Assembly: GCA_010093995.1 (NCBI GenBank) | Contig: ML992505.1 | Span: 1,381,147 to 1,445,146, forward strand | DNA length: 64,000 bases | Direction: 5' to 3' | Source of the DNA: Elsinoe ampelina | Taxonomy: Eukaryota | In this document: piece after piece, positions 1 through 64,000 of the stretch | Numbering within the stretch: the stretch's first letter is position 1 | Layout: each line of letters begins with the position of its first letter | The notes under the pieces: generated by a model | What the model saw: only the letters and a program-made list of their open reading frames with translations | Databases searched by the model: none | Told to the model about the DNA's origin: nothing | Position numbers and translations under genes: made by a program

Positions 1-1168
1 CAAAACTTTCCTTGGATCCCTGTCTGGGATGATCATGGTGGGTGATACGTGGCGGATCCAGTAGGATGACTTACCTGAGATTCCTCATAGAAGTGGCAAA
101 CGATGCCTATCGAGATGGATCCGGCCGGCAAGCAAATACCTTTGAAGGCTACGTTGGTGCTGGCAACGTCGCCTTCGACCAGCGCAAGATGCACGCCGTT
201 CGAGCTTACTTCGAGTACATGCCCATCCGACAAGTCGACCTCGACGACAACCTCCGCATCTGGCGGTCCTTCTCCCTTGGCAAGCTCGCTGACCTCATCA
301 TGCTCGACACACGAGAATACGACCGCAGCATCACCAACCTGTACGGACCCCTCCTCCCGCCCATGATGAGCCCTACTAACATACTAGGGACACCAACGCC
401 GAGTACATCACCTCCATCTCCAACGACGCCGGGCGCTCCCTCCTCGGCCCCCGCCAAGAAAAATGGTTCTACCGCACCCTCCAGTCCTCCTCCGCCCGCG
501 GCGCCACCTGGCGCATCATCGGCTCCCAAGTCATCTTCAGCCACATCGACCGGGCGGCCCTCGCGACTCTCCGCAACGAAGAGCCCTTCAACCGGGACAG
601 CTGGGATGGGTATCAGGGCAACCGCAACCGCACTTTCCAAACCCTGTACGACAACAACATCTCCGACAACCTCTTCCTCGCGGGGGACAGCCACGCGAAC
701 TGGGTCAGCGACCTCGTGTGGGAGGGCGCGAAGACTTACGATCACGTGACGGGCGAAGGGGCCATTGGCGCCGAGTTCGCGGTCACGGCGGTGTCGAGCG
801 TGAGTAGAGCCGGGCAGAACGTGAGTGTGGCTGAAGCGAGGAGGGTGAGTGACAGTGTCGTGGGGAATAATTCCGAGGTACAGTGGAATGAATTCTGGTA
901 TAGGGGGTATATGGAGTTGAGGTTGGGGAGGGAGGAGGCGGAGGCGAAGTATTTTGGGATTCCGGATGTGAAGAGGAGGAGTGGGTTGGAGGTTAGTTTG
1001 GCGAACTTTACCGTCAGGAAGGGGGAGGGGAGGTTGAGTAGGCCTGTTGGAGGGGGCGTGGTTGAGGCTGGAACGTTGAAGGGGGGAGAGACGAGGACGA
1101 GGAATAGGACGGTGGATACAGGGTCAGGCGGAATTGGGAATGGGACGGCGGTGAGGTTTAGAGGATGA
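1..1168 (+). CDS. PhoD-family alkaline phosphatase, 3' part (start lies before the window)
   Basis: Spliced reading gives WIPVWDDHEVANDAY, RAYFEYMPIR, LIMLDTR, DSWDGY, LAGDSHANWV and AEFAVTAVSS, the PhoD motifs. Introns at 38-90 and 341-387 (GT..CTAAC..AG). Confidence 0.9.
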
Positions 1169-1516
1169 TAGATGATCGACTCGTATTTGTGCAAGACGAT
1201 TCATTTGAAGCGTAAAGTATACCATGAGCTGTAGCCCGGTCCTGGTGTTGGTGAAGCAGAGCCGCACTTTTTTGTTCCGAAAGGAGCAACAAATGACCGG
1301 AGCTGCAAAAGTCTCCGGATGGAACAACTCAAAGCTTCAATGTCGCCGCAACAGAAACCCTATTTGCCATCTTTCATCAAACCAACATCAATGATCTCAC
1401 CACAAAGGTTTGTGCCTGTGCGTGTATAAGTATCGCGTCCTGCCCGTCTCATCACGTTCCCAAGAGGCACCAATCCTATCATCACTCACTATCAGCATCA
1501 CTTCCTATCCGCCAGC

Positions 1517-2549
1517 ATGGAATATCCATCATCAATCGTCAAGACCTTCCAAGTTCCACGAGGATACAAGTATGCATTCGTGCACATCGCTTCGAAAGAC
1601 TCCAAGCCAACCCTGCTGTTCCTACCGGGCTTCCCCGAGGCAGCTTTTGACTGGCACCACCAAGTCGATTACTTCAAAGCCAGAGGGTATGGTCTGATAG
1701 TCCCAGATCTGCTTGGCTATGGCAATACAGACAAGCCAAAAGACTATCGCGAGTATCGCATGAAGAGCATCGCTGGAGATGTCGTCTCCATCCTAGACCA
1801 TTTGCAGCTTCGGGAGGTGGTCGGTATCGGTCATGATTGGTCAGTATCAGTGCAAAATAAACAACCAATACATCCTGACTTGTGTATCAAGGGGTGCTGG
1901 AGTTTTGGCGGCACTGTCTGCCTATTTCCCGGACCGTTTCCTCGCCTATGCATTCACCGCTGTAGGTTACAACCCACCTGGACGCATGCAACCAGACATG
2001 GTCAACCAAATCACGAAGCAGATGCTAGGATACGAAGCTTTTGGATACTTTGCCTTCTTTGGCACTCCGGATGCAGCTCAGTATCTGGATGGGAACCTCG
2101 ACTCGGTAAACTCCATGCTCATGTCCGAGGAAGACCCACAGCATTGGATTAAGAACGTCTGCCCGCCTGGAGCCGCACAGTCATGGTTGGAAGGTCGAAA
2201 AGCACTGCCACTGCCGGGGTGGTTGAAGAAAGAAGACCTGGAGGCCAAGAATCGCATCCTCAGTCAGGGGTTCACTGGACCGTTGAACTACTACCAGCAA
2301 GCTATGGATCCGTTCAATGACGAGGACGCGGCGACCGTGGTGGTGAAGGGTATTCCCGAGAAGCCAGTCTTGTTTGTTGCAGACACGAAGCAAGCAGCGA
2401 TGCCGTCAGAAATGATGGAGCATGGTACACGACAACACTGCAAGAACTTGACAGTGAGGAAGCTCAACACGTCGCACTGGATGATGTTGGAAGACCCTGA
2501 GGCTCTAAACCAGGTGCTCGAGGAGTTCCTCCACGACAATGGCTTTTGA
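1517..2549 (+). CDS. Alpha/beta hydrolase, epoxide-hydrolase-like
   Basis: LFLPGFPE, PDLLGYG, GHDWGAG nucleophile elbow (restored by intron 1840-1891) and C-terminal SHWMMLEDP. Confidence 0.9.
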
Positions 2550-3399
2550 TTGTACAGCTAGTGAATCGTATGAAGATCTCAAGGGGGATCCCCGAAGGCC
2601 ACTGGTGATCCGTCGGTCTCCGACAACCGTTGCATAAACGTACACGAGGAAGGCATTGTCCATCGATCGTGAACAATCACTTGCATGGTTCATGCATGTT
2701 TTGGGGTCAGTCCAACCATGGACGACAAGGCTAATGCTCCGGATAACCCCCATGATCTGTCTGGACGTTTGGTGCGGGGAAACGTGGGGAAGAAACGACA
2801 ATCTCCCCCGCATGCTCGTCTCATTCCTCCGGACAGCCTCAGGAACGCCTTCGTCTCCCGACTCCTTCATGGCCTCACCGATCGTGCGGGTCAGTGAGCT
2901 CGAATTGTCTCACCTCCTCCCCGATGAGTCTTGTCCTTGAACAGACCTTGTCGAGCTTCCAATCGTTCGCTTCCCCATCAGCCACGACCAGTCTGTGACT
3001 GTCATGTCTCTCCGTCTTGTTAATCAACCCTGAACTGAACGGCTCTGGTCAGCTCTCACTTGCCGATACGCTGGACGCCTTGCAAGCTCGTCAAGCCATC
3101 AACTCAGCCGTTCAGAGCAGCTCGTCCAAGCTCACCCTCCGAACCCTATGAGCTCGATCACGCGTCGCCGTGGTCCAGATCTGACGGTCGTTCAAGGTCA
3201 TCAATCCATCTACCGAGCTCGACCACGCGAGACGTGGCTTGCTGGGGTTTCTCCGACTGCACTTTGTGTTTAGCTCCGTGCAGCGAGCTCGACTGCGCGA
3301 TTCAGTGATATAGAGCTCGTGGCCGGCGATCTTTCTAACTCGATCTCATTTCTCTTTCCTCACTTTTGCTCTCCATCCGTGAAGGTCACATTCGCAATC

Positions 3400-5295
3400 A
3401 TGGGTCTAGGTGTGCTTGAAGGTCAGTGACGACTACAGCTCAAGTTAGCTGCACGGAGCTGACAATGCGCCAGATCATAAGCTCGCCCATGTGCCAGGCA
3501 CAGTCCTGCTCAACGACGAGGGTACACAGAGTGAAGACATTACCGCCGAGCTCAAGCATGGCACTGGCAAGAATGCACATATCGTGCTTAATCCTCAGCC
3601 CAGCGAGGATCCCAATGATCCCCTCAACTGGCCGCTATGGAAGAAGGAGATCATCATCCTGATCCTCTGTCTGGGAAGCATGCTGAACGCCGGTGTCAAC
3701 GTGAGTATCCCACCATCTCCCACCATACCATACTCAGACCTCACAGGGGCCCCTCCTTAACGCCTCCTACTTCTCCATCGCTCAACAGATCAACACCGAC
3801 CTCACCACCGTCGTGCTCGTCTCCGGCTACAACCTCCTCATTGCCGGTGCCTCAGGCCCCTTCATCTGCGCCTTCTCCCGCAAATACGGCAAACGTCCCG
3901 TCTACCTCGCCAGCACCCTCTTCTGCATCATCGGCACCGCCATCGGCCAAGCCCGCATTTCCTACAACTACCTCCTCGCCGCGCGCATCGTCCAAGGCCT
4001 CTCCACCTCGGCCTTCGAGTCCCTCGTCGTCGCCACCGTAGGCGACATGTACTTTGTCCACCAACGCGGCGCCCGCATCTCTGCCATCAACTTCATCCTC
4101 AACGCCGCCTCCTCCCTCGCCAGCATCATCTGCGGCATCGTCTTCGCCGACCTCGGCTGGCTCTGGCTCTTCCACATGTTCCAGATTTTTCTCGTCGCGC
4201 AATTCGTGCTCATGTTCCTCTTCTGCCCTGAAACCACCTACCTGCGGGACACGAAATACGATCTCGACACGGCGCAGGACGAGAAGTTGACCGAGTTGGT
4301 CCACGCAGAGGAAGAGTACAGGGAGAAGCACCAGGGGGTGGAGCGCACCGAGACGTCGGCGACGATACCCAAGAAGACGTTTGTCCAGGAACTGGCGTTG
4401 TACAATGGCAAGTTCCACAATGATTGGATCTTCAAGGACTTGTTCGGGCCGTTTATCACGCTGCTCAACCCCGCGGCGGCGTACGCGGTGCTGTGCTCCG
4501 GTATCCTCAACGCTTGGTACGTCGGCTCGGCTATCATCATCGCCGGCATCTTCGCCGGTCCACCCTGGGCGTTCGGCCCTGCGCAGATCGGGTATATCGG
4601 CGCGGGACCCTTCATCGGAGGTCTGGTTGGGTCGTTGGTCACGTTGTTCGCCGGAGACCCAGTCATCAAGTGGCTCGGCAAGCGGAACAAGGGCGTATAG
4701 TACGTCTCCCCCCCCTTCCCCCTGCCTGGATAGACCCATACTGACTTTTCCTCCAGCGAACCCGAATTCCGCCTCGTCTTCATGGGCCTCGCCGCTTTCG
4801 GGTGCGGCATCGGCATGTTCCTCTTCGGGTACACAATGTCCATCGGGGCGCGGGCCGAGCTGTGCGCTTTCTTCCAAGGCGTCCAGATGTTTGGCGTCCT
4901 CATCGGGATCTGGTCCACCATCTCGTACGGGCTCGATGCGTTCCGCAATTTGAGCAGTGAGATGTTTATCATGAATATGTTGTTCAAGGTACGTACTCTC
5001 GGCATGTTTTCTCCTGGAGTGGCCGACACGAGGGGTGGGGGGGAGGTTTGGAGACGAGGCTAATGGTTTGCAGAATTTCATGTTCTATGCCCTGAGCGAC
5101 TTTGCGAATAACTGGGTCGCGGCGAATGGGCCGGCGCAGATCATGTATGTCTTTGGTGGGACGTCGTTGTTTCTTTGCGCGTTGGCGGTGCCGATGTACA
5201 TGTATGGGAAGAGGTTGAGGAGTTGGTGGGCGAGGCATGATCTGTTTGTTTTGCTCAAGATGCAGAAGTCGGGGCCGACGCAGGAGTTGGGTTGA
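3400..5295 (+). CDS. MFS transporter
   Basis: MGLGVLED..HVPGTV, PQPSEDPNDPLNWP, KYGKRPVYL, GDMYFVHQRG, PETTY, PEFRL and many hydrophobic helices. Introns at about 3422-3473, 3701-3746, 4701-4756 and 4989-5073. Confidence 0.92.
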
Positions 5296-5416
5296 AAAGA
5301 GAAGGGTGGCGAAGAGGGTTTGGGAAAGGCGTGGTAGTAATAAGATCTTTCTGCTCTGCTTCGCTTGTGCCATGTCTGCGAGTGAAAGGTAGGACGATGA
5401 AGTTGAACGTGTTGGA

Positions 5417-7607
5417 CTATCGCGCAGTGCCTGGCGCAATCCAACCTCTCTCAGCGTAGAGCCTTTCCTGTTCCCCCCACCCCTCGTCAACCCTTTGCTC
5501 CATCGCGCTCGCCCGCTTCGCTTCTCCCCTTGCCGTATCATCCCCCCGCTCTTCCCCATCCATATAACCACAAGGCATGACCCACCTCTCCCCCCTCTCC
5601 CTCGTAGTCGGCACCTCGCCCTTCCCCTCCCACTCCCCCGTCACCCTCCCCTCACAAGCCCCCCTCATCAACCACCACAAGCCCAAATCCCGCCACTCCT
5701 CCTGCCTATACAACGCCGTCCCCATCTTCCTCTCCACCCAATGCGTACCCCCCTCCACCACCAGACTGAGCAGTACCACCAGCCCTCCAACGCCGAGCAC
5801 GATTGCCAACCCAAGCACAGAAAAGCTGCTAAACGCCTCACTGCTCACCACTTGAGCACCGCACATCCACTCCTCCTCAGCAGAGGGTTTACTCCTCGCC
5901 ACGCTTCCCGCCCCCGCCACGTCGCCCGCGAAGAGATAAGAAGCGGCTTGCAGCTGGATCATCCCCACCGAGAACAGATGAGACAATTCCTTGATCCACT
6001 GGTCCGCTGGCAGGCCCATGGATGACTGCACGCGAGACAAGCGGGAAGCGAGGAGGGCATCGGCGCCGCGATTGCGGAGGGGGTCGAAGAGGTCGGTGTC
6101 GGTTGCGGCGCGGGCGAGGCGGGTTGCGATGGAGCGTTGGACGGGGGAGGTGAAAGGCAGGGAGGCGTTGGTCGGGATGGAAGGGGTGCGGCCTGGGTCT
6201 GGGAAGAGGGGGGTGCAGGTTGGTGGGTTGGTGGGGAGGCAGAGGAGGCGAGTGGTGGTGTAGGCGAGGACGGAGAGGGGGAAGGTGGGGAGGTACATGC
6301 CTTCTACTGGGGCGGGTTGAGTGGCGGTGAACCAGGGGGAGTGGACAGGGTTGGAGTAGATGTTGCGATTGGCGAGGATGAGGAGGTTGAGGGTGGAATT
6401 GGGGTGGTGGAGGGAGGGGATAGGGCTGAAAGATCGGACGTCGGGGGTGGCGTCGAATGTGGCGGATTCGATGCTGGAGAGGTTAGGAAGCTGGTGGGAG
6501 ACGAAGGAGGGTAACCTACTCGATCTTGTAGCCTGTTCCCCAAAGGGTCGAGGAGGCACCGACAGTGCTGTCAAAGTCGACGAGGCTGATTTGTTGGCTA
6601 CCGAGAGTGGTGTTGGCGGAGCTGTCTTTCCAGTTCACGAACTGTGGAATAGCGTAAGTGCTGTTCATGGGGATCAATGTGGATGGACCGAGATTGACGC
6701 TGGAAAAATACCAATCGTTCATGTAGCCGATCTTCTTCGCGTCGGCAGTAGACAGTCTTATTGAGCTGAGAGTGCCCTCGTCGAGGCGAGATGTGATGTT
6801 CAGAGCGGAGCATGTACTCTCAATCTCGAGGTAAGCAGTGTGCTCCGACTCACTGTTGATGCCCATATGATGAACCGAGTCGATGCGGCCGGATGTGAGC
6901 TTGACGGTGTCTGCACCATCGCACAATTCTGCTCCGAATGGACAATCAACGCCAGTGGTCAATTTCCACGGTACCAGATTCCGACCGAAGACTGGACAAG
7001 CGGTGGATCGAACTGGCTCGGACCCGATGTAGCACTGCTCTGACAATGCATATGCCTGAGATTCGATAGACCGGTACGCTGAGAACATGTGCAGTCTTTG
7101 GGCCATACTAGGTGTACCTAGATCCTTTGCAGCAAAAAAGTCCATATAGCCGCAGGCTGTGCCGCTTCGAGTCAGTAGGACCTCGGAGCCGGGTCGAGCG
7201 TTGGTGACGCGAGAGACAAATACGCCGGCCGCGGCAAAAGCAATGTAGTTGATAATGGCGGGGATGGATACGCGGGATGTTCTGCGGATGACCGAGTCGA
7301 CTTTCTTTCTCCAGGCCAGCCAAAGATCGAAGAGGACGATCAAAATTTGCGAATTACCTTCGATGTTTCTCAGGGCAGCCTGTTGTTGATGGTAAAGTCC
7401 GTCCTCTGGCTGCGGCGATGAAGACTGACGGAAAATGATGAAGCGTATGACATCCCACATGCGACCACCGACAATGCGGACGAAGATGGCAAGAGCGGCG
7501 ACAATGTAGGCACCAGTCTGGTAGTCGACGGTCAAGGTCCTACCAATTACAGGGCCAGCCTCCCAATTTGTCCAGAGACCAGTGTAGACGGATCCAGTTG
7601 AAGCCAT
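5417..7607 (-). CDS. Conserved fungal hypothetical membrane protein
   Basis: Two long ORFs joined by intron 6474-6519 (GTAGGT..CTAAC..CAG). N-terminal YTGLWTNW..GRTLT and DGLYHQQQAALRN, C-terminal C..Q..S...SFSVLGL TM segment. No catalytic motif recognised. Confidence 0.75.
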
Positions 7608-8809
7608 TGCTCCGATATCAAATGAGCTTTGAAGCAGCTTGAGCTTGATGATGACAACCGGGCCGCGTGTTCATGAAATGACGAGTATAGATCGGTCCGG
7701 AGGGGAGGGGATGCCATCTTGAAATACTGTGTGTGAGATGCGCAGCAACACCACCATTCCATGAGGGTTGTAGGTGGCTGCTGAGCCCAGCATGCAATGG
7801 CACAGCTGTATTAGGAGATGCAGTTATACCAAGAGCTTCTCCATCGCATTACCGGTGTAAGCGACGGCAGCTTACCTTATCTGGATGAGTAGTCACACAA
7901 TGACACTGGATGAGCGCGGTGAGAAGGGCTGCTCATCCTGCGTTGTGATTGACCCCTAAATTAGCGTATGCAGACGCGACGTTTGCGCGAGGTCACATTC
8001 TCGCTCGTATAGCAAGCTAAGCAAGGTCGGATTCGCCGAACGCCACCGTCTTGGATGCAGCATGGGCTCCAATGTGTCATGGTAGACTTCAGAGTGCGGA
8101 TTAAAGCAGGGAGGCGTGTAGGAGCCTATTCGTAGATATCGACATTTTTCGATGATGAAATGGTGAAAAAGTAAAACGGCTTGACGGGAGAAGTTCATGG
8201 CCGGCAAATCACGTCGGGGGCTTGCCCGACTTTGGGAATTTCTTCGGGGAATTTCTTCTTCGGGGGCTTGTCAGCACCTTTTTCCGTCTTAACAAAAAGC
8301 TTGACAAAAGAAACCTTCAGCGCAAACAGCACTGCCACGGCATCCGAGTTACCAGGTAGTAACGTTACCCGCAGGAGTGACTTGTGTTTCTTCGGTGAGA
8401 CAACGACATCATAGTCAACAATGACATGCCTCATCTATCCGGGCCCTGCTCCGGTGGGTAAATTTAGGTCTGAGATCTACAGTTCGGCGTCGATCACACA
8501 AAGTCTGTATCTCGTGTCCGAGAAACAATCCCTTTCACACGAGCACTCAAAACCCTTTCCCGCCCATCAAAGAAACCTTCTTACGGGATCGACCGCCCCG
8601 ATCCCTGTAATTGCAATGCTACCACTGGCTAACAGGTCGCCGCCCAGGCATGATCGTCGCGCTAGGACATTGATAATGCGACTCGTTGAGACAAGCGAGA
8701 TACGACATCCGAATGACCTCGCCTCAGCTTCTCATGTGAAGAATAAAAGGATGCCAGTGGGTACCTGATGCTGCATTTCGACACTCATACAGTTCAGTAC
8801 CACAACAGA

Positions 8810-10529
8810 ATGCATCCTTTCCTTCTCTCGACGTTATTGTTGCTCGCACCTTCGGCTGCAGAGTACGTCTGGCCATCATGGACCGATTCAATGGAGGATC
8901 TGCTGTACCTTCAAAGCGGCTACATCAGGAATGGTGCTCTATCAGATCGCAAGTCTCCGCCATGGTCATTTGTCCAACAGACTACTGACCATCACACAGA
9001 AGTCGTGACCTGCGCTTTCGGTGGCAATCAGCCCGGTATCCAGAAATCCGCCGAATGGCTTCGTACAGCTTTCCATGACGCAGCAACACATGATGCCTCG
9101 ACCAAGACTGGAGGTCTTGATGGCTCCATACAATACGAGCTGGATCGCAGCGAAAATCTGGGCAGTGCCTTGAACAGTACTCTCGCCGACATCTCCAGCT
9201 CCATCAACATCTATAGCTCTGCGGCGGATCTACTAGCCCTTGCCATGGTCATGGCGGTCGCACGCTGCGGTGATCTCCATGTCCCTCTACGGCTCGGTCG
9301 GAAAGACGCCACCGAAGCTGGGATTATGGGTGTCCCCGAGGCTCACACAGATCTCGAAACTACCAGGAGGCGTTTCGAGATCTCAGGCTTCAACACAAGT
9401 AAGTCCTCGTGGTAGCTTCACCACTCGAGTCATCTGACCAGTCATAGCCGAAATGATCACACTGGTAGCCTGCGGACACACAATTGGAGGTGTGCATTCA
9501 GTCGATCACCCCGAAATTGTCATCAATGGTCCTGCCGATCCGGCCAATGTTGCTCGCTTCGACAATACTACTGGCACCTACGACAACAGAGTCGTCACCG
9601 AGTACCTCGACAATACAAGCCAAAACCCTCTTCTACGCAATACGAACGATACCTTGAATTCCGACAAGCGCATCTTCTCGGCCGACGGTAATCAGACCAT
9701 GAGTCGACTCGCCGACCCGACCGTCTTCAAGGCACAATGCGAGTCACTCCTGGAGCGTATGATCAATCTCGTGCCTGGCGACGTTACCCTTACCGAGCCT
9801 CATCAGCCCGCTGATATTCGTCCATACATTCAAACCTATCTCGTAAAAGGGAACGGCAGTCTCGAGCTTGCCGGTCGTGTGAGGGTCCGCACCTCCGATG
9901 TCACTGGTCGCAACACGTCAGATCTGACAGTCGCTCTCCTCCCAACTGATCGTGCTGGCGCAGCTCTCCCCGAAATCCCGGCAAATATTGCCACCTTCCG
10001 ATCCGGAATCAGTTCCGGCTACCTTCGAGAACGCTTTCAGTGGTACGAGTTCAACACGACCATCCCCGCCACAACCGCTATTCAGTCTTTCAACATACGC
10101 TTGACTACATTGTCGACAGGTAACGCCATCGTCTATGACAATGCCGGCACAGGTGGGTACCCTGTCAACCCCGACATCCTCTTCCTCCGGCCGCAGTCAT
10201 GCACCTCCTTCGACACTGCCACGAACACCGGAACCATGACCATCAACGTCGCCATCTCCAAGTCGCTGCTATCTCAGACTGCTACGCCGCCGCAGATTAG
10301 AATCGTTCAGAAGACACCTCAGCCTAGGAACTTTATCCCTAAGCTGACGGACGAAGTCGTCCCACTGGAGAAGACGGGCAGGGAGACAGCTCAGTACACT
10401 TTCTATCAAGCAAAGCCTGTCGTCGGCAGCAGTGGCTTGTCGACCTCGTTCGATGTCGAGGTTGGTGATAGCAAGCTGGAGTTTCAGGAGACGGGTGACA
10501 TGACAGGCAGATCTTGTGCCTTGTTTTAG
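8810..10529 (+). CDS. Secreted heme peroxidase (plant/fungal peroxidase superfamily, ascorbate-peroxidase-like fungal subfamily)
   Basis: Signal peptide, distal AEWLRTAFHDA, GGLDGSI, RLGRKDA, proximal LVACGHTIGGVH. Introns at 8949-8999 (GC-AG) and 9399-9447. Confidence 0.88.
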
Positions 10530-11364
10530 TGGGACAGAGCCTCCTAGATTCTGCTTTTTCTTCATATAACGTCATCCACCGGGAGTTCGCGCACCCCTGA
10601 AGTTCGCGCACGGCCCTATATATTTAACGCGTAATCTTCGTGACTATCCTTCCTTCTTACGTGACAAACATCATTTTAAGCTATTTCTTTATGTATACTG
10701 AAGCTGATATTTAGGCGGCTATCTACGCCTATCGATACGATAAATATAACTTAATTCGAAAGGCTACTAACGCGTTTAATATTCTAGCCTCTACGCTTTA
10801 AGATCGATTATAAGGACGATAATCCTATACCGACTCGTACGTATAAGGCTAATTACTTACTCCGGCTAAAGAATAGATGCTTATAGCCTACGTAATATAG
10901 CTCGATAACCTCGGAATACCTATAATACCTATGTTAATCTATTAATTAGTAATTAAGATTATTTATTACTAAGCATATCTATCTAACAATAACCTTCCTA
11001 CGTCGTTAACGTAGCCTATCGGTAAGAACTAGCTATTATAACTAACATTGTATATCTACGAGTTATATATGTCTATAAGTTATATACGCCCCTATATATC
11101 TAACGCGTAACCTTTATAACTATTCTTTCTTCCTACGTAATAAACATTATAATTCGAGCTATTCTATTATATATTCTAAAGCTAATATCGAGGCTACCTT
11201 CCGAGGCTATTAGAACAATACTTATACCTCTCTTTAAGCTACTACTAATACGTTTTAAATTCTACTATCTATACTTTAAGATAGATATTATAGCTAACAA
11301 TTACGTACTATATATAACCTACTAAAGTAATTACTATCTCCGGCCGAAGAATAGACACTTATAG

Positions 11365-11562
11365 TATAAGGACTAATATAGTAAGTACGCTATACTAGCT
11401 TACTCTAGAGATACTATTCTCTATAGGAGGATAAAATACTTCTCGCCTATAGAATAGATAGAGTAGAGATTAGTCTTATAACAATCGAGGGTACACTAGT
11501 ATAACACCTATTCTACTTCTATATACTTGTCTTCCTAGCTCTAATATTCTACCTTCGTTATA
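11365..11562 (+). repeat. 5' LTR
   Basis: Direct repeat of 24219-24416, differing by transitions; TA..TA ends consistent with RIP-mutated TG..CA. Confidence 0.95.
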
Positions 11563-14500
11563 ATTCTAATCTCTCTTATATCCTATTAGATAGAGCTATA
11601 TAGATAAGATAGTACTCTATACTTAGCGCTAGCGAAACGACTAACTACCGCTAGAGTAGTACTAGTATAGATAACTCTCTAATAGCTTAGCTATTAGCGA
11701 GATATTTACTAAATTAGCTATAACTCTAGAGATAACTCCTATTAAAGATTACTAGGCTAGGGAAGGCCTAGCGCTAAGACTATACTACGCTAATATAGCT
11801 CCTATAGGAAGTATAGCCGATATAGGAAATAATACTATATATAAAGCGCTTCTTACTTATATTACTTAGCTCGAGAATATACTTAGTAGTTACTCCCTAG
11901 TCATAGCGCTAGTACTACGTAGTTATTTTAATAATGTACAACCTAACAATATCTGCCTAATAAACCTATAAATCGTAAGAGAGTATATACTAAACTTATA
12001 CTACCCTAAGGCCTTAGAGTCTACTATTATAGTAAGAGTTAAGGAATTTATATATATATATAATAACGTCTTTAAGATAGCGCCGAATATCTACTTTAAA
12101 GAAGTTACTTAGTACTATATAGCTACTAGCTACTTAAAAGGTTAGCTTAGCTATAATTAGAACTTATATACTAAGAGCGCTAGCGTTATACCCTTATAGA
12201 GCCTAATATAGTCCTAGCTTTAGGACTAAGCCTAGAGTTCTAAAAACTATAGTAATAGCTACGTAGTAAAGTTCTTTACGTTATACTAGTATAGAGAATA
12301 GTTAATTACTAATTTCTATATATTCCTCGATAGTTACGAGTTCTATATTAAAATAGCGCTACTCCTAGACGATGTCTACTATATATAGCTTATTACCTAT
12401 ACTACGCCGGAGCTACGCTTAGAAGTACTCTATTAGGGGAATCTACCTCTAATTAAGGTAGAACTTCTAGTATATCTATCCCGTTTAGAGTAGAACCTAC
12501 TAGGCTACTTCGACCCTATATAGAGGTAGTATAAGTATAACGCTAGAGAGAAGACTAATACTTTTACTAAAAGGCCTTACTATAACGAAGACTATAAGGG
12601 CTAAAAGGACTAGTAGAGTAGTACTAACGCTACCCCTATAGCTCCCCGACCTAGCGCTACTTACTCTTATAATATCTATAAGAGCCTAGACTATTAGGCG
12701 CTAAACTATCCCTAGAAGGACTCTTTAAAATAGATAGTGTCCTTACGTTTACTAATCCTAAGTGGCTCTAGTATAATATAGAATATATACTAAATTCGTA
12801 CCGACGTTATAGTTAACCTACCTAAAGGCCCTATCGAAGAGGTAGCTCTAATAGATAGTAGCGCCGATAGTAACTTTATTAGCTAGTATTTTGCTATATA
12901 CTATTATATCGCCGTCGACCCCTTAGTAGTATACTAAGTACGTAGCTTAGATAAACACGAATTAACTACCTACGGATATACTAAGTTAGCCTTTACTATT
13001 AAGAATAGTAAAGGAATAACGTAGGCGTTGCGCTAGTAGTTTAAAAGCGTTAATATAACTAGTTATAATCTTATATTAGGCCTACTATAGCTATTGTCCT
13101 ATAACTCTAAGATTTAGTAGAGCGCTAGTACGTAGAGGCATTATACTAGCGCTATATAGGTATTAATCCTAGATATACTCTCCTTCTTCTAGGAGCTAAA
13201 TTAGCCTAACGCCTAGCTCTATCTAGTATATATACGCCGGGACGAATCTAGCGCCCCGACTCTACTATACTAGCTTAATAACTACATAGATGTTTTTAAT
13301 AAGAGTATAGTAATAGCGCTACTAAGTAACAATTTTACTTACTCTATCGATATTAAAGAGAGGAAATAGCTACTCTAGGGACCTATCTACCCCCTTAGTA
13401 AGAAGGAGCTTTAGGTACTTCGAGAGTATATAGATAATAGCTTAGCGACAGGTCGACTCTAGTATAGTACTAGCCCTACGGGGTCTTCTATTCTATTCGT
13501 TCCTAAGAAGGATAGTTTACTATACCTATATATTAACTATTATAGGCTAAATAATATTACTATTAAGAACTATTACTCCTTACCTCTAATTACCGAGATA
13601 CTTAATTATATCAAGAGTATATACTTATTTAGTAAGCTAGACCTTATAGATGCCTACTATAGGGTATATATCTAGTATAGCGATAAATAGAAGATAGTAT
13701 TCCGCTATTACTATAGCTACTTTAAATATACTATTATATCTTTTAGCCTTACTAACGCTCTAGCTACGTTCTAGGCTTATATATATTAGTGCTTAAGTAG
13801 CTTAGTAGACTACTACTATATTATATACCTAGACGATATTCTAATCTACGCTAGCGACGAGTAAGAGTATCGCTAGGCTATTAGAAGCGTACTAGACTAC
13901 CTACGTAAGAATAGCCTCTATATAAAACTAAAGAAGTATATCTTCGAGGTAATATAGGTAGTATTCCTAGGCTACGTCGTTAGTAGTAATAGCGTCGCGA
14001 TAGAGTAGCTCTAGGTATAAGCCGTCGCTAACTAGCCTACCTCTACTAGCCTTAAGGAGTTATAAACCTTTCTTAGATTTACTAATTTCTACTATTAATT
14101 TATTAAGAGCTTCTCCTATATAGCGCTACTACTAACTATACTTACGTAAGAGTTAGTCTAAGGAAAGTAAGTAGGCTTATTTCTATAGAGCAATAATGTA
14201 GCGTAGGCCTTTAATAGGCTTAAAGCTACCTTTATATAAGTGCCTATACTACGCTACTTTTTATTAGGTAAGCCTCTTTAGCTCGAGACTAACGCTTTAG
14301 ATTTTATACTCTCTAGAGTAATCTTCTAGTAAAATAAAGACGATACCTCTATATAATACTAGTACTCTATAGTATTCTAGTCCTAGAAGCTATAAGGTAT
14401 AGAACTAAACTATACTACCTACGATAAAGAGCTTCTTACTATTATAGAAGTAGTATAGTACTAGCGCTAGTACCTACTTAGCGCTACTACTTTAATTAAA

Positions 14501-16930
14501 GTCCTCTCTAACTATAATAACCTTAGGTATTTCCTAACTACTAAGAAGCTTTTATAGCGCTAGGCCTACTACGCTAAGGTACTAGCGTAGTTCAATATTA
14601 TTATCTAGTACTATAGTAGGAAGACTAACCTAGCTAACGGCCTATTACGTAGGCCTAACTACTATAAGTATAAAGAAGGTATATAGGAAGAGCGCTATAT
14701 ATTAGTCTCTCTCTTAAAGTAAGTATTATAAACGCGAAGTAAAGGAGTTATACCTATATCTATTATAGATAAGAAACCTAAGGCTAGTAGAGCCTAGGAA
14801 GATAGTAATAAAGCTAGTATAGCTTATATACCTTAAACTACTCCCTAATATAACGCACTTATATAATTCTAACGTACCTCTAGAATAGCGCCTATAAGTC
14901 TACCTATTACCTTAGGAGTACTATAGCTATACTAAGAAGAGTTAGAGCCTCTAGAGTAAGAAGAGTAGCGCCTAGAGAGTACTTATATAAATCTTTCTCT
15001 AAGCCTAACTAGTAATATTAAATTAGAACGATATATGCCTACTCTAGTATCCTAGGACGTACTACTACTCGCCTAGGAAATAATAGAGAGCTAAGGGCAT
15101 AAAGATAGTATAACGCCTATATAACTCTAGAATACCTCTAGTAGAAAGCCCGCTATAATTTTAGACTAGAGTTAGTAGATTATATACCTCTACGCTATAT
15201 AAGTACTAGTAGATAAGACTACGTATATCTCTTCTACTTCTACGTCGCTCTAGGACCTTATCTACGTAGTATAGTAAAAGGACGCCTTTACTTATAGTAA
15301 GAAATAGAAACTTCTAAAAGAGAGAATCTTAACTAGTAATAGTACTACTCCTAAGTAGAGTCTATCTAGTAATAGCTTACTCTAGAACGGAGATAGAGTA
15401 TATATCCTAGAAGAAACTACCTTAAGAGTAGAGCTTATATAGCGTAATTATAATAACCTCTTAGGAGGTTACTTTAGCTATATAAAGACCTACCTTAATA
15501 TAAGGAGGAAGTACTAGTAGCTAGGTATATCTATTGCTATAAAAGTACATATCGAGTACTATAATAGCTACTAAAGGTATAAAGTAACGTAGTATAAGCC
15601 TTATAGCCTTCTATAACCCTTACTAATCCTACCTATACTTAAGGCCTTATAATACTTATCGCTTAATTTTATTACTAGCTTACCCTTAGTAGAGCTCTAG
15701 CCTAGCGTCGTTATAGACGTAATTGTCGTATATATCTATCGCTTATCTAAGTTTAGTATCTATATGCCGACGTTAACTAAGCTTAATACTAGGGACTTTA
15801 CTAATCTATTTAAAATAGATATTATAACGTTATTCGGAACGCTAAAGACACTAGTCTTAGATAGAGAGTCTATCTTTATAAGTAAATTCTAGAGTGCGCT
15901 ATACTAGCGCTAGAAGGCGTAATATAAGCTTAGTACTAGTTTCTATCTATAGATAGATAGCTAAACTAAAAGGTAAAACTAGACGCTAGAGTAGTACCTA
16001 TACTACTTTATCGACTATTACTAGACGGACTAGCTATACTAGGTTAAGTAGGTGTAATTTATGTATAATAATATATATTAAGCATTACTATACGCTACGC
16101 TAGCGTAGTTCTTATTTACGTAGGAGATATATCTACTTAATAATATTAAGGCGCTAGCGCTACCTAGCTACGCGCTAGTATATAACCTATTAGTAGATAA
16201 CTAAGTATAATCTATTACTAAAACGTGTACGGAGCTTGCCTAACACCTATATAAAGTATAGAAAGACTAAGTACTAGCCTATAATAGAGGTTAATAAGTA
16301 AAAGTCTTCTATAATAGCGATAAGGTTATACTTAGTACTAAGAACCTTTATAGCGCTAGACCTAGCTATAAGCTATTAGCTAAGTATATTAGCCCGTTTA
16401 TAATTATATAACGAATTAGTACGTAGGTATATAAGCTACGCTTACTAGATAAAATAAAGCTAATCTATAACGTCTTTAATATTACGCTACTAGAGCTATA
16501 TAGGCGTAGTAAAGGTATACGCCTACCGCCCCTAGAGGTAGAAGGGTAGGAAGAATACATTATTAAATATATCCTTAATAAGGGCTATACTAGCACCTTA
16601 AAGGCGCTATACTACCTAGTAAAGTAGTAGAGTTACCCTATAGAAGAAAGTATATAGGAGCTAGTAAAAAACCTTATAAACGCTAAGGAATTACTATATA
16701 AATATAAGGTAGCTTAGTATAAGCATAGCGCTAGCTAAATATTCTAGATATACTTAGGATTAATAAGTTAAAGGTACAAATTTTAAAGTAAAAAGTACCT
16801 AGGCGTAGCGCTAGGTTAGCTTAGAGTATTATTAGCTTACGTAGGGAGAATACTAGCGTAGCGAAAACTATAGAATTATACTAAAGTAAAGAGGGTATAG
16901 CGTAGGCGTAGCGCTTTAGCCTCCCCTACC

Positions 16931-17801
16931 TTAACTATCTACATTATCTAACTTAGTCTTATCCTTATTATTCTCCTTAATATTGTTAATATACCTAGTT
17001 AGCGCCCTTATAGCGTTATTAATTACCTACGTAGTAGTAGCTTACTTATTCTTAGTAACTATCTATAAGGAAGTTAGCGTAGCTTAGGCGTTATAAGGGC
17101 ATACTTCTAGACTTATATAATTAGCTAAAGCCTTAAGTATAAAGCTAGTATTACTAATTATACCTAGGCGTAGCGCCTTTACTAGCTACTTAGTATCGAC
17201 TTTAGAGGTAGAAGGTATAGTAATAGTACTATTATAGCATAAAGAAGTTACACTATTACTATTACTCTTATTAACTACCTTACTCTTACCTTTAGTATTA
17301 GACTTACTCTATATACGCTTAGCGCTAGCCTTCTTATATATATAGTTAGTATAGGTAGTAATCTAGCGCTTTAGAAGAATAATATTCTTCTTAGGAGTAG
17401 TAGCGTCGTTATAGTATAGTATATATATAGCGAAGTATTCGTCCTAGAGCTTCTTAGTAGTAACTTAATCCTTAGAGTTAAGCTTAGTAGGCTACTAAGG
17501 TTAGTATAAAGTAGGCATAGTATAGGCGTAGAGTATACCTAGTAGTAGTATTTGTTACTATAACTATAACGATTATAGCAAGTAGCCTTAGCCTTAGTAA
17601 TCTAGTAGAGAGGATCCTTAATAGAGAGTATACTATCTTTAAGCTAGAGGTACTTATCGATAGTAATAGTATAGCGTAAGTATAGTATAGAATACTAGTT
17701 CTAGTTAGTAAAATCGCTCTTATAAGGTCTATAAAAGGTTAGCGCTAGTATAGTATAAGTACTATATATAATACTTACTCCTTAGGAACTTTAGGAGCTA
17801 T
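16931..17801 (-). pseudogene. Spliced antisense gene inside the Gypsy 3' region (Cys-rich, zinc-cluster-like), RIP-mutated
   Basis: ATA(ATG)-APKVPK, intron 17729-17778 (GTAAGT..CTAAC..TAG), Cys-patterned exon, intron 17492-17538, then a Lys-rich region and an acidic tail. The frame is consistent across both introns. Confidence 0.6.
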
Positions 17802-18129
17802 AGTTATTAAAGTATATAAGCGTATAGGAGGTAAGCTAGCGTAGGGCTAGAATAGGGTAGTTAGTAGGTAGAGTAGGGTATATAATTTAGATACCTATAC
17901 CCTACTCTACCTATACTCTACCTACCTCTTAGTATACCTACGCTAAGGTAGGTAAGGGTAGAGTATACTAGGAGGTAGGTAGAGTAGAGTAGAGTAATTA
18001 ATTTTATACCTAGTAGAGTATTAGTAATCTAAAAAGTTTAAGTAGCAATCTTAAAAGTTAATAAGAGAGGATTACTAATTATAGATTCTAATTATAAACT
18101 ATATTCTCTAATACTACTACTTATAGATT

Positions 18130-19411
18130 TTACACTTTTAATCTCTATTATACCTAGGTATTAAACATCTCCTTATCCTTAACCTTAGTAGTATCCTTAT
18201 CCTCTATATTCTTATTCTTATTATTATTATTAGTAGTAGTCTTAAGCTCGGAGTGCTCTATAACCTTATTATTCTTATCCTTACTATCTAACTTATCTTT
18301 AACTTTAATACCTAAATAATTATTCTTCTTACTACTAGCTTCTTTATCTAATATTCTTTCGATCTTATCCTTATCTTCCTTAACCTTCTCCTTATACTTA
18401 TTATTATTGTCTTCTTTATAGTATAGCTTAGTACTACGGAGTTTAAGCTTAGAGATATATTTATACTTAGGAGGTAGAGGAACGACTTACCTATATAATT
18501 GTTAGAATATACTATAATTAAAGACTATAATAAACTTACTACTAGTTAGAATTCTATAAGACTATTAATTCTATAGGAGAGAGCTCTTTAAGCTACTTAA
18601 AAAAAATCTTATGTGTCTATTTATTGTTAGTATTATTAGTAATAAGGCTTATATAGCTATCCTAGTAAATCTAGTACTATAGCTTCTCGATAATACCGCT
18701 AGTACCGTAGATATATATATAGGCTCGTATTAGCTATTATTCGCCTTACTAATTTACTACTATATTATCTTAGATATACTTAATAATCTTGTTATACTTT
18801 TACTTTCGTAGAGTCTTTCTAATACTAGTCTATTTCTTATAGGTCTATATAAATATAAATTTAAGCTACTTGCCTACAATAATTAGTACTACTATAATAG
18901 TATACTATAATAATAGACTTACTACTCCTTTACTTATTAAAGCGTTTCTCCTCTATATTATTAATAGTATTATTAATTTTAATATTCTACTTATTAGTAG
19001 AGAGCTAGTTCTACCTATCCTCTACCTTAATCTTATTACGTAAAGTACTAACTACTTTACGATCTACTATATAAGTAGTAGCTAGAGCTTACTCCTTATA
19101 TATACGCTAAGAAGTATAATCTCTCTACTTAATAGTATAAGCGCTTTAACTTAGAGGTCTAGAGTATCTAGTAATAAATCTAGTCTTATAGCCCCTTCTA
19201 GTTTAACTAGTACTACGCTAAGAGATCTAGTATTTAATTTTCTACTACTTAGAATTAAACCTCTAGCATTATTAGTAACTATATATAATAAGAAACTATA
19301 ATTAATACCCCTAACAATTCTTTTAGAATATTCTCCCTAGAGTCTTCTTCTTACTTAATTACTACTTACTCTTTCTACTCTATCTTAACGTCTTCTATAG
19401 GTATAGATATT
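18130..19411 (-). pseudogene. Unidentified multi-intron cargo gene in the hAT, with a charged low-complexity C-terminus (boundaries approximate)
   Basis: Intron-like GTAAGT..CTAAC/CTAAT..TAG segments on the minus strand (~18491-18539, ~18874-18922) and a K/E/D/N-rich reading at 18130-18420. Confidence 0.4.
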
Positions 19412-19750
19412 TAATTAAATATAATAAAAAGAGTATTTATAGTATATAAATTATATATAAGATAAGTAAAAGAGGTAAAGGTATAAAGGTAAAGTTAGAG
19501 TTAGAAATTATAATTTATAAATATATAAAATAATAAAAGGGAAAGCTAGGGTAAGGAATAAGAAAGCTATTATTATATAAGTTATTTATTATTCTCCTAT
19601 TGTTCTCTATTATTAATAGTAAATAGTATATCTAATAATAGATTTTACATTTCTTACTCTAGCCTCTTCTTTTTACTATTTTATATATATTAAAATTTTA
19701 TATATAAACTTTAACTCCTTAGCTATATATAAATAACCTCTTATTCTACT

Positions 19751-20255
19751 ATAGTATATACTAAGAATTGTCCTTAAGCTACTACTAGTCCTAGAGAAAG
19801 AGGTTATAAAGAGAAGTAACCTACTATAAAGAAGGCGCTATAATCCGGAGCTAAGCCTAGAAAGAAGTATAGATATAAGCCCGGTAGTAATTATTATAGT
19901 CTTTAATTATAGTATAGAACTAATAGAAGCTAGCTATTGCTCTCTAAGAGATTTATTGCTACTAGAAAGAGGTTACTCTATTATTCCGTAAGCTTCTCTT
20001 TTCTTACCTTATCTATAAGATTACTTAGGACTTTAAGTCTAACCTCTACTTCTAGACTAGTATAATTAGAGCTCTCTAGAAATTAGTAGAGGTATTTATT
20101 GTTAGATATATAGAAGGTATATACTTATCTAATATATATTAAATTCTCTATTAACACTATATATAGATATAAACCTTAATACTATCTATACTAAGCGTAT
20201 TACTATCTAGGCTAAGGACTCTAGCCTTACTAAGCGCTACTATAAGAAGTTCTAG
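19751..20255 (+). pseudogene. Histone H3-like gene carried by the hAT, RIP-mutated
   Basis: Reverting RIP changes gives MARTK...KKHRYKPGT/VALREIRRYQK..LL.RKLPF.RLVREIAQDFKSDLRFQ.SAIGALQE..E/D.NL.AIHAKRVTIQ.KD. Introns at 19887-19933 and 20117-20166. The 3' end is approximate. Confidence 0.92.
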
Positions 20256-20569
20256 GTTAATAATATATTAAGGGTTAGAGCTTTAAGTAGTACTTTATAC
20301 TAGGGGAATAGTATAGAAAGAGTAATAAATTTCTTTACTATAATAATATAATATAATAATACTTTAATCCTTTCTATTTATTATGTACTTTAAAGGTTAG
20401 AATTAAAAATGTTAGTTATAATTAATATTTATAATTATATAAGGGCTACTAGTGCATTTTAAAATGCCTTACGTAAAGTAATAGTAAAGAAGACTTTCTA
20501 ATAGTCTAAAAACAAATCTATTATCTAAAATTATATAGCTAAATAAGTGTAACATTATAAATAACTACA

Positions 20570-23290
20570 CTATCTATAATACTATATAACCTCTACTCTA
20601 CTATAGTAGACTCCGACGATCTAATCGATCTATAACTATATCTTCTATTAACTTTATTAGTTATAGTAATCCCTATCTCTTAAGATTTACTTAACTATCG
20701 TTTTACTATATAATAACGTAATAAGGGTAGTTAGCCTATATAATAGCATCTTCTAAAGTGTCTAACGCTTAATTCCTTAGTATATCCTAACGAATAAATA
20801 GACCTCTAAAGCTTCTTAACGTAGTAGAACTTAACACTTTAGGTATCTCGCTATAGTTACTCTAAGGAGTTCTATATACTATACTAGAACTTAAAACTAA
20901 GAACTAGACAAGTATAGAGATATTTTAGAGAAGCTATATAAGTATTAGATAGCTGTCTATACGTTTACTACCTATAGTATAGTAATACTCTTACCTACCC
21001 TACGCTAGAAAAGAATAGTACTAATATAATAAGCAAATATAGAGAGTTAAATTTTTATAGGAAAGTAATAAGACTAGTCTATAAGGAAGTACTAGTAGTT
21101 CGAGCACTTATATAACTTCGAGCTTATCTAGTAATCGATTAGAAAAATGTTCTATTGTATTTAGTTACTCGCTTCTAATTAAAGCTTATTCGAACAGTTA
21201 TTAACTATAATTAGTCCTTCTACACTATTAAGTAACTATTATTTTAATAGTTTATATAGTTCTTATACCTAGGAGCACTTATACTAAGCCGTAGTTATTT
21301 CGCTATACTCTTTATTAACGACTTTAAGACTCTCTATAAAAGCTTATTATAGAATCTTAATAAGACTATAAAGATTTTAATTATACTTAATAGCTAGTCT
21401 ACTAACAACTACTTAGGCTTTATTATAATTAAAGCTTATTATATTAACGACTAATAGTAGCTCTAGGAATAACTATTAGATATAGTACTACTTTGCAGTT
21501 AATATATAGGGCAGAATATAGCTACTAAGCTTATATAGGTACTCCGGTAGTATAATCTCTAGAACCGGCTTCTAGTAATTACTACGGATAATGTAAGTAA
21601 CAATTGTACGTTATATAAGACTATATATAAGCTTCTAAGATAGATAGGTATTATATAGGACTTATAAGAGAATACTATTCTATGCCTTATATATATTATT
21701 AACCTAGTTATATAAGACATTATTAAGTACCTTAACCTTTAGACTACTAAGGAAGAAGAGTAGGCTACTAGGCTTAAAAGATAGTACTTAAAAGATATCT
21801 CTACTAAACTCTTAGTACTAAACTCGCTTTAGAAGGTTAGCTTTCTAATTATAGTTTCTAATTATAGTCTAATAAATTGCTAGCTTTATATAACTTATAT
21901 TACTATTAACTAATTACCTTAACGGTTTAAGAGGTTTATTAACCTCTAATAAACTATAATGCCTCGAGAGCGTAAGGTTATTATTCGAGATATTAAGACG
22001 TAGTAGAACTTAACCTTCGATATATATAAGTATAGTCTCGAGCTTAGGCTATTTATCGATAAATAGCTTAAGTAGGAAATTACACTAAAAGGCTCTACTA
22101 GTGCTAGATCTAACTTAGTTAGTAATAACACTAGTAATCTAGACTATAAGGATCTTAAGCGTCTTTATCTTAATAGTATAAAATAGAATTACCTTAAGCT
22201 AGTTACAAAAATACTTAAGAACTTTAAGGAAGTAACTACCTCTCTAAGTACTATTAGCCGCCTATAGATCTTATATATCTAGATAATATATAATTGACTA
22301 TTTAACTTCCTTAATATAATTAAGAATAGTATTATAGGCGAGGAGAAGAATAATAAGAAGCGTTAGCCTATAGTAGTTAGAAGAGTAGCGTAACGTAGTT
22401 AAGATAAACTATTAAAGTACTATTCTTATACTAATAATAAGAGAGGTTACCTCTTTAATTATAGCACTATTCTCGACCCTTTATAAAAGCTAACTCCCTA
22501 CGAGGTTTATAGCTTATAGATATATTATTATAGTAAAGCTAATAGTAATATAGAACGAGACCTAGGCTAAAACTAATAAGGGGAAGTATTGTAAGTAGTT
22601 CCTTAACTACCTTAGTCGTTACAATAGTAAATTACTATTAAGTTAACCTAAAACCCTTAACGCTATAATCTTGTCTAATAATAAAGAGAATTAGTTCTAT
22701 CGACCTTAGGTACCTATATAGATTACCTCTCTATAGACTAGCTTTAGCTTCTAATCTAGTATAGGGTCTATATCCCTAGAACGAGAGAAGGAGGGATAAA
22801 CTATATATTAAGAAGGTAAGGATTACCTTAGTATCTCTCCTGTTTAAATTTAACTAGGGACTAAATTTAAGTTACTTAATTAGTAGAAGACTAATAAGAA
22901 GGAGTTCCTATAGCTTACTAAAGTCGCTTATAATATCCTTACTATACTAATAGCTAGCGTAGGTATTAAATACGTCTTTAATATAGTAAAGAATATTATT
23001 AGTAATAGAAGATACTAGCTTACTATATAAACTATCTAGCGGCTTGTTATTATAAAGCTTATAATAAGTCTCTCTTTATTAAGTAGCGATGTTATTACTA
23101 GTAGTTATTAAGATACTATTAATAGTATTTATAAAGATACTACTATAGACGAGGTAGATAACCTACTTAAGCTACCTTCTTAAGAGAGTAACTTTGTTCT
23201 AAGCAATTATAAGGAGAATAATAACATTAACAATAATAAGCCTCTAGTAAAGCGTATAAGATTATCTATAAGAGCATAGGATAGAACTAT
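20570..23290 (+). pseudogene. hAT transposase, RIP-mutated (boundaries approximate)
   Basis: ITTDN.SNN (~21578), C..HIINL (~21682), D..TRWNST remnant (~21990), LDP (~22472) and a dimerisation-domain remnant W....FP.L...A..IL....ASV..E..F (~22880-22985). Confidence 0.85.
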
Positions 23291-24218
23291 TTATAAATAT
23301 AATAACTAAGTATATAAGATACTATAATTAGAGACTATAATTATCACTGTCCTTTCTAATTTTAAATTCTATATAATGTCTTATATTAGAGAATTAAGAG
23401 AAGCTTCTATTACTTATATAATACCTACCTACGTATAGGTGTAGATTATAGTAGGTAGAGTATTTAGGTACGCGAAATACCTACTACCTAACCCCTACTA
23501 TACCTACTACTAAGAATACTCTACCTAACCTATACCTACTATACTAAGAAATAATACTCTACCCTACCCGTAGTAGAATACCTACTACCTACTAACTACC
23601 CTAGGCTAGAATAATAAAGGGAAAAAAAATTTACTATGTAGGTACTATACTAAGTTAGTAAACAAATAACTAAATAAATAAGCCCGATAGCTAGATCTAT
23701 AGTAGCGTAGGCTTAGTATATACGCTAAGCCTCCCCTACTAGCCCTTAGGCTAGTAAGACCTAGTCTACACTATATAGTACCTAAAATAGGTTACTAGTA
23801 TAGTATTAGACCTACGTAAGTATAGAGCTAGCGTTAAGTAGGATACTTATATAAAGGAAGTATTATAAAGGAGAAAAGAAGAAGAGAAGAAGAAGAGAAG
23901 GATATATATCTAGCTTTAAGCTAAGACTAATCTAGAGAATAATAGGTAGTAGTATATAATAATAGGTAGATCCTTATATATAAAGATAATAACGTAAGAG
24001 TACTATATTCTATATATAAAGAATTATACTATTATTACTATATCTAGTATACGAAGAATAGTATAGGCTACTATAGGCGCGCTATACGCGTGAAGAGTAT
24101 ACTACGCCTAAGAGGCGCTAGCGAGACGCTCTTTCCTAGTTTTCTCCTATACTAGGTTTTCTAGGTTTTATCGAGGCTTATAGGCGTAAGAGCGCGCCCC
24201 TTAAAGGGGAGAAATAAT

Positions 24219-24416
24219 TATAAGGACCGACGTAGTAAGTATACTACGCTAGCTTACCCTAGAGATACTATTCTCTATAGAAGAATAAAACACTCCTTAC
24301 CTATAGAATAGATAGAGTAGAGATTAGTCTTACGATAATCGAGAGTATACTAGTATAATACCTATTCTACTCCTATATACTTGTCTTTCTAGCTCTAATA
24401 TCCTACCTTTGTTATA
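24219..24416 (+). repeat. 3' LTR
   Basis: Direct repeat of 11365-11562, preceded by polypurine AAAGGGGAGAAA. Confidence 0.95.
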
Positions 24417-26628
24417 TATAGTCTATATCCTTTAGCTCGATAGCCTTAGTACTCCTATAATATTCTCCTTCGTCTATAAGCTTATTTATAAAATAATTTA
24501 ATATTAGTTATAAGTAACTAATAACAAACTTCCTCTATCTCTTATATATTCTATTAGTAGGACATAGATACATTAATTCTATAAACGTTATTTAGAGATT
24601 AAACTACGTTAGTTATAGTAGCTAGAATTGCTATAGTTTAAAGCTAGAACCTATAAGGCTATTACGCTATTCTTTAACGTATTATCTAACTTATTTAAAA
24701 AATATAACTACCTCCCTTCTAATGTCTATAACCTCGACGAGGTAGGCGCTAGCGTCGGTTTAACTTAATCGATATAAGTTATTATTAATTTAGATAATAC
24801 TTATCGTCGAAAGAAGGCTAGAAAATACGTTATTAGCTAATAAGAGTAGATATTAATCCTCGAGTATATATAAGCCTCTAGAGACGCGCTTCCCCTCCTT
24901 ATTATATATAAGGCTAAAAACCTTAATATACGCTAGATTCTAGACCTATAGCTAGCTAGATAGCGATTCTTAACATTGAATAAAGGCTAGATAAGTGACA
25001 TATATAGTTACGAGTAGCTTATAACTATCTTCGAGCCTAAAATACGTAACATTAATAGCTGTTAACGCCTCCTTATTCTAGACAGCTATAGCTTATACAT
25101 TATAGCTATATTTACCTTCTTCTATTTTAAGTACAATATTAACCTTATTATCTTTCTACCTTATATATTATATATTCTTTAGCCTCTTAACGTGTCTTAT
25201 TTTTTACTATTAAAGATAGCTCTTACAATTAAGATCGATAATCTAATACGTTTCAATATAGGCTATATATACTATATATAGTAGGCCGAATTCTACGTAT
25301 ATATACAAGAGTATACTCTAACTATAAGGAATATTAAATCTAGTTTTAAATACTCTAGCGTCTATCCGATAAGCCCTATTATAGTACTTACTAATTTGCT
25401 ACACGAATTACGTAATAAATTGCCTAATCGGGCAATTACCCTAATAGAAACTAGCTAATTTAACTAAAGAGTCTTATAGTTAGGGTCGCTATAATCTAGC
25501 GTAAGCTTACGTATAGCTAACTATAGTCTTAACGCGCGTATAGCTATCGTCGACGTCGAAACACTAGTTAAGCAATATATTACAAAAATGACATTATAAT
25601 TTAAATCGTTAACGGCAGCCCTAGTACTACTATAACGAGAAGTTAAATAATAGTAATAGCTTCTTAAGACGCGTAAGTATAAGAAAAGTAGTAAGCGCGT
25701 TACTATCGAAGGCTAGTTTATCTTTAGTAAGTAAGAGACTATCGATATCCTTTATAAGGCCGAAGAAGAGACAAAGAATAAGAAGTGTAAAAAGTATAAG
25801 AAATTACTTACGCTAGAGGATTTACTAGAGCCTAAGGAAGAGGAGGAGCTAGAGCCTATCGAGTCTAATTCTAGAGACGAGCTAGCTTAGATTAATAGAG
25901 TTATTAACTATTCTTATTTAAAAGTACTATTTTACGTGCGCGACTCGTAGACGTATATAACTTATAGACGCGCAACGTTACGTTAACGTTATCTATAGCT
26001 TTAAAGCCTTTATACGCGCTAGCTAGAGTTATTACGCTTTAAAGCTAGAACGTATAAGGCTATTATACCGTTCTTTAACGCGTTATCCGACTTGTTTAAA
26101 AAGCATAACTACTCCTCTTCTAACATCTATAACCTCGACGAGGTAGGCGCTAGTATCGGTTTAACTTAATTAACATAGGTAGTAGTTAGTACTAAAAATA
26201 ACTATTGTCGAAAGAAGGCTAGAAAATGCGTTATTAGCCGACAAGAGTAGATATTAATCCTTAAGTATATACGAGCCTCTAGAGACGCTCTCCCCCCCCT
26301 TATTATCTATAAGGCTAAATACCTTATAATATAGTAGATTCTAGATCCGTAGCTAGCTAGATAGCGTTTCTTAACATTAAATAAAGGCTAGACAAGCGAC
26401 GCGTATAGTTACGAGTAGCTTATAACTATCTTTAAGCCTAAAACACGTAACATTAACAGCCGTTAACGCCTCCTTATTCTAGACAGCTATAGCTTATATA
26501 TTATAGCTACATTTACCTTCTTCTATTTCGAGTATAACATTGACCTTATTGTGTTCCCCCCTTATGTATCGCACATCCTCTAGCCGCTTAACGTCGCATG
26601 TTTTTCACCGCTAAAGACAGCTCTTATA

Positions 26629-27360
26629 ACGTAACTCACCTACGAGCAGTTTGTCCCTACAAGCAGTTTATAAAATTAGCTTTTTTTACCTTTTTAGTAA
26701 TATCTCTATAAAACCTTAATATCCTAGCCTAATATTATATATAATGCTAGATACTCTATAGATCTATATATACTACTAATCTTATTACTATAGAAGCTTA
26801 ACTACTACTAGTATTTAGATATTAAGTTTTCTAGATTTTATAACTTAAATTAGCTATATATTAGCTTTAAGAGAGTTATAATAAGGAATTGAAGAAATAT
26901 TATATAGCTACTACTAAAATTTATATTATATTATATTATTCTAGTATTAAATATATCTCTATTAAGAGATAATCTAGTTTTTAAGAGAATTTAACCTAAA
27001 AATAAAATTTTTAAGTTTTTAAAGCTACTTTTTAGACTTAGCTACTATAAGAGCTTAATACTTCTACTATCTATCTTATATCTAACTAAATATAGTAAAT
27101 ATTCTAAATTACCTCTTCTATATAAATATTTATTAAGAAAATTAGTAGTAAATTTTAGAAATCTAAAAGTCTATATTATAATAGCACTTCTAAGTTTTAT
27201 ATAGTGTCTTTGATACAACTTATAGTTCTAATATCTTACTAGTCCTATCTTAAATTTAAAGCTATATTAGCTATAGTTCGTAGAGATATTACTAAAAAGG
27301 TACAAAAAAGTAACTTTGTGAACCGCTCGTGGGGACGAACCGCTCGTGGGTGAGTCACGT
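26629..27360. mobile_element. Non-autonomous pogo-type element (MITE, 732 bp)
   Basis: TA-flanked ACGT..TIRs with two internal repeats (left TIR RIP-mutated, right TIR mostly intact); AT-rich interior without an ORF. Confidence 0.85.
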
Positions 27361-27362
27361 TA

Positions 27363-29243
27363 ACGTGACCCACCCACGAGTTGCGCACCCCCACAATTCG
27401 CGCACGCCCCTATATATATAACGCGTAATCTTCGTGACTATTCCTTCTTCCTACGTGACAAACATCATTCTTCGAGCTGTTTTATATGTATTCTGAAGCA
27501 GATATTAAAGCTGCTCTCCGAGGCTATCGGAACAATACTTACAACTCGATTCGACAAGCTGCTGACGCGTTTAAGATTCCGCCTTCTATGCTTCGAGATA
27601 GGCTTTACAGCCGACAATCACGTACTACACATAATCTACCGAAGCAGTTACTATCTCCGGCCAAAGAAGAGACGCTTGTTAGTTACCTCTTTTAGCTCGA
27701 TCACTTAGGAACACCTGCGACGCCTTTATTGACCTTAGAGCTTGTTATTGAGATAATTCGTCACCGAGCACGTCTATCCGACAATAACCTTCCCTCGTCT
27801 CTATCGTAGCCTATCGGTAAGAATTGGCTTAGCCAACTACGAAAGCGTTATCTACGTCTATAAAGCCTTTAGACTTGATAGCTAGAATCGTCACGGATAA
27901 AGGCTAGAACGTACGAGGCTATTACGCCGTTCTTTAACGCGTTATCCGACTTGTTTGAAAAGCACAACTATCCGCCAATAAACGTGTATAACCTCGACGA
28001 GGTAGGTTGTACAGTTGGTATAACGTAGTCGACGCGTGTACTAGTTGACGCTACAAACACACAGCGTCGAAAGAAGGCTAGAAAACGCGTTGTCGGCCGA
28101 CAGGAATAGATATTAATCCTAGAGTATGTACGAGCCTCCGGAGATGCGCTTCCCCCCCTCGTTATCTATAAGGCTAAAAACCTTAAAACAAACTAGATTC
28201 TAGATCCGTGGCCGGCCGGATGGCGTTTTTCAACGTCGAATAAAGGCTAGACGAGTAACGCGCACGGATTTGAATGGCTATCGACTGTCTTCGAGCCCGA
28301 AACACGTGACGTCGACGGCCGTCGACGCCTCCTTGTTCTAGACGGCCACAGCTCACACGTTACAGCTACGTTCGCCTTCTTCTGTTTCGAGCACGATATT
28401 GACCTTATAGTGTTCCCCCCTTATACGTTGCATATCCTCTAACCGCTTGATGTTGCATGTTTTTCGCCGTTAAAGACAGCTCTTACGAGGGAGATCGACA
28501 ATCTAATACGTCTAGATCACAGCCGAATACAACGTATACAATAGACAGAATCCTACGTCGCTATAAGAGTACGTGCTCTAACACCAAGAAACATCAAATC
28601 TAGCTTCGAACACTCCGGTATCTATCCGATAAGCCCTATTACCGTCCTTGCTAATTTGCCACACGAAGTACGTAACTGTCCGGTTACACCAACGGAAAAC
28701 ACAACGGAAAACAGCTAATTCGACCAAAGAGTCTTGCGGTTAGGGTCGCTATAATCCGGCGCAAGTTTACGTACGGTCAACCGTAGTCTGAACGCGCGCC
28801 TCGCTATCGTCGACGTCGAAACACTAGTAAAGCGATATATCTCGAAAATGACGTCACAATTCGAATCGTCGACGACGTCTCTTACGCTATTACGGCGCGA
28901 AATTGAACAACAGCGGCAGCTTCTCGAGACGCGTAAGTGTAAGAAAAGTGGTAAGCGCGTTACTATCGAAGGCCGGTTCGTCTTTAGTAAGCAAGAGACT
29001 ATCGATATCCTCCATAAAGCCGAAAAAGACTCAAAGAAGAAGAAGGGTAAAAAGCGTAAAAAGTCACTTACGCCGGAGCCTATATCACAGGTATCGGAAG
29101 AAGAGGTGTTTCCGGAGATACTTACTGATTCTGAGGACGAGCTAAGTTAGCTTAGATTAATAGAGTAATTGACTATTCTTGTTCAAAAGTGCCTTTTTAC
29201 GTGCGCGACTTGTGGGGGTGCGCGACTCGTGGGTGGGTCACGT
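27363..29243 (+). mobile_element. Pogo/Fot1-like element C, full length, lightly RIP-mutated
   Basis: TIR ACGTGACCCACCCACGAG.., TA TSDs; transposase 27486-~29150 with HTH, NLDE, RRLLVLDGHSSH and PLDV motifs and several stop codons. Confidence 0.95.
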
Positions 29244-30004
29244 TAGCTTGAGCAAATCTCTGATGTGGTCCATCAACGCATCAAACTAACGAGAACTAAA
29301 GTCACTCGAAGTAACATCGATTTGCTGGAGCTCACGGCGATCAACACTGCCTGCGTTCTTGACTTCCCTCGGCAATGTTCGACCGTCAAGCTTCCACCTA
29401 CGAACACCATCTGTCTGGTGGCTGTTACGCGACATGCACGCACGCTGATGAAGGGCATGATACAATCCAGCTGTCGGAGGTCATACTAGCGCTCGCATGC
29501 TGCCCTGAACGACGCGACAACTTAGGATGGTGAATAGGAGCACGACATTGACCACATTCCAGGGTCTTCAAGCTCATTCAAAGTGAATGGTCTGCAGAGC
29601 ATGGGATCAAAGTCGCCATATCCCAGTGTGCAACTAGGAGCGTTTGTTGTCAACTTGCATCCCAATTTCGTGCCAATCTCGGCCAAAAATCTGTGGAGCA
29701 TGTGGTTCACTCATTGATCTCCTTCTGATCAGGGCAAATCAATGGCGCTAAGATGGACAAGGACGCATGCGACCTGCGCAATGACAACGATTCTGAGATC
29801 GAAAACAGAAGCTGTCCGATTTTATGAGCTCACTCAAAAGTGTGTGACGCTCAGACACAGGACACTAAGGGGGGGTGACCACGTGAGAGAGTCTGTAACT
29901 TAGAGGCCAGAGCAGCTGAGAACCCCGTCACAGAGGCAAGAATGGGCCTTGGATTCTAAGAACGAGCGATGGAAAGTGCTTTTGTTGCAATCGAAGGCAA
30001 AATA

Positions 30005-31880
30005 ACGTGACCCACCCACGAGTCGCGCACCCCCACAAGTCGCGCACGTAAAAAGGCACTTTTGAACAAGAATAGTCAATTACTCTATTAATCTAAGCTA
30101 GCTCGTCCTCAGAATCAGTAAGTATCTCCGGAAACACCTCTTCTTCCGATACCTGTGATATAGGCTCCGGCGTAAGTGACTTTTTACGCTTTTTACCCTT
30201 CTTCTTCTTTGAGTCTTTTTCGGCTTTATAGAGGATATCGATAGTCTCTTGCTTACTAAAGACGAACCGGCCTTCGATAGTAACGCGCTTACCACTTTTC
30301 TTACGCTTACGCGTCTCGAGAAGCTGCCGCTGTTGTTTAATTTCGCGCCGTAATAGCGTAAGAGACGTCGTCGACGATTCGAATTATAACGTCATTTTCG
30401 AGATATATCGCTTTACCGGTGTTTCGACGTCGACGATAGCAAGGCGCGCGTTCAGACTACGGTTGACCGTACGTAAACTTGCGCCGGATTGTGGCGACCC
30501 TAACCGCAAGACTCTTTGGTCGAATTGGCTGTTTTCCGTTGTGTTTTCCGTTGGTGTAACCGGACGGTTACGTGCTTCGTGTGGCAAATTGGCAAGGACG
30601 GTAATAGGGCTTATCGGATAGATACCGGAGTGTTCGAAGCCAGATTTGATATTTCTTGGTGTTAGAGCACGTACTCTTGCAGCGACGTAGGATTCTGTCC
30701 ATTATATACGTTGTATTCGGCCGTGATCTAGACGTATTAGATTGTCGATCTCCCTCGTAAGAGCTGTCTTTAACGGCGAAAAACATGCGACGTTAAGCGG
30801 TTGGAGGATATGCGACGCGTGAGGGGGGAACACTACAAGGTCAATATCGTGCTCGAAACAGAAGAAGGCGAACGTAGCCGTAACGTGTGAGCTGTGGCCG
30901 TCTAGAACAAGGAGGCGTCGACGGCCGTCGACGTTACGTGTTTCGGGCTCGAAGACAGTCGATAGCTATTTAAATCCGTGCGCGTCACTTGTCCAGCCTT
31001 TATTCGACATTGAAAAACGCCATCCGGCCGGCCACGGATCTGGAATCTAGTTTGTTTTAAGGTTTTTAGCCTTGTAGATGACGAGGGGGGGAAGCGCATC
31101 TCCGGAGGCTCGTACATACTCTAGGATTGATATCCATTCCTGTCGGCCGACAACGCGTTTTCTAGCCTTCTTTCGACGCTGTGTGTTTGTAGCGTCAACT
31201 AGTACACGCGTCGACTGCGTTGTACCGACTGTACAACCTACCTCGTCGAGGTTATACACGTTTGTTGGCGGATAGTTGTGCTTTTCGAACAAGTCGGATA
31301 ACGCGTTAAAGAACGGCGTAATAGCCTCGTACGTTCTAGCCTTTATCCGTGACGATTCTAGCTGTCAAGTCTAAAGGCTTTATAGACGCAGATGACGCTT
31401 TCGTAGTTGGCTAAGCCAATTCTTACCGATAGGCTACGATAGAGACGAGGGAAGGTTATTATCGGATAGACGTGCTCGGTGACGAATTATCTTAATAACA
31501 AGCTCTAAGGTTAATAAAGGCGTCGCAGGCGTTCCTAAGTGATCGAGCTGAAAGAGGTAACTAACAAGCGTCTCTTCTTCGGCCGGAGATAGTAACTGCT
31601 TCGGTAGATTACGTGTAGTACGTGATTGTCGGCTGTGAAGCCTATCTCGAAGCGTAGAAGGCAGAATCTTAAACGCGTCGGCAGCTTGTCGAATCGAGTT
31701 GTAAGTATTGTTCCGATAGCCTCGGAGAGCAGCTTCAATATCTGCTTCAGAATACATATAAAACAGCTCGAAGAATGATGTTTGTCACGTAGGAAGAAGG
31801 AATAGTCACGAAGATTACGCGTTATATATATAGGGGCGTGCGCGAATTGTGGGGGTGCGCGACTCGTGGGTGGGTCACGT
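30005..31880 (-). mobile_element. Pogo/Fot1-like element D, inverted near-identical copy of C
   Basis: Same TIRs, TA TSDs (30003-04, 31881-82); transposase remnant starting at 31757. Confidence 0.95.
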
Positions 31881-33405
31881 TAATGCCAGATCGTCCCGAA
31901 TTTGTGCCGTCTTCATATCAGTCTTGACTGACTTGAAAATGTCTTGCGGTCAAGAAGTGCCACTTTCCGAGTGTCGAGAAGGTTAAGACAACCGTAGTCG
32001 GTCCTGTGGCCCTCTAGAACGGCACGGAAAATTTCCACCTCTGGAACGGAACGGAAAATTTCAAAAACTGGGACGGAACGGAATGGAAAAAATTCAGAGG
32101 GACGTTTGTTTGTTTCTCTCTCGTCAAGCAGCGTGTGTAATGGCGTCTTCTGCAGCCTCGTAGTCAGCAGTTGGGTGTGTTGATTCTACTTCGATCACCA
32201 TTGAAGCGTTCAAGTCAAAGGCCGTCTAACTACCAATATCGATGTAGACCAATGTGTTGCCACGGTTGACAGCAGATGTGCCTGCTTCAACGTAAAGCGC
32301 CCATTGTGTGCGGCGGATCGCTCGCAACACATGTGGCCTCCTTAAATGACAGGCGGTCCTGCAGGGCAACGACAAGGTCATTCCATCTGGGAGGATGGTA
32401 AAGTCACAGAAGGGCGAGGAGATCTGGCGGCTTGAATCATGAACGAGAGACGTTGAAAACTGCAGCAAGATCAGGGCTGGAAGGCTGATGTGACAAGCTA
32501 AGCGCGAAAGTGTCTAACTTATGAAGCTCAATTCACTTGCGACCTTTTCTTGCAAAGACTAACCTTCTAAGATATCAGGCGCCGCCGAGCACGTTGACCT
32601 GTTCGATTTATGCCTAAGTTATGAAGAACTTCACCCTGCGAAGCTTCTCATGACGCTGGATGCGAATAGAATTAGAAGAGAGATTAGGTTTCGCATCGAT
32701 TCACGTGGTCTCTTGTGCTTGTGAGCTGGAATCGGCGATGACGAGCTCCTGATGCTGGAGATGGCAGGAGGGAAAAGAGAAAAGGTCTTCTGAAAGCAAA
32801 GGTTCGGACCGCGACGCTCAATCTCATCTGGAATTTCTGACGACGTCGGGGTGTCGTGGAGAAAACGATCCTGATGGCCTTTCCCTTGATTAGGACCCCA
32901 GGCCAGCGCGAGAGCTGCAAAATCGCTTACGCCCCTGCATGATGCCGCATGCAACGTTGACTTAAGTTAGTTAACTTGCCTTATCTTAAGTTGACTTACG
33001 AGACAAAGACTGTTGATGAAGCTATGAAATGAACGTGCATTTACTTGTCCAGCACGTTGATGTGGCTGGCTAAGCATGATCTTTATTCTTATATCTTGCT
33101 GTCTGCTGTCCTTGCAGCATCTCTCCCACTAGACGCATGGCGAACCTCAGCTCGCATTGCTTAGCCATTCATCATGGTTGTCTAAGTTACACTATGGACG
33201 TGGAAGTCGATTCTACGAGCTGTGCTCAGCTGCAGCGGAATGGCTATAAGCTGTGCTTCGCTATTGGCGTCTCGGATCGTTCTGATGGGGGAGACCCGGT
33301 CTATAACGTTGTAGCCTCTGCTTCAGGTGTGTGCTGAGCGAATAGAATCATAAGCCGCGCTGACAACGAGACTAACTTACAGAAGTGTAGCAGAATTTGA
33401 CGATA

Positions 33406-35282
33406 ACGTCGCGCGTCCACGAGTCGCGCACGTCCACGAGTCGCGCACGTAAAATAGTACTTTTGAACAAGAATAGTCAATAACTCTATCAATCTAAGCT
33501 AGCTCGTCTCTAGAATCAGACTCGATAGGCTCTAGCTCCTCCTCTTCCTTAGGCTCTAGTGAATCCTCCGGCGTAAGCGATTTCTTACGCTTTTTACGCT
33601 TCTTATTCTTTGTCTCTTCTTTAGCCTTACGAAGGATATTGATGGTCTCTTGCTCGCTAAAGACAAACTAGCCTTCGACAGCGACGCGCTTGCCACTTTT
33701 CTTACGCTTACGCATCTCGAGAAGCTGTCGCTATTATTTAACTTCTCGTTGTAGTAGTACTAGAGCCGCCGTTAACGATTTAAATTGTAATATCATTTTC
33801 GTAATATATCGCTTGACTAGTGTTTTAACATCGACAACGGCTATACGTACGTTAAGACTATAGTTAGCTATACGTAAGCTTACGCCGGATTATAGCGACC
33901 CTAACTATAAGACTCCTTAGTCGAATTAGCTAGTTTCCGTTAGGGTAATTGCCCGATTAGGCGATTTGTTACGTGATTCGTATAGCAAATTAGCAAGCAC
34001 TATAATAGGGCTTATTAGATAGACGCTAGAGTATTTAAAACTAGATTTAATATTCCTTATAGTTAGAGTATACTCTCGTACGCGCGCGTAGGATTCGGCC
34101 TACTATATACAGTATATATAGCCTATATCGAAACGTATTAGATTGTCGATCTTAATTATAAGAGCTATCTTTAATAGTAAAAAACAAGACATGTCGAGAG
34201 GCTAAAGGATATATAACGTATAAGGTAGAAAGATAATAAGGTTAATATCGTACTTAAAATAGAAGAAGGTAAATATAGCTATAATGTACAAGCTATAGCT
34301 GTCTAGAATAAGGAGGTGTCGATAGCTATTAATGTTACATATTTTAGGCTCGAAGATAGTTATAAGCTACTCGTAACTATGTATATCACTTGTCTAGCCT
34401 TTATTCGATGTTAAGAATCGCTATCTAGCTAGCTACAGGTCTAGAATCTAGCGTATGTTAAGGTTTTTAGCCTTATATATAATAAGGGGGGGGAGCGTGT
34501 CTCTAGAGGCTCGTATATACTCGAGGATTAATATCTACTCTTATTAGCTAATAATGCGTTTTCTAGCCTTCTTTCGACGACGGGTATTATCTAAATTAAT
34601 AATAACTTATGTCGATTAAGTTAAACTAACGCTAGCGCCTACCTTGTCGAGGTTATAGACGTTAGAAGGGAGGTAGTTATATTTTTTAAACAAGTTAGAT
34701 AACACGTTAAAGAATAGCGCAATAGCCTTATAGGTTCTAGCTTTAAACCGTAGCGATTCTAGCTACTATAATTGACGTAGTTTAATCTCTAGATAACGTT
34801 TATAGAATCGATATATCTATGTCCTACTAATAGGATATATAAGAGATAGGGGAAGTTCGTTATTAGTTACTTATAACTAATATTAAATTATCTCGTAAAT
34901 AAGCTTATAGACGAAGGAGAGTGTTATAGGGGTACTAAGGCTATCGAGCTAAAGGATATAGACTATAAGCGTCTATTCTTCGGCCGGAGATAGTAATCGC
35001 TTTAGTAGGTTACGTATAGTACGTAATTGTCGGCTATAATATCTATCTCGAAGTATAGATAGTAGAATTTAAAACGTGTTAGTAGTAGCTCGAAGAGAGG
35101 TATAAGTATCGTTCTAATAGCCTCGGAGGGTAGCCTCGATATTAGCTTTAGAATATATAATAGAATAGCTCGAATTATAATATTTATTACGTAGGAAGGA
35201 AGAATAGTTACGAAAGTTACGCGTTAGATATATAGGGGCGTGCGCGACTCGTAGACGTGCGCGACTCGTAGACGCGCGACGT
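33406..35282 (-). mobile_element. Pogo/Fot1-like element E (same family as B), RIP-mutated
   Basis: TIR ACGTCGCGCGTCCACGAGTCGCGCACG.., TA TSDs, 1877 bp, degenerate transposase on the minus strand. Confidence 0.93.
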
Positions 35283-35301
35283 TATAGTAGACTAACGAGT
35301 A

Positions 35302-36016
35302 ACGTCATCCACCTAGAGTCTAGTTACTCCTAAAGTCCGGTCACAAAATCGCCTTCCTAGTAATATCTCTACTAATACTCTACCTATTTATATAAAACTT
35401 AGCAGAGGAGTTAATAGATAGTCTATCTATCTATAGTGTAGATTCTATAGATATAGGATTAAGAGTACTAGAACTATATAGATTTTTATACTTATAAATT
35501 TTACTACTATAATTAGCTATATTAGCCTATATCTAGTATTAGTACTATACTTTATACTATAGAAAGATAATTTATATTTAATTTAATAATATACTTAGTT
35601 AAATTAATAAAAAATATTAAAGATTAGCTTTAAAATTAGAAAATTCTATTTTTTACTACTTTCTTTTATAAAAAGCTATATTATCTAGCTAAGATATAAG
35701 CTAAGAGGCTATAAAGTATTAATTTAGAAAGCTATAGCTATACTAAATAATATATTATAGTTAGTAGAAATATTAATAAGTCTTCTTAAACTCTAAATAA
35801 TAGTGTTTCTAACTAAAATAAAACAAAGTTTAAAACTTATATAGCTCTATTACTATTACTTCTATATCTATAAAATCTTAGATATAGATAGATAAGCTAT
35901 CTATCTACTCTTAGTTTAAGTCTTATAGTAATAGGTAAAGGACTAGTAGAGATATTACTAAAAAAGCGATTTTGTGACTGGACTCTAGGAGTGACCGGAC
36001 TCTAGGTGGATAACGT
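35302..36016. mobile_element. Non-autonomous pogo-type element (MITE, 715 bp)
   Basis: TA-flanked TIRs ACGTCATCCACCTAGAGTC.. / ..GACTCTAGGTGGATAACGT; AT-rich interior. Confidence 0.88.
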
Positions 36017-36562
36017 TAAGTTACGCTATCGCGTCGAGTCGCTCTCGATTCGCTAACGGAAGTGAGTGTGTGTCTTTAGGAAGAGAGCTGCCTGCGCTGA
36101 CACAACGGACCATAGGCAGGGTCGATCGAGCGACGGACGTCGTCCCTATCGTCTTCGGTCAACGCTACAAGCTGGGGAACGGCGGCCCGCCAGACGGTGC
36201 GGTGGCCAACGATTCGAATGCTCCAAAGAACGGCTTTCTCTTTTCCAACGGGGCCTATGAAGCCGGAGCTGTGGTCTACCAGAAGGTCAATTCGTCGTGG
36301 AAAGCAGTCTATACTAGCAAGCTTGCGCCTCTGCCTCGAGGGACGGTTGGGACATTGGTTCCAGTGGCGAAAGTCCAAGTGTGGTTCAGCAATGCCTATG
36401 AGACAGAGACGGGGTTTTCGTCTTTTGGGTCACCGCAGGTCGAGGTCGACTAAGTTATGGCAACATAGTCCGAGCGAGACTGGGGTACAGCTATGGTTCC
36501 TGGAGGAGGCTTTAAGTTAGGAGAGCAGACCAGGAAGGCGTTGATACACAGGGCCAGATTAG

Positions 36563-38316
36563 TCAGGCTATAGACCTTAGTCGATAGCAGAGACCGTCAT
36601 GACAAAATACTACCCCAGCTCTGGAGAAGAAGCCTTCAACTTTGAGATCTCCGAGCCAGTCTTCGTCATCGAGATTGATCAAGGCGGCGCTGCCGACCTG
36701 TTCCGCTGGGATGAAGCTGATCTCTGCGTCGGGGAACGGTTGAGCGCTTGACTCCAAGAACACTTCAAGTTGGCCGAATCGCATGTAAGAACTCCGAGAG
36801 CTACCACATCGGACGCTGCCCAACATGGGTTGCGTGAGAGCGTGCGAATTGGCAGTCAACGTCTTCTCATCCGCTGAAATGACCGGAGGCAACTCGTGTG
36901 GGCGACACGGCTCCAGCAGGGATGAGTGACTCGTAACGGTAAATGACAGCATGGAGTTGATGACACTCTCAGCTGGATGCCAAATTGGGGGTTTCACCCC
37001 TTTCGCCAGGATCTGCTCTAGTCGTGCATCGAGAGCGGTTACCAAAGCAGTACGCAGTGACGCGGGTTCAGGGGCAGCCCATGGCAGTCCCCAGGTCGTA
37101 TATAGCTTGCCATGAGTGCCTTGAGATAGAAAGCGCGGGTGCGAGCTGAGGACCGTGTGGCAAAGATAACAGGCGTTCTTGCCAGACGCGATGATGTGAG
37201 GTCTCGGCCCTGTCCCTCTCGTGTCGTAGTATGACATGATCTGCATCTCGGCATGCACTGTTGTCCGCTGTTGGAGATTCATCTCGAGACGGGATCGAAT
37301 TTCGGCAGCCGATTGTCGGTTCACTCTACCAACCTGATTGATCAGATGCTGAACATCCCTTCGATCCAGGTACGAATTGACCGTTTCCTGGTCAAGGGCC
37401 CCAGTTGGCTGTTGGCCACGTAATATCTGCATTGATGTATTCTCGAAGTGACGGTATCGTCGGGCGGCAGCAAGTAGCGCACGGCATGCTCTTGTGTACT
37501 CGGCCAGGCTACGAATGCATTTCTTCAAGGCCTCAGTCGCATTCCTGTCCCAGCGCCCGGGTGTGATAGGAATCATGTCGAGTTTCGTCCATTGCTCCTT
37601 TGTGAATCGATCTGCGGCCTCTAGCAAATCTAGATGACGAGGGATTGATTCAGCCTCGCGATCCAGCACAGCACATCTCTGCTGTATATCCTTCAGACGT
37701 TGCTTGACGTCCACAAGCGTGGCTCTCGAGTGCTGATGATTTCCAACTAACAGGGTCTCAGCCAATTGCATCTGGACTGCCATGGTTGGCTTGTCTCTAT
37801 TCTTCCAGGACCTTCCTTGTTTTGATCGGATCCTCGTGAGAATGCGTTCCCGATTCAATTCCACAACCTCGTGAAGGAGTCTCTCAAGGTTCGCGGGACG
37901 ATTGACTTTGGAAGTCAGCTTGGTTGCAGACATGAACGTTGAGAATGATTAGATAGACCATTTTTAGCCTCATCGCTGAGGATAACACAAATGCGCCGCA
38001 AGCTCCACACAAGTCGATCGTGTTGACCACGATTGGAGGCCACAACGAGCTTTGCTGCTGGCAACGTCAGATCGATTTCTAAAGCGGCCGCCATGACGTG
38101 GTAGGAGTCGTTCGAGTAAGAGCAGAGGAAAGCCAGATGTTGAGCAATGGTCGACTCATGATCTAGACTTATGCCTTGAGAACTTGACGAGACGATACTC
38201 TCGAGAGCGAGCTCAGGAGTTCCAATTGCGGAGGCCGTGAGGAAGCTTGCAGGTACTGGAGTTCTCGTGAGTGACCAGAGTAAGCTGATCTTGACGGCGA
38301 CTTCGATATCGCGCAT
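36563..38316 (-). CDS. Putative nucleic-acid/nucleotide deaminase, OTT_1508-like
   Basis: VHAEMQI followed by IASGKNACYLC and THGKLY..W; N-terminal exon with LAFLC and LVVASN. Intron at about 37906-37958. Confidence 0.8.
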
Positions 38317-38996
38317 GGTTAGGAAATGTCATCACCTTTGTCGCATCCTTATCGTAGAGCTTCAAACCCTCGCCAGCTCTTCGATCAAGCAGGAGTGGGG
38401 TCGCAGCTGATTGACGCCCGCCCCTTGCATGCATTAGTGCAGACTTGGTGGTACTTACCAAGTGCTCATTGGACATGGTCAGATGGAACAAGCACATCGT
38501 ATCGCTAAGGTGTCGTGTACCATGCTCACAAGCAACGCAACGCATACCTGATAAGCGTTGCCACAATTGTTTTCTAGATGCCGAATGGGTCACAGCAGTG
38601 AGAGTCACGTGGTAAAGATGCAGGATAGAAAGAGGGGACGGGAGTGAAAGTGCGGCCAAATGCGGCCAAGTGCGGAGAAACTGGTTGGCCCGAAGACGGA
38701 GGCAAAGCTGATGTCACGGTCCGTCTTTGGCCCGCAGTTGACAACCTACAACATCATTTAGAGTTTTTCATTACAAAGCACTCTCGTGCGACAAAAGTGC
38801 TCGGTTTGGAACGATGCCCGAGTTAGCGAGCTGACACAACGCGTGTCAATGGTATAATGGCACAAAAGCTTGAGGTAGGCTTCCAAAACTGTGCCAGATT
38901 CGTGCCTCTCAAGGACACATAAAAGGCCACTGAGCTGTTCCTGACTCCAACCACTTTCGTTTTCATCAATATTCTATATCAAACTATCATTCTCAG

Positions 38997-39832
38997 ATGG
39001 CTGCCAAAGCACTCGAAACAGTCCTCGTTGTGGGCGCGACCGGCAACATTGGTGTGGCTGCCATTCAGGGAGCCCTCCGCTCCGGCCGCAACGTGCTCGC
39101 AATAGTCCGGAATCAAGCATCAGCCAAGAAGCTGGACGAGCATGTGCCTGATGGACACGATCGTATCACAACTGTAGAAGCAGATATCATGTCCGACAAA
39201 GGCGTTCAAGGCGTGGTCGACCAGGTCAGGGCTGGCAGTCTCCCTGCCTTCCAGCATGTCTACACCGCAGGCGGGTCTTCCGAACATCTTCCAGGGATAA
39301 TCGCTGATAGCAATAGCTGGCAACTCCTACACAGACATTAGCGTGCTCAAGACCACGACGGAAGAATTGAAGAGTGTGATGCACGGCAACTTTGAGGCCA
39401 ATTTTTGTAAGCCGCCCCGACCTCTATCCAAAAGAGGGCCTTAATTTGACATTCGCAGACGCCTACCGAGCCACTATCCCGTATCTACTTGAGAAGAAGA
39501 CTACACCTACATCGTACACCATGTGCACCGGTGCTCAGGGAGAATTCGGCATTCGAGCCTTGCCGGCTATCTCGCAGGGTGCTCTATTCTCCATGGCCAC
39601 TGCCGGCATGAACGAGCTCAAGGGCTCGAACGTCCGGATGAATGAGCACTACCTTGCCCTCCGTGTCGAAGTCGACAGCTCGGCAGAGAAGACAGGTGCT
39701 GTCAAGGCTTCGAAATTTGCCAATTCCTACCGGCAGCTGCTGGACAGGCCGGATATATCGGACTGCAGGGTCTCGATCGAGACGGAGAAGGACATTGATG
39801 AGCTCAGATATCGTAAGAAAGTTGCCGCCTGA
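38997..39832 (+). CDS. NAD(P)-binding Rossmann-fold / short-chain dehydrogenase-like protein
   Basis: VLVVGATGNIG; introns 39271-39316 (GC-AG) and 39407-39458 give a continuous frame. Confidence 0.85.
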
Positions 39833-40130
39833 AGCGAGCAAAAATGGAAGCTTGGATTGACCATGATGTTTCTGTCAGTATTTTGACTCGATGTACTACC
39901 AGCAGGACTTTCTACTGCAGAAAGCGACGGAAATGAGGTCGTCGCCGCTGCAGCTGTCGTGAAAGGTACTACCAGCTCTGTTTCCAAGGGCCTCGCCCGC
40001 AAGGCCACCCTGCTATAACCTGGTGCTGCTTTCCGCCAGAAATACTACCAGACCGTCGCCACCACCCCTCGCACCCCTCTCCTTGCTCTCTGCCAGGCTC
40101 TTCCAGATCCCATCAAAAACTACCAGACCC

Positions 40131-40853
40131 CTACCCCTGCTTCGACCCCGTGATCTTCCCAAACACCTCCCAAACATCATCCGGCAAGACCTCCAACACG
40201 ATCTCCACCCCACCCGCCCCTCCCTTCCTATTCCTCTCCTCCATCGCCTCCCTCAACATATCCCCCACCGCCCCACCCTCCCCCTCGCTCATCCCCGCGA
40301 CCTTGGCCAACGCCACCAGCAAGTTCCCCGAATACTGGTACGGATCATCCATGACCTTGCCCGCGTCCTCGTACAGCGCCGTGCTCATCTCCTTGCTCGT
40401 CAATTGCCTCTCCGTCCTGCCCATCCCGGTCGGCACCTTGGGGCGCAAGTCTTCTGCCAGCACGGCCGTCACCCAGTCGTCCCCCCAGGCGCGCGAGATG
40501 GTGGCCACGGCGTCGCGCTTGCGTTTGGTCGGGGTGGGGATGGGGGACTTCCACCACTCGTGGCCCTGGGGGGTGGGGACGCGGCCGAGGGCGTCTCGAG
40601 AGGGGGCGGAGGGGGGATCTGTGCGCTTGGTCAGTGATGTGCTCTGATGCGTAGTGGTACGGATGGCGTGGTATGGTGTGGTGGGGAGGAAGGGGAGGAG
40701 AGGGGCGGCTTGGGAGTGGTAGGAAGGTGAGGAAGTGAGGTCAAATGTGAACTCACTTGTGTTGAGCAGGGTGAGCTTTTCGAGCAGCTCTTCATCTTCT
40801 TCTTCCTTCTGGTAGTTATCGATGATTGGGACGATACGTTCGTTGCGTGACAT
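40131..40853 (-). CDS. Hypothetical protein
   Basis: Long ORF from MSRNERIVP with a probable intron (GTGAGT at ~40756); no recognised domain. Confidence 0.4.
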   Translation of the reverse strand: MSRNERIVPIIDNYQKEEEDEELLEKLTLLNTSEFTFDLTSSPSYHSQAAPLLPFLPTTPYHAIRTTTHQSTSLTKRTDPPSAPSRDALGRVPTPQGHEWWKSPIPTPTKRKRDAVATISRAWGDDWVTAVLAEDLRPKVPTGMGRTERQLTSKEMSTALYEDAGKVMDDPYQYSGNLLVALAKVAGMSEGEGGAVGDMLREAMEERNRKGGAGGVEIVLEVLPDDVWEVFGKITGSKQG

Positions 40854-42084
40854 GTTGGAAATGATGTTCGTGATTGAAAAAAAGGTTTCGCTGTGGTAGT
40901 ATCTTGAGGTGAAGGAATCGTGCGAAAAGTGTGATGTGCGATGTTGAAAGTACAAAACCGTGGTAGTTTATGACTTGGCAAGGCAACAATCGTGGTGGCT
41001 GGCTATTGTCCTATTCAGCCATTGTGTTCACCCCATCCTATTCTCTCTTCCCGCATTGATACCTGGAACTTCACATGTGAATGCCAAGTTTCCGCCCCAG
41101 GACACTATACACGTGAGAAATTGGCAAAAAGATGAAGCACCCCCTCATCCTGAGATAGGAATCGAAGGCTGGTCGTCATCGCAATCGTGCTGTAGATCCT
41201 TGGGCTGTCCAGCAGCGGGTCGTACAGAGCTGACCACTAGACCAACTTCACCTTGAGATACCAACGGTGACGAAATGAATATATAGTTTGTCATCCGTAG
41301 GGTGGACATGGTGTTTTAAATGTGCCGACTTCGAAGCGCCAATCGTAGATGAAATCCGCCGGGATGCATTGATGAGCGCCAACTTATCAGCTCCAAAACT
41401 ACCACACTGCGGTCTACCGTACGGTAGTATGATATGCCACAATAGTCAAGGAGCATTGTCGAGAAGAGCTGCGATACAGGTGTGCCATAAGGGTGCAAGG
41501 TACTACCAGCCGAGATGCAGTATCGTCAAACAAGCAATAAGGTGCTCCTTTGCTCGCCACAAATGTTCATTGCTACGCGCACAGTCATCTCATTGCCTGG
41601 TAGTCCATTGCTCGTGCTTACTACCAGCTCTGCACCAGAACGACTAATGTTATCTCCCTGTTGAGGATCGCAGGTTCATTACCGTTCATAAGACCATCCA
41701 TGAGCCACACAATCGAGGAAGGAGACGGACGAGATATACCCACTGTGTCGAGAGTTCGTCAGGCACTTTCATGTCACTTTCACAAGCTTTCAGGACGTGT
41801 CTGTGACGCGAAAATCTACACAGTAGCTGCTGAAATGAGCTACGGATGCTCTGGATCCCATGTGGATCGCCCTTAGGCATCCATGAGAAGGATGTTGTTG
41901 AGGGGACTTGGTGGAATGGAAGTGTGAAGTTGGCGAGTCCGCGACGAACTCTGGGGGCCGGTGTCGGGGACGGCCCCACATGATTCCTCCCACCCTTAAC
42001 GTTAGGTGATCACCCATACAATTCAGCAACGAGTTCGACATGAAGCAATCATTTCTGTACATGCATTCCCGTCATATCGTGTAT

Positions 42085-42552
42085 CTATGTTGTCTGCTGC
42101 TGCGGACCTTGCGCCTTCCCCGTCCTATCATCCTCCGCCTGCTCCCCCACCTCTTCCCGCCTCAGCTCGTCCTCGTCTCTCTTATACCTCCGATCTCGCC
42201 CTCGTTCTTTAATCTCCTTGTCCATTCTCTCCATCTCCTCCTCGCCAGGCAATGGTACTGCCCGATCAATAGCGTACGGCAACCCTCTATGCCTCCCTCT
42301 CAGCATCACCACAACGAGTATCAACTTGCTCGCCATATGCCAGTCTCCGCTGAAAGCAAAGTCGTCAAACGGCACACCTGGCGTCAGTCCCACCGTACCG
42401 TACGCATTTCCGCGGTTTCCATTTGTGGTACTTCCGTACATGATGACAGATGAATTGAGCATACCAAAGACAAAGTACGCCAAGTGGATACGATAGAAAT
42501 TGAGCCTGAAGAGCATGTTCGGTTGCAGCCAAGAAGCCCAACGTGGTGCCAT
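42085..42552 (-). pseudogene. Internally deleted Trk-type K+ transporter remnant
   Basis: N-terminal LNFYRIHLAYF joined in frame to the C-terminal AYGTVGL..G...FSG.W...SKLI...MLRGRHRGLP.AIDRAV.LP motif. Confidence 0.8.
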
Positions 42553-43072
42553 TATGAAGGTGGATTTGCAAAATTGAGACCTGCTTCAGACATGACCAGC
42601 TGCTTGAAAGGACACTTACACTGGATGAAATCGTTGGCACGTCACATTCCTGCGGCGTGATCTCCGGGACATCCATGATGTGCGGCGAGGAGGTGGGACG
42701 GTGGCGATTTGGAAATTGCCGCATCCCTGCACACAGGCGAGCATGCCACTGCATCTCATGGCGCCATCGCCCAAGGGAATGCGGATGCTAGCCATCAAGA
42801 TAAATATTTCAATAATATTAGACAACAAGAAGAAGATGAAAGGAGTTTTCTTCGAATGCCTGACCCCACTCGTTTCCCGATTCGTTGGCCCCCGTCACGC
42901 CATGTGATTGGCCACATTTCGATTGTCGACGACCACGCTGTCATTGATCATGGGAATCATACCGTACCTCTGCGAAGTTCACTTGATCAAAGGTCACTCC
43001 TTGTAACGACAAATGTGGTCATAGCGTGAAAAGTGGTCAACTCAGACACACACACGAAGGCATAGAATAAAA

Positions 43073-43939
43073 ATGACCGACCTCAAGTACGATGCCGTCC
43101 CTCCAATCGTGATCCCTGCCAAAGAACCAGCATCATCACCCGAAAATGCAGCAGTAGTAGTATTCCTCCACGGCCTCGGCAGCAAAGCAGAAGAATGGAC
43201 CTGTAAGCATCCACCCCCACCGCCCTTTTCCCTCTCTTCACCCTTCACCAGCTTCATCCTCCCCCTTATCCCCATCCCCTCCCACACCCCCCCACCCTCC
43301 CTCCCACTAACCAACCCCCAAGGGCTCCCCTCAAAACTCCACTCCCTCCACCCCCACCTCACCTTCCACCTCCCCACCGCCCCCCACAACCCCCTGCTTC
43401 GCAAAACAGCCTGGCTCCCCCCTCTCTTCTCCGGCGCCGTCCCACCCCCCTCCCGCCCCTCCCCAGCGCCAGCCGACGACCTCCCCTCCCTCCTCGCCTC
43501 CATCACCTACCTCGACGCCCTCATCTCCAGCATCGTCTCGCGCGGCACCCCTCCCGACCGGATCGTCCTCGCCGGCTTCTCGCAAGGAGGGATCATTTCC
43601 CTTCTCCACCTGCTCGTCAGCGAGGGGTTTTCGGGGAGACTGGCCGGGGTCGTGGGGCTGTGCGGGTATTTACCGGTGGAAGGAGAGGTGCAGCGCTTAC
43701 GCACGGAAAGGGGGTTGGGGGAGGGGGTGGGCTTGGTGCCGGTTTTTTTGGGGCAAGGGACGGAGGATCAGTGGGTGCCGGCTTGGATGTGGGAGGATAC
43801 GGTCAGGGGACTGGGGAGGTTGGGGGTGGATGACGGGGTGGTGGAGACGAATGAGTACCCTGGTGGGCATGAGGTGGGGGAGAAGTTGGTGGGGGATTTG
43901 GGGAGGTGGTTGGGTGGTGTGTTGCCGAAGTTGGATTGA
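43073..43939 (+). CDS. Phospholipase/carboxylesterase (acyl-protein thioesterase-like)
   Basis: VFLHGLG, RIVLAGFSQGG, GQGTED and YPGGH; probable intron from 43203 (GTAAGC) to ~43322. Confidence 0.88.
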   Translation: MTDLKYDAVPPIVIPAKEPASSPENAAVVVFLHGLGSKAEEWTCKHPPPPPFSLSSPFTSFILPLIPIPSHTPPPSLPLTNPQGLPSKLHSLHPHLTFHLPTAPHNPLLRKTAWLPPLFSGAVPPPSRPSPAPADDLPSLLASITYLDALISSIVSRGTPPDRIVLAGFSQGGIISLLHLLVSEGFSGRLAGVVGLCGYLPVEGEVQRLRTERGLGEGVGLVPVFLGQGTEDQWVPAWMWEDTVRGLGRLGVDDGVVETNEYPGGHEVGEKLVGDLGRWLGGVLPKLD

Positions 43940-44087
43940 GGGTGGGAGATGAAAGAGGGAGAGGATGGAGAGGTTGTATATATTGGAATTTGAGATCGCT
44001 ATGTGAGGGCGCTTGTGCACTGTACTGTTGTCCAATCGCTATGCAACGTGTGTTTTGGAAATGGAGTATCAACTGATAGCCTCAGCA

Positions 44088-47000
44088 TCATTGCTGGGCT
44101 GAGATACAGACTGGGCATCCGCCACCTATGGCACTTCTTATCACTTGTGCGTGACTGATCTTTGGCCCTACCGATCTCGTCATGGCTCCTGCTACTGCTT
44201 CGGGGCTGCTGTCCGCCTCGGTATCGGTGCGGGTCTGGTCGCGGAGATTCTCGACAAGAGCGTACGCCTCTTTGTGCGCTTTGAGCTTGTCGAGTAAGCA
44301 TTCGAGGTGGAATACATGACCACAAGCGAAGCCAATAAGGAAGTCGCTCTCTGTCCATTTTTAGCTGCCAAGTCTTGACTGGGGGCGGATATCGATGCTT
44401 ACCTTCTTCCTCAAAGAGCTCCTCACAGGACACACAGTGTCCAGGTGGTACATGCCGGGCCTCGTTCTTCACCATCGTGTCTCTGTTGAGATCTCCTGCT
44501 TGCTTCTTCGTCTCCTCGTCGATGGCGTTGAGTGCCGGATCGATTTTGATGGCAACTTCTTCGCCGCCTCGATGTCGGACTTCAAACTTGACACCCTTCC
44601 GCCGGCCTTCTCGCAGGGTCTCCATGCCAACTGCCACCTCGCCTCTCAAGACTTTTGCAACGCCCTCGCTAATGCTGAATTGAATGTCGTACTCTCTGAC
44701 GAGTTTCTGCAGGCCCTCTTTCAACCCCTCGATCTCCAGACCATCCGGTATTCTCTTGACAAGCTTGATCGCATCGACACTCGTTCCGACTTCCATGAGC
44801 AAAGCTCTGATGAATTTCGGCTTGTCCATGCTGTAGTTGAGCAAGTCGTCCCAGAGGTCGGCGTTCTCCTTGGCGAATTCGATTGCCTGGACGACATCTC
44901 CCAGCTTCTCGATGATCAGGAAGAGTGCTTTCTTCGTCTCACCAGTCTTGCTCAAGAGGAAGACAAGCTCGGGTATATACTCCTTCTCCTCACATATGCC
45001 GACCGCCTTGTCCAAAGTGTATGCGGTGCTCGTGCGCAAGTACAAGAACAACAAGTCCCGCTCGTACTTGGCAAAGACCTCCAAAGCCAGATCAGCGAAG
45101 CTCTCAACTATGATCCTTCCTTCAGTGGTTAATCGTTCGAGGTTGAGTCGTTCCACTTTGCTGACCAGTCGATCTTCATCCTTCGGTGGCCCTTCCCACA
45201 ATCGCTTGAAGTAGAAGTACAAGAAGACCTCGAAAGTCTTTCCTCTGCTCCTCATTTGAGCGACCACTGTCGCGGGTGGCACAATGCCGCTGTATGCCTC
45301 ATCCACCAGTAGCCCGATCGCCTCTTCACTCGCGGTCATCAACTCTTCGCGGCTGCCCTTGTCCATCACCTCTTTGCTGACCCTCAGCATCAAGAGACCA
45401 GGCACATCGTCGGCCACAGCATCGCTCAGTCTCCACTCCTTGATTAACCGCATCGCTTCCTCCGCGTTCTGCAATTGGATGTAGCATCCCAGGGCTTGTC
45501 TGGCTTGGCCTCCAGTAAGCTTCAATCTCGCCAGTCCCTCCATGAGATACCGCCACTCCTCTCCTCCCTTGTCAACATCACCACCAGCCAATCTTGTTTC
45601 TACAGCAGTGGCAACACTGCCGACATCGAACAGCCCGGTATCCCACTTGTCCAGCAGTTCTCCAAACCGTGCTGCATCGTGTGTGATGTAGTGCCCCAGC
45701 ACCACCTCGTACACAAAGCTTGGAAGAGGAGGTCGCATGTCTCCAGCAGGTATGTAGGGTGTGATTTCGTCAAATTTCTCAGCTTGGGCGAATGCGAGGA
45801 TCCAGTGCTCCCATCGTGCGGACGAGGACAGTACTTTACCAGCTACCTCGCCTGCGCGAGTCCACTGATTGGCAGACACCAGTTGCTGGAGCCAGAGGTC
45901 GGCAATTCGCCGCTTCTCTTTGGAAAGAGCAGAGTTCGGGTTGCGAGCAGCAGACAGAGTGGTTTGCGAAGCGGAGTCGTCGGCGAAGAAGTCGGCGAGA
46001 GAATTAGTGCGAGGCTCCCTTCCTGAAGGCGTAGACGGTGTGGAAAGCTCGGTATTCGATGGTAGGGATGTGGTGGTTCTGACGATGCCAGGATGATTAT
46101 CGAGCAGATCCCAAGCCTGACCGTACTTGGTGTGATCAAGCAGCCATGTCAGATGGTCGGAAAGATCGCGCTTGACTGCCAGGACACAGTCGTAAGGTGT
46201 CTGAATGAAGAGTTTGAGGCCGGGAGACGAGAGCGCGGGCGGTCCTTGAGGTGCCGGTTGCACAGATGCAGATGCTGCATTCATAACAGACATTGGAGGT
46301 GAGAGCAATGAACCACGTCCGTTCTCGCCACTCGCAGCATTGCTACGCACTGAAGCTCCAGAACTAAATATGCGTGTGGCATTGCTGGACATGTCCCAAA
46401 TGCCGGCTCCGACCGCACCAAGAGATTCCAAGGCGCCTCGTTGAGCTGGACCCAAAGCTGGCGGAGTCGGGATGTATATCGATCCGAGGTGGTAATCAGT
46501 GACCGAGAGCGATTCGTAGCGACTGACTGTGAGTGTGTCTACATCTACCTCTTCGCCAGTGGCGACTTCGACAAGTCGAAGCTCGGGTGACAAGGCGTTT
46601 TGTCGATGCCGCCATGGCGTACCTTCCTGATTAGAAGTGATAGGCTTATCATTATCGTCGCGAGTGCGATACGCAAGAACAGCAAGCAGCGAAGGGGTAT
46701 AAAGCGCCAGTCCAGATAGTATACAGTCGTCAAAAGAAAGTCTTTAGCATGTCAGCAATTGTGGCTCGAACGGGAGGCCGTGAACATACTTGTGTACAAT
46801 GTCAGCACTCCCAGCCAGCTTCTCGCCTGCATTCCTCCCGATTCCTGTTCCGCCAGGGTATACGTGCAAGATCCAAGCAGTGTCACCCCATCCTGCTATA
46901 AGCTTTTCAGGGTTCCTTTTATGAGCGTTATGCTTGCTCGGAGTTGTACTTGGGCCATTCGGAGGAGCCGATACCTCGTCATCAGTCTCCAATTGTTTGT

Positions 47001-48114
47001 TGCTCACCCATTCCATGCGACCTTTCCAGACAGCTGCCATATCTTGCCAATTGTCACGGTCAGGTCGATCAATGTGGGCTATCCGCTTCCAAGCGTATTG
47101 AAGTTCCGTACTATCAAGCTTCATGTGAGACCGCATAATTTTGATGCCGTGCTCGTTAATCCATGCAGCAAATCTGCCGGTCCTGGAGAACTTGATGGCT
47201 GCTATCCCACCTTCCCCAGAGTGGAGCACAGTATCTTTACCAGTATTAGAGCTTAGTCCTAAAGATCCGAGCCAGCCCTGTGCCGCTGCTGCTGCACTAT
47301 TTGTGTTCGCATCTGAGGACATTCCAGGCTTGCCATCCACGGTCAAGATCAAGCTTCCAGCGAGTCCACCAGAAAGGTAGGTTCTGTCATATTTGTATTC
47401 AGGTGACAGAGCCACCGCTTGTACTGGCCTTGCAAAGTTACGAAGGGTCACATCTTTCGGATCCACCAGGGAAGTGACGCAGACGTGGCCATCTTGAGAC
47501 GCTGAGGCAATGTAGATTTGGTTGGCTGGTATATTTGGTACAGGAGGTTTCTTGACGGTACTCGGCGATGAAGGAGTTTTCGATTTGGCTGAAGGAGACT
47601 GCACCGATGCTGTAGAGTCCGTCGTAGTCCTAGCTATAGGGGTAGGTACGCCAAGGGTCGGCGGAGGAGGGACAGGAGATATTGATAATGCCGTGACAGA
47701 AGCAGAGTGCGCGTGATATGTCCGTAGTGAGGCTAGGGATGGTAGGCTGAGCGAATGCTGGTACGTATCAGTTGTCATTGTTCCCAATCGTGCTAGCATG
47801 TCCTACGATGTTGCCATTGTGTGTTCCCATGATCTGTCGGCGCATTAGCCCTCGTCTTCCCCCAGTTCGCATTGCTCGCATACCAGCTTGTCTCCAGCCA
47901 CAAGGAAGCAGCTCGTATCGTCCCCATTCTTATACACTGTCGAGAGGTTCCCCGTCAACTTGGTGTACTTGAGCCGTGGCTCATCCTCCTCTTGGTCCTC
48001 ATCCTCACTTTCATCCACCTCATTTGCTTCCAATGGTGTGCCGTTCTTGGTCGGAGTCTTCAATGACTCGGAATTCTCATACTCCTCGTCATTGGACTCT
48101 TTCGCTGCAGACAT
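44088..48114 (-). CDS. VPS41: HOPS complex subunit Vps41
   Basis: EPRLKYTKLTGNL, RNFARPVQAVALSP, clathrin-repeat region (LWDDLLNYSMDKPKFI, RIPDGLEIEGLK) and terminal RING-like FACGHVFHLEC..GCPVC; about three introns. Confidence 0.93.
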
Positions 48115-48256
48115 TCTGCATGCATCGGGTGATGTAGGAGTTGGCGCAAATGGTTTGCTTTGAACGTCACGGCGGACTGGGGTTGATCAGGTTGAAAAGC
48201 GGAACCTTGACTGCTCCTCCACCACTCCATCCACATATCAAAGTCTCGGTCGTATA

Positions 48257-49633
48257 ATGGCGACAAGCTGGGTATGCGCGCGCTGCTTTGTTGGAATTTC
48301 GGGGTCGTCGTCGAGGTTGGTTGGAAGTCGAAGTTCGGCTTCGCGTAGCTCACTTTCTTTTGTTTCGTCACAAGCCGTCTCAGGACATTCTATCAAACAC
48401 AACCTTCGAAACTACTCGTCTGCGTCCAGCAACAGGAAAGGATTGACTGGCAGAGACGATCAAAGCGATGCTCAGCATGGTACGAAATTGGCAAAGCAGC
48501 GCAAGACGGCTCGCAGCGCAGCATCCACATCGCTGAGAAGGGTAGCTGTCGAGGCACAACAATCAAGAGATGTGGTAAGAGGATCCGGACGGAGACAGTT
48601 CATCGATCCTGAGGCAAATACAAAAGATGTCACGGCTTCATGTGCTGCAGAGCAGTACGATCTACCGCTGGCTCAACACAGATTGAAGCAAGAGGGCTAC
48701 GACATTGATCCTCTCAATACTGGTCTATACCCACAAGTCATTCATATACAGACCCCAATCTATCCTGTCAAAGACCTAGATACTGGTGTGGAGAAAACAA
48801 TTGGGCCTGGCGACGTCTTTGTGTTTCCATCCGGATCAGTGGTATCATGGAACGTACCTGAAAAGGTTCAGAAGCGGCTGGTACAAACCGTGCTGTATCC
48901 AGCAGCGGTCAATCCTCATCTCGAGACGTTAGAGCTGGAGGATATGGAGTATCTCGAAGATCCTGGACGCACAAACAGTCAGGTCGTTGGAGATGCGATA
49001 GTGCTTGGTACTCAGCCTGACTCGGACTATGAACCTGGACAGCCCGAACAGGACAATGCTTCGTCTCCCGAGACTGACTTGATCCTGGCAAAGATAGCCT
49101 TCTCTTCCGGCCTGGCTAGAAGCACAAAGCTCGCCGTGCTGGAGAATCTCCTATCATCCTACTTTGAGACAACAAAGGACATTCCTGTGATACTGTCACG
49201 AGGTAGCAAACTCCGCTTTACCAGATCATTTATCCTCAGGAAGACTGGCGAGCTCTTGTCTATACGTGCGCAGCTCAATCTTTACAGCGAGTTGACCGAT
49301 ACGATGCCGGACTTGTTCTGGGACAGTCCATCTCAATTGGGATTGTCGGGGTATTACGACCAGGTTGGCCGAGCACTCGATGTCAATGCTCGCATCCGGA
49401 CACTAAACGAGAAGATGGACTATGCGAGCGAAATTGCAAGCGTGTTGAGGGAGAGGCTATCGGAGAAGCACAGTACGGGGCTTGAATGGCTCATCATCTT
49501 TCTCATCAGTGTCGAGGTCGGCTTCGAATTGCTACGGCTGTGGAGGGAGCATGAACATGCAAAGGACACAGACAGTACGGAGGCGCTGACAAGGCAGTGG
49601 CTGAAGAAGCAGCTTGAAAACAGGACGGCATGA
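48257..49633 (+). CDS. DUF155 / RMD1-RMND1 family protein, probably mitochondrial
   Basis: VFVFPSGSVVSWN, AFSSGLARSTKL, PDLFWD, RIRTLNEKMDY and LEWLIIFLISVE; Ser/Arg-rich N-terminus. Confidence 0.88.
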   Translation: MATSWVCARCFVGISGSSSRLVGSRSSASRSSLSFVSSQAVSGHSIKHNLRNYSSASSNRKGLTGRDDQSDAQHGTKLAKQRKTARSAASTSLRRVAVEAQQSRDVVRGSGRRQFIDPEANTKDVTASCAAEQYDLPLAQHRLKQEGYDIDPLNTGLYPQVIHIQTPIYPVKDLDTGVEKTIGPGDVFVFPSGSVVSWNVPEKVQKRLVQTVLYPAAVNPHLETLELEDMEYLEDPGRTNSQVVGDAIVLGTQPDSDYEPGQPEQDNASSPETDLILAKIAFSSGLARSTKLAVLENLLSSYFETTKDIPVILSRGSKLRFTRSFILRKTGELLSIRAQLNLYSELTDTMPDLFWDSPSQLGLSGYYDQVGRALDVNARIRTLNEKMDYASEIASVLRERLSEKHSTGLEWLIIFLISVEVGFELLRLWREHEHAKDTDSTEALTRQWLKKQLENRTA

Positions 49634-50006
49634 TAGCAATCACGAGATGATAGAATATGATACCCTAATTCGCCTTAGCATCGACTGTACGCCATTCATC
49701 TCTGCTTCAATGCTTCCAGGAAATAATTTACTTTATGCTGCATGATGTATTGATGCATGTCGGGCAAGCGGGCCGTTTGCCGGGAGGCGCGTTTCAAGAC
49801 GCGCCGGGACGACCAGACGTCGCTATACATTCCTTGCTTCGCACCTGTACCATACGTCCTGCCACGTCCTGCCACGCTTCGCGAAGGACATCGATTCTTG
49901 TACGCACGATGCTACACTACTCCATCTCATGACCCGGCGTTCCATATACGAATAATTCCAGTCCACGCCCGCCGGGGTTCAGGCGCAGCTTTGGGAGTCG
50001 AGCACG

Positions 50007-52208
50007 ATGGGTGTTAAGGGTATTTACCCTTTCCACTTGTGGTATATGTGAAGATGGCTCACATTGACAGGACTTCTACCCCTGCTCAAGTCTATACAGA
50101 AGCCATGCAACCTCAAACAATTCCAGGGCCAGACTTTGGGCGTCGATGCCTACGGATGGCTCCACAGAGGGACGATCGCATGTGCCATTGAGCTGGCTCA
50201 GGGAAAGCCCACCACCAAGTACATTTACCGGCCAAGACTCCGAACACATTTTAACACTTCCAGATTTGTCGACTTCTGTATGCACCGAGTCCGCATGCTG
50301 ATCCACTTTGGTATCCGACCATACATCGTCTTTGACGGAGATTACCTGCCCAGCAAGAAGGATACCGAGAAGGGACGAGCTGCGAGACGACGAGAGGCCA
50401 AGACTGCTGGACTGGAACTGCTCAACATGGGAAGAACTGCACAGGCATACCAGGAGTTGCAGAAGAGTATCGACGTCACTCCGGAGATGGCACGACAGTT
50501 CATGGACGAGCTCGACAGATTGAAGGTCGACTTTGTTGTTGCTCCGTACGAGGCAGACGCTCAATTGGTATACTTGGAAAAGAAGGGCATCATCAATGGC
50601 ATTATCTCTGAGGACTCGGACATGCTGGTCTTTGGGGCAAAGTCGCTGCTGACAAAGCTGGACCAATTCGGAGAGTGTATTGCCATCCATCGAAAGGACT
50701 TTACTGCTTGTCGAGATGTGAGCTTTGTAGGATGGTCGGACGCCGAGTTTCGGTGGATGTCGATTCTGTCCGGGTGTGATTACTTAGCTCCCATAGGCAA
50801 TGTTGGACTAAAGACTGCCCATCGATTGATCAGGAAGCACAAGACGGTGGACCGGACTGTCAAGGCTCTACAATTTGATGGCAAATCCAAGGTACCCGCG
50901 GACTATCTCGCCAGCTTTCGCGATGCCGACCAAACGTTTCTCTACCAATGGGTCTATTGTCCGGTCGCCAACAAGCTGGTCAACCTCACATCACCGCCCA
51001 GTGATATTGACGTTCACTCCTTACCATTCATTGGCAAGAAAGTTGAGGCCGCTGTTGCCCAAAGAGTCGCCAGAGGAAAGGCCCATCCGCATACGAAAGA
51101 GCCTCTGCACGCAACTCCAGCCCCAGCAACTCGATCGAGGGATATCGAACGAGTTATACAAACCAGTACTCCAGCCCTCAAGAAGCATCAATCTATCGAG
51201 TCCTTCTTCAAGCCCAAGCGTACGCCTTTGGCAGAACTTGACCCGAACCTCTTCACTCCATCACCAAGCCAACAACGACTCCTCGACCAGCAAGCTCAGG
51301 AGCTTCTCGTGAACGACAGACCTCCCATGCCACCACCTCTTGCAAGGTCCCTCACCGACACTAACCGTTCACAGTCTGCAAGACGAGCTGTATCAGACAC
51401 ATGGCCAACGCCTGGCAATGTTAGTCCCAAGCGGCAGAGGTTATGCTCGGATAGTGCACTTGCTCTAGAAAGGACTTTCGGCAAAGCCACGGCTGAGCAA
51501 AGTCGATTCTTCTCCAAGCCAGCTCAAAGCCCTTCAGTCCTTCGAGCAGGTCGCAAGGAATCTCGCAAAGCCAAGACCATCAACATCTTCTCTGACGACT
51601 CAATCGAAGAAGCCATGATGAGCATCCCGGATGTGACTGACCCTGTCCAGCGCTTTGTGGACAAGCTGCAGGTATTTCGTGATGACCCACTGCCACAGAA
51701 GACCAAAATTGCTTCAACCCGGGTCGACGTCGCTGCTGCAACTGGAGACTCACAAGCCCAGACCGAGACACAAGAATCGATGGCCTCGGTAGAAGACGGA
51801 ACTTGGTCAGAGGACGAGAAGGACACACAAACCCCACCGACTTCTTTCGAGACAGCTGCAACATCTCAGCAAGCCTCACAGGTAGAGAATGAGAAGAAGG
51901 CCGTACTGGATCCGATCGAAGAAAGTCCACAGAAAGTACCCTCATCATCTCCGCCTCCGCAGGCAGTTTTGGATGAGATTACAGACGCCGACTGGGACGC
52001 TGCGGCAAGTGCGCCCATCAAGCCGCTATCTCTCGTCAAGGAATTTAACACGCTGACACGCGGGATCCAGCAAGGTGTCCTCCGAGGCAGCGAGGACATG
52101 ATGGTCCCAAACAGCGATAGTGAAGAGGATGCATTCATAGAACGAAAGACCAGCACAGGGAGTTCCGGATTTGGTATCGACCTTGAGAGGTTCGCCTTCA
52201 AAGGATGA
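50007..52208 (+). CDS. EXO1: Exonuclease 1 (XPG/Rad2 family)
   Basis: MG..GLLPLLK, GVDAYGWLHRG, VFDG, APYEADAQL, SEDSD and LSGCDY. Introns at 50020-50070 and 50219-50263. Confidence 0.95.
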
Positions 52209-52617
52209 TCTGCGGGCTGAGGCATCGCTTATCAACGAAATGATCACGACAGTCAGGCAGGGAAACGGCGTTGGTGTTCAATGGAGCTGTTCAATTCTCC
52301 TTGCTTGATCTAGCAGCATTAAAGCGCGTTTGCTACAGGACATGATATCCCCTTTCAGAGCAGAATGAATGATGTTCTTCTTCACTGGTCCAACAGTGTG
52401 GTACGTGTGCCGTGCTCGACCTCGACTGCAGACTGGTACTGTACATTGCAGCTATCCCTGCCCAGACAAGCTAATTTATCACACAAGAATTGAACCTTCC
52501 CCTGCTCTCTCTACTCCTCCCTACAATTACACCTCGAATCCTTCCACCCTATTCTCCCCACGCGTGTCCCCCTTCCATCCTCGCAATCCCCCCTTCCCCT
52601 TCCTTCTCATACCGAAT

Positions 52618-53907
52618 CTACTGCCCCTTCTTCCCCTTCCCCTTCCCCTTCCCCTTCCCCTGTCCCTTCCCCTTCCCCTTGGCCGGCGCGCTCGTCACCA
52701 CCGCCGCAGCAGTGGTAGTCTTGTTCCCTTTACCGCCTTTACCCTTACCCTTACCACCTGCAGCAGCCACGGCTGTCGGAGTGGGTGCCGGTGCGGTGGT
52801 GGTGGTGACTTTGCCGCCTTTACCCTTGCCCTTCCCTGCCGCCGCGCCGGTGCCGGTACCTTTGCCGTTCTTCCCTTTCTTGCCGTTGCCGCTGCCGTTG
52901 CCGGCGCCTTTGGCTGTGCCTGCGCCCTTGCCTTTGCCGGCCTTGCCCTTGTCTTTACCCTTGCCTTTCCCTGTCGCGGCGGCTGCTGGGGCGGTGGTTT
53001 TGTGGGGTGTCTTCTTCGCTTGGGCGCCGCGGAAGCCGTTCTCGAGATCTGTATCGTCGGGGAGCTCGGTTCCGCAGTCGTCGTCTGGAGCGCAGGTGGA
53101 GGAGGGAGTTGGTGCGGCGGTGGTGGTGGCGTTGTGGGATGCGGTGGGGGTGACGCTGGGAGTGGAAGGGGAGTCAGAGCCGTTGTCGTCGGAGCCGTCG
53201 TCCCAGCTGTCGTCGTCGTCGTCCCAGGAGTCATCGTCGTCGTCCCAGGAGTCATCGTCGTCGTCGCCGTTGTCGTTCCATCCGTCGTCGTCTTGGTCTT
53301 CGTCTGCGTCCGGGTCGTAGCCGGGGCCGTACCCGTAGTCCCAATCGTAGTCCCACGAGTCGTCGTCGTCGCCGCTGTCGCCCCAGATGTCGTCGGTGCC
53401 GTCCCACGAGGAGCCGGAGCCGTGACCGTGACCATGACCGGAGCCGGAGCCAGAGCTGGAGCCGTCGGATGACCAGTCGTAGTCGTAGTCATCGTCGTCC
53501 TCGTCGTCCTCGTCGTCCTCGTCGTCCTCGTCGTCCTCGTCGTCCTCGTCCTCGTCCCAGCTGTAGTCATCGTCATCATCGTCGTCGTCCCAGCTGTAGT
53601 CGTCGTCGTCGTCGTCCTCATCGTACCACGAATCATCGTCGTTGGGATCGAGCCAGTAATAGTCATCGTCATCGTCGTGACGGCTACCTTTGCCTTTGCC
53701 CTTGTGCTTGGACACGCCAGTCTTGGCGGTGTCGTCGGAGCGGGCGACGAGTGCGCTGTTGCTCACGGCATTGTCAGCCGCAGCAGCTTCATGCTGTGCG
53801 AGTGAGAGCTCGGGATACTCGAAGCCTGCGCGGCGACCAGGGAGGACTACTCTGGCTGCGACGATGTGCACGGCAGCGAGGAGGGTAAGAGGGATGTTGA
53901 CCTTCAT
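52618..53907 (-). CDS. Secreted low-complexity protein with an Asp/Trp-rich half and a Gly/Lys-rich half
   Basis: 429-aa ORF with signal peptide, SWDDDDD repeats and a GKGK-repeat C-terminus. Confidence 0.75.
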   Translation of the reverse strand: MKVNIPLTLLAAVHIVAARVVLPGRRAGFEYPELSLAQHEAAAADNAVSNSALVARSDDTAKTGVSKHKGKGKGSRHDDDDDYYWLDPNDDDSWYDEDDDDDDYSWDDDDDDDDYSWDEDEDDEDDEDDEDDEDDEDDDDYDYDWSSDGSSSGSGSGHGHGHGSGSSWDGTDDIWGDSGDDDDSWDYDWDYGYGPGYDPDADEDQDDDGWNDNGDDDDDSWDDDDDSWDDDDDSWDDGSDDNGSDSPSTPSVTPTASHNATTTAAPTPSSTCAPDDDCGTELPDDTDLENGFRGAQAKKTPHKTTAPAAAATGKGKGKDKGKAGKGKGAGTAKGAGNGSGNGKKGKNGKGTGTGAAAGKGKGKGGKVTTTTAPAPTPTAVAAAGGKGKGKGGKGNKTTTAAAVVTSAPAKGKGKGQGKGKGKGKGKKGQ

Positions 53908-55098
53908 GGTGGACTTTGTGGAACTGGATGAGAAGCCTGGTGGGCCTACCTGGATAGCTCAAGACACATATATACAATCTCTGCGCGAGGCAATGTGTCG
54001 AGGCTGCTCTGAGAGATTAGATTTCGATAACAGTTACAACGTTCTAGGAACGCCTCTGGCAGTGGGCAAGTTTGCCATGCTGTACCAAGTGTCAAGCAAC
54101 GGTTGACAGCTGCGACATGCTCCAAGTAGACATCGCCGGCGAATTGGAGTTTGATCGCGTTGTCTCATGACTGATGGACAGTTGACAGAGGTGCTGAGTG
54201 GTCCAGAGAGCGAGACATTGCAAAGCCACCACGACCGTTGATTGCTGTTTTCGACCACGTTGTTGACACGAGCTGCCCAGCTCATTGGCACTGGAGACAA
54301 GATCTCTCGAGAACGTCCGTTGAGGCTTGTGGTGGGTCTTGTGTGAGAAGAGAAGCTGAAGTGAACACCTGGAGTTCAGAATGACATGTGGCGGTGCACG
54401 CTATCGAATGCCGTTGTGGCGTACAAGTGCCGACAACACCACATGGGAGAGAGACCGTTGACAGTGTCTAGCCACACTGTCACTTGGTTTTCCATACTGA
54501 TCAAATCGAGAATGAGGCAATTCAAGTGCTATGAGACAGGTTCTGCTCGAAACGATAGATAGTATTAGGCTTTAATACCATCTACCAAAACTTCTCGATA
54601 TGCATGTAATGCTCGTTGACTATCCAAGCACTGGTCCTTTTACCCGAGCGCGTGATCTGACGGTCTCTCGGCCGTCCAATGCTTAAGCAACTTCTGGCCT
54701 GACATTCCCAGGCATGGCAGCACGTTGACAGAGGCTGTGCTTGTTTTGGGCGACTTAGATCTCCCGTACCAATCTTGAATATGTAAGGGCTACTGTAGCG
54801 TCAGCTTTCATGTTAGAGCCTATGCTGTCTCGGGGCAGATTAAAAGGCTGGTCAAAGGACGTAGCAATCAGAGCAGACAAAGGGAAGAATTTGCTATACT
54901 ATATGGCCCAACTCTACCACTCTAAACACTTCAACTTTCGAATTCCGTGCATAACGGACGACCGCTACAGATGGACATGAGCTGATTCCAAGTTTCGGCA
55001 GCCAACTTTTCCATAGAAAGTGCAGCAAATCTCATGCGATCGTGGCAAAAGTATTCAACTGAAATCACGATTCAGGAACGTTAGACAAGAGGCTAAGG

Positions 55099-55490
55099 CA
55101 CTTACAGCAGGTACTTACAGTCGTGCAGGTACTTATAGTCGAACAGGCACTTACAGTCGAACAGGTACTTACAGTCGAACAGGTACTTACAGTCGAACAG
55201 GNNNNNNNNNNNNNNNNNNNNNNNNNNNNNNNNNNNNNNNNNNNNNNNNNNNNNNNNNNNNNNNNNNNNNNNNNNNNNNNNNNNNNNNNNNNNNNNNNNN
55301 NNNNNNNNNNNNNNNNNNNNNNNNNNNNNNNNNNNNNNNNNNNNNNNNNNNNNNNNNNNNNNNNNNACTTACAGTCGAACAGGTACTTACAGTCGAACAG
55401 GTACTTACAGTCGAACAGGTACTTACAGTCGAACAGGTACTTACAGTCGAACAGGTACTTATAGTCAAATAGGTACCTACAGTCGAACAT
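55099..55490. repeat. 18-bp tandem repeat (ACTTACAGTCGAACAGGT)n spanning an assembly gap
   Basis: About a dozen visible units, some degenerate, on both sides of the N run at 55202-55366. Confidence 0.95.
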
Positions 55491-55525
55491 GATGATCAAA
55501 AACTCTAAAAAGTTTTGCAAAAAAG

Positions 55526-55617
55526 TCTCCGCTCCCAGAATCGAACTAGGGACCTTTCGATGGCAGCAATGCTGAGACAATTACAGTCGAACGTGATGAA
55601 CCAACTACACCACTGAG
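55526..55617 (-). tRNA. tRNA-Tyr(GTA) with a 19-nt intron; possibly a pseudogene
   Basis: D arm, TTCGA-CTGTAA[intron 55562-55580]A-TCGAA anticodon arm, CCTAG-TTCGATT-CTGGG T arm, 73 nt spliced, followed by a T run. Two mismatches in the acceptor stem. Confidence 0.88.
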
Positions 55618-57022
55618 GTAGGATTAGTACTCTAATCCTGCTGTACAAGACACTCGGGTCAACTTACAGCGGAGGTTATGATAGTGAAGCGGCGTCAAAC
55701 AAATATGTTCTCAGCTTTTCAACCTTGAGCTCGATCGTTCGATCTGGCGTATCAGGGAGGCCAGTAGACATTTGCCTTCATGTCAAGCGGACTCAGCTTG
55801 TCGCAAGTGGGTGACCTGGAATTGAGACGCACAAAGGGCGAGGAACCTTTGCTCCACGCTTGTCCGATGTTATTCGCCATGTCAGAATCCTGGTCGCATT
55901 TGCTAAGACCAACCGCCAACGCAGACGAGGCAACCTACGACTAGCACCAACCTGTCTCGCTGCGCATCACTGTCAGCAGATGTGTTATCAGCTGTCAGCT
56001 CATGTCAAGGGACAAGCTGCGTAAATCCGCAGGCGTGGCTCGGGAAGCCGCGGCGAAAAGGCCGATGGTTGGTGGGCATCGCCATGTTCAGTGGAAGAAG
56101 CAAAACACGTGGAGGCTTCGACTGTTGCGAGCTGGTGGAAACGGTCATGTCATCGTGAGTATGTATCTCTTTTCCAAGCTCCTATCTGTCGCATGCCATC
56201 AAAAGAGGTCACCTGCAAGCATCACCACATGGCAGCTTCCTGTTTTCGTGACTGCGAACCAGCGGTAGGCTGACCCTAATTGTGAAATTCCCATGTTTCA
56301 CTTGTTTCGATTGGTCGGATCGTGTGGGTGACAAAAGTCCGGCTCATGACGATCAACCTTTGGCGTGGAACTAAATCTGCTAAATCTGCCCTCTCCCGAC
56401 AGAGCCGCGCCAAGTAGATTCGAAAGAGCGCAAAGTCAAGCGACCAAGAAAGGTCAAAGACGGAGCGAGGGCAGATCACGCTTGTCCGGTTGGCTGTTTC
56501 GAGCAAATAATCTAGCTCACCGTGCCGCGGAGTGCTGCCAAAAGTCCGGGAGAGCGAGTTGATGGGGTTTCCAAACTCGCTAACCGCGCTTTCTTGGCCG
56601 GCCACTGCAGCTCGCCTCCAGCTCTCTGGCAGGCTCAGGTCTCTCACACGCTCCGCCGACCGAGCGCACGTCCACTGTCCCGACGAAGCCACATCTTTAT
56701 CCCATACCTCATCACTTGACCGTCGTCATATCTCCTACACCCACATCCTCGACCACTCGCTTACCTTCGCGACCGACGCGATTCGACTCGGAAAACACCT
56801 CTCCTCCGATGCGCACCGTTTTGGACTGATGATCTCCACGCCTCGAGCTTCAGCGCACCACCTCTCTCCGAACCGGACGGCAGCTGCGTTCTGCCTCAAT
56901 CACGTCCGACCAGGCTTTGCGAATCGATCAGACCACGCGAAAGAGGTGTCATAATCAACTTGGAAATTGAAAAACTGGCCATTTGCATTACATGAGCTTG
57001 GCGGCACAGTCCTGCTCCGGCG

Positions 57023-60000
57023 ATGAGTGGATACAATAATCTCTTCTCGTTCGATGAACAGGAAATGAACAATATGGATCAAAGTCGACATAACTCGATG
57101 ATTGGGAATGTCAACGGCATGAACTCACCAGCCATGATGCAAGGACAATCACTCGACGATATTGTGGATCAAAATGCAAAGATGATAAGGAGACAATCCA
57201 TGCCTCAGTAATTTTCCCGTCAACGGAGCCACACTGACATGGGAGGGATGGGCAACATGATGGAGTTTTCGAGTGGGAGCCCCGCAGGTCCTCTGGAGAA
57301 CTTCAACTTTGATCCATCAACAACGCTCGATCAAGATACGTCAGGAAACCTCGTTCCCCGGACACACGGACCCAATAGGTCAAGCTTGAAGAAGCAACAA
57401 TCGGCCCACAACTTGTCTGGAATGGGGTCGCCGTATCCCCCACAACTAAATTCAGCATATTCGTCAATGATGAGCAGTAATTATCAATCACCGGCGCATG
57501 GTAGTGGAAATGTGGACATGGATATGAACAGCCCCTTTGTCAATCAGCAAATGGGCATGAACCTGGATCAATTCGGCGACTCGCATCTCACACCCATGAA
57601 CAGCACTGGTGCGAATCAGCTAAGTGCTTACAGCAATCCTTCACCGTATCAAACGTCAATGATGAACTCGCCAATGAATGTCGCAAGTATGGCAAGCTCA
57701 ATACACGGGCCAACAACAAATGATCCTGGTGGAGGACAAGGTCATGATGGTAGAAGGTCAACATACGGCGGTGGTGGAAATTCGGTACGTCGCAATTCGA
57801 TGGATTCTCAGCTTCGCCACCCGTCAAGAAGTCAAAGCATGAACATGGCTCCACAAGCCCCTCGTTCTCAATATTCTCAACATAGCCATCTTTCTCAGTC
57901 TCAACACTCACAACCATCACCCGCCCATGTCATTGCCCAGCATGAGCATAATCCGCAATTCACTGCTCAGCCGCAGAACCCTCAACGGGGTTCCTTCCAG
58001 GACAAAGGAATGAATGATCGGACAGTCAATTCATTACCTGACAATTTCGACCCCACCAAACACAATCCGAATAACCAGAACTTTCCATGGGAATCTCCAG
58101 AGGGCGGTTGGCCTTCGACCATGATCGGTCGACCACACATGCAATCTGTCTACAAGAATGCATATTCGTCGACTGGTTTTGATATGCTGGGTGTACTCAT
58201 GCGAGTCGCCACACGAACGAAGCCGGAGATCAGTCTTGGATCTGTGGATTTGTCGTGCGCTTTTGTGGTTTGCGATGCCGAGAAGGATGACTTCCCTATC
58301 ATCTACTGTTCAGACAATTTCGAGCGCCTTACAGGATATACTCGACACATGATTCTCGGACGAAATTGTAGATTCCTGCAATCACCGGACGGAAATGTTG
58401 CGCCGGGCGTGAAGCGAAAATATGTCGACGATGACTCGGTACTCTACCTCAAGAACATGATCAATGCACGGCGAGAGGCGCAAATCTCGCTGATTAACTA
58501 TCGGCGAGGAGGGCAGCCATTCATGAATCTGTTGACTATGATTCCCATCACTTGGGATACAGATCAGGTAAAATTCTTTGTTGGGTTCCAGGTCGATTTG
58601 GTCGAGCAGCCCAACGCAGTCACAAACAAGAATCCGGGTGAGCACTGCCCAAATTTACTGACCGCATTCACTAAACTTTGCAGATGGCTCGTACACCGTC
58701 AACTACCAACGTGGCATGGCCATGCCCAGATACGTCATGAATGCACCCGAATCGACAGGCCGAGCAGAACTTGGACAAACGATACCGAGGGACGATGTCT
58801 CTGCTATTCTCAGCACCATAGGTACTGGAGAGTCGGAGTATGCCAAGCGCATGTGGGACAAGGTCTTGCTCGAAAACACAGATGATGTCGTACATGTACT
58901 TTCACTCAAGGGTCTCTTCCAATGGGTATCGCCATCGGCCCTTCGAGTACTCGAATACGAACCTGGCGAGCTTATTGGGTCAGCTCTTTCATCCGTCTGC
59001 CATCCGTCAGACATTGTCCCTGTCACGCGAGAACTCAAAGATACCTCGACAGGTGCAGCTGTCAATGTAGTCTTCCGAATTCGACGAAAGAACAGCGGCT
59101 ACATGTGGTTCGAAGGTCACGGATCGCTTCATACCGAGCAGGGCAAGGGTCGCAAATCGATCATCATGGTTGGTAGGGAACGGCCTGTGTATGCTCTCAG
59201 CAAAGTTGATATCGCCGCCAACAGTGGGATTGGTGAATACGAGCTCTGGACGAAGATGTCGACTTCTGGCATGTTTCTCTTCGTCTCTTCGAATGTTCGG
59301 CAATTACTGGACCGGCAGCCTGAAGAGCTTACAGGTGTCAGTATCCAATCATTGATGCGGTCAGACTCCAAGCATGACTTTGCACGTATCCTGGAGCTGG
59401 CGAGGACAGGCAAGAAAGCCTCGGTCAAACACGAAATGATCAATAGGCGTGGTCAGGTCTTGCAAGCTTTCACAACGCTGTATCCTGGCGATGCGACAGA
59501 GGGTCTCAAGCCTACATTTATTGTGGCGCAAACCAGGTTGATCAAGTACTCACGGAACAGCACCTCGACCAAGCCAGCAACTGTATCGAAGGAGAAGAGT
59601 GCGTCTGATTCTGGCAACCCGACGCCAAATCATCTTGCGATCACACACGGCAGTCAAGGCGGGAGCACGCCATCACGAGCGACTCCTCACTACGTATCGA
59701 CAGATGTCGCTGCGGCGACCTACGCTGGTCAAAATGGTTTACCTGTCGGTCGACAAGATGCCACGCTCGCTTCGGAGGACAACCTCTTTGAAGAGCTCAA
59801 GACCACAAAGTCATCGTCGTGGCAGTATGAGATCAGACAATTGGAGAAGCGAAACAGACTTCTTGCCGAAGAAGTTCAGTCGTTATTGGCGGCGAAGAAG
59901 AAGAGAAAGAGGAGAAAGGGTGCAGGCATGCAGCAGAAAGATTGTGCCAATTGTCACACTAGGGTGACGCCTGAATGGAGAAGAGGCCCGAGTGGTCAGA

Positions 60001-60379
60001 GAGATTTGTGCAACTCTTGTGGTCTCAGATGGGCAAAGCTGGTAAGACTTGCATGACCGGCAGATTGCGATGGGCAGTCACTGACTAGATGTAGAATGGC
60101 CGTGTCTCACCTAGGACCTCATCACAGCACTCGAAGCATTCGGGTGATGCAGCTTCAGACAAAGCATCGAAAGCTTCAGCCTCACCACGCGGATCTATTG
60201 TCAAGCCCGAGACTGGAAATGGCGGCAACCCCTCGATTTCTACGACACTTGCCAATGCAAGTCATAGCAACATGCCACACGCCTCGCCCACTCAACGACA
60301 AGGCGAGAGTCACGCTTCACACATGGAGGGTGCTGAAGGGGTACCCGAAAAGATCGAGGAAGGTATTGAGCCGGACTAG
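57023..60379 (+). CDS. wc-1: White collar-1 blue-light receptor (LOV, PAS, GATA zinc finger); in-frame TAA at 57209-57211
   Basis: [23 protein letters not shown] domains and [30 protein letters not shown]. Introns at 58638-58683 and 60042-60095. Confidence 0.95.
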
Positions 60380-61259
60380 GCTTCAACCTTCGCAGCACCA
60401 TCGCTGGACGACGTTGCGAATCTGCACTGCCGGATAAGCCGCCGAGCGGCCAACAACTTTTCTTCTTTCCTTTGAGCAACAAACCTGCCTATATGACAAT
60501 TTACAACCATGTACGACCATTTCAATTACGACCTCTGGACTTGGAAGATTGATTGATACCCCTGGTACGCCACGTTTTACTGTCTATACTACTTTTACCC
60601 GGAGCGAAGGGGCTTTGGAGTGTTGTACGAGAAAGTACATGGGAGATGTCCCCCCCGGGTCAAGACTTCCTGATACTGTGATCAGTCGCACCGCAAATGC
60701 CGGGCTGCATGAGCCACAGGACATATGAGCCTAGTATCAGGAGACAAACACCACGTACAGATAGATCAGATGATGAGAGAATATGATTGTATTCGAACAA
60801 GACCATGTACACTATAAGGGTTCTAGTGCACCTCTAGCATAAGCCATGGACAGCCCGGACATGCAATACACCGACTTGTCTCCATCCAGCAGGTACTTTT
60901 CCTCCACTACCCGAGATTCTGCCATATCAACATGGAGATCTCATCCAGGTGCGGTCGGATTGACCCCAGAGATGTACAGACCGCGTGCGGGGAAAGCAGG
61001 CCTTTCGCTTTCTTCACATCTCCGCCGCGATGGCTGCCATTCATGCTTTGTGTCTCCGGCCATTCCGTGACTGGATCTATGCATGGCAAAGGTCGGGGAT
61101 GTGACGTAGGAGTGCGCGGATGTAAGGTGTAAGTCAAGCTTGTAGCTGCAGGTACATGAGAGCACACTCTCCATCGTGGCGAGGAGCTAAAAATCATCCC
61201 CTTTCAACCCAGAGCAGGTTCAGATCGCCATGATGGCAGCGACTTGATGTGCTACGCTA

Positions 61260-62266
61260 TTGATATCAATCCTCACGGTGGGAGCACAGCAGATCTACAT
61301 CGCGGTCCAAGGCCCATCAGCTCGACCACAATGCTCGAAGCACAACTTCTACGCTACAGCCACCCCTTTCTACACATTTCGTGACTTTAGCTTCACCAAT
61401 CGCGAAACAGTACGGACGGCTACCTCAGCTCCGGCCCCGACGACGACAACCCAGTATGCTCCACCTTATGAATCTCTGAGCACTTTGATGCCGGCCCAGA
61501 CTCCCACACGGTTGGGTAACTGGGATCCCACCTTCGGCCAACCCATCTTCCTCGGCCTCGACTACCCTTCCTCCTTCAAACCCTCCTTCCCAGAGTACAA
61601 CCCCCTCAACCCCTCTGACCTTTCCTACATAGCCCACACGGCCGACTTCCTCTCCATCCAACCCTACACCTCCACCATCATCTCCCCTCCATCAAAGAAA
61701 CCATCGCCTCCTGCGCCGCCAACATCACCTCCCCCTCCCACCCCTACTGCGTCACTCAATCCACCCTCACAACCACAGGCTGGAACATCGGCTACCGCAG
61801 CGAGACCTACGTCTATACCACGCCCACCTTCTTCCGGACCTACCTCAACTACCTCTGGGACACATTCAGGCTCCCGATCAGCGTGGCGGAATTCGGCTTC
61901 CCGGTAGCAGGGGAAGCGCAAAGAGACCTCGTAGACCAGCAATTCGATAGTCCGAGGAGTCAGTATTACACGAGCTATATGAGTGAGGGGCGCAAGGCGA
62001 TCTGGGAGGATGGGGTGAAGTGGGCGGGGGCTTGGGCGTGGAATTTTGCGGATAATTGGGAGTTCGGGAGTTATGAGGCGCAATTTGGGGTGCAGACTGT
62101 GAGCAGGACGACGATGGAGAGAGGGTATAAGAAGAACTTTTTGAGTTTGTGGTATTTGTTGAGGGCAGGAGGCAGAGGTAGAGGAAGGCGTGAGGTATTC
62201 ATGCTATTTTGTAGAAGACAGGGCAGACATGGTGATAGGGGTTTTGCTCCTTGGGATGGATCTTGA
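61260..62266 (+). pseudogene. GH1 beta-glucosidase remnant with internal deletion and frameshift
   Basis: N-terminal secreted-type region (to GNWDP) fused to FGQPIFLGLDYP..TADF..QPY; frameshift at ~61690; then AEFGFP and ADNWEFGSY..FG. No NEP acid/base motif. Confidence 0.8.
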
Positions 62267-62795
62267 GTGCTGGTGCTTGATGTGCATGAGGCTGATATGA
62301 AACATGATAAAAACTCGCACCGTGTCTAGCACACTAGCGTTTGTTACGGAATATCGAGTGTCTTACGCTGGGTGTTTGTCATCGCTTAGGTTTGAGTATA
62401 TCAGGTCTTCACCGCTTCGTCTGGGTATCGAGCGAGGTTTGAGTGAGTGGTTGACTCGAGCATCAAAACAGTGATGTCACCTTGCAGGTGATCATGCTTA
62501 TATAGAGTTGCACCGGATTCATTCAAGCTTTGGCTAGCCGAGCGGGAGGCGCGTAAATTTGCCAAAATTTTGACCTCGGGATATCAAAAAGTTTTGGACG
62601 TGGGGGGTTGAAGATTGGTCAACACTTAACGTAGAGAAGACCATAACAGCACTACAGTACGGCGGTGATTGAATACCATCCGAAGAATAGCAAAATTCAC
62701 TGGCAAACAGTCTCCGGTTCTATAGATACTTGGCCCGACAACTCTCCCTTTCCAGTTGCTGAGGATCCACACCGACATCGTGACAAGCGGCAAAC

Positions 62796-63599
62796 ATGCC
62801 ATCAGCACTCAACAAAGTCCAGAAGCGGATATCGAAGAAGCGAACATCAAAGCTCGGCAAGTCTTCATCACTCAACGCACTGCACGAGAACAGCCGCGAC
62901 GCACAACGAATCCGCAGAGCAGCAGCGAGAGACGAAAAAGTCATCCGCGGCGAACGAGAGCGAGAAAGGAAGAATGATCGATTCTGTAAGTGTCTTCACC
63001 ACTATCACAATCTTCCTGCTCCCTTCTTTTCCACCATGTTCCCAAGAACCAATATACTTCTTCCTCGCCACCATCCCAACCTTCCACCATTTGCCCCCCT
63101 CGCTTTCCACCACCACTAATCCACACCAGTAAAACGCCTCTCCCACATCCACGCCGCCCTCCGCCTCTCCCACCTCCAATCCCAAACCACCTCCCCTCCA
63201 ACCATGACCATCCCCGAACTCCACGCCCTCATCTCCTCCCTCCTCACAACCCACACCTCCGCCCTCGCAGCGCACATCTCCGCCCGCCGCCCAGGCCGCC
63301 CCAAGACCCGCGACCACGAGCGCGCCGAAGCCGAGCTCGCGGCCGAGGAAGCAGAGTATGAGAGTGGGTTTTGGATGGTGGATCTCCGGAAGGAGGAGAA
63401 TGTGAGGAGGTTTGAGAGGTGGGATGGGAAGTGGGAGGGGCTTGGAGGGGTGGAGTTTGTTAGGGTCAGGAGGAGGAGGGGAGGGGGAAAAGGAGAGGGG
63501 GGAGGGGAAGGGGGGATGGAGGGGGTGGAAGGAGGGGAGGGGGAGGGGTGGGAGGAGACGGTTGTGGGAAGTAGGTTTCCACCTACTGGGGCGGCTTGA
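62796..63599 (+). CDS. TMA16: Translation machinery-associated protein 16
   Basis: LHENSRDAQRIRRA..RDEK, RRPGRP and EYESGFW.DL....WDG...L. Intron at 62986-63129. Confidence 0.85.
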
Positions 63600-64000
63600 G
63601 GGGAGAGGGAATGTGGTCTTGCGCTGGAGAAATGGATGGGTGCGAGTGAGAGGGTGGGTGTGCTCTTGGGAGGATGGTTTCGGTGACAGGGCGCTAGCTA
63701 TCGCTGGTAGGAAGACGGTCTCGCGGGTGGTAGGATGTCATCGCTGGAAGAGTGGCATTGCTGATAGGACGACAGCGTTGTTGGTAGGATCAAGGCGGCT
63801 TGCATGCAATGGATTGACATGTTCGGAGAGACTAATTCAATTCAACGGCGCTATGACTACTACATTGCCCTTCCTTTGTATCTCGAGAGGCTTGAAAGGT
63901 ATAGCGAGAGGCGATGGGGTATTACTGGAGCTGCAAGGAGTGGTCTTGACAGGACTACGAGGAGGAGTCATAAAGAGGCTGCTCAGAGGAGCAAGATGAT

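What the first reader, a model, noticed from the sequence alone, without database searches (positions are those of the whole stretch)
19751..20255. hAT transposon carrying a histone H3 variant that lacks K9, K14, K18, K23 and K36
Seen: inside the hAT TIRs and TSD, upstream of the transposase and on the same strand, lies a two-intron H3 gene. Its tail is exactly colinear with canonical H3 (44 codons after Met to ..YKPG). Codon 9 is GCT, 14 AGA, 18 TAT, 23 CCT and 36 AGA; none can arise from a Lys codon by RIP (C>T, G>A). Codons 4, 27, 37, 56 and 79 still read Lys. Established: H3K9me is the heterochromatin mark on repeats in filamentous ascomycetes, and from memory H3-like genes in hAT elements were reported in Pyrenophora tritici-repentis. 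Inference: the element encoded its own histone that cannot be K9- or K36-methylated, a possible anti-silencing device rather than neutral cargo.
Basis: partly seen in the sequence, partly recalled or inferred. Interest (0 to 1): 0.92.

Follow-up and report, generated by a model that had tools for sequence, protein, structure and literature searches.

The report
RIP-killed hAT transposon carrying histone H3
This is a dead, heavily mutated copy of a jumping gene that once carried its own histone H3 variant with a rewritten tail; such histone-carrying transposons are already known from related fungi, so it is a new example and not a new kind.

Summary
Window 19751-20255 (+) is a three-exon, two-intron histone H3-like gene (H3L), position for position colinear with canonical H3. 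It lies in a 5,751-bp hAT element (17853-23603) with perfect 19-bp inverted ends and a perfect 8-bp target duplication, upstream of a hAT transposase on the same strand.

The copy is dead. The start codon now reads ATA, there are nine in-frame TAA/TAG stops, and the RIP signature is extreme.

Replacements that RIP cannot explain number 23 of 32 in the tail middle, 1 of 12 at the tail ends and 17 of 90 in the fold, with no indel. So a tail-divergent H3 variant existed before RIP. It lacked K9, K14, K18, K23 and K36.

The family is repeated in two coded organisms, H3L included.

The kind is published: Pyrenophora tritici-repentis (2013) and Mycosphaerellaceae (2019). This copy lies in an Elsinoe-like genome (Myriangiales). 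It differs from both in introns, tail and ends, so it is probably a further capture.

An anti-silencing role is untested. The tail also lost its acetylation sites, and the family was RIPped regardless.

The parts
17845..17852 (.). left target-site duplication GGCTAGAA
   Evidence: Identical 8-mer at 23604-23611.
17853..17871 (+). left terminal inverted repeat, 19 bp, starts TAGGG
   Evidence: 19 of 19 match to the reverse complement of 23585-23603; the word occurs only at these two places in the window.
18154..18486 (-). 110-codon stop-free frame rich in K/D/E/N; candidate third gene of unknown function
   Evidence: The only stop-free frame of 100 aa or more in the element. No Pfam family in any of the six frames of 17853-19750. 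The strand is purine-rich, so the open frame is weak evidence of coding.
19751..19886 (+). H3L exon 1: former start codon (now ATA), 44-codon tail, first base of codon 45
   Evidence: Three TAA stops, at codons 8, 22 and 30.
19887..19933 (+). H3L intron 1, 47 nt, phase 1, GTAATT...CTAAT...AG
   Evidence: Its removal restores ..KPG-T-IAL.. in frame. It contains the bipartite ATTATAGT word.
19934..20116 (+). H3L exon 2 (codons 45-106, first part of the histone fold)
   Evidence: Pfam Histone E 6.8e-5. Gapless phmmer alignment to H3 residues 47-104 in PDB chains; all 60 listed chains are named histone H3.
20117..20166 (+). H3L intron 2, 50 nt, phase 1 in codon 106
   Evidence: Fungal H3 gene models P0060 and P0055 read through after ..SLFE+G, which points to an intron at the same place.
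20167..20255 (+). H3L exon 3 and TAG stop
20400..23260 (+). RIP-broken hAT transposase (approximate limits)
   Evidence: Dimer_Tnp_hAT at about 22821-23058. By eye, hAT-like stretches in another frame at about 21480-22500 (translations). Many stops; limits not fixed.
23585..23603 (-). right terminal inverted repeat
23604..23611 (.). right target-site duplication GGCTAGAA

Best explanation
Shown: this is one RIP-inactivated copy of a once autonomous hAT DNA transposon, 5,751 bp long with 19-bp TIRs and an 8-bp TSD. Between its ends it carried a hAT transposase, a histone H3-like gene (H3L) just upstream on the same strand, and possibly a third gene on the other strand.

Inferred: H3L came from a genomic, intron-bearing fungal H3 gene. 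It then evolved as a translated gene into a variant. That variant kept the histone fold, the first residues (ARTK) and the ..KKxRYKPG entry to the fold, but rewrote residues 5-36 of the tail. It thereby lost K9, K14, K18, K23 and K36. The element then multiplied, and RIP hit the copies independently.

Today this copy makes no protein. When alive, H3L most likely entered nucleosomes as an H3 that could take few tail marks. Whether that helped the transposon is open.
For: hAT element. TIR and TSD by script. hAT dimerisation domain at E 7.4e-7.

H3 homology and type. Pfam Histone. All 60 best PDB chains are named histone H3, with a gapless alignment. The HMMER scan of 1.84 billion representatives gave 363 hits at E up to 1e-3; the 41 of the 150 listed that I fetched are H3-type.

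RIP. TpA/ApT is 1.84 and (CpA+TpG)/(ApC+GpT) is 0.13 in the element, against 0.53-0.57 and 1.22-1.27 in the flanking genes. All 9 in-frame stops are TAA or TAG, and 7 of 9 sit where the reference has Q or R.

Intact ORF before RIP. There are 135 codons with no indel, both introns keep GT..AG, and 73 of 90 fold positions are identical to canonical H3 or reachable from it by RIP.

Constraint. Non-RIP replacements are 1 of 12 at tail positions 1-4 and 37-44, against 23 of 32 at positions 5-36 (Fisher p 3e-4), and 17 of 90 in the fold (p 1e-7 against the tail middle). Such heavy replacement with no frameshift speaks against plain decay.

Burst followed by RIP. Places where other copies differ are transitions in 499 of 581 (X1) and 373 of 431 (X3). 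Between 18 and 30 contigs per run bear the other letter at place 20101 inside H3L exon 2.
Against: Only this one copy was read codon by codon; the table of variants in other copies was cut (781 rows not shown).

No intact relative of this H3L was found, so the state before RIP is inferred and not seen.

The fold carries 17 replacements that RIP cannot explain, including a run at 99-104 in the long helix. The Pyrenophora authors read similar changes as possible drift.

There is no RNA evidence.

The reference H3 was pieced together from three mis-predicted cluster representatives.

The Pfam Histone score is below the curated cut-off.
Confidence: 0.75

Rival explanations
1. Anti-silencing device. 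The transposon kept H3L because nucleosomes containing it cannot be methylated at K9 or K36, which would blunt heterochromatin on the element or across the genome.
For: K9 and K36 are absent for reasons other than RIP. K4 in its ARTK context and all five fold lysines are kept. The pattern of change is uneven, as expected under selection. hAT elements with H3-like genes are now seen in three orders of Dothideomycetes. The Pyrenophora authors themselves raise altered chromatin as a possibility (Summary passage).
Against: K14, K18 and K23, recalled to be acetylation sites linked to active chromatin, are lost too. The tail therefore looks blind to marks in general and not specifically anti-repressive. 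'K36' may simply be shifted, since codons 37 and 38 are both Lys. Nothing targets such a histone to the element's own DNA. The family was RIPped to death anyway. No expression, incorporation or ChIP data exist for this family.
Confidence: 0.15
2. Neutral cargo. An H3 gene was captured by chance (transduplication), was never useful, and drifted before RIP finished it.
For: This is the published reading for the Mycosphaerellaceae copies, which are truncated and all inactivated. Drift is suggested for Pyrenophora H3L. Here the tail middle is 72% replaced and the fold 19%.
Against: There is no indel in 135 codons despite heavy replacement. Both introns and their splice ends are kept. ARTK and ..RYKPG are spared (1 of 12 against 23 of 32). 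All five fold lysines are kept.
Confidence: 0.25
3. Not cargo at all: a host H3 variant gene, or a CenH3, that merely lies between two unrelated repeats.
For: A 31-nt CAGTG-type inverted match links H3L intron 1 (19885-19915) with 23319-23349. At first sight this looked like a second pair of transposon ends that would leave exon 1 outside.
Against: The 8-bp flanks of that pair do not match (read). The same word recurs at six places inside the element only. The perfect outer TIR/TSD pair encloses the whole gene. Other copies cover H3L. The fold aligns to H3 without the gap expected for a CenH3 loop-1 insertion, and all 60 best PDB chains are H3.
Confidence: 0.03

Closest known systems
H3L-carrying hAT element of Pyrenophora tritici-repentis (Manning et al. 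2013, PMC3538342; passages and section 20 part 1 read)
   Same: A hAT element of about 5.6 kb with TIRs that carries a full transposase, a further ORF of unknown function and a histone H3-like gene. The H3L is neither canonical H3 nor CenH3, and it has a divergent tail and a variable fold.
   Different: The Pyrenophora copies are nearly identical, not RIPped and expressed (ESTs), and their tails have insertions. Here the tail is colinear with H3, H3L lies between the unknown ORF and the transposase, and the copy is RIP-dead. Sequence relatedness could not be tested, because no Pyrenophora H3L sequence was reachable. Word searches with this H3L found nothing.
H3-like hAT family of Mycosphaerellaceae (Dhillon et al. 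2019, PMC6710886; Results, Discussion part 1, Methods section 16 and supplement 2 part 3 read)
   Same: A hAT element with an 8-bp TSD carrying H3-like sequence, amplified to many copies, confined to AT-rich blocks, and with all copies inactivated by RIP.
   Different: That family is an intronless retrocopy, mostly truncated, in a 9.5-kb element with one or two H3 copies. Here the gene is full length with two introns in a 5.75-kb element. The 12-mer of this TIR and its reverse complement occur 0 times in their consensus file. By eye, the H3-like stretch in their consensus shares almost none of this gene's non-RIP replacements. Their survey held no Myriangiales.
Canonical histone H3 / H3.3
   Same: Same length. 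73 of 90 fold positions are identical or RIP-compatible. ARTK and ..RYKPG are kept, and K4, K27, K37, K56, K64, K79, K115 and K122 are kept.
   Different: 5 of 13 lysines are lost (9, 14, 18, 23, 36), the sequence context of K9 and K27 is gone, and 23 of 32 mid-tail residues are replaced.
Centromeric H3 (CenH3 / CENP-A)
   Same: A divergent N-terminal tail on an H3-type fold.
   Different: The tail is not lengthened. There is no gap or insertion in the fold alignment, and all 60 best PDB matches are H3 and not CENP-A.

Membership tests
hAT superfamily DNA transposon | 8-bp target-site duplication | tested here: met
   GGCTAGAA on both sides, 8 of 8.
hAT superfamily DNA transposon | short terminal inverted repeats | tested here: met
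   19 of 19 bp, starting TAGGG.
hAT superfamily DNA transposon | transposase with C-terminal hAT dimerisation domain | tested here: met
   PF05699 at E 7.4e-7 and 29.3 bits, against a cut-off of 21.4.
hAT superfamily DNA transposon | recognisable catalytic core or other transposase domains | tested here: inconclusive
   No other Pfam family at E up to 1 in the three + frames of 20300-23350. hAT-like stretches are seen only by eye, and RIP has degraded the sequence.
Transduplicated H3-like gene in a hAT element (Manning 2013 kind) | H3-like gene between the TIRs of a hAT element with its own transposase | tested here: met
Transduplicated H3-like gene in a hAT element (Manning 2013 kind) | amplified together with the element | tested here: met
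   18, 19, 30 and 20 contigs (X1-X4) bear the other letter at place 20101 in exon 2. 2220, 1752, 7280 and 4205 contig pieces were laid on 18000-24500 at 80% likeness or more.
Pyrenophora H3L family proper | insertions in the N-terminal tail (as described in the paper) | tested here: not met
   The tail has exactly 44 codons, colinear with H3.
Pyrenophora H3L family proper | sequence similarity of the element or of H3L to the Pyrenophora copies | not testable with these tools
   No Pyrenophora H3L or element sequence could be fetched. The paper's supplements are PDFs and were not seen.
Mycosphaerellaceae H3-hAT family (Dhillon 2019) | intronless retrocopy of H3 | tested here: not met
   Two introns of 47 and 50 nt.
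Mycosphaerellaceae H3-hAT family (Dhillon 2019) | shared element ends | tested here: not met
   TAGGGTAGTTAG and its reverse complement occur 0 times in the consensus file of the six species.
Canonical H3 | invariant tail lysines K4, K9, K14, K18, K23, K27, K36 | tested here: not met
   Five of these seven are not Lys and cannot derive from Lys by RIP.
CenH3 | long unrelated tail and an insertion in loop 1 of the fold (recalled definition) | tested here: not met
   Colinear tail. Gapless alignment of query positions 1-58 to H3 residues 47-104.

The most novel reading that the evidence does not exclude
hAT transposons of Dothideomycetes carry an H3 variant because it serves them. On this reading it is a transposon-encoded, 'mark-blind' histone. 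It keeps K4 and the fold, so it enters nucleosomes, but it cannot receive K9 or K36 methylation and has lost the K27 context. That would dilute heterochromatin on new copies. It might also dilute the heterochromatin-dependent branch of RIP, which I recall from Neurospora work that I did not read here. Finding it in a third order (Myriangiales), with a different gene structure from the two published cases, would then mean repeated, selected capture or long retention.
Probability: 0.15. Interest if true: 0.85.

Novelty: new member of a known kind. Interest (0 to 1): 0.4.

Why it matters
Two papers already show hAT elements with H3-like genes in Pleosporales and in Mycosphaerellaceae. A flanking gene here is 100% identical to an Elsinoe ampelina protein (order Myriangiales). 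I found no report for this genus: searches were searches, and the one Elsinoe genome paper opened holds neither 'hAT' nor 'histone'.

The gene here is full length, keeps two introns where host H3 introns appear to lie, and has a same-length but rewritten tail. If the three cases are independent, the same superfamily has picked up the same housekeeping gene repeatedly. That is hard to put down to chance, and it makes a benefit to the element worth testing.

The test is best done where copies are intact, in Pyrenophora. This locus itself is a fossil.

Tried and rejected
1. Whole genome: none is held for this window, so other copies could not be collected or aligned.

2. Ends at 19571 and 23423: an inverted match of 64% over 138 bp has no matching 8-bp flanks. 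It was dropped in favour of the perfect outer pair.

3. Ends at 19885 and 23349: the CAGTG-type 31-nt match has flanks that do not match, and the word is an internal repeat.

4. Second copy in the window: plain blastn and a blastn on transition-collapsed sequence gave only short matches. The collapsed search was mostly noise.

5. Intact relatives of H3L. A word search with the tail gave 28 candidates, none at E up to 10. A word search with exon 2 gave 1 candidate, which did not score. The HMMER scan with exon 2 gave 363 hits at E up to 1e-3. Of the 150 listed I fetched 41; best identity was 47%, all were canonical-type or mis-predicted H3, and none had a similar tail. RIP destroys shared words, so these blanks are weak.

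6. TIR 19-mer in metagenome contigs: 6 loci. All are gene-dense and not RIP-like, and they share only 20-25 nt with the element. They are not relatives.

7. Earlier notes of this scan: nothing by place, by sequence or by words.

8. Pfam on six frames of 17853-19750: 0 families.

9. Papers PMC4210507 and PMC5751038: 'histone' occurs 0 times in the main text.

10. Cover of X3 and X4 is nil from 23642 to 24292. This agrees with the right end at 23603, but absent cover of contigs is not evidence.

11. Depth figures were not used as copy numbers.

Full report
**What is at the coordinates.** The stretch lies in an AT-rich block (GC 0.25-0.30). Reading 19751-19885 in frame gives 45 codons that end in ..YRYKPG.

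Taking out 19887-19933 (47 nt, GT..AG) and 20117-20166 (50 nt, GT..AG) leaves 408 nt, which is 135 codons and a TAG at 20253-20255. This is the length of canonical H3.

Pfam places the core-histone family on exon 2 at E 6.8e-5 and 23.5 bits, under the curated cut-off of 26.4. A phmmer search of PDB sequences with exon 2 gives 150 matches. All 60 listed are named histone H3, H3.1, H3.2 or H3.3. The best alignment is gapless, to H3 residues 47-104.

**The copy is dead, and RIP killed it.** The start codon reads ATA. There are nine in-frame stops, all TAA or TAG. Seven of the nine sit where the H3 reference has Q or R.

TpA/ApT is 1.84 and (CpA+TpG)/(ApC+GpT) is 0.13 over the element. The flanking gene regions give 0.53-0.57 and 1.22-1.27.

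**The element.** Reading outward and checking by script, TAGGGTAGTTAGTAGGTAG at 17853-17871 is repeated as a perfect reverse complement at 23585-23603. The word is found nowhere else in the window. GGCTAGAA flanks both ends. The element is 5,751 bp.

A hAT dimerisation domain (E 7.4e-7, above the cut-off) lies at about 22821-23058 on the + strand. By eye, further hAT-like stretches lie upstream in another frame.

Left of H3L, on the minus strand, is the only long stop-free frame of the element (18154-18486, 110 codons, rich in K/D/E/N). It matches no Pfam family. The strand is purine-rich there, so this is a weak candidate for a third gene.

**What the tail looked like before RIP.** RIP makes only C>T and G>A changes, so a Lys codon can only stay Lys. 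For each codon I listed the residues reachable by undoing such changes. The reference was pieced together from three proteins returned: P0041 for residues 0-20, P0051 for 21-44 and P0035 for the fold.

Replacements that RIP cannot explain are distributed as follows:

| Region | Non-RIP replacements |
|---|---|
| Tail positions 1-4 and 37-44 | 1 of 12 |
| Tail positions 5-36 | 23 of 32 |
| Fold (45-134) | 17 of 90 |

Fisher p is 3e-4 for tail ends against tail middle, and 1e-7 for tail middle against fold.

Of the 13 lysines of the reference, eight are kept (4, 27, 37, 56, 64, 79, 115, 122). Five are lost (9, 14, 18, 23, 36), all in the tail middle.

There are three caveats. Present Lys codons may be RIP products of Glu, Gly or Arg codons. 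'K36' is a positional call, because codons 37 and 38 are both Lys and P38 is missing. Only this copy was read.

**Was it a working gene?** There is no indel in 135 codons, although 72% of the mid-tail is replaced. Splice ends are kept. The ARTK start and the ..RYKPG entry to the fold are spared.

Both introns appear to lie where fungal H3 genes have introns. Gene models P0060 and P0055 run on after ..SLFE+G, which is the phase-1 place of intron 2. P0035, P0061 and P0046 show out-of-frame or intron-derived sequence up to ..(KP)GTVALREI, near intron 1. This is indirect evidence.

It points to capture of a genomic H3 gene that then evolved as a translated gene, and not to a decaying fragment.

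**Other copies.** Contigs of four public runs from two coded organisms were laid on 18000-24500 at 80% likeness or more. The pieces laid were 2220, 1752, 7280 and 4205.

At place 20101 in H3L exon 2, the contigs bearing the other letter number 18, 19, 30 and 20. So many copies include H3L.

Places that differ are transitions in 499 of 581 (X1) and 373 of 431 (X3). This is what independent RIP on once-similar copies would give.

**Where the window comes from.** A 914-codon frame at 43999-46743 (Vps41 domains) is 100% identical over 85% of its length to a protein that NCBI names as from Elsinoe ampelina. The next hits are 81% (Sphaceloma murrayae) and 68% (Myriangium duriaei). The order is Myriangiales, class Dothideomycetes.

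**What is known.** Manning et al. 2013 (passages and section 20 part 1 read) describe a hAT element of about 5.6 kb in Pyrenophora tritici-repentis. [quoted passage not shown] There are 26 near-identical copies, which are expressed. Their tails carry insertions, and they are 'neither H3 nor CenH3'. The authors ask whether altered chromatin could follow.

Dhillon et al. 2019 (Results, Discussion part 1, Methods section 16 and supplement 2 part 3 read) describe an intronless H3 retrocopy in a 9.5-kb hAT element. It is amplified to 135-784 copies in six Mycosphaerellaceae, all RIP-inactivated. Their survey held no Myriangiales.

This element differs from the first in its colinear tail and gene order. 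It differs from the second in its introns, its size and its ends (0 occurrences of the TIR 12-mer in their consensus file).

I found no report for Elsinoe. Searches were searches, and the one Elsinoe genome paper opened does not hold 'hAT' or 'histone'. The Manning supplements (PDF) were not seen; they hold the H3L alignments that would allow a direct comparison.

**How it most likely worked.** Shown: a hAT element with an H3-like gene, amplified and then RIPped.

Inferred: before RIP the gene was intact and constrained, and it encoded a nucleosome-type H3 with a tail that could take few marks.

Speculative: that this helped the element. For the idea: K9 and K36 are gone, K4 is kept, and hAT elements with H3 genes now turn up in three orders. 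Against it: K14, K18 and K23 are gone too, nothing would aim the histone at the element itself, and the family was RIPped regardless.

I put the anti-silencing reading at about 0.15 and neutral cargo at about 0.25. I put the broader statement, a once-functional variant carried by a hAT that is now a fossil, at 0.75.

**Verdict.** This is a new member of a known kind, probably a further capture, of moderate interest.

Noticed in passing
window 18511-18531(-), 18891-18911(-), 19893-19913(+), 20337-20357(-), 21848-21868(+), 23321-23341(-): A bipartite word, ATTATAGT-N5-ATTATAGT, occurs six times (five perfect, one with one mismatch). All six lie inside the element; 0.01 matches are expected from shuffles of the whole window. 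One copy is in H3L intron 1. Five of the six are flanked on their own strand by GT(A/G/T)A.. upstream and by a CTAAC/CTAAT-like word plus TAG downstream, so each reads like a 42-50 nt fungal intron. It could be a family of look-alike introns within one transposon, a protein-binding word, or a by-product of RIP-biased composition. Unresolved.
   Followed up: partly
window 18154-18486 (-): A 110-codon stop-free frame rich in K/D/E/N lies upstream of H3L and reads away from it. It has no Pfam match. It may correspond to the 'ORF of unknown function' of the Pyrenophora element.
   Followed up: partly
window 23642-24500: Directly right of the element lies another repeat. It has higher summed contig depth in runs X1 and X2. 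Runs X3 and X4 have no cover from 23642 to 24292 and only slight cover from 24293.
   Followed up: no
window 23343-23449: Contigs of X1 and X2 skip 89 or 105 nt here (joints 23343>23433 and 23343>23449). Some copies of the family therefore carry a short deletion near the right end.
   Followed up: no
L001-L006 (metagenome contigs), positions 1995-2025: Six gene-dense contigs that are not RIP-like share 24-25 of 25 nt with the element's right end, in intergenic spots. A 19-mer could hit by chance in so large a collection, but the extra shared bases are unexplained. It may be a low-complexity TAG/GTAG word.
   Followed up: partly
window 36563-37948 (-): A 461-codon frame with an OTT_1508-like deaminase domain (E 4e-16) lies next to the AT-rich block at 34-36 kb.
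   Followed up: no
window 57212-60056 (+): Frames with PAS domains and a GATA zinc finger, the make-up I recall for a white-collar-1-type light regulator.
   Followed up: no

Follow-up and report, generated by a model that had tools for sequence, protein, structure and literature searches.

A probable tRNA-derived minisatellite beside a tRNA-Tyr gene with a putative spliceosomal intron in Elsinoe ampelina

Spliceosomal introns are known in the genes for U6 (in Schizosaccharomyces pombe and other fungi), U1, U2, U5 and rRNA (PMC5855946). U6 is a Pol III transcript encoded by a sole copy in S. pombe, and genes of this kind carry up to four unrelated introns each (PMC5855946). The splicing of tRNAs is described as independent of the spliceosome (PMC13149111; PMC12530127), and our searches of the open-access literature turned up no tRNA gene described as having a spliceosomal intron. 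Repeats linked to tRNA genes have been described in Entamoeba, where the proposed origin is strand slippage near tRNA genes at which replication pauses (PMC2652664). As for Elsinoe ampelina itself, a kingdom-wide survey counted fewer than 30 anticodons in 11 fungi, this species being one of them, and suggested that tRNAs are imported from the host (PMC8826637).

Here we analyse a stretch of 64,000 nucleotides of E. ampelina contig ML992505.1 (assembly GCA_010093995.1, positions 1,381,147 to 1,445,146), referred to below as the window, in which a tandem array lies beside a tRNA-Tyr gene. The array alone is minor; the noteworthy feature is the intron-split tRNA-Tyr gene next to it. A sole-copy tRNA-Tyr gene, being indispensable to the cell, is the cleanest test of the doctrine that tRNA splicing is free of the spliceosome.

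Structure of the tRNA-Tyr(GTA) gene

An initial annotation of this DNA had the tRNA-Tyr gene ending at 55617. Its first seven bases, at 55674-55668, are in fact separated from the remainder by a GT-AG insert of 55 nt. ARAGORN called 0 tRNA genes on the unmodified window, and the Rfam match to the gene was limited to model positions 8-63, because the first seven bases of the tRNA sit beyond that insert. With the 55 nt taken out in silico, ARAGORN called a complete tRNA-Tyr(GTA) at a score of 110.5, its acceptor stem 7 bp long and its ordinary intron 19 nt. The parts of the gene, all on the minus strand, are as follows.

55668-55674, minus strand: exon 1, the 5' acceptor-stem strand (tRNA positions 1-7); 7/7 pairs with 55533-55527 once the intron is removed
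55613-55667, minus strand: spliceosomal-type intron of 55 nt between tRNA positions 7 and 8, recognized by its sequence signals; splicing predicted
55581-55612, minus strand: exon 2, with D arm, 5' anticodon stem, anticodon GTA (55584-55582) and position 37; from ARAGORN on the in-silico spliced gene and a partial match to Rfam RF00005
55562-55580, minus strand: ordinary tRNA intron of 19 nt after position 37, from the in-silico reconstruction
55526-55561, minus strand: exon 3, with 3' anticodon stem, T arm, 3' acceptor strand and discriminator, from Rfam and the reconstruction
55519-55524, minus strand: T6 run in the sequence, resembling a Pol III terminator and presumably acting as one

Two more T5 runs follow the T6 run, at 55511-55507 and 55502-55498. 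By sequence, the locus thus offers a full cloverleaf after removal, a GTA anticodon and a T run past the gene, and we infer that it is a working tRNA-Tyr(GTA) gene with a precursor that depends on two systems of splicing.

Neither BLAST nor four pattern searches turned up another tRNA-Tyr in the 28.3-Mb, 161-contig gapped draft assembly. Several candidates were rejected: 27 matches with mismatches to the D arm or the 3' end of tRNA-Tyr proved on checking to be something other than tRNA; a 'Tyr' call by ARAGORN at L075 (anticodon gta) becomes Glu(TTC), a canonical reading of higher quality, once a GT-AG intron is removed; and another at L050 (ata) is not a tyrosine gene and reads as Ile(TAT) by eye. 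The split gene is the only tRNA-Tyr found in this draft assembly, and an extra copy could sit in unassembled DNA.

The neighbouring genes encode Vps41, DUF155, XPG, and PAS plus GATA domains. About 1.1 kb past the array lies a frame of 446 codons (52618-53958, minus strand) that begins like a signal peptide, is rich in Asp over a long middle part and closes with a tail rich in Gly and Lys; it had no Pfam match. Elsewhere in the window (27360-35284), an element of 1.9 kb, bounded by terminal inverted repeats of 46 bp, occurs three times, two copies being 96% alike and inverted and the third decayed; these copies adjoin AT-rich DNA at 11-28 kb.

The 55-nt insert carries a donor GTAAGT (55667-55662), a branch-like CTAAT (55627-55623) and an acceptor CAG (55615-55613). 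These are the sequence marks of a U2-type intron: the donor is GTRAGT-like, a branch motif near the 3' end is followed by YAG, and exact removal restores the host RNA. When seven registers of removal were compared, only GT..AG yielded the best identity to an orthologue (L090), 21/22. Among 21 fungal tRNA-Tyr orthologue loci, taken from a collection of metagenome contigs, the exon 1 heptamer abuts the D arm directly in 20, and the remaining locus differs by one base. The 55-nt insert was present in 0/21 of these loci, a count limited by a search pattern that is blind to genes with introns inside positions 8-36. Their ordinary intron after position 37 measures 11-37 nt. Within the 55-nt intron of E. 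ampelina, a perfect 8-bp inverted repeat (55639-55632/55627-55620) spans the branch motif.

A related organism, organism C (run X7, contig depth 4.8), has the whole tRNA-Tyr gene including the 55-nt intron. Its intron shows three listed substitutions and one insertion, none on donor, branch or acceptor, with 5 of the 9 differing letters unlisted; two of the changes lie in the loop of the 8-bp hairpin, and no listed stem base is altered. The sequence of organism C diverges directly past the terminator and its contig stops there, so that the array region is outside its reach. Taken together, the signals at this locus point to a spliceosomal intron, with both its splicing and the spliceosome as its agent being predicted from sequence.

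For evidence at the RNA level, four of the nine listed sequencing runs, all in the form of contigs, were compared with 55452-56900; four of the nine are RNA by guess. No spliced joint was present in the four contig runs, in which a 7-nt exon 1 could hardly show as a contig joint. Run X3 (RNA by guess) contained one unspliced 104-nt piece (55566-55669; depth 44) with no cover to either side of it, the only gene-covering piece in an RNA-guess run, and this fits a discrete tRNA-Tyr precursor. Runs X4 and X6 had no cover over the gene, and 55452-55500 was uncovered in every run, gaps in cover that carry no weight as evidence. The X3 piece terminates in adapter, and its last two matching letters also fit the start of the standard adapter, so that the sequenced insert may stop at 55667, where the intron begins, like a splicing intermediate; we did not count this end as evidence because contigs cannot show RNA ends.

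Spliceosomal-type introns in other tRNA genes

The same kind of interruption recurs across the tRNA genes of this genome. Among 58 candidate anchors, a partial set (63 of 820 family-search candidates were scored), 11 read as tRNA unmodified, 17 did so only after removal of one to three GT-AG or GC-AG segments, and 30 were uncalled, the last group comprising non-tRNA sites plus several real tRNA genes. Intron removal was therefore needed for 17 of the 28 reconstructed genes. The 26 removed segments span 45-62 nt, with 25 of them within 45-55 nt, under a strict filter in which the script imposed a length of 42-70 nt and a branch motif. The 17 loci that become canonical only after one to three removals are:

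L014, L019, L020, L021, L022, L026, L038, L047, L055, L056, L061, L069, L075, L076, L077, L083, L088

They include an initiator-type Met tRNA (L022), a Ser(CGA) with a GC-AG intron (L055) and two genes with three introns each, Arg(ACG) and Gly(TCC); L088 was probably mis-solved by the script. Standard tRNA finders miss such intron-split genes, and hidden introns would be a simpler cause than tRNA import for the low anticodon count of E. ampelina.

Several further loci were noted along the way. L024, L048 and L072 look intron-split by eye and were unsolved by the script. In the first insert of L088, a probable tRNA-Asn, about 19 bp are duplicated in tandem, the branch motif among them. A Ser(TGA)-like gene (L066:1350-1530) has, by eye, an intron-like insert in its D arm with donor and branch and seemingly without a YAG acceptor, which makes it non-canonical or broken. 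A U6 snRNA gene (L080:767-1000, partial Rfam match) appears to be interrupted by two or more GT-AG introns. On contig C2, three elements that are related to one another and roughly 200 nt long (L051, L052 and L053) each have a terminal T run; L051 and L053 were searched against Rfam and matched no family, and we presume all three to be SRP RNA-like.

Two other accounts of the interrupted tRNA-Tyr gene have to be weighed. It might be a pseudogene, the working tRNA-Tyr residing in unassembled DNA and perhaps in the gap of the adjacent array; the assembly is a draft, no spliced product was seen in the contigs compared, and the content of the gap is unseen. Set against this, every stem pairs once the intron is taken out, the exons agree with those of the orthologues, organism C retains exons and splice signals despite diverging flanks, and the length of the gap matches pure repeat. 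We consider a pseudogene quite unlikely. Alternatively, the tRNA endonuclease might remove the 55-nt insert as a non-canonical intron. The insert can be folded, with the 8-bp hairpin over the branch motif and the donor paired with an internal stretch, but the predicted fold places the 5' junction inside a helix and is no more stable than shuffled sequence (z -1.47). A bulge-helix-bulge, in which both junctions sit in bulges around a short helix, was not found in the predicted precursor fold, and exact GT..AG ends with a branch motif occur in this insert and in 25 others. Removal by the endonuclease is accordingly rated as highly improbable, and a working gene with a spliceosomal intron remains the reading that we prefer.

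The tandem array and its origin

The array extends over approximately 55096-55495, surrounding an assembly gap, and is built of 18-bp units in the same orientation as the tRNA-Tyr gene.

55478-55495, minus strand: seed copy of tRNA 55599-55582, 17/18 identical, overlapping the first array unit (0/5000 in the null set)
55367-55488, minus strand: tRNA-proximal part of the array, 7 units, the two outermost worn (unit table)
55202-55366, no strand: assembly gap of 165 N in the sequence, where 163 would be exactly 9 further units in phase
55096-55201, minus strand: distal part of the array, 5 units and one truncated, the outer three worn (unit table)
55059-55105, minus strand: intron-like stretch of 47 nt (GTAAGT, CTAAC, CAG), a sequence pattern that begins in the last truncated unit; unproven

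The initial annotation had described the array as built from the anticodon arm of the adjacent tRNA-Tyr gene, and most of its description was borne out. The unit does contain a 12-mer identical to tRNA 55581-55592, accompanied by six other bases; the match of the proximal unit does reach into the D arm (55495-55478 against 55599-55582, 17/18, 104 bp downstream); and the array does lie past the Pol III terminator (T6 at 55524-55519) in the orientation of the gene, with the assembly broken by the 165-N gap inside it. The claim that every unit holds the 12-mer and reads GTAAGT on the minus strand was too broad. The 12-mer is exact in 8 of the 12 sequenced units (11 full and one cut by the gap), and GTAAGT occurs 10 times over 13 units including the truncated last.

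The seed match scored 31, against a maximum of 25 among 5000 equal-length queries from the window (0/5000 as high). Six inner units among the 11 full ones tabulated are identical, and all eight differences fall in the five outer ones, 7/8 being transitions. Because the gap measures 165 where pure repeat would give 163, a total of about 21 units is estimated, hidden copies included. As long as the gap size is an estimate, the gap is unlikely to conceal a large insertion. The longer match of the proximal unit suggests that the order of events was tRNA, single copy, then amplification. The earlier proposal that a duplicated tRNA fragment was amplified is backed by the seed match, the orientation and the unit pattern. 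Among the explanations offered for it, a neutral minisatellite fits best, given the worn outer units, the gap length and the uniqueness of the array, with neutrality presumed. The units run head to tail, are within 10-60 bp and have worn edges, as in minisatellites, and the array is most likely an ordinary minisatellite grown from a stray copy of part of tRNA-Tyr. It would have no selected function, a view that follows from an absence of evidence for one. A hairpin-driven array was considered and rejected, the DNA fold being weaker than 193 of 200 shuffles.

The 11-mer core of the unit occurs 12 times in the genome, 10 times at this locus and twice in non-tRNA contexts, and the DNA past the array is single-copy. 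When 38 tRNA loci were compared with their own flanks, a tRNA-derived array was found only here; one locus (L020) gave one inverted partial copy and the other 36 scored 27 or less. The two-unit pattern of the array had 0 matches in the metagenome contigs, and none of the 21 fungal tRNA-Tyr loci (14 different flanks among them; downstream sequence of 300 nt or more for 19) had a second anticodon 10-mer or a matching repeat. A search for similar arrays beside other tRNA genes, as had been recommended, thus turned up none that is tRNA-derived at the 37 other loci or the 21 orthologue loci. The partial copy at L020 (contig C68), about 290 nt downstream of its gene, is an inverted stretch of roughly 107 nt from the 3' part of tRNA-Arg(TCG) including the intron, and by its sequence is a second case of local tRNA-sequence copying. 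An unrelated 12-bp array surrounds a 100-N gap at L019:2122-2475, about 600 bp upstream of the intron-split tRNA-Arg(CCT), and has no tRNA match.

The annotation had also considered that a tyrosine-recombinase element aimed at tRNA genes, for example a Starship, left the units as serial scars or has them as decoy targets. Hephaestus targets TTAC(N7)A (PMC10104507), and the array shares with its target sites a TTAC core on the plus strand; TTAC(N7)A is present once, at the far edge of the array, the genome has two DUF3435 matches, and some Starship families target 5S rDNA (PMC11162782). Yet the conserved A is missing at 11 of the 12 TTAC sites, including that of the tRNA itself, and the sole fit is the truncated edge unit. 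Neither a captain nor element ends were found in the sequenced DNA here: the two DUF3435 captains are on contigs C2 and C3 and none is on C5, the contig of the array. The proposed search of Starship ends for the array core gave no common word of 10 letters or more within roughly 10 kb to either side of the two captains, the far ends of their elements being unlocated. Moreover, Hephaestus excision leaves no footprint (PMC10104507), the targets named in the relevant part of the Starship literature are 5S rDNA and AT-rich DNA rather than tRNA (PMC11162782), and the DNA flanking the repeats is single-copy. We give this explanation very little credence.

A rather unlikely alternative is that the array acts as a run of splice donors in a read-through or nearby-start transcript, forming one intron to an acceptor at 55059, or as a U1 snRNP lure for the tRNA gene. 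Ten GTAAGT motifs lie on the tRNA strand in the sequenced part, array units have GTAAG where the anticodon loop of the tRNA has GTAAT, and the last donor opens the 47-nt stretch with branch and CAG, similar in size to the tRNA introns of this genome. However, three T runs separate the tRNA-Tyr gene from the array, the same downstream intron-like pattern follows 8 of the 50 GTAAGT sites of the window, and an array of this kind is absent from all 16 other intron-split tRNA genes. A derivation of the far end of the array from exon 1 plus intron was likewise tried and rejected, as the likeness (46/5000) is gone once the donor is left out (4193/5000). That the approximately 20 donor motifs behind the terminator help to recruit U1 to the locus is, in our estimate, very unlikely. 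As for an assembly artefact, the array borders a gap and the raw reads are unseen, but distinct point changes mark five outer units and the repeat stays in phase across the gap, which makes this exceedingly improbable.

Proposed history and comparison with known systems

Our reading of the locus joins a tRNA-derived minisatellite without a selected function to a working tRNA-Tyr gene with a spliceosomal and an endonuclease-type intron, and we give it a probability of roughly 0.7. An 18-nt piece of tRNA-Tyr from the D stem and anticodon arm would have been copied 104 bp downstream, by a route that can only be surmised, and the 18-bp unit then amplified to about 21 copies through unequal exchange or slippage of strands. 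Template switching and slippage beside an active tRNA gene are the probable origin of the array, as in the Entamoeba proposal (PMC2652664).

The tRNA-Tyr precursor would start a few bases before 55674 and end at the T6 run. The spliceosome would then excise the 55-nt intron, joining the seven acceptor bases to the D arm so that the acceptor stem can form; the ends would next be trimmed and the 19-nt intron excised by the tRNA endonuclease, in this presumed order. The A box normally sets the start of transcription about 20 bp upstream of itself. Here the intron moves exon 1 upstream, to a distance of over 60 nt from the A box, and a start placed by the A box would fall inside the 55-nt intron, so the start must be set in another, unusual way, perhaps by a weak AT-rich element near 55707 or by Pol II. 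We hold with good confidence that this fungus is unable to make tRNA-Tyr without the spliceosome, its sole gene gaining an acceptor stem by mRNA-type splicing before ordinary tRNA splicing. Several questions become testable at this locus: the use of the spliceosome by an uncapped Pol III-type transcript, the choice of start site with a displaced A box, and the entry of introns into abundant non-coding RNAs.

The array has partial parallels elsewhere. Like the Entamoeba repeats, it is a tandem repeat beside a tRNA gene; those repeats are genome-wide, in arrayed units and without a tRNA derivation stated in the relevant part of the source, whereas here a tRNA-derived unit occupies a single locus (PMC2652664). 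The SINE-derived satellites of reptiles likewise grew by amplification of a portion of a small element of Pol III type, although their source is a mobile SINE at many loci and not, as here, an adjacent tRNA gene at one locus (PMC10702118).

The split gene can be set beside both kinds of known intron. Its 19-nt intron after position 37 is like ordinary eukaryotic tRNA introns, which are widely kept in tRNA-Tyr(GUA), while the 55-nt intron, at position 7/8 and with GT-AG signals, is unlike them (PMC13149111; PMC12530127). The closer likeness is to the U6-type cases, which share with it a short intron with canonical donor, branch and acceptor in a small structural RNA gene (PMC5855946). Removal has been demonstrated for S. 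pombe U6 and is predicted for tRNA-Tyr here (PMC5855946). The tRNA-Tyr case differs from U6 in having a tRNA as host, in that the intron cuts the 5' acceptor strand off from the rest, and in the additional, endonuclease-type intron of the same precursor (PMC5855946).
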